Shown here: in pieces, positions 1 to 24,000 of the stretch
How positions within the stretch are numbered: position 1 is the stretch's first letter
Layout: every line of letters begins with the position of its first letter
NCBI GenBank assembly: GCA_910578105.1
Contig: CAJTPD010000011.1
Location: 1-24,000 of the forward strand
Source of the DNA: an uncultured Odoribacter sp.
GTDB taxonomy: Bacteria > Bacteroidota > Bacteroidia > Bacteroidales > Marinifilaceae
DNA: 24,000 nucleotides
Reading direction: 5' to 3'
The notes under the pieces: model-generated
Told to the model about the DNA's origin: nothing
What the model saw: the letters and a program-made list of their open reading frames with translations, nothing else
Database searches by the model: none
Translations under genes and position numbers: made by a program

Positions 1-30
1 CAATTCGCTGCAACAGACATATTAGTTTTA

Positions 31-113
31 TAGAAGCGTTTTTGTTTTTATCCTTGCTTTAGAAACGACCAATTTCAAAACATTGAAGGATAAACGATAC
101 AAACGTTCGCTTG
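31..113. repeat. Imperfect ~80-nt hairpin element, copy A
   Basis: Arm 33-55 (GAAGCGTTTTTGTTTTTATCCTT) pairs with arm 86-112 (AAGGATAAACGATACAAACGTTCGCTT) in three blocks totalling about 20 bp. The ~30-nt loop carries AAACGACCAA (64-73). Confidence 0.6.
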
Positions 114-145
114 CCGTTATATATTACTCAAATATATATATGGAT

Positions 146-229
146 TAAGCGTGGGTTGGTTGTTTATTTCAATGTGGGTTACTTGGTCGTACCTTAAAGC
201 AGATAAACAGAACAGTTCCCACGCTTCTT
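146..229. repeat. Imperfect ~80-nt hairpin element, copy B (diverged inverted copy of A)
   Basis: Arm 147-167 (AAGCGTGGGTTGGTTGTTTAT) pairs with arm 203-226 (ATAAACAGAACAGTTCCCACGCTT). The loop aligns to the reverse complement of the copy A loop: TTCAATGT, then 8 nt, then TTGGTCGT, then TAAAGCA are shared with the same spacing. Confidence 0.6.
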
Positions 230-283
230 TATTTCATATACTTGCCTTTCTGGGGATTTTCAAGGTGCTAAATAATTATTAAT

Positions 284-1039
284 ATGAGAAAACTATTTTA
301 TTTATTCATGGTAGCAATGTGTGCTACTATGTTTACAGCATGTTCAAAAGATGATGACAAAGACCCGTTAGATGATAATGGAGGTAATGGGTCGAAAGAA
401 GGGATGATTACAATGATTGCAGAGAGCGATGAGATTAAGGTGCATATTGAAACTTTTAATGAAGGGGATATTATTACTATAGATTGGGGGGATGGAACTG
501 TGGAAGAGTTTAAAAGTGTTGAAGAATATGACGATTGGGATGAAGATGGCGAAGGTGAAATCTATTATGTAATAAGTATAGATGATTATGTTAAGCATGA
601 ATATTCCAATCGAAATCCCCACATTGTTACAATTAAGGGGAAAATTAAATATTTGGACTGTGGAAACAATAACCTAACTTCATTAGATGTGAGTGGATGT
701 ACGGCATTGACAGAATTGGACTGTTATGGCAATAACCTGACTTCATTAAATGTGAGTGGATGTACGGCATTGACAGAATTGGGCTGTTGGAGCAATAACC
801 TAACTTCATTAGATGTTAGCAAGAATACCGCATTGACATACTTGGACTGTGAGGACAATAAACTAACTTCTTCCGCATTAAACCAGATTTTCAGGGATTT
901 GCCACAAAGAAAAACATGGACAGAGGGTTATGGCTATACTGAACAATCAAGCATCTTTATATATCGCAACCCCGGAAGTGAAACTTGTGACAAGAGTATT
1001 GCAGAAAATAAAGGATGGGAAGTGAATACAATATGGTAA
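284..1039 (+). CDS. Surface-exposed lipoprotein with leucine-rich repeats (BspA-like LRR)
   Basis: Signal peptide ends in the lipobox FTAC. The residues after Cys, SKDDDKD, match the acidic Bacteroidota lipoprotein export signal. More than three 21-aa LRR units (NNLTSLDVSGCTALTELDCxG) follow. ATG start. Confidence 0.85.
   Translation: MRKLFYLFMVAMCATMFTACSKDDDKDPLDDNGGNGSKEGMITMIAESDEIKVHIETFNEGDIITIDWGDGTVEEFKSVEEYDDWDEDGEGEIYYVISIDDYVKHEYSNRNPHIVTIKGKIKYLDCGNNNLTSLDVSGCTALTELDCYGNNLTSLNVSGCTALTELGCWSNNLTSLDVSKNTALTYLDCEDNKLTSSALNQIFRDLPQRKTWTEGYGYTEQSSIFIYRNPGSETCDKSIAENKGWEVNTIW
668..874 (+). repeat. 63-bp tandem repeat (3 full units plus a partial) encoding the LRR units
   Basis: Units begin with AATAACCT at 668, 731 and 794, and AATAAACT at 857. 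By my count units 1 and 2 differ at only about six of 63 positions. Confidence 0.85.
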
Positions 1040-1064
1040 AAACAAACAAAATAATTTATTAACC

Positions 1065-1109
1065 TTTTCACCACTCCTGATTCTTTAGGGAGTTGGGGGT
1101 GGTGAAATT
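1065..1109. repeat. Hairpin formed by repeat arms a1 (TTTTCACCACT) and a2 (AGTTGGGGGTGGTGAAATT)
   Basis: TTCACCAC (1067-1074) pairs with GTGGTGAA (1099-1106) and extends to about 11 bp, leaving an 18-nt loop. It lies between the LRR stop codon and the RES-like start codon. The trailing sequence is A-rich rather than T-rich, so it makes a poor intrinsic terminator. Confidence 0.6.
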
Positions 1110-1123
1110 AAAAATTTAAAGAT

Positions 1124-2062
1124 ATGACAATTGATAAATTATTTTCCAAATTGAGAAATAACATACCTCTTGCACCCAATAGTAACAAGCCTTTTCATCA
1201 ACACTTACTCGATAATTTTGAAAATTACCTCAGTGGCTTAGAACAATTGAATAGCAATGAATTTCATAAAAGATTCCATAAAATCGAAAAAGAAATTACT
1301 CTGAAAAAATTTATTACAATTGAAAAAAAGATATGTGATATTATTGAAGAATCTATATTAGAGGGAAGAAATGGACGTATAAATTCTGCTTACAAAATGC
1401 TACGTTCTCTATTAAAAAATAAGACAAAAAATCTAAGTGATAACATCTATAATTATTTTGAATGTGATTTTTCAGAAGAAATTAAAGAGTTTTATCGTAT
1501 ACAGAACATGGAACCTGAAAAATATGAATTTCCTAATTCTATGAAACATTGCCCTTTTGAGAATGTTTATCGTACGGGGAATTATAGATTTAGTTTGTCT
1601 GGTTTTCCTTGTTTATATGTAGGTTCTTCTATTGACGTATGCAAATTAGAAACATCAAAACCCAAAGATGGTGAACGATGTTATCAAGCTAAATTTATAC
1701 TAAAAGAGATTCAGCAAAGAGGAAATAAAAAACAACTCTTTTTGAATTTAGTACCTCCTGCAAATTGCACTGATGAAAAAGAATTATTTTATTTTTTATT
1801 ACTATATCCTTTTTATATTGCTTGTTTAGCTAAAAGGAAAGAATCAGAAGGAAATTTCCATGCAGAATATATTATACCACAACTATTATTAATGTATTTA
1901 AGAGAAGAAAAACTCCTTCATGGAATAAAATATCTTTCTACGCATTCTAACGGGAAAGATAATTGTAATGAAATGATAAATTATGTTTTTCCTGTACGAA
2001 ATATAAAGGATAAAGGATTTGATTACGAATTAATAGGACAATTTGAAATGGAAGAAATATAA
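1124..2062 (+). CDS. RES-domain-like protein (putative NAD+-targeting toxin family) with a ~150-aa N-terminal extension
   Basis: NYRFSLSGFPCLYVGSSIDVCKLETS resembles the RES N-terminal block (Arg, then G-x-P-x-L-Y, then Glu about 21 residues later). GIKYLSTHSNG...INYVFPV resembles the C-terminal Ser block. The codon usage is very AT-rich. ATG start, and a strong terminator lies downstream. Confidence 0.6.
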   Translation: MTIDKLFSKLRNNIPLAPNSNKPFHQHLLDNFENYLSGLEQLNSNEFHKRFHKIEKEITLKKFITIEKKICDIIEESILEGRNGRINSAYKMLRSLLKNKTKNLSDNIYNYFECDFSEEIKEFYRIQNMEPEKYEFPNSMKHCPFENVYRTGNYRFSLSGFPCLYVGSSIDVCKLETSKPKDGERCYQAKFILKEIQQRGNKKQLFLNLVPPANCTDEKELFYFLLLYPFYIACLAKRKESEGNFHAEYIIPQLLLMYLREEKLLHGIKYLSTHSNGKDNCNEMINYVFPVRNIKDKGFDYELIGQFEMEEI

Positions 2063-2081
2063 TTCATCAAATATTATAAGG

Positions 2082-2110
2082 AAGCCAGCCCCCCTGCTGG
2101 CTTTATTTTT
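2082..2110 (+). terminator. Rho-independent terminator of the RES-like gene
   Basis: AAGCCAGC (2082-2089) pairs with GCTGGCTT (2096-2103) around the loop CCCCCT, followed by TATTTTTAT. Confidence 0.8.
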
Positions 2111-2112
2111 AT

Positions 2113-2173
2113 AGTGGTGAAAAAATACTGTAATTCCAGTTATATATACCTTTTACAAAATTTACCACCAACT
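2113..2173. repeat. Hairpin formed by repeat arms a1' (AGTGGTGAAAA) and a2' (AATTTACCACCAACT)
   Basis: GTGGTGAA (2114-2121) pairs with TTTACCAC (2161-2168), including one G:T pair, around a 39-nt loop. Each arm is an inverted copy of an arm at 1065-1109. Confidence 0.6.
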
Positions 2174-2466
2174 GAAAATATATGAGTACAGGAGTAGATA
2201 AAGTCAGTATTTTATTACGACAGAAAGAATATGAACCTAAAATGTGAATGCCTATGGAGAATATAGAATGAGACAAAACAAAAATTTGGTCGTTTATATA
2301 CCTCCAGATAAAAATATCTCACTTGCAAAAAGACAAGATTAAGCATATATTTACGTCACAAACAACAAAACAACAGAGTGAAATAACAATAGTATTAACT
2401 TACTTTCGTTTACTTGACAAGTTAAACCATGAGTTAAACCGGAACAAAAGAAGAAGTAACTATAAA

Positions 2467-2571
2467 GCGGAAATAGCTCAGTCGAAGCGGGCAAAAGCGC
2501 AGCTTTTGACTGCCTTGTAGAGCACTAGCCTTCCAAGCCGAAGGTCGCGGGTTCGAGCCCCGTTTTCCGCT
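2467..2571 (+). tRNA. tRNA-Gly(UCC)-like gene with a 32-nt D-loop insertion and a mispaired anticodon stem (aberrant tRNA, tRNA-like RNA or pseudogene)
   Basis: The acceptor stem is perfect (GCGGAAA 2467-2473 with TTTCCGC 2564-2570) and the discriminator is T2571. The D-stem is GCTC/GAGC. The T-arm is GCGGG-TTCGAGC-CCCGT. The anticodon loop is CTTCCAA (TCC at 2532-2534). Removing 2485-2516 restores the canonical GCTCAGTCGGTAGAGC. The anticodon stem CTAGC/GCCGA has two mismatches. Confidence 0.6.
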
Positions 2572-2580
2572 CTCTGAATG

Positions 2581-2612
2581 AGGTAGTTATGAAAGTAGCT
2601 ACCTTTTTCTTT
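2581..2612 (+). terminator. Rho-independent terminator after the tRNA-like gene
   Basis: A 9-bp stem pairs AGGTAGTTA (2581-2589) with TAGCTACCT (2596-2604) around the loop TGAAAG. The T-tract TTTTTCTTT follows. Confidence 0.7.
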
Positions 2613-2809
2613 GTTCTGCATTTTAGTTGCATCCGGCAATTAATGTAAACCGAAACGTCAACCAACTTTTCAATATAGAAGCCTGTATTTCAGTCAAAAT
2701 CCCCCATCATTCTGAAACAAATTTAACTCCTTTCAGAAAGGCAGTATAATATTATTGCCGATGCCCGGATTTTTTTATAATTTAGCAGCTTGTAAATTAA
2801 TAAGAAATT

Positions 2810-3487
2810 ATGAATTTAAAAGACGAATTTCAGAAATATGCTCTCAGTAACCGGGGAATCAGCAGTCTAAATCTGCATCGCTATCAAACAGCAGCGAACA
2901 GTTACATCACTCCCAACATCATCGAAGAACGCCAGTTAAACATTGCTACAATGGATGTTTTTTCACGTTTGATGATGGACCGGATTATTTTTCTGGGTGT
3001 ACCTATTGATGATGATGTGGCTAACATTATTATGGCTCAGTTATTGTTTTTGGAAACAGCAGATCCGGGAAGGGATATTCAACTATACTTCAACAGTCCG
3101 GGAGGTTCCATCTATGCCGGACTTGGTATCTACGACACCATGCAATTTATCAACTGCGACGTAGCCACCATCTGTACAGGTCTGGCAGCTTCCATGGCAG
3201 CAGTTCTGATGTGTGCCGGGACCCAAGGGAAACGCTCCGCCTTAAAACACTCCCGTATCATGATCCATCAACCCATGAGCGGAGTTCAGGGACAGGCATC
3301 CGACATTGAAATCACTTCCCGGGAAGTTCAGAAATTAAAAAAAGAACTTTACTCTATCATTTCAGAACATTCCGGTCAGCCACTCAAAAAAGTAGAAAAA
3401 GATTCTGACCGCGACTATTGGATGACGGCCGGCGAAGCAAAAGAATACGGTATGATCGATGTGATATTAACCAGAGAGAAAAAATAA
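2810..3487 (+). CDS. clpP: ATP-dependent Clp protease proteolytic subunit
   Basis: Full-length ClpP-like sequence with the catalytic Ser context GLAASMAA and His context IMIHQP. It sits directly upstream of clpX. Confidence 0.95.
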   Translation: MNLKDEFQKYALSNRGISSLNLHRYQTAANSYITPNIIEERQLNIATMDVFSRLMMDRIIFLGVPIDDDVANIIMAQLLFLETADPGRDIQLYFNSPGGSIYAGLGIYDTMQFINCDVATICTGLAASMAAVLMCAGTQGKRSALKHSRIMIHQPMSGVQGQASDIEITSREVQKLKKELYSIISEHSGQPLKKVEKDSDRDYWMTAGEAKEYGMIDVILTREKK

Positions 3488-3493
3488 TTATCC

Positions 3494-4708
3494 ATGCAAG
3501 ATAAATGTTCATTTTGCGGAAGAAACCGCAACGAAGTCAACTTGCTCATTGCCGGAACCGACGGCTTTATCTGTGACGAGTGTGCCTCACAAGCTTATGA
3601 GATTGTTCAGGAAGAAATGAAAAATAAATCTACCCTGAATCTGGATAATATTGAAATAAAAAAACCTTTAGAAATCAAAGCGTTTCTGGACCTTTATGTA
3701 ATCGGACAAGACGAAGCTAAAAAACACCTGGCAGTAGCAGTCTACAATCATTACAAACGTTTATTGCACAAAGGCGATAAAGACGATGTGGAAATTGAAA
3801 AATCTAATATCGTCATGGTCGGTCGTACAGGCACCGGTAAAACTCTGCTTGCCCGCACCATAGCTAAAATGCTGCATGTGCCATTCACTATTGTTGATGC
3901 TACCGTATTAACAGAAGCCGGTTATGTCGGAGAGGACATCGAATCTATTCTAACTCGTTTACTTCAGGCAGCAGATTATGACGTTGAAGCTGCCGAAAAA
4001 GGAATTGTATTTATCGACGAACTGGACAAAATTGCCCGTAAAGGCGACAATCCGTCCATTACCCGGGACGTTAGCGGTGAAGGCGTACAGCAAGGATTAC
4101 TGAAATTACTGGAAGGCTCCGTTGTAAATGTCCCTCCTCAGGGCGGACGCAAACATCCGGATCAAAAAATGATTCCGGTAAATACAAAAAATATTCTCTT
4201 TATCTGCGGAGGAGCTTTCGATGGTATTGAGAAAAAAATAGCAGCCCGTATGAACTCTATGGTTGTGGGATTTAACGCCAGTCAAGCATCTGAAAAGATT
4301 GACCGGGAAAATTTTTTACAATATATAGCTCCGCAGGACTTGAAGTCTTTTGGACTGATTCCGGAAATCATCGGACGTCTGCCTGTCCTCACTTATTTAG
4401 AACCCTTGGATCGCCAAGCTCTGCGTAATATCCTGACCGAACCGAAAAATGCCATTATCCGGCAATACATTAAATTATTTGAACTGGATGGAATTACATT
4501 GCAATTCGACGAAAGCGTTTACGAATTTATCGTGGATAAAGCCATTGAATTCCGGTTGGGTGCACGCGGACTTCGCTCTATTTGTGAAGCTATTATGACC
4601 GACCTCATGTTTGAAATACCTTCCCAAAACAAGAAAAGCGTTACTATAACAAAGGCCTATGCCGAAGAAAAATTAAGCAGGATACAGGCCCAAAAACTAA
4701 GGGCATAA
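3494..4708 (+). CDS. clpX: ATP-dependent Clp protease ATP-binding subunit
   Basis: N-terminal zinc finger CSFCG...CDEC, Walker A GRTGTGKT, Walker B FIDELDKI, and the pore loop GYVGED. Confidence 0.95.
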
Positions 4709-4720
4709 TTTCATTGAAAA

Positions 4721-4758
4721 GAATGTGTCAAAGACCGTTTCCGGATTTTGACACATTC
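4721..4758. terminator. Bidirectional hairpin terminator between convergent clpX and the SRPBCC gene
   Basis: A perfect 12-bp stem pairs GAATGTGTCAAA (4721-4732) with TTTGACACATTC (4747-4758) around a 14-nt loop. Confidence 0.65.
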
Positions 4759-4768
4759 TCCTCTTCAT

Positions 4769-5254
4769 TCAAATGGCAACGTTACTCAAAAGTCCATAAG
4801 GTATTTTGGTCAGATTTTCTCCCAACATATTAATTCCTTTTTCCAATTTCCCTTTAAGCATCATTTTTAACATCATATTCAACTCCCCTTGAAAGGTAAT
4901 TTTCAGACGGGTATCATAAGGGCCATTCTCCAACAATTGTATCCAAAGATTAAAATCAAAAGGTAAAACGCCGTCCCCGCCTAATTTGATCAGCTTTGGT
5001 TCTTCTTTCTCTACTATTTTAACTGCCAACTCCCCCATGCCTTTCAAGGTTACATAACAAGCATCTTGTGTGAAACGGACATCTTCAATCTTTTCTGATA
5101 CTTTTTCCAGCTCTATATTTCCATTTGTCATTCCCATCTGCTTCGCCATTTCAACTAAACGTCCGATTCTGTTGAAATCAGATAACAGGGCATACACATC
5201 TTTAATCGGACTTTCAATTTTAAAAATTTCGCTTGCGATTTTTGTTACAGACAT
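4769..5254 (-). CDS. SRPBCC-superfamily (CoxG/polyketide-cyclase-like) protein
   Basis: The ~160-aa protein has the composition typical of the SRPBCC fold. I use the ATG at 5254 (MSVTKIASE...) because the longer ORF to 5308 starts at TTG. Confidence 0.55.
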   Translation of the reverse strand: MSVTKIASEIFKIESPIKDVYALLSDFNRIGRLVEMAKQMGMTNGNIELEKVSEKIEDVRFTQDACYVTLKGMGELAVKIVEKEEPKLIKLGGDGVLPFDFNLWIQLLENGPYDTRLKITFQGELNMMLKMMLKGKLEKGINMLGENLTKIPYGLLSNVAI

Positions 5255-5323
5255 AATAAAACGCACTGATTTATCCTGTATCAACCCGGTAAATCTGCCG
5301 CCAGTCAATACAAAAGGAAATGA

Positions 5324-5953
5324 TTATTTATAAGTTTCCGGACTCAAACGCCATTCTTTCAATTTATCTACCTGTTCCGGTTTTACATAACCGATTTTTA
5401 ATGCCAAATCAATCATAGCATTGTAATTACTTAAAGTAGTCAGTTCACATCCGGCATTTTTAAAATTATCTTCTGCTTTCCGGAAACCATAAGTAAATAT
5501 GGCTGTCATTCCCAACACTTCACATCCGCCGTTCCGTAAAGCTTCTACCGCCTGCAAACTGGAACCTCCCGTAGATACAAGATCTTCTATCACCACAACC
5601 TTTTGCCCTGCTTTATATTCACCTTCAATCAGATTTTCCAAACCATGACTTTTTGCTGAAGAACGTACATAGATAAAAGGTAAATTTAACTCCTGAGCCA
5701 CCAATACCCCCTGTGCAATTGCTCCTGTCGCCACTCCGGCAATAACTTCTGCTTCAGGATATTTCTCCCTGACCAGTGCTGCAAACTGTTCTTTTATATA
5801 TGAACGGACTTCCGGATAAGATAAAGTTTTGCGGTTATCACAATAAATTGGCGATTTCCAGCCTGATGCCCAAGTAAATGGATGGTTAGGCTCCAATTTG
5901 ATTGCTTTAATATCTAACAAATAGGATGCCACTTTTTCAGCAACTGTACTCAT
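5324..5953 (-). CDS. pyrE: Orotate phosphoribosyltransferase
   Basis: PRPP-binding motif VVVIEDLVSTGGS and overall PyrE-like sequence of 209 aa. Confidence 0.93.
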   Translation of the reverse strand: MSTVAEKVASYLLDIKAIKLEPNHPFTWASGWKSPIYCDNRKTLSYPEVRSYIKEQFAALVREKYPEAEVIAGVATGAIAQGVLVAQELNLPFIYVRSSAKSHGLENLIEGEYKAGQKVVVIEDLVSTGGSSLQAVEALRNGGCEVLGMTAIFTYGFRKAEDNFKNAGCELTTLSNYNAMIDLALKIGYVKPEQVDKLKEWRLSPETYK

Positions 5954-5993
5954 TTTTACGTATTTTTGTATTAGTAATTATAAATTTTTGCAA

Positions 5994-6614
5994 ATGTATA
6001 AAGTATTTTTTAAAGACAGTTGTTTTTTACTCACGGATGAACAGAATTTACTAAAAGAAGGAACTCATCAACTGCTTCATGAAAACTTCAGCGACACCAA
6101 ATCGTTTATTTGTAACTTACGGAAAGAAAAAAACAAATTCACAGCAGTAATATATGGCGAAGATGTGGAAGAGTTATTCTCCATTTTTAAATCCTGCTTT
6201 TTATACGTCAAAGCAGCAGGAGGTGCCGTACAGCAAAAAAATCAGCTTCTCGTCATTAAACGCTTGGGAGTATACGATTTGCCTAAAGGACATCAAGAGC
6301 CCCATGAAACCCTGGAACAATGCGCTGTCCGGGAAGTTGAAGAAGAATGCGGCATTCAAGGCATACAAATCACAAATCATTTAACTGATACATTACACAT
6401 TTATTTCCGAAACGGAAACTGGTTTCTGAAAAAAACGTATTGGTACACCATGACCTCTCCGGAAAATCCGGCTCTGACCCCCCAAACAGAAGAAGATATT
6501 GAAGAAGTCTTCTGGTTAGCCACCCATGAAATAAATACTATAAAAACGAATACCTACCCTTCTTTGCTGGAAGTATTTGAAAAAATACAAAATAATTCAG
6601 AATCATTTTTGTAA
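5994..6614 (+). CDS. NUDIX hydrolase
   Basis: NUDIX box GHQEPHETLEQCAVREVEEECGI. The ATG at 5994 is preferred over the TTG at 5988. A TATTTTTG -7 box lies at 5961-5968. Confidence 0.85.
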   Translation: MYKVFFKDSCFLLTDEQNLLKEGTHQLLHENFSDTKSFICNLRKEKNKFTAVIYGEDVEELFSIFKSCFLYVKAAGGAVQQKNQLLVIKRLGVYDLPKGHQEPHETLEQCAVREVEEECGIQGIQITNHLTDTLHIYFRNGNWFLKKTYWYTMTSPENPALTPQTEEDIEEVFWLATHEINTIKTNTYPSLLEVFEKIQNNSESFL

Positions 6615-7595
6615 ACTATAAATAATCCGCCTCAATTCAGGATAAGCGTTATCCAGTTTTCCACTGTCAAACAATCCGGCTATGTTTCTTAGTCCCGGAC
6701 GAATAGAGTCTATAAAATGTTGTTTCCGTTCATAAAGTCCTCTTAACCCAAACGCTCCCATAGCCTGCAAAAGCCGGACTAAAACAAAATGGTAATAATC
6801 CTGCCTGAACTGTTTGCTGTCCGTCAACCGATATTGCTGCAACCCGGTTATGTAATATTCCAGCAATTCCTCCCGCTGTCCGTCAGGAATACGAACAATT
6901 GCATCATACAATAAAGATGCAACATCATATTGTAAAGCCCCTTGTCGTCCTCCCTGATAATCGATAAACCAAACTTCCTCATTACGGACCATAATATTAC
7001 GTGATTGAAAATCCCGGAACATAAAAGCCTGTATCTCTACGTTACACAAACGACAAACCAATTGTTCGAAATCATTTTCCAAAGCATCTTCCGAAAAAAC
7101 TGCATCTGTCAACCGCAGAAAACAATACTTAAAATAATTCAGGTCCCAAAGGATACAACGCCGGTCAAATTGAGGACGAGGAACACAACGGGAATAATCC
7201 ATTCCCTGATTCCCCCATATTTGAAAACGCAATAATTCATCCAAAGCTTTTTTATACAACTCTACCAAATGCTCATTCAACCAATCTCCCTCGCGTTCTT
7301 TCTCTACAACATCCAACAACATTTTATTTCCCAAATCTTCCTGTATATAAGCCAATTTATCAACAGATACAGCATAAATCAACGGAACATGTAACCCTTT
7401 AGCCTCAAAATGCCGGGAAAAATCAAGAAACAAAGTATTTTCTTCTACATTTTGATTCCATGTTCCGATATAAGAACTTTCCCCGCTATACAAACGATAA
7501 TATTTCCGGGCTGAGCCAGACTCCGGCAATAACTCCGTCTTATCCGGCAATTTCCCGGAAAACTTTTCAAATAAATCAATAACTATTTCTTCCAT
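6603..7595 (-). CDS. Aminoglycoside-phosphotransferase-family kinase (AmgK-like sugar/anomeric kinase candidate)
   Basis: Kinase catalytic-loop context RDFQSRNIMV and metal-binding FIDYQG. The ATG at 7595 is preferred over the TTG at 7604. The 3' end overlaps the convergent NUDIX gene by 12 nt. Confidence 0.75.
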   Translation of the reverse strand: MEEIVIDLFEKFSGKLPDKTELLPESGSARKYYRLYSGESSYIGTWNQNVEENTLFLDFSRHFEAKGLHVPLIYAVSVDKLAYIQEDLGNKMLLDVVEKEREGDWLNEHLVELYKKALDELLRFQIWGNQGMDYSRCVPRPQFDRRCILWDLNYFKYCFLRLTDAVFSEDALENDFEQLVCRLCNVEIQAFMFRDFQSRNIMVRNEEVWFIDYQGGRQGALQYDVASLLYDAIVRIPDGQREELLEYYITGLQQYRLTDSKQFRQDYYHFVLVRLLQAMGAFGLRGLYERKQHFIDSIRPGLRNIAGLFDSGKLDNAYPELRRIIYSLQK

Positions 7596-7626
7596 AATCT
7601 GCAAAATTACAACACAGACTTTTCAA

Positions 7627-7666
7627 AACATAAAACCCCACCGTAAATACAGCGGGGTTTTATGTT
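7627..7666 (-). terminator. Terminator of the minus-strand tRNA operon
   Basis: A 13-bp stem pairs AACATAAAACCCC (7627-7639) with GGGGTTTTATGTT (7654-7666). On the minus strand it is followed by TTTTG. It lies immediately 3' of tRNA-Leu(GAG). Confidence 0.75.
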
Positions 7667-7673
7667 TATTTAG

Positions 7674-7757
7674 TGCCCAGGACAAGACTCGAACTTGCAC
7701 AGCCTTTCGACCACTACCACCTCAAAGTAGCGTGTATACCAATTTCACCACCTGGGC
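7674..7757 (-). tRNA. tRNA-Leu(GAG)
   Basis: The reverse complement reads GCCCAGGTGGTGAAATTGGTATACACG... The anticodon loop is TTGAGGT, there is a long variable arm, the T-arm is GTTCGAGTC, and the acceptor stem is GCCCAGG/CCTGGGC. Confidence 0.92.
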
Positions 7758-7767
7758 GATTAAAAAG

Positions 7768-7851
7768 TGCCCGAAATAGGACTCGAACCTACACGGCCGT
7801 GAAGCCACTAGTACCTGAAACTAGCGTGTATACCAATTTCACCATTCGGGC
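7768..7851 (-). tRNA. tRNA-Leu(CAG), copy 1
   Basis: The reverse complement reads GCCCGAATGGTGAAATTGGTATACACGCTAGTTTCAGGTACTAG... The anticodon is CAG and there is a long variable arm. Confidence 0.92.
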
Positions 7852-7885
7852 AATTTATTTTTTAAAGAACTTCGAAGGAGAAAAG

Positions 7886-7969
7886 TGCCCAAGATAGGAC
7901 TCGAACCTACACGGCCGCGAAGCCACTAGTACCTGAAACTAGCGTGTATACCAATTTCACCACTTGGGC
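7886..7969 (-). tRNA. tRNA-Leu(CAG), copy 2
   Basis: Same body as copy 1. The acceptor stem is GCCCAAG/CTTGGGC, which differs from copy 1 by compensatory changes. Confidence 0.92.
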
Positions 7970-7977
7970 GTCAAGTG

Positions 7978-8048
7978 TTGTCCCACCAGGACTCGAACCT
8001 GGACTGACAGAACCAAAACCTGCTGTGCTGCCATTACACAATGGGACA
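7978..8048 (-). tRNA. tRNA-Gln(UUG)
   Basis: The reverse complement reads TGTCCCATTGTGTAATGGCAGCACAGCAGGTTTTGGTTCTGT... It has a U1:A72 pair, the anticodon loop TTTTGGT, and the T-arm CCAGG-TTCGAGT-CCTGG. Confidence 0.9.
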
Positions 8049-8064
8049 ATCATTTTTGACGGTG

Positions 8065-8072
8065 CAAATATA
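8065..8072 (-). promoter_or_regulatory. Bacteroidota -7 promoter box (TATATTTG) for the tRNA operon
   Basis: CAAATATA on the plus strand reads as TAnnTTTG on the minus strand. It lies 17 nt upstream of the tRNA-Gln 5' end. Confidence 0.5.
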
Positions 8073-8265
8073 GAACGTTTTTTGTTTTCTAACAAAAAAA
8101 ATGATGAAAATTCAGACAAAATAATTATTTTCGTGCTTCATTACATGAGATAATTTTTATCAACAATTGAATATTAGGTCATTAAATTAACCGAAACATT
8201 AAAAAATAAATTTTAAAGTATCTCAAGCCCCTATATGGCAAATAAAAACTATACTAAAACAAAAT

Positions 8266-11200
8266 ATGTATACAATTAAAGAGCATCCAAATTTGAATTT
8301 CAGGTTTATCAACCGACTGACCGGATGGGTCATTTTTGTTGTTGCCAGCCTAACGTACATACTCACAGCAGAACCAACAGCCAGCTTGTGGGATTGCGGC
8401 GAGTTTATCACCACTTCTGTGGGACTGCAGGTAGGACATCCTCCCGGAGCACCGTTATTTATGATCATTTCCCGACTGTTTGCGATTTTCGCTCCTTCAA
8501 TAGAAACCCAGGCATTAATGATTAATTATATGTCAGGCCTATGTTCCGGTTTCACCATCCTGTTTTTATTCTGGTCCATCACACATCTGGCCCGTAAACT
8601 GGTAGTGAAAGAAGGGGAAGAAATGACTTTAGGGCAAATGTTTGCTATCCTTGGAGCCTCTTTGATCGGTTCACTGACTTACACTTTCACTGATACTTTT
8701 TGGTTCTCTGCAGTGGAAGGCGAAGTATATGCAATGTCTTCTCTCTTCACTGCCGTTGTATTCTGGGCAATTTTAAAATGGGAAAATGTAGCTAATGAAA
8801 AATATGCTAACCGCTGGCTGGTGTTGATTGCCTACTTAATCGGTTTATCCATTGGTGTACACTTACTGAACCTATTGGTTATTCCTGCAATTGCTTTTGT
8901 ATATTATTTCAAAAAATACACTCCAACCGTCAGAGGATTCATTAAAACAGGTATTTTATCACTAATTATTTTAGGTATTGTAAATTTTGGAGTCATACCC
9001 GGAATCATTAAAATAGCTGGTTGGTTTGAACTTTTATTTACCAATAGTTTCGGGCTGCCTTTCAATACAGGTGTGATTATTTATGTATTCCTGATTATCG
9101 GGGTTCTGACCTGGGGTATCCGCTATACCCTCCGCAAAGGAATGCCCGTTTGGAATACCATTTTAACATGCTTTATGGTCATCCTGATAGGCTATTCTTC
9201 CTATTCAATGGTAGTCATTCGTTCATTAAGCGACCCACCTATCGATGAAAATAGTCCGGATAATGTATTTTCTTTGTTGTCTTACATCAACCGGGACCAA
9301 TATGGGGATAGTCCCTTACTGTATGGCCAGTACTTCAATGCCCCCCGGATAGGATATGAAGAAGGTGCACCTATTTATTACCAAAATAAAGAAACCGGGG
9401 TATACGAAAAAATCGGTAACAAATTCAATTATAAATATGATCCCCGGTTTTGCGGTTTCTTTCCCCGAATGCACAGTGACCAAAGATCTTATTATCCGTC
9501 ACAATACCAAGCCTGGGGAGGAAAGAACAATGGACCGACTTATATGGTAGACGGACAAGCTATTACACGTCCCAGCTTTGGAAATAACATGCGGTATTTT
9601 TTCAATTACCAATTAGGACATATGTATTGGCGGTACTTTATGTGGAATTTCTCCGGACGCCAAAACGATATCCAGGGAAATGGAGACATTATTCATGGCA
9701 ATTGGATTACCGGCATTAAATTCCTGGATGAAATGCGTTTAGGTAATCAGTCGGAACTTCCGGATACCCTGAAATCCGAAAAAGCATACAACAAATATTA
9801 CCTGCTTCCTTTTTTGTTGGGTATATTAGGCATATTCTATCAGTATCGGAAAGGACGTACCGGCAAGCAAGATTTCTGGGTTGTTATGTTATTGTTTATC
9901 ATGACAGGTATTGCCATTATCGTTTTCTTGAATCAGTCTCCGATGGAACCCCGTGAACGGGACTACGCTTATGCAGGTTCATTCTACGCTTATGCCATCT
10001 GGATTGGTTTAGGAATTCTCGCATTATGGGAGTTCATGACTAAACACATCCGGAAACTCACTCCATCTGCAGCAGCAATTATTGTCACCGGAATATGTTT
10101 TTTTGCAGTGCCTGTAAACATGGCTGCACAAAATTGGGATGACCATACCCGGACCGGACGTTATGCAACTCTTGCTCACGCCAAAAACTATCTGAACTCC
10201 TGTGCTCCGAATGCTATTCTGTTTACCTATGGTGACAATGATACTTTCCCTTTATGGTATGCTCAGGAGGTGGAAGGAGTACGCCGGGATATCCGGATTG
10301 TCAACCTCAGCTTGTTGGCAGGGCCATGGTACATTGACCAAATCAACCGCAAAGCGTATGAAAGTCCCGCAGTACCAATCTCTTTCACCAAGAATCAGTA
10401 CCGGGACGGGAAACGGGACAGAGTCTATATTATGGAACGTTATAAACAGGCAAATTTACGTGAAGTCATGGAATTTGTTGCCAGCGATTTACCACAGACT
10501 AAACTAAAAGAACCCGGAATTACAGAAGAAATAGACTATATCCCAACCCGGAATTTATACCTGCCGATTGATTCGGCACAGGTTATTGCCAATGGGACTG
10601 TAAAAGCAAAGGATGCCGACAAAATTGTCAAAGAATTGAAATTGACCCTGAAAGGCAATGGTTTAAACAAATCTGAAACCATGCTCCTGGATATTATCAG
10701 TACCAACAATTGGGAACGTCCCATTTATTTCGGTATCGGCATACCAACAGATTCCTACATGGGACTTGAAAAATATTTCCAGGTTGAAGGAGCTACTTAT
10801 CGTCTGGTCCCCATTGAAACTCCTAGTAAACGGAATGAATATGGAGGCACGGATTACGGAAGAATCGATTCAGATATCCTTTACAACAATATAATGAATA
10901 AATTTGAATGGGGAAATATTAAAAATCCAAAAGTTAATATTGATAACTTCCATGATATCATCATCGGCTCTATGCAATACAGGAATACGATGCAACGTCT
11001 GGCATCCCAATTACACCAAGAAGGGAAAGACGACAAAGCTGTGAAAGTACTGGATAAAAGTCTGGAAGAATTACCATTATCACAAGTTCCTATAGATATC
11101 GTTTTCCTGGATTATATCACATTATATTATGAATTGGGAGAAACAGAGAAAGCCAACCATTTACTGAATGAATTGGCAACCGATAATTTCCAGATGTTGA

Positions 11201-11439
11201 AATATGTCAACTCTTTATCTCCAAAATTCGCTGATACACCAGGAATTCAAAGAGAAGAAAATATCAGCTTTTATACCCTGCAAAAATTATTCGAAGCAGC
11301 CTATAATGCCGGACAAAAAGATATAGCTGAGAATATTAAAAATAAGGTTGAAAGTATTGTGAATCCGAATTGGATGCGTCCGGCACCTGCAACCCATGCG
11401 CCGATTAAAGATTCGGCCCCTGAGGTTGAAATACAATAA
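8266..11439 (+). CDS. DUF2723/TMEM260-like polytopic membrane protein (GT-C-fold glycosyltransferase candidate)
   Basis: 1057 aa with many N-terminal transmembrane segments and the early WDCGEF motif typical of DUF2723. The C-terminal part is a large soluble region with TPR-like helices. Confidence 0.8.
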   Translation: MYTIKEHPNLNFRFINRLTGWVIFVVASLTYILTAEPTASLWDCGEFITTSVGLQVGHPPGAPLFMIISRLFAIFAPSIETQALMINYMSGLCSGFTILFLFWSITHLARKLVVKEGEEMTLGQMFAILGASLIGSLTYTFTDTFWFSAVEGEVYAMSSLFTAVVFWAILKWENVANEKYANRWLVLIAYLIGLSIGVHLLNLLVIPAIAFVYYFKKYTPTVRGFIKTGILSLIILGIVNFGVIPGIIKIAGWFELLFTNSFGLPFNTGVIIYVFLIIGVLTWGIRYTLRKGMPVWNTILTCFMVILIGYSSYSMVVIRSLSDPPIDENSPDNVFSLLSYINRDQYGDSPLLYGQYFNAPRIGYEEGAPIYYQNKETGVYEKIGNKFNYKYDPRFCGFFPRMHSDQRSYYPSQYQAWGGKNNGPTYMVDGQAITRPSFGNNMRYFFNYQLGHMYWRYFMWNFSGRQNDIQGNGDIIHGNWITGIKFLDEMRLGNQSELPDTLKSEKAYNKYYLLPFLLGILGIFYQYRKGRTGKQDFWVVMLLFIMTGIAIIVFLNQSPMEPRERDYAYAGSFYAYAIWIGLGILALWEFMTKHIRKLTPSAAAIIVTGICFFAVPVNMAAQNWDDHTRTGRYATLAHAKNYLNSCAPNAILFTYGDNDTFPLWYAQEVEGVRRDIRIVNLSLLAGPWYIDQINRKAYESPAVPISFTKNQYRDGKRDRVYIMERYKQANLREVMEFVASDLPQTKLKEPGITEEIDYIPTRNLYLPIDSAQVIANGTVKAKDADKIVKELKLTLKGNGLNKSETMLLDIISTNNWERPIYFGIGIPTDSYMGLEKYFQVEGATYRLVPIETPSKRNEYGGTDYGRIDSDILYNNIMNKFEWGNIKNPKVNIDNFHDIIIGSMQYRNTMQRLASQLHQEGKDDKAVKVLDKSLEELPLSQVPIDIVFLDYITLYYELGETEKANHLLNELATDNFQMLKYVNSLSPKFADTPGIQREENISFYTLQKLFEAAYNAGQKDIAENIKNKVESIVNPNWMRPAPATHAPIKDSAPEVEIQ

Positions 11440-11452
11440 CCATTGAACCAGC

Positions 11453-11495
11453 AAAGATTGAACGTTTAAATCACTGTATTTAACGTTCAATCTTT
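11453..11495 (+). terminator. Long hairpin downstream of the DUF2723 gene (probable terminator)
   Basis: AAAGATTGAACGTTTAAAT pairs with ATTTAACGTTCAATCTTT as an ~18-bp stem with one bulge around the loop CACTGT. The T-tract is weak. Confidence 0.6.
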
Positions 11496-11521
11496 AACTT
11501 ATAATTTTAAAACACAAAAAT

Positions 11522-12635
11522 ATGATTACAATAGATCAACTGAAATCAGTTGAAGACCGCAGTGGCGCTCTGAGGAGGTATCTTTGACATCGACCACAAA
11601 AAAATAGAATTGGAAGAAGTTGAAATGCGTACACAAGCTCCGGATTTCTGGACAGATGCCAAGGCAGCCGAAAAAGTCATGAAGCATGTACGCGAACTCA
11701 AAGGATGGATTGAAGGATGTGAAGAAGTAGGCCGGGCTGTCGATGATTTGTATGTACTTTTTGAATTTGCCAAAGAAGGTGAGGCTACAGAGGAAGAAGT
11801 GGATGCTCATTATGCTGAAACGTTACGCCTTGTAGAAAATCTGGAATTGAAAAACATGCTACAAGGCGAAGCCGATGAAATGGGATGTGTATTGAAAATC
11901 AATTCCGGAGCAGGAGGAACTGAAAGTCAGGACTGGTCGTCCATGCTCATGCGAATGTACATCAGATGGGCAGAAAACAATAAATACAAATGTTCCGTCA
12001 GCAACCTGCAGGACGGAGATGAAGCCGGCATAAAAACTGTAACTATGCAGATAGAAGGTGATTTTGCCTATGGCTATCTGAAAGGAGAAAACGGAGTACA
12101 CCGCCTGGTCCGGGTATCCCCTTTCAATGCCCAAGGGAAACGAATGACTTCATTTGCTTCTGTATTTGTAACACCCTTAGTAGACGATACGATTGATATT
12201 TCCATTAATCAGGCTGCTATCAGTTGGGATACTTTCCGTTCAGGAGGTGCAGGAGGTCAGAATGTAAATAAAGTGGAATCCGGAGTCCGGTTGCGTTATC
12301 AATACAAAGACCCTTATACTGGTGAAGAAGAAGAAATCCTGATTGAAAATACAGAGACTCGGGATCAACCTAAAAATAAAGAAAATGCTCTCCGGCAACT
12401 GCGTTCCATCCTTTATGACAAGGAATTACAACACCGCATGGCAAAACAAGCCAAAGTTGAAGCCAATAAAAAGAAAATCGAATGGGGCTCACAAATCCGG
12501 AGTTACGTTTTCGACGATCGCCGGGTAAAAGATCACCGGACCAATTATCAAACTTCCGATGTAAATGGAGTCATGGACGGAAAAATAGATGAGTTTATAA
12601 AGGCTTATCTGATGGAATTTGGAGGCGAGGAATAA
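11522..12635 (+). CDS. prfB: Peptide chain release factor 2, expressed through a programmed +1 frameshift
   Basis: Frame 0 reads MITIDQLKSVEDRSGALRRYL and hits TGA at 11585-11587. The +1 frame from 11586 continues as DIDHKKIELEEVEMRTQAPDFW... and carries the SPF and GGQ motifs. Confidence 0.93.
11573..11588 (+). promoter_or_regulatory. RF2 autoregulatory +1 frameshift site
   Basis: AGGAGG TAT CTT TGA C contains an internal SD-like element, the slippery CTT codon, and an in-frame TGA followed by C. This has the same architecture as the E. coli prfB site. Confidence 0.9.
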
Positions 12636-12727
12636 GAGGTCTTAAATTCTCGTGTGTCTTTACCCATCTCTTCCAGGACTAATTTATCATCCGGAAATTT
12701 TTAATGATTTCCTAAATAGGAAACAAC

Positions 12728-13675
12728 ATGAAAAATGAAAAAAGAGATTTTTCAAACAGTAAAATATTCATCATAGGTGATGTGATGCTTGACAAATATT
12801 ACTTTGGCTGTGTCGAGCGCATATCTCCTGAAGCCCCCGTACCCATTGTAAAAATCGGAAAAGAAGAATCTCGTTTGGGAGGTGCGGCTAATGTAGCTAA
12901 CAACATTGCCAGCCTGGGAGGTCAACCTCTATTATGCGGTGCCATCGGATATGATTTCTTTGGAAAAGAAATAGAACACATGAGCAAACAAAAGAACATC
13001 AGAACCATGTTTCTGAAAGTTCCTTGCCCAACCATAACCAAAGCACGCATCATTGGAGGCAAACAGCAAATTGTCAGGGTGGATTATGCAGACCGGACCG
13101 AATTGAAAAATAATGACCAAAAGATGTTACGGGAAATTGTCCGGTCTTACCTTCCGGATTATGATGTCTTAGTGATATCTGATTATGGTAAAGGACTCAT
13201 TTCTGAAGAATTTTGTACGTATCTGATTCGTTATGCCCATAAAATCGGCAAGAAAATTATTGTAGACCCCAAAGGCAATAATTGGAAAAAATATTCAGGA
13301 GCTGATATTGTTACTCCCAATGTAAAAGAATTAAGTGACATTATCGGCTATTCTGTTCCCAACACAGATCGTGCTGTGGAAAAAGCCGCACGCGAAGTAC
13401 TTGAAGCCAATCAACTGACTTCTCTCCTGGTTACCCGCAGTGATAAAGGCATGAGCCTGATTAGTGACATTCCTCCTATTCACATCCCTACTCATTCTGA
13501 AGAGGTTTTCGACGTCAGTGGAGCAGGGGATACAGTGGTTGCAACACTCAGCCTTTGTCTGGCAGCAGGTTATGATATGACAACGGCAATGAAAACCGCC
13601 AATATTGCTGCCGGCATTGTTGTGAAAAAAATCGGGACTGCCACCCTCACCATTGAAGAACTGACCCAAAACTAA
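12728..13675 (+). CDS. PfkB-family kinase resembling D-glycero-beta-D-manno-heptose-7-phosphate kinase (HldE/RfaE domain I only)
   Basis: N-terminal IFIIGDVMLDKY...SPEAPVP, the LGGAANVA motif, and the C-terminal DVSGAGDTV motif. At 315 aa it has no adenylyltransferase domain. Confidence 0.8.
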   Translation: MKNEKRDFSNSKIFIIGDVMLDKYYFGCVERISPEAPVPIVKIGKEESRLGGAANVANNIASLGGQPLLCGAIGYDFFGKEIEHMSKQKNIRTMFLKVPCPTITKARIIGGKQQIVRVDYADRTELKNNDQKMLREIVRSYLPDYDVLVISDYGKGLISEEFCTYLIRYAHKIGKKIIVDPKGNNWKKYSGADIVTPNVKELSDIIGYSVPNTDRAVEKAAREVLEANQLTSLLVTRSDKGMSLISDIPPIHIPTHSEEVFDVSGAGDTVVATLSLCLAAGYDMTTAMKTANIAAGIVVKKIGTATLTIEELTQN

Positions 13676-13709
13676 ACTCCCCGGCATTCTTTCAATACCG
13701 GCAGAAAGC

Positions 13710-14279
13710 TTATTTTTGGCACATACCGGCAAAATATTGGTGAAACGCAGAATAGTCTGTTAACTCCGGATGAAAAGAAGTGACCAACATATGCTCCTCC
13801 CGGGCAGCAACAACATGCCCGTCAACCTGACACAACACACTTACTTTTTCTCCCGTCTTTGTAATATAAGGTGCCCGGATAAATACCAAAGGTATTACTG
13901 AAGAACTGACTTCCGGAATTTTTACATCCACATCAAAACTATCAATCTGGGTTCCGTAAGCATTTCGTTTTACTGCAATATCCATCACTCCCAAATGCCT
14001 GACTGGATCGTTCACCAGTTCTTTCGCTAATAAAATCATACCGGCACAAGTCCCCCACACAGGCAAACCCGCTTGAATTTTATTTTTTAGAGGCTCCATC
14101 ATACCCGTACTGCAAAGCAATTTTCCCATGGTTGTACTCTCTCCTCCCGGTAAAATAATTCCGTTCAAATCATCCAGTTGCTGCGAATAACGAACCACCA
14201 CAGATTCATGTCCCAATTTTTCAACATGTTGCTGGTGTTCAACGACTGCCCCCTGAAACCCTAAAATACCTATTTTCAT
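13710..14279 (-). CDS. pdxT: Pyridoxal 5'-phosphate synthase glutaminase subunit
   Basis: MKIGILGFQGA start, catalytic GTCAG, and the FHPE motif. The longer ORF to 14354 starts at GTG and adds non-homologous residues. Confidence 0.9.
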   Translation of the reverse strand: MKIGILGFQGAVVEHQQHVEKLGHESVVVRYSQQLDDLNGIILPGGESTTMGKLLCSTGMMEPLKNKIQAGLPVWGTCAGMILLAKELVNDPVRHLGVMDIAVKRNAYGTQIDSFDVDVKIPEVSSSVIPLVFIRAPYITKTGEKVSVLCQVDGHVVAAREEHMLVTSFHPELTDYSAFHQYFAGMCQK

Positions 14280-14407
14280 CATATGACATATATAAATGCA
14301 GATTTCCCGGATTTGCCATAATACTGAACATTCTTTCCCCCATAAATACCACACCCTCCGTCATCATTTGTCCGTCCCACAGGTGCCTCCGAAAAATCTG
14401 CCTTATT

Positions 14408-15277
14408 TTACCATCCTCTTTCTGCGTATTTGCTTTCCAGTGTTTTAATTTCAAGCCCCGACATCGGCTCTCCCAAGTTCTCCGACAATTCTGCCAGTTT
14501 CAAAGGATCATTATAATAAGTCACAGCCTGAACGATAGCTTTAGCCCGTTTTTCGGGATCACCTGACTTAAAAATTCCCGAACCGACAAAAACCCCCTCA
14601 GACCCCAATTGCATCATCAAGGCAGCGTCTGCAGGAGTTGCAATACCACCTGCTGCAAAGTTTACCACCGGCAATGTTCCATGTTCATGTACATATTTCA
14701 CCAACTCATAAGGAGCACAAAATTCTTTAGCCAAAGTCATCAATTCCTCCGCACCCGCATTCTTTACCCGGCGCATATCATCACTAATCTGACGCATATG
14801 GGTAACCGCCTCAACTACATTCCCTGTTCCGGCTTCTCCCTTTGTCCGGATCATAGCAGCTCCTTCCCCTATACGACGCAATGCTTCACCCAGATTACGC
14901 GCTCCGCATACAAACGGAACCTTAAAAGCAGCCTTGTCAACATGATACAACTCATCTGCCGGAGTCAATACCTCACTTTCATCAATAAAATCAATCCCAA
15001 TAGCTTCTAATATTTGAGCCTCCACAAAATGGCCAATTCTTACCTTTGCCATCACAGGAATCGATACAGCTTTCTGTATAGCTTTAATCATTTGCGGGTC
15101 AGACATACGGGCAACACCTCCGTCACGACGGATATCTGCGGGTACTCTTTCTAACGCCATAACAGCACAAGCTCCAGCAGCTTCTGCTATTTTTGCCTGA
15201 TCGGCATTAGTCACATCCATAATCACCCCGCCTTTCAGCATCTGAGCAAGGTTTTTGTTTAATTCATACTTTCCCAT
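14408..15277 (-). CDS. pdxS: Pyridoxal 5'-phosphate synthase lyase subunit
   Basis: The PdxS sequence is highly conserved ([34 protein letters not shown]). The ATG at 15277 is preferred over the TTG at 15289. Confidence 0.95.
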
Positions 15278-15326
15278 AATAATTGTCAATCTATAAATAA
15301 ATTAATAATAGGATATTATTATACCC

Positions 15327-16301
15327 TTAATCAAAACCATAAATTGTCGTTTTCCGGTATTCCTCTCCCGGCACTAACAAAGCAGAAGGAAAAGAAGGAT
15401 GGTGAGGTGAATCCGGCCAATATTGGGCTTCCAGTGCAATTCCTGCATATGCCCCGTAATTCTTTCCTCCTTTAGCACTTTTCACATTAAGATAACGTCC
15501 GGTGTACACCTGCAATCCCGGATAATCAGAACATACATACATTTTTATTCCCGATTCTTCACTGACAAGTTCTGCCTGACGAACTATTTTTCCGGCAGGT
15601 TCAAAAACAAAACAATCATCCAATCCTCCGTTCTGCTCAATGACCCCTTGCAAAGAACGGAAATCAGTAAAATCATAATTGCCTGTTGCAGTAACAAAAT
15701 CACCATCCGGTATCAAATCATTTGTTTTCAAATATGTATCAGAATACAATTTTAACCGCAATTGCTTTATATCAGAACAATCCGGATTCAAATTAAAATA
15801 CGGATGATGTGTCAGATTCACATAACATTTTTGATCTGTAGAAGCTTTATAATGTATATGCAATTCTTTCTCTTTCAACTCAAAACAAAGTTCAACTATT
15901 AAATTTCCCGGATAACCTTCTTCTCCGGCCGGACTATCATAGTGCAAAATCAACAAAGAATCTGTTCTTTTCTGCACAGACCAGATTTTCTTGTCAAACC
16001 CACAAATTCCGCCGTGTAAATGATTCGGACCATTATTAACTGCCAAACGGAAACTTTGCCCATCAATAGAAAATTCTCCGTTGGCAATGCGATTGGCATA
16101 CCGTCCGATACCAGCACCTAAATAAGCACCACTTGCAACATAATCAGGCGTTTCGTAATCCTCTGCATGCGCCATTCCCAATATTACATCAACTGCTTTC
16201 CCCCGGCACCCGGAAGTAATCATTCGGGTAATTGTCGCACCTAACGTTGATATATGCACTTCAAGGACATCATTTTTCAAGATATAAATCTCCGGCTTCA
16301 T
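15327..16301 (-). CDS. galM: Aldose 1-epimerase (galactose mutarotase)
   Basis: Motifs GRYANRI and NGPNHLHGG. It is divergent from galK. Confidence 0.88.
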   Translation of the reverse strand: MKPEIYILKNDVLEVHISTLGATITRMITSGCRGKAVDVILGMAHAEDYETPDYVASGAYLGAGIGRYANRIANGEFSIDGQSFRLAVNNGPNHLHGGICGFDKKIWSVQKRTDSLLILHYDSPAGEEGYPGNLIVELCFELKEKELHIHYKASTDQKCYVNLTHHPYFNLNPDCSDIKQLRLKLYSDTYLKTNDLIPDGDFVTATGNYDFTDFRSLQGVIEQNGGLDDCFVFEPAGKIVRQAELVSEESGIKMYVCSDYPGLQVYTGRYLNVKSAKGGKNYGAYAGIALEAQYWPDSPHHPSFPSALLVPGEEYRKTTIYGFD

Positions 16302-16483
16302 GCACGTTTCTTATTCTTTAAAAAATTAACAATCTTTATCTTACAGTCTAAAACTATAAAAATTACAAATTGCAACAAAGATATAAATTTCTCAAAAAAA
16401 CAAAACTATTTCTCAGGTATCAAAGTCCTTTGGAATTATAACATTCTATTCTGGATAATATTGCGCTACTAAAAAAAATATTC

Positions 16484-16491
16484 TATTTTTG
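16484..16491 (+). promoter_or_regulatory. Bacteroidota -7 promoter box (TATTTTTG) for galK
   Basis: Exact TAnnTTTG match 41 nt upstream of the galK ATG. Confidence 0.45.
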
Positions 16492-16531
16492 TTCACATTA
16501 TGTGCAATATAACCTACTCTGACAATATAAT

Positions 16532-17686
16532 ATGAATACACAAGAACTGGAACATAAATTTGAAGAAATATATGGCCGAAAAGCGGAACATGCTTTTTTT
16601 GCTCCTGGCCGGGTCAACCTTATTGGTGAACATACTGATTATAACGGAGGTTTGGTTTTCCCTTGTGCACTAAGTTTCGGAACCTATCTTCTGGTTTCTA
16701 AAAGAAATGACCGGACCAACCATTTCAACAGCATTAACATGAAATTTTCTGCCACAGCAGATGCCCATGCTTTTGTCGAAAAGCCAGTCGAATGGATTAA
16801 ATATCCATTGGGAGTAATGAAAGAATTTGCAGACCGTGGTTTCAATGTCTGGGGGTATGACTTATTGTATTATGGAAACATTCCCAACGGAGCCGGCCTT
16901 TCTTCCTCCGCTTCCATTGAAGTTGTGACAGCAGTCATGTTAAATGAAATGACAAATGCAGGTCTGGACATGATTGAACTGGTTAAAATTTCTCAAAAAG
17001 CTGAAAACGTTTATGTCGGCGTAAACTGTGGAATCATGGACCAATTCGCCGTAGGTATGGGCAAAAAAGAGCATGCAATAGCCTTGGATTGTGCCAGCCT
17101 GAAATATGACTATGTTCCCCTGTCCATGAAAGGCTACAAACTGGTAATCGCAAATACGAACAAAAAAAGAGGATTAGCAGACTCAAAATACAATGAAAGA
17201 AGAAAGGAATGTGATGCTGCCGTATCAGCCATTTCTGCCGTTCATAAAATCAATTACCTCTGTGAGCTGAACGAAGAAGAATTCAATAATTACAGTTCAC
17301 AAATTCAAAATGACACAATTCGCCGGCGTGCTCAACATGCCGTTTCGGAAAACCAGCGTGTAATCACTGCAATCACCGCATTAAAAACAGGTAATCTTCA
17401 AAAATTCGGCCAACTGATGAATGCATCGCACAAATCTTTGAAAGAAGATTACGAAGTTACCGGCACTGAATTGGATACCCTGGCAGAAGAAGGCCAGCAT
17501 CTGGAAGGAGTGTTAGGTTCCCGGATGACCGGAGCAGGATTCGGAGGCTGCACTGTAACATTGGTTGCAGAAGATAAAGTAGATAATTACATCCGGAAAG
17601 TCAGCCAACTTTATAAATCTAAAGTAAATCTGGAAGCGACATTTTATATAGCTGACATTGGAGAAGGCGCACGTAAACTCTATTAA
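16532..17686 (+). CDS. galK: Galactokinase
   Basis: Signature GRVNLIGEHTDYNGG and the GHMP motif PNGAGLSSSAS. Confidence 0.95.
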   Translation: MNTQELEHKFEEIYGRKAEHAFFAPGRVNLIGEHTDYNGGLVFPCALSFGTYLLVSKRNDRTNHFNSINMKFSATADAHAFVEKPVEWIKYPLGVMKEFADRGFNVWGYDLLYYGNIPNGAGLSSSASIEVVTAVMLNEMTNAGLDMIELVKISQKAENVYVGVNCGIMDQFAVGMGKKEHAIALDCASLKYDYVPLSMKGYKLVIANTNKKRGLADSKYNERRKECDAAVSAISAVHKINYLCELNEEEFNNYSSQIQNDTIRRRAQHAVSENQRVITAITALKTGNLQKFGQLMNASHKSLKEDYEVTGTELDTLAEEGQHLEGVLGSRMTGAGFGGCTVTLVAEDKVDNYIRKVSQLYKSKVNLEATFYIADIGEGARKLY

Positions 17687-17707
17687 TAACTACGATAAAA
17701 TAAAATT

Positions 17708-19339
17708 ATGAATCCAAGTTTTCACATCATAGATTTTGTCATATTAGGCATCTATGCTATTTTATTAGTTGGTGTTGGTCTGTGGGTTTCCCGTACCAAA
17801 AAAGGACAAACCAAAACCGCTGAAGATTACTTTTTGGCCAGTAAAGCATTACCGTGGTGGGCCATCGGTTCATCCTTAATAGCAGCCAATATTTCAGCAG
17901 AACAATTCATTGGTATGTCCGGTTCCGGATTTGCAGGGGGATTAGCCATCGCTTCTTACGAATTTATGGCAGCTCTGACCCTCATCATTGTCGGTAAATT
18001 TTTCTTGCCTGTTTTCATCAAACAAGGCATCTATACTATTCCGGAATTCGTTGAAAAACGTTTTTCCACCAACCTGAAAACTATTCTGGCTGTCTTTTGG
18101 ATTGCCTTATTCCTTTTCGTAAATCTAACTTCGGTATTATATCTTGGAGGTAAAGCTATCGATACAATTATCGGTACAGGTGACGGAAGTATGATTATCC
18201 CGGCTATTATAGCATTAGCCCTGTTTGCTGCAGCATATTCATTGTATGGCGGCCTTTCTGCAGTAGCCTGGACTGATGTTATTCAAGTAGCACTTTTAGT
18301 TATCGGAGGTATTATTACAACCTTAGTCGCCTTACATTATGTCACTCCGGAGGGAGGTATCATGAATGGAATTTCTCATATAGCAAATGTTGCTGGTGAC
18401 AAATTCGATATGGTACTTTCCAGGGACCACAAAGAATACAACAACCTGCCCGGCATCTATGTGCTGATTGGCGGACTCTGGGTGGCAAACCTGTACTATT
18501 GGGGATTCAACCAATACATCATTCAACGGACACTGGCAGCCAAATCATTAAAAGAAGCCCAAAGAGGTATTGCATTCGCAGCTTTCCTGAAAATGTTAAT
18601 TCCTTTCATTGTTGCTATACCCGGAATTGTAGCCTACGTGATGTACACCGAAAATTTACATGAAGCAAAAAATGCATTCGAAATTGCCGGTTCTACAGCA
18701 TTAAATAATGACAATGCTTATCCCTGGTTAATCAGTACCTTTATTCCTGTTGGCATCAAAGGATTGGTTCTGGCCGCATTAGCCGCAGCCATTGTATCTT
18801 CATTAGCTTCCATGCTGAATTCTACATCTACCATCTTTACCATGGATATTTATAAACCTTATATCAACCAAGCTGCTTCGCAAACCAAATTAGTGAATGT
18901 CGGCCGTTTAACCGCCGGAGTAGCCTTGGTTATTGCTGTGCTACTGGCTCCGCTTCTAGGGGGTATCGACCAGATGTTCCAATATATTCAGGAATATACC
19001 GGATTGGTTAGTCCGGGTATTCTGGCGGTATTTCTCATGGGATTATTCTGGAAGAAAGCAACCAACAAAGGGGCCATCTGGGGGGTATTATGCTCAATTC
19101 CTATTGCTTTAATTTTCAAATTATTACCATTTGAAATGCCTTTTATGGACCAAATGTTTTACACTTGCATTCTCACCATTGTCATTATTTTCATGGTTAG
19201 TTTAAGCAGTTGTCCGACAGATGATGACCCGAAAGCCATCAAATTAACCTCAGATATGTTTAAAACAGATAAAGTTTTCAATATCTGTGCCTATATCATT
19301 TGCATCTTATTAGCTGTAATCTACACGGTATTCTTTTAA
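17708..19339 (+). CDS. Sodium:solute symporter (SGLT-type, probable Na+/galactose-glucose transporter)
   Basis: 543 aa, polytopic, SSS-family sequence. It starts 21 nt downstream of galK. Confidence 0.88.
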   Translation: MNPSFHIIDFVILGIYAILLVGVGLWVSRTKKGQTKTAEDYFLASKALPWWAIGSSLIAANISAEQFIGMSGSGFAGGLAIASYEFMAALTLIIVGKFFLPVFIKQGIYTIPEFVEKRFSTNLKTILAVFWIALFLFVNLTSVLYLGGKAIDTIIGTGDGSMIIPAIIALALFAAAYSLYGGLSAVAWTDVIQVALLVIGGIITTLVALHYVTPEGGIMNGISHIANVAGDKFDMVLSRDHKEYNNLPGIYVLIGGLWVANLYYWGFNQYIIQRTLAAKSLKEAQRGIAFAAFLKMLIPFIVAIPGIVAYVMYTENLHEAKNAFEIAGSTALNNDNAYPWLISTFIPVGIKGLVLAALAAAIVSSLASMLNSTSTIFTMDIYKPYINQAASQTKLVNVGRLTAGVALVIAVLLAPLLGGIDQMFQYIQEYTGLVSPGILAVFLMGLFWKKATNKGAIWGVLCSIPIALIFKLLPFEMPFMDQMFYTCILTIVIIFMVSLSSCPTDDDPKAIKLTSDMFKTDKVFNICAYIICILLAVIYTVFF

Positions 19340-19365
19340 AATAAAGTGTTGGGATTGAACAGCTC

Positions 19366-19402
19366 AAAAAAAACGGAGTTCAAAATCTGAACTCCGTTTT
19401 TT
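19366..19402. terminator. Bidirectional rho-independent terminator between the symporter gene and rpoD
   Basis: An A-tract precedes the CGGAGTTC (19374-19381) / GAACTCCG (19389-19396) stem, and a T-tract follows it. Confidence 0.8.
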
Positions 19403-19438
19403 ATTATAATCAGCACATGAACATAAACTTTCCGGAAA

Positions 19439-20308
19439 TTATAAATAATTTTTCAACCGCTTAGTATTTTTCATTTCTTTCAATTTACGGATTGCTTTGG
19501 ACTTTACCTGTCTGACCCTTTCGCTAGTCAACCCCAGTTTTGTTCCAATCTCTTCCAGAGACATGGCGGAATACTCTTTTAAACCGTAATACATATTTAA
19601 AATAGAAGCTTCCCGTTCGGAAAGAATAGCAAAAGAACGTTCTATATCCTTTCTCAACGAATCCAGATTCAACAACGCCTCCGGTCCTTGAATAGCCGGC
19701 TCTGTAGCAATATAAATTTCATATAATGAAGTAGATTCCTCGTCCGTTGTCAATGGAGCGTCCATTGAAACCGGTTTACTGGCAATTTTCAGATTTTCCT
19801 TCACCTCCGCCGGCGTTATGTCCATTTTCTCTGCAATTTCATCCTCTGTCGGTTCCCGCTGAAATTCCTGTTCTAAAACAGTATAACAACGATTCACTTT
19901 ATTAATTGTACTAATTTTATTTAACGGCAAACGGATCAAACGGGCATTCTCAGCAATAGCTTGTAAAATAGATTGCCGGATCCACCATACTGCATAAGAA
20001 ATAAACTTGAAACCCTTGGTTTCATCAAAACATTCTGCCGCTTTTATCAATCCCAGATTACCTTCATTTATCAGATCCCCAAGAGTCAACCCATGATTTT
20101 GATATTGTTTCGCAACAGATACAACAAAACGTAAATTACTTAAAACCAATTTTTCACGTGCAATTTTATCCCCTGTCCGGATTTTTTTGGCCAAATCAGC
20201 TTCTTCTTCAGGTGATAAAACATGAATTTTGCCTATCTCCTGAAGGTATTTTTCCATGGCATATGATTCACGCCCGGTAATCTGCTTTGTTATTTTAAGC
20301 TGCCTCAT
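19439..20308 (-). CDS. rpoD: Primary RNA polymerase sigma factor (short Bacteroidota sigma-70)
   Basis: Region 2 contains FKFISYAVWWIRQSI and region 4.2 contains LEEIGTKLGLTSERVRQVKSKAIRKL. The 289-aa length is typical of Bacteroidota SigA. Confidence 0.92.
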   Translation of the reverse strand: MRQLKITKQITGRESYAMEKYLQEIGKIHVLSPEEEADLAKKIRTGDKIAREKLVLSNLRFVVSVAKQYQNHGLTLGDLINEGNLGLIKAAECFDETKGFKFISYAVWWIRQSILQAIAENARLIRLPLNKISTINKVNRCYTVLEQEFQREPTEDEIAEKMDITPAEVKENLKIASKPVSMDAPLTTDEESTSLYEIYIATEPAIQGPEALLNLDSLRKDIERSFAILSEREASILNMYYGLKEYSAMSLEEIGTKLGLTSERVRQVKSKAIRKLKEMKNTKRLKNYL

Positions 20309-20467
20309 ACTCTGGATAGATGTCTCTAAAATTAATTAATTTTTATCAAAAAAACAAATCTTTTGAATATTTCTTTCAACTTCTTTTAATACGATTACAG
20401 AAAACTTTAGTTACAGTACCCCCAAATAAAAAAAGTTACTTTTATTTGGAGTCACAAAAAAATTACC

Positions 20468-20475
20468 TACTTTTG
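20468..20475 (+). promoter_or_regulatory. Bacteroidota -7 promoter box (TACTTTTG) for rpmH
   Basis: Exact TAnnTTTG match 40 nt upstream of the rpmH ATG. Confidence 0.45.
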
Positions 20476-20514
20476 CAGTCCAAAGTGAGAAAATAATAAT
20501 AAAATATAGTTACG

Positions 20515-20673
20515 ATGAAACGGACATTTCAACCCTCAAACACGAAAAGAAGAAACAAACACGGTTTCAGAGCCAGAATGGCCTCTGCAGGAGGAAGAGC
20601 AGTATTAGCCAGAAGAAGAGCAAAAGGAAGAAAAAAACTGACTGTGTCAGATGAACGCAGACACAAAGCATAA
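20515..20673 (+). CDS. rpmH: 50S ribosomal protein L34
   Basis: I translated this by hand as [52 protein letters not shown] (52 aa). It falls below the ORF-track length cutoff. Confidence 0.93.
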
Positions 20674-20687
20674 TTTCTTAAAAATAT

Positions 20688-20717
20688 AAAAAAGCTGCTT
20701 ACAAAGCAGCTTTTTTT
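20688..20717. terminator. Rho-independent terminator after rpmH
   Basis: GCTGCTT (20694-20700) pairs with AAGCAGC (20704-20710). An A-run lies upstream and TTTTTTT downstream. Confidence 0.8.
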
Positions 20718-20761
20718 ATATAGAATAATAGCTTAAATTTGCCTGAGCGAAATACAAACAA

Positions 20762-21514
20762 ATGGGAAAAGAGCAAAAAAAAATCAAGGGTATTGAACAA
20801 CTGCTGGCTATGGCTGGAGCCAATCTGAATATCCTGGAAGAGGAAGTGGACATAAAAGTACAGAAAGAATATTTCAGCCTGGCACATAAAATCAGTCAAA
20901 ATTCCCATACCTATTCTAAAATAAAAAAAGAATACCTGGAACACATCAACGACCTTTTTAATGAAGAAACGGATATTGATGTAAAAAAAAGAATGTTGGT
21001 CGTTTTAGCAAATATCGATGATGTTGCTGTGTACCGGACCATTGAGAATCTCTCCCGACAAGAATCCCCCATACAAAAATGGGCCATAATCGCCTTGCAA
21101 CAGTCACGCATGTTGCTACAATCTACGCTTTTAGACGATCCGGGTATTTTCATTTCCACTGGTTTAGGCGGCCATGGACTGCTTTTACGATATTTCTGTG
21201 TCTTTTTTAACCGCATTCCTGGGGAATTACCTGTTTTTCAACAGAATACATTAAAAAACGAACTAAAAACACTCATCTGTAAAGCCCAGGGAACCATTGA
21301 AAATATTGAATTCAAACCGGATTTTACAACAGTGTTGTTGTTATTACCCCTGCAAACAGAGCTTCAGGTTCTTTTTGCCGGCCTTATCGACGAATGTAAC
21401 CTATATGGAAATTTTCTCCATGAAAATATGATTGTGACAAACGTAAAAAAATTGACAGATGAAGAAATTTGTCAACTATTACATCATAATAATCCCCGGG
21501 AAGTTCTTAAATAG
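20762..21514 (+). CDS. Hypothetical protein, no recognisable domain
   Basis: A 250-aa ORF with an ATG start and coding-like composition. The antisense ORFs at 20699-20944 and 20911-21216 look spurious. I recognise no motif. Confidence 0.65.
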   Translation: MGKEQKKIKGIEQLLAMAGANLNILEEEVDIKVQKEYFSLAHKISQNSHTYSKIKKEYLEHINDLFNEETDIDVKKRMLVVLANIDDVAVYRTIENLSRQESPIQKWAIIALQQSRMLLQSTLLDDPGIFISTGLGGHGLLLRYFCVFFNRIPGELPVFQQNTLKNELKTLICKAQGTIENIEFKPDFTTVLLLLPLQTELQVLFAGLIDECNLYGNFLHENMIVTNVKKLTDEEICQLLHHNNPREVLK

Positions 21515-23570
21515 TTAAACGCAATTGTACCGTTATATCACACAATTTATTTCCTTCTACTTTTGTCACTCCCGAACTCATCTCATCCAACCCTGGATAG
21601 ATAATGAATCCGGTTTTCAGATAACAAGTCAATTTTTTGACGGGCTTCCAGTTTAAATTGAGATAAGTACGAAAGCCTTTTCCCATAAAAGCCGGAAAAG
21701 AATAACCATACAATACATTATTTTCAAAAGCATAAATTCTGGACTGATAAGAATCTGTTTTAAACCAGGCCATACGATACTGTATCTTCAGATTACTTTT
21801 CCGGGAAGAATATATTAAATCCTGATAAACCATATATCCCCATTCTTTTACTACATCTTTATGATAATGAACCATACTGAACCTTGTCCTCAATTCTATC
21901 TGTCTATTAAGGATATAATTCAATTGATAACGGCACTCCCCCTTTTCCCGTTGAACAGAACTTCCTCCTTTTATATCTTCAGGATGCACTTCACATTTAT
22001 ACCTTAAGGTATGTTCAAATTGTTTATGCCGATACCCGGCTTGCGCCAAAAATTCCCATCCGGTGCCGGGTAAAGAAGCCCCATACCGGGGACTAAAAAA
22101 ATGAAACCAGTCACAATAAAGATTAAATTTCAGATTTCTCAAGGGATTCAAATCTACTCCGCAATACACACCTTCCTCATTGGAAGTATTGGAATATTCC
22201 CCGAAACCGGATGCATAATGTGACACATAACGTTTATCATATCTGCGATATAACACACACATAGACATCCAGGACAAACTGGTTCGAAGTCCGTCTACAG
22301 TTGCCCATCCCCCATCTTCACTCCTGGCAGTCTCTCCGAACAGATAAATTCCCTGCCAGGAGGTTTTATAGTCTACACTCACCAACCACCGGTTGGAACC
22401 ATTATCATTGTATTGTTGATAAACACGCTCTCCCGGAATAAGGGCCGGAGAAAAATCATAATACAAAACATTCAGTCCCACTTTACAAACCGCAGTATTC
22501 CAATGAACAGACAACCCGGAAGTTCTTTCTTTTAAAGTATGCTTTTTCTGACATTCTAAATAATTACGGTGATATCCGGATTCATATAGAGATACCGATA
22601 AAAAATCTTCTTCCGACAAAGTATCCGCACGCATCACATTTCCATCGGTTTTCTTCTGAGAAAAAAAACACTCAGCAGTAAGATTTCTCAATAATCCAAT
22701 AGACAAGGCACCCCCTCTCAAATAATTATTTTCATCGGTAGAAGTATAAGGAACTATCCCCTTGGCTGATTTCTCATTCCCAACAGTCATATCCGATTTT
22801 CCGGAAGCAAAACCACCCCATGCAACTAATCCTTGCCCCCATTGAATCCGGTAATCCCCGATAATAAACCGCCGGAGAAAATGTTCTGAAGAAAATGCAA
22901 TATGAGCAGATAAAAAATCAAAACCAGTTTTCTGATAACGGGTAAAATAAGCTTCTCCGGGATCATTCTTCAAAGTAAACCCACCTTGTAAATGATTTCC
23001 GTAATTCAACTTATATTTTATCAATGTTCCCGCCGCCGGTCCGCGAAAACGATTTTCCAATTTCCGTTCGTAATCTTTCTTTTTTTCAAAATCAGCAGGA
23101 AAATATACTTTATATCCCTCCTGCCGGGGGAGACTTGTACGGACTTTCGCCAATACTTCCTGTTTCATTCTTTTATGGATAATCTGCAAACGTTCTCTTC
23201 GCACCTGTTCTCCCAAAGTGATAAAACAAGCTATATTTTCCACATCCTTTTTACTAATTCCCGGCACCCACAATAACTCATTCACATGGATAAAATTGCC
23301 ATACTTCTTCCGGAAAGTCAACATCTGATCAATCTGACTGTCAGATAAAAGAAACAACATTTTCAAAGAATCAAAATCAGCAGTATTCACATTCAACGGA
23401 GAAGAGGACAGTTGAAGCAAGGTATTTACCAGCTCTTCATAATTGTCTTCAGTACTTCCAATATTATTACTCTCAAGTAATTTTTCAATATCAGGGAAAT
23501 CCTGTGCCATACTTATCCAATGAAAACCAGCGACAAACATCAACAATAAAAAAAGATTACTGTATTTCAT
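21507..23570 (-). CDS. Secreted ComEA-like helix-hairpin-helix domain protein with a large C-terminal beta-barrel-like region
   Basis: Signal peptide MKYSNLFLLLMFVAGFHWISMAQ. The segment LNVNTADFDSLK...FRKKYGNFIHVNELLWVPGISKKDVENI matches the ComEA HhH pattern. The remaining ~550 aa is rich in alternating aromatic/polar beta-strand-like segments. Confidence 0.8.
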   Translation of the reverse strand: MKYSNLFLLLMFVAGFHWISMAQDFPDIEKLLESNNIGSTEDNYEELVNTLLQLSSSPLNVNTADFDSLKMLFLLSDSQIDQMLTFRKKYGNFIHVNELLWVPGISKKDVENIACFITLGEQVRRERLQIIHKRMKQEVLAKVRTSLPRQEGYKVYFPADFEKKKDYERKLENRFRGPAAGTLIKYKLNYGNHLQGGFTLKNDPGEAYFTRYQKTGFDFLSAHIAFSSEHFLRRFIIGDYRIQWGQGLVAWGGFASGKSDMTVGNEKSAKGIVPYTSTDENNYLRGGALSIGLLRNLTAECFFSQKKTDGNVMRADTLSEEDFLSVSLYESGYHRNYLECQKKHTLKERTSGLSVHWNTAVCKVGLNVLYYDFSPALIPGERVYQQYNDNGSNRWLVSVDYKTSWQGIYLFGETARSEDGGWATVDGLRTSLSWMSMCVLYRRYDKRYVSHYASGFGEYSNTSNEEGVYCGVDLNPLRNLKFNLYCDWFHFFSPRYGASLPGTGWEFLAQAGYRHKQFEHTLRYKCEVHPEDIKGGSSVQREKGECRYQLNYILNRQIELRTRFSMVHYHKDVVKEWGYMVYQDLIYSSRKSNLKIQYRMAWFKTDSYQSRIYAFENNVLYGYSFPAFMGKGFRTYLNLNWKPVKKLTCYLKTGFIIYPGLDEMSSGVTKVEGNKLCDITVQLRLTI

Positions 23571-23906
23571 TGCATGAATTAAAAATTATGTGCTTCGCTG
23601 ACAGGCCGGATTTCGCAACAATCAGACGGCACCCCAAAAACAATTGTTCATCCCGTTTAGAAAAAATACAACCTTATACATACACAACATGATCAAATTT
23701 ACAAAATTTATAGATATTTTCAAACTTTAAAACCAATCATTTATCTCCAAAAGTTCAAAAATATTCGGTGGATAGATAAAAATCCATGTTTTGAAAACCA
23801 TCCCGGAGTCCGGTTTTGTAGACACAAGAAAAAGATTGTACGGCCACAAAAGCTCTCACCACCTTCACAAGTTGAAGTCCACCAGATTTAACATTAAAAA
23901 TACAAT

Positions 23907-23999
23907 CTAGTTTGTTTTTAAATCATATTTTACCTCTGCTAATTCTTTATTAGCCTCAACTATTTTTTTCTTCAAGGATGCCTTAAATTCTATCATCTT
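23907..23999 (-). CDS. C-terminal end of an unidentified CDS running off the window
   Basis: The minus-strand frame reads ...KMIEFKASLKKKIVEANKELAEVKYDLKTN and stops at TAG (23907-23909). Only 30 codons are visible. Confidence 0.3.
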   Translation of the reverse strand, partial: KMIEFKASLKKKIVEANKELAEVKYDLKTN

Positions 24000-24000
24000 C

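Follow-up and report, generated by a model that had tools for sequence, protein, structure and literature searches.

Some phages and genomic islands that encode a tyrosine integrase target tRNA genes. In the anticodon-loop class of tRNA attachment (att) sites, the part of the tRNA that lies 3′ of the crossover is reproduced in attP, and in Bacteroides, the mobilizable transposons NBU1 and NBU2 and their relatives use the 3′ ends of tRNA-Leu and tRNA-Ser genes as integration sites. Insertions within tRNA genes are familiar from archaea, where noncanonical introns with a bulge-helix-bulge occur at the D-loop and other positions; bacteria, to our knowledge, have no archaeal-type splicing endonuclease. 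We know of no description of att ends that consist of a hairpin-interrupted pseudo-tRNA. A tRNA-dependent mycobacteriophage is said to carry a complete working tRNA gene, needed to establish lysogeny. In tRNA-dependent lysogeny of mycobacteriophages, temperate element and tRNA genes are reportedly also linked during integration (PMC10865867). The locus analyzed here differs from the mycobacteriophage case: the intact tRNA is restored at attL, whereas the additional copy is a disabled look-alike.

This look-alike occupies positions 2467 to 2571 of the window, i.e., the whole 24,000-nt stretch of uncultured Odoribacter sp. DNA that was analyzed. The initial annotation had taken it for a tRNA-Gly(UCC)-like gene with a 32-nt D-loop insertion, and the sequence reads as claimed: acceptor stem GCGGAAA/TTTCCGC, D stem GCTC/GAGC, discriminator T, anticodon loop CTTCCAA, and T arm GCGGG-TTCGAGC-CCCGT, with AAGCGGGCAAAAGCGCAGCTTTTGACTGCCTT as the insert (2485 to 2516). 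The insert boundaries are as sharp as had been stated, and upon removal of the 32 nt a tRNA is restored, ARAGORN then calling tRNA-Gly(tcc). With the insert in place, 2467-2571 was called as a tRNA neither by ARAGORN run on the window nor by Rfam at the gathering threshold, RF00005 giving 19.4 bits under permissive settings versus a cutoff of 29. The initial annotation was right that this is a tRNA-Gly(UCC)-derived gene and no ordinary tRNA.

The Gly acceptor identity set (G1:C72, C2:G71, G3:C70, U73), the anticodon UCC, and a normal T arm are all present in the window copy. The D-loop region spans 40 nt, compared to ~7 to 11 nt in a normal tRNA, and in the predicted fold C17, G18, and the next G are paired within a 14-bp irregular hairpin instead of being free for G18/G19 docking. 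As had been noted, the anticodon stem is broken, CTAGC facing GCCGA with two mismatches (C27.A43 and A29.C41) where a tRNA has five pairs. In other copies described below, the acceptor 5′ strand varies (GCGGAAA, GCGGGAA, GCGGTGA, GAGGGAA) against a constant 3′ strand, which leaves variants A (position 5) and B (C2 to A) with acceptor mismatches. Since the D-loop could not dock on the T-loop, the anticodon stem is broken in the window, and the acceptor is mismatched in other variants, a role of this pseudo-tRNA in translation appears very unlikely. At metagenome locus L055, Infernal accepts the copy as a tRNA with an insertion, at a full-length score of 55 bits.

The hairpin fold first proposed for the insert corresponds to a real, conserved structure, although not in the AAAGC/GCTTT register then given: the best pairing is a 7-bp helix, CAAAAGC/GCTTTTG, closed by a GCA triloop and stacked on GCGG/CTGC across a G.A mismatch (−12.3 kcal/mol for the 32 nt; z, −2.0). 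Across five variants, 11 of 11 hairpin pairs are retained, two by double compensatory change and two by G.U/A-U switches. The initial annotation had also considered a small intron or mobile insertion element, a suggestion that did not hold up. All insert-bearing copies share one att-site architecture, and outside it the hairpin core turned up only in a viral hairpin that seems to be unrelated: a search of the viral collection with the 22-mer core gave a single match, a high-GC hairpin on L052 outside any tRNA context. No second copy of the 32-mer was found in the window with up to 8 mismatches allowed, and a dispersed small repeat or MITE was discarded on these grounds. Rfam intron families did not match the insert under either gathering or permissive settings; group I, group II, and bulge-helix-bulge introns were all set aside, the insert being only 32 nt long and a plain irregular hairpin with no 3-4-3 motif, and the flanking exons being defective. 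The resemblance to archaeal introns, a short helix-forming insertion in the D-loop region of a tRNA gene, is therefore superficial only: the predicted folds contain no bulge-helix-bulge, and insert-bearing copies gather acceptor and anticodon-stem defects.

The same insert-bearing pseudo-tRNA was detected in 11 human-gut metagenome contigs, in four to five sequence variants. This recurrence, together with the compensatory changes in the hairpin, is at odds with the plain decayed tRNA listed among the first candidates. In four to five of the loci the start of an integrase gene is recognizable just downstream, at the position equivalent to that in the window: truncated at 273 amino acids (aa) in L060, frameshifted at 387 aa in L057, and present as short start remnants in L055 and L061. 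The encoded domains are Arm-DNA-bind_5, Phage_int_SAM_5, and Phage_integrase. The family integrase is thus found adjacent to the pseudo-tRNA, in the window as a 21-nt start remnant only. Judged from sequence, these loci establish a family of gut Bacteroidales integrative elements with a tyrosine integrase (Arm-DNA-bind_5 plus Phage_int_SAM_5) that insert into tRNA genes.

All three states of the site were observed, for the Gly elements on different contigs. The unoccupied site in L067 reads Thr-Tyr-Gly-Thr-tuf. At attL (L074), Tyr and an intact Gly gene are followed by a terminator, arm repeats, and an intact 405-aa integrase that is 98% identical to the L057 copy, while L081 provides a further attL of a Gly-specific element, again with an intact tRNA-Gly. 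At the native attR (L053), island cargo precedes the pseudo-tRNA, and 9 nt separate the latter from tRNA-Thr(GGT)-tuf downstream. A 57-nt block, TAGAGCAC...CCGCTCTC, is identical in variants A to D and in the native tRNA-Gly of L067, L065, and L074; the family thus has the expected block of tRNA identity, from which the window copy differs at five positions in its right part. Four contigs (L066, L076, L094, and L098) end exactly at tRNA position ~21, i.e., at the repeat boundary. The insert-bearing copies come from at least two host lineages, Prevotella-like and Odoribacter-like.

For tRNA-Lys, the site is documented within one record, Bacteroides finegoldii NZ_OY725919.1. An intact tRNA-Lys and an integrase gene mark one end; ~10 kb away, a tRNA-Lys copy consists of a 20-nt 5′ part (one mismatch), a 44-nt insert, and a 55-nt identity block that is 100% identical at both ends. 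The 44-nt insert also forms a hairpin at the equal tRNA position, with the same GCA triloop (−18.6 kcal/mol; z, −4.1). G.U pairs number one or two in the Gly hairpins and three in the Lys hairpin, making the sense strand the more stable one. The P arms of Gly- and Lys-type elements can be aligned, the 3′ half of the insert included, and the motif GCGARGCTTTT is common to both inserts (shuffle P, ~0.03 to 0.06), which is too weak to call the inserts homologous. The integrases of the two lineages are only ~41% identical. Since the mimicked tRNA follows the integration target, Gly here and Lys in B. finegoldii, an att-site role takes precedence over any regulatory or decoy RNA role.

Related integrases directly follow tRNA-Val, tRNA-Phe, and tRNA-Pro genes with the same terminator and arm repeats. 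The attR of the Val and Phe elements was not found in the parts of the records searched. For the Butyricimonas tRNA-Pro elements, which extend past the flank examined, all that was seen were contigs breaking off at tRNA position ~21. A scan of 185,579 species genomes, a collection that evidently lacks this species and element, returned as D-loop-interrupted tRNA-Gly(UCC) a single Saprospiraceae contig; this match was rejected as a chimera, the 5′ part of a tRNA-Thr fused to the 3′ part of a tRNA-Gly. Viral contigs with D-loop hairpins in tRNA-like genes were not counted as support, their neighboring open reading frames not being integrase-like in the translations inspected.

On these comparisons, 2467-2571 is very probably the attachment-site junction of two tandemly integrated elements of the same family inside a tRNA-Gly att site. 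After integration, attL shows the intact tRNA and, behind it, a terminator brought in by the element, a pair of arm repeats, and the integrase gene. The opposite end, attR, carries a promoter-like box, two arm repeats, and a copy of the tRNA 5′ part running into a 32- to 44-nt D-loop hairpin; it closes with ~55 nt of tRNA 3′ sequence that match the host gene without a difference from position ~21. In the window, the right end of one element (E1), with leucine-rich-repeat (LRR) and RES-like cargo, is joined to the left end of a second (E2). What survives of E2 is its terminator, its arm repeats, and a 21-nt piece of the integrase gene, before an apparent deletion up to clpP (Table 1).

Table 1. 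Features along the probable E1-E2 junction and its flanks (window coordinates)
Feature	Position	Strand	Details
Conserved promoter and long leader before variable cargo genes	1..283	+	
Cargo gene, leucine-rich-repeat protein	284..1039	+	Pfam LRR_4, E 6.9e-13
Cargo gene, RES-domain-like protein	1124..2062	+	Pfam RES, 21.6 bits, below the 23.2 cutoff
Conserved noncoding right-end module of E1 (P arm of att site)	2095..2466	+	
Bacteroidetes-type promoter-like element directed toward pseudo-tRNA	2322..2353	+	CTTG 2322-2325, 20-nt spacer, TATATTTA 2346-2353
P-arm direct repeats	2421..2440	+	GTTAAACC at 2421-2428 and 2433-2440; presumably bound by the integrase as arm-type sites
Pseudo 5′ part of tRNA-Gly, element encoded	2467..2484	+	Acceptor 5′ strand, positions 8-9, D-stem 5′ strand, AGTCG
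D-loop hairpin insert, 32 nt	2485..2516	+	
D-stem 3′ strand, anticodon-stem 5′ strand, anticodon loop	2517..2538	+	Probable left part of att core
Rest of anticodon-stem 3′ strand, variable loop, T arm, acceptor 3′ strand	2539..2571	+	Probably from a different att partner
Intrinsic terminator	2580..2612	+	Probably supplied by downstream element E2; 11-bp stem and T run
P′-arm direct repeats	2645..2663	+	GTAAACC 2645-2651, GTCAACC 2657-2663
Integrase-gene remnant, first 7 codons	2675..2695	+	ATA GAA GCC TGT ATT TCA GTC, start codon lost
Start of core chromosome, clpP upstream region	2750..2810	+	Conserved in Odoribacter relatives

Read from left to right, the junction comprises a promoter-like box, two GTTAAACC repeats, the pseudo-tRNA, a terminator, two GTMAACC repeats, and the 21-nt integrase-start remnant. 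Upstream of it, copies of the leader, 71 to 84% identical, precede different cargo genes in L054, L060, L061, and, twice, L055, homologues in relatives lying just downstream of the backbone gene DUF3871. The leader contains TTTG-N19-TATATTTG and the long-range complement GCGTGGG...CCCACGC, and had no match in Rfam. GC content drops to 26 to 29% at 1000-2400 versus 36 to 45% in clpP-clpX, and the RES-like gene has its own terminator (2081-2104). The P-arm module that follows is 97.6% identical to L055 and 83.6% to L062, and can be aligned in all 11 metagenome loci. Within it, TATATTT(G/A) recurs at the equal aligned position in all family members, with TACCTTTG in the tRNA-Lys attR and TACATTTG in L081 as equivalents; the Bacteroidetes promoter consensus is TTTG/TAnnTTTG. 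The GTTAAACC doublet, with a 12-nt period, stands upstream of every pseudo-tRNA and also between terminator and integrase start at the attL of homologous elements in tRNA-Val, -Phe, -Lys, -Pro, and -Gly.

Downstream of the pseudo-tRNA, the initial annotation had pointed to a terminator of the gene's own, and the terminator-like hairpin (2580-2605) is real. Each attL and each junction has a matching hairpin behind its tRNA, and these copies show compensatory changes (e.g., GGTAG/CTACC versus GCAC/GTGC in L057 and L074). The P′-arm repeats have the position and spacing of those before intact integrase genes (L074, L057, L060, L068-L070, L078, and L085), so that arm-type direct repeats, presumed binding sites, flank the core on both sides, as in an att site. 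The integrase remnant aligns with ATG AAA GCC TCT ATT TCA GTT (M K A S I S V) of L060 and also with L055, L057, and L061; the rest of the gene, beyond 2695, is deleted.

From there the sequence enters the core chromosome, clpP-clpX being identified by Pfam: 2750-2810 is the only part of 2063-2810 that matches the clpP loci of Odoribacter relatives (L038-L049). These loci lack the tRNA-like gene, and therefore no alignment is possible at the orthologous position. Absence from close relatives, one of three observations named at the outset as together marking a plain strain-specific pseudogene, is indeed what is seen upstream of clpP, and is explained by the feature belonging to mobile DNA. An exact ClpP look-up added no upstream sequence: besides the source contig, which ends ~235 nt before the window, it yielded just two short contigs. 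The pseudo-tRNA of the window adjoins clpP and not a native tRNA-Gly cluster, a location suggesting a history of deletion or rearrangement.

The broken anticodon stem appears to mark the junction itself. Up to the anticodon loop, the window differs from L055 at 1 of 343 nt; thereafter it differs at 10 of 74 nt, i.e., the 33 nt of 2539-2571 plus the next 41 nt (Fisher P = 1.7e-7). The last stretch of window-L055 identity, 2517-2538, is also identical to the native Prevotella-type tRNA-Gly, whereas in the 33 nt of 2539-2571 five positions depart from L055, from L062, and from every other variant. The first two bases of the anticodon-stem 3′ strand are 2536-2537, and the sequence of 2536-2571 is GCCGAAGGTC...TTCGAGCCCCGTTTTCCGCT. 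The stem is intact (CTAGC/GCTGG) in the 11 relatives. With CTAGC contributed by E1 and GCCGA by E2, strand exchange would fall in or just after the anticodon loop, within 2529-2538, and the stem mismatches would be the footprint of a heterologous crossover, the two strands of the stem stemming from different partners. Integrase-catalyzed recombination at the core would account for such a sharp switch of lineage at the anticodon loop. This chimera reading draws on the breakpoint statistics and not on a partner sequence, and five point mutations in a relic could, less probably, have produced the right part of the window copy. Viral scans for a GCCGA-type 3′ half gave nothing or coding-sequence coincidences, and BLAST searches of phages and plasmids for the native tRNA-Gly(UCC) matched the 3′ half only, at ≤90.7%, to Bacteroides and Parabacteroides genes.

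The idea that the stem had been rewired into an alternative helix fared less well. The corresponding pairing, GCCTTC/GRRGGU, can also be drawn in four relatives whose anticodon stem is intact, and the native tRNA-Gly has the identical sequence in this stretch; the helix is therefore mostly a property of tRNA-Gly(UCC) sequence, and the stem is better read as a recombination chimera than as a redesign.

Several traits align these elements with the tRNA-targeting phages and islands, i.e., the integrase beside an intact tRNA at attL, the duplication of the tRNA 3′ portion at the far end, the arm-type repeats, the arm-binding domain of the integrase, and a crossover that seems to lie in the anticodon loop. 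They depart from them in that the far end is a nearly full-length look-alike with an element-supplied 5′ part, not a bare 3′ fragment, and in the conserved 32- to 44-nt hairpin, whose site coincides with the left border of the identity block (tRNA position ~20/21). With NBU1 and NBU2 they share the host order, the tyrosine integrase, a tRNA gene as target, and a small size with accessory cargo. The identity block of ~55 nt differs from the short common core of NBU1. The pseudo 5′ half with hairpin likewise has no counterpart in NBU att sites as described. A literature search of incomplete coverage returned no description of a pseudo-tRNA far end with a D-loop hairpin.

What the hairpin and 5′ half do within the att site is a matter of graded plausibility. 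In the preferred reading, which has perhaps an even chance, the outward promoter and decoy 5′ half at attR would enable the displaced 3′ piece of the tRNA to adopt a compact tRNA-like shape open to RNase P, while the hairpin bars the product from translation, downstream genes thereby staying transcribed and processed. In L053, the host genes that would otherwise be deprived of their promoter are tRNA-Thr-tuf. Considerably more speculative is the extension that decoy 5′ half and hairpin form a selected RNA device sparing the tRNA-tuf operon, perhaps also an excision handle, that arose or was kept in the Gly and Lys lineages.

Adding to the att-site reading without replacing it, the hairpin pseudo-tRNA may be a selected functional RNA, produced from the outward promoter and released by RNase P together with 3′ processing, a possibility we consider tentative. 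Such an RNA might help to process or express neighboring genes, regulate excision or transfer, or act as a decoy for tRNA-binding factors. It would fit the two compensatory and two G.U/A-U changes with zero broken hairpin pairs, the G.U pairs favoring the sense strand, the analogous hairpin of the Lys element with its GCA triloop and GCGARGCTTTT, the conserved upstream promoter-like box, and the tRNA score of the L055 copy. However, with four to five independent variants only, the covariation is statistically weak, and it would be expected equally of an inverted repeat recognized by a protein dimer; variants A and B have acceptor mismatches, and elements of the L081 type do without the hairpin. 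The last point, a full uninterrupted tRNA copy at the corresponding place in this related Gly-specific element, means that the hairpin is dispensable for basic att function. It also suits a DNA-level alternative, to which we give the same limited credence, in which the hairpin is a P-arm inverted repeat to which an excisionase, the core domain of the integrase, or a bending protein would bind, and the 5′ part is a relic: L081 would then represent the presumed ancestral state, with a complete tRNA copy in attP. The hairpin lies between arm repeats and core, where phage lambda has its Xis, IHF, and Fis sites, and the alignment of Gly and Lys P arms includes the 3′ half of the insert. On the other side, every asymmetric position is a G.T on the sense strand, a pattern that in this small sample fits RNA or single-stranded DNA better than a duplex palindrome, and a neutral relic 5′ part should have decayed more in two lineages with integrases as divergent as these.

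Readings that dispense with an att site fare far worse. A strain-specific tRNA pseudogene, created by random insertion or a dispersed repeat and then decayed by point mutation, would explain the absence at the orthologous locus in relatives and the extra substitutions of the window copy. Its probability is nevertheless very low, as all 11 contigs, which come from different samples and represent at least two host lineages, retain the insert, no other 32-mer copy exists in the window, the substitutions cluster on one side of the anticodon loop, and the 185,579-genome scan revealed no unrelated D-loop-interrupted tRNA-Gly apart from one chimeric assembly. Slightly less probable still is a working tRNA-Gly(UCC) with an expanded D-loop or a new small intron removed posttranscriptionally. 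The acceptor identity set, anticodon, and T arm of the window copy are intact, the L053 copy sits in the normal tRNA-Gly place before tRNA-Thr-tuf, and Infernal accepts the L055 copy; yet the window copy has two anticodon-stem mismatches and 19.4 bits, other variants have acceptor defects, an intact tRNA-Gly lies at the other end of the same element family, and an intact tRNA-Lys lies 10 kb from the Lys copy. As for an intron, 32 nt is too small for a ribozyme core, and the predicted folds place no bulge-helix-bulge at the junctions.

A junction of tandemly integrated elements thus replaces the tempting reading of a new bacterial tRNA intron with a documented mechanism. Right ends of these gut Bacteroidales elements are almost full-length tRNA look-alikes that escape tRNA finders and, in metagenome-assembled genomes, could pass for pseudogenes or unusual tRNAs; the combination of terminator, arm repeats, and integrase start offers a simple annotation signature for the elements and their decayed relics. 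The window would represent a natural heterologous junction, placing strand exchange at the anticodon loop for this integrase family. In some hosts the site lies before tRNA-Thr-tuf, which raises the question of how the host survives interruption of an essential operon. If the RNA device were true, integration into the essential tRNA-tuf operon would not starve the downstream genes.

Read directly from the sequence, window positions 2467 to 2571 form a tRNA-Gly(UCC) cloverleaf whose D-loop is split by 32 nt at 2485-2516. Elsewhere in the window ARAGORN called four tRNAs of ordinary type, three Leu and one Gln (7673-8048), but it called none at 2467-2571, for which Rfam likewise gave no tRNA match at the gathering threshold; under permissive settings the pseudo-tRNA scored 19.4 bits against RF00005 (cutoff, 29). 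With the insert removed, ARAGORN called a tRNA-Gly(tcc), two anticodon-stem mismatches remaining. These results bear out the interrupted tRNA-Gly(UCC) gene described in the initial annotation. The hairpin proposed there for the insert is also predicted to fold, with a small correction to its pairing register: CAAAAGC pairs with GCTTTTG over 7 bp, closed by a GCA triloop, and this helix is stacked on GCGG/CTGC across a G·A mismatch. Native Bacteroidales tRNA-Gly(UCC) genes (comparison records L050, 582-655, and L067, 9777-9850) have the D-loop AGTTGATA and the T-loop TTTGAG(C/T), implying that A19-U56 replaces G19-C56, the usual tertiary pair; the window copy, unlike them, has G and C there.

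The GC content of the LRR/RES-like segment is 26 to 29%, versus 36 to 45% in clpP-clpX, and the window ClpX shares 92% identity with its Odoribacter splanchnicus counterpart and 94% with those of other relatives. When the orthologous locus was compared, as the initial annotation had proposed, neither a tRNA nor a tRNA-like gene was found upstream of clpP in 12 clpP-clpX loci of those relatives. Conservation is confined to the ~60 nt immediately 5' of clpP, and the genes farther upstream vary (M16 peptidases, an ORF6N gene, or Mfa2-type genes), which places the pseudo-tRNA at a synteny break, in lineage-specific low-GC DNA.

Features of the window around the pseudo-tRNA
Feature	Position	Remarks
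LRR protein gene	284-1039	upstream of pseudo-tRNA
RES-like gene	1124-2062	upstream of pseudo-tRNA
Promoter-like box	2322-2353	
Upstream arm repeats	2421-2440	
Pseudo-tRNA	2467-2571	
Terminator-like hairpin (part of the terminator below)	2580-2605	3' of pseudo-tRNA
Terminator	2580-2612	
Downstream arm repeats	2645-2663	
Integrase remnant	2675-2695	ATA GAA GCC TGT ATT TCA GTC, 7 codons, start codon lost
clpP	2810-3487	downstream of pseudo-tRNA
clpX	3494-4708	downstream of pseudo-tRNA

Metagenome contigs supplied the relatives of this gene. A search pattern of tRNA-Gly(UCC) with a 20- to 50-nt D-loop gap matched only one unrelated chimeric contig among 185,579 species genomes and 12 loci in metagenome contigs, 11 of them clear homologues with a gap of 35 to 36 nt, mostly from human-gut assemblies. 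The 11 fall into variants distinguished by the acceptor 5' strand (GCGGTGA, GAGGGAA, GCGGAAA, or GCGGGAA) and by the hairpin; from TAGAGCAC through the 3' end they are mutually identical, with an intact CTAGC/GCTGG anticodon stem and the T-loop TTTGAGT. All 11 hairpin pairs are kept across five distinct sequences, two by double compensatory changes (G-C to A-U, C-G to G-C) and two more by G·U/A-U switches. The acceptor stem shows one A·G and one U·U mismatch among these sequences, because its 5' strand varies while its 3' strand is constant. Infernal accepts the best-preserved copy, on contig L055, as a tRNA with an insertion (55 bits). In the chimeric contig from the species genomes, Saprospiraceae MAG JAHDBH010000040.1 (L037, 1201-1290), a tRNA-Thr(TGT)-like 5' portion, through to the T arm, is fused directly to a tRNA-Gly(UCC) 3' portion, through either misassembly or recombination within a Thr-Gly-Tyr-Thr cluster.

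Alignment of the flanks revealed a conserved unit far exceeding the tRNA-like gene: a TATATTT(G/A) box, two direct repeats, the pseudo-tRNA, a terminator hairpin maintained by compensatory changes, two further repeats, and the start of an integrase gene (M-x-x-S-I-S-V/I-I-x-Y-K...). The Bacteroidetes promoter consensus is TTTG/TAnnTTTG; the promoter-like box, with CTTG 20 nt before it, fits this consensus. The upstream repeats, GT(C/T)AA(A)CC, form a doublet with a 12-nt period, and the downstream doublet is of the same kind. Domain matches of the integrase are Arm-DNA-bind_5 and Phage_int_SAM_5; intact 405-aa homologues have the catalytic domain as well. In the window, similarity stops past the integrase remnant and the clpP upstream region follows. 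Upstream cargo varies by locus: LRR and RES-like genes in the window; AbiGi, a 619-aa LRR-like protein, and a HEPN-like protein in L055; and a YidD-like protein plus a 174-aa protein, after DUF3871, in L054, L060, and L061. Window positions 1-283 belong to a conserved noncoding module of ~300 nt that separates the backbone gene DUF3871 from the variable cargo (also L001, 1-480; L055, oriented ~400-870 and ~8660-9150; L060, 6400-6890; L061, 910-1400). Within it lie a consensus Bacteroidetes promoter (TTTG-N19-TATATTTG) and an apparently structured leader (GCGTGGG...CCCACGC, GGATAAAC). The module matches no Rfam family and may act as a leader for cargo expression or mark the boundary of a cassette.

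Both ends of the Gly element and its empty site were found, on separate contigs. In L053, tRNA-Thr(GGT)-tuf-tRNA-Trp begins 9 nt downstream of the pseudo-tRNA (variant A), whose 5' side is occupied by island cargo; the EF-Tu of this contig is 94 to 95% identical to Prevotella proteins. L067, whose EF-Tu is 99% identical to that of L053, shows the site without an element, Thr(TGT)-Tyr-Gly(TCC)-Thr(GGT)-tuf, and the last 57 nt (3') of its intact tRNA-Gly are identical to the pseudo-tRNA variants. At the other end, seen in L074, host genes, a promoter, tRNA-Tyr, and an intact tRNA-Gly are followed by a terminator, TGTCAACCAAGACGTCAACC, and an intact integrase that shares 98% identity with that of L057. 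A bare tRNA-Gly 3' fragment (T arm and acceptor strand) with the same terminator in L055 (oriented 7084-7150) and stacked arm repeats of two types (GTAAGCA, GTAAACC) in L081 (19530-19610) indicate serial occupation and decay of elements at this site.

The same integrase family occupies other tRNA genes. Homologues with 41 to 50% identity in Bacteroides finegoldii and Phocaeicola massiliensis lie directly 3' of intact tRNA-Val, tRNA-Phe, and tRNA-Lys, each with the same terminator and GTAAACC doublet, and O. splanchnicus and Butyricimonas copies lie 3' of tRNA-Pro genes. This arrangement of integrase beside an intact tRNA, terminator, and arm repeats is the family's general design. In O. splanchnicus, an integrase cut to 364 aa, without the catalytic domain, follows tRNA-Pro(GGG) (L077 to L079, 4001-5095); its presence on about 1000 contigs marks it as an apparently fixed relic of this element family. 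B. finegoldii NZ_OY725919.1 carries both ends of one ~10-kb element, i.e., intact tRNA-Lys(TTT) plus integrase at one and, at the other, a tRNA-Lys look-alike made of a 20-nt 5' part (1 mismatch), a 44-nt insert, and 55 nt that match the gene exactly; TACCTTTG and two GTGTAAACC repeats lie upstream of this look-alike. The Lys insert occupies the same D-loop position as the Gly insert and forms a strong hairpin (-18.6 kcal/mol; z, -4.1) with three G·U pairs and the same GCA triloop. The tRNA-Gly contigs L066 and L076 have their first base at TAGAGCAC, where the repeated block has its left edge; this is the pattern that two different left flanks present in the same sample should produce. Two tRNA-Pro contigs (L094 and L098) begin at tRNA position ~20/21; such starts are a useful assembly signature of these elements.

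The anticodon stem, called rewired in the initial annotation, is better read as a chimera. The window differs from L055 at 1 of 343 nt in 2196-2538 and at 10 of 74 nt in 2539-2612 (Fisher's exact P = 1.7e-7), identity falling to ~47% past 2612; in 2539-2558, L062 shows the same five differences as L055. This jump at 2538/2539 points to two lineages. Through the anticodon loop, the copy would derive from E1, the element on the left, its core matching Prevotella-type tRNA-Gly (stem strand CTAGC); the 3' strand of that stem (GCCGA), the TTCGAGC-containing T arm, terminator, arm repeats, and integrase remnant would derive from E2, a second element on the right. In the simplest history, E1 would have integrated in tandem, recombining with the left-end tRNA copy of an E2 already in place; strands would have been exchanged within the anticodon loop or immediately past it (2529-2538), and E2 would later have been deleted as far as clpP. 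Strand exchange at the anticodon loop defines a recognized class of tRNA integrases, whose behavior the inferred exchange shares. This history would also explain why the identity block starts at position ~21, where the outer edge of an 11-bp core-binding site, 5' of a 7-nt overlap, would fall.

Other tRNA-like genes with D-loop insertions occur on phage contigs. A family on viral contigs L007, L012 (oriented 8090-8184), L014, L023 (oriented 6608-6702), L033, L034, and L035 has a covarying 15- to 16-nt D-loop hairpin and an odd anticodon region (TCGG-TGTGAAAG-CCGT). The members scanned gave no Rfam call at the gathering score, and no integrase-like ORF was seen beside these genes, as judged from inspected translations. 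Insertions of 19 to 34 nt interrupt the D-loops in L036 (338-444; 51 bits, RF00005), L008 (2151-2261; Asn-GTT-like), and L006 (2065-2161; Arg-TCT-like), and a tRNA array in L009 (6440-7290) has anticodon loops of 9 to 13 nt. The high-GC IMG/VR contig L052 (36-58) shares 23 nt exactly with the window insert core (GGCAAAAGCGCAGCTTTTGACTG), within a longer imperfect hairpin and with no tRNA context; the chance expectation is about 0.01, and the match may reflect convergence of A-tract/T-tract hairpins.

Overall, on sequence grounds, 2467-2571 has the testable features of an att-site junction of a tRNA-targeting tyrosine-integrase element, the window copy being a decayed relic. A functional tRNA, and for the insert a known intron of any type or, from searches of the window and of viral contigs, a dispersed repeat, failed their defining tests and were rejected. 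Our literature search found no description of a near full-length, hairpin-interrupted pseudo-tRNA at an element's right end, as far as we can tell a previously undescribed feature.

The more distant Gly-specific element L081 (integrase 64% identical) carries a complete, uninterrupted tRNA-Gly copy at the corresponding place. It shows the hairpin to be dispensable for basic att function; probably attP first held a full-length tRNA copy and acquired the hairpin later. The compensatory changes, the analogous hairpin at the same position in elements of other tRNA specificity, and the promoter-like boxes upstream favor selection. The hairpin might serve as a DNA-level site in the P arm for an excision or bending protein; the sense-strand G·U pairs, too small a sample for certainty, make us lean toward a role in RNA. 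At the RNA level, the hairpin would bar the pseudo-tRNA from translation, and the decoy 5' partner would plausibly fold the displaced 3' fragment into a tRNA-shaped unit cleavable by RNase P. When an element lies between tRNA-Gly and tRNA-Thr-tuf, the terminator at its left end separates the downstream genes from the operon promoter; an outward promoter driving those genes, together with the decoy 5' partner, would be a plausible means of keeping the host viable.
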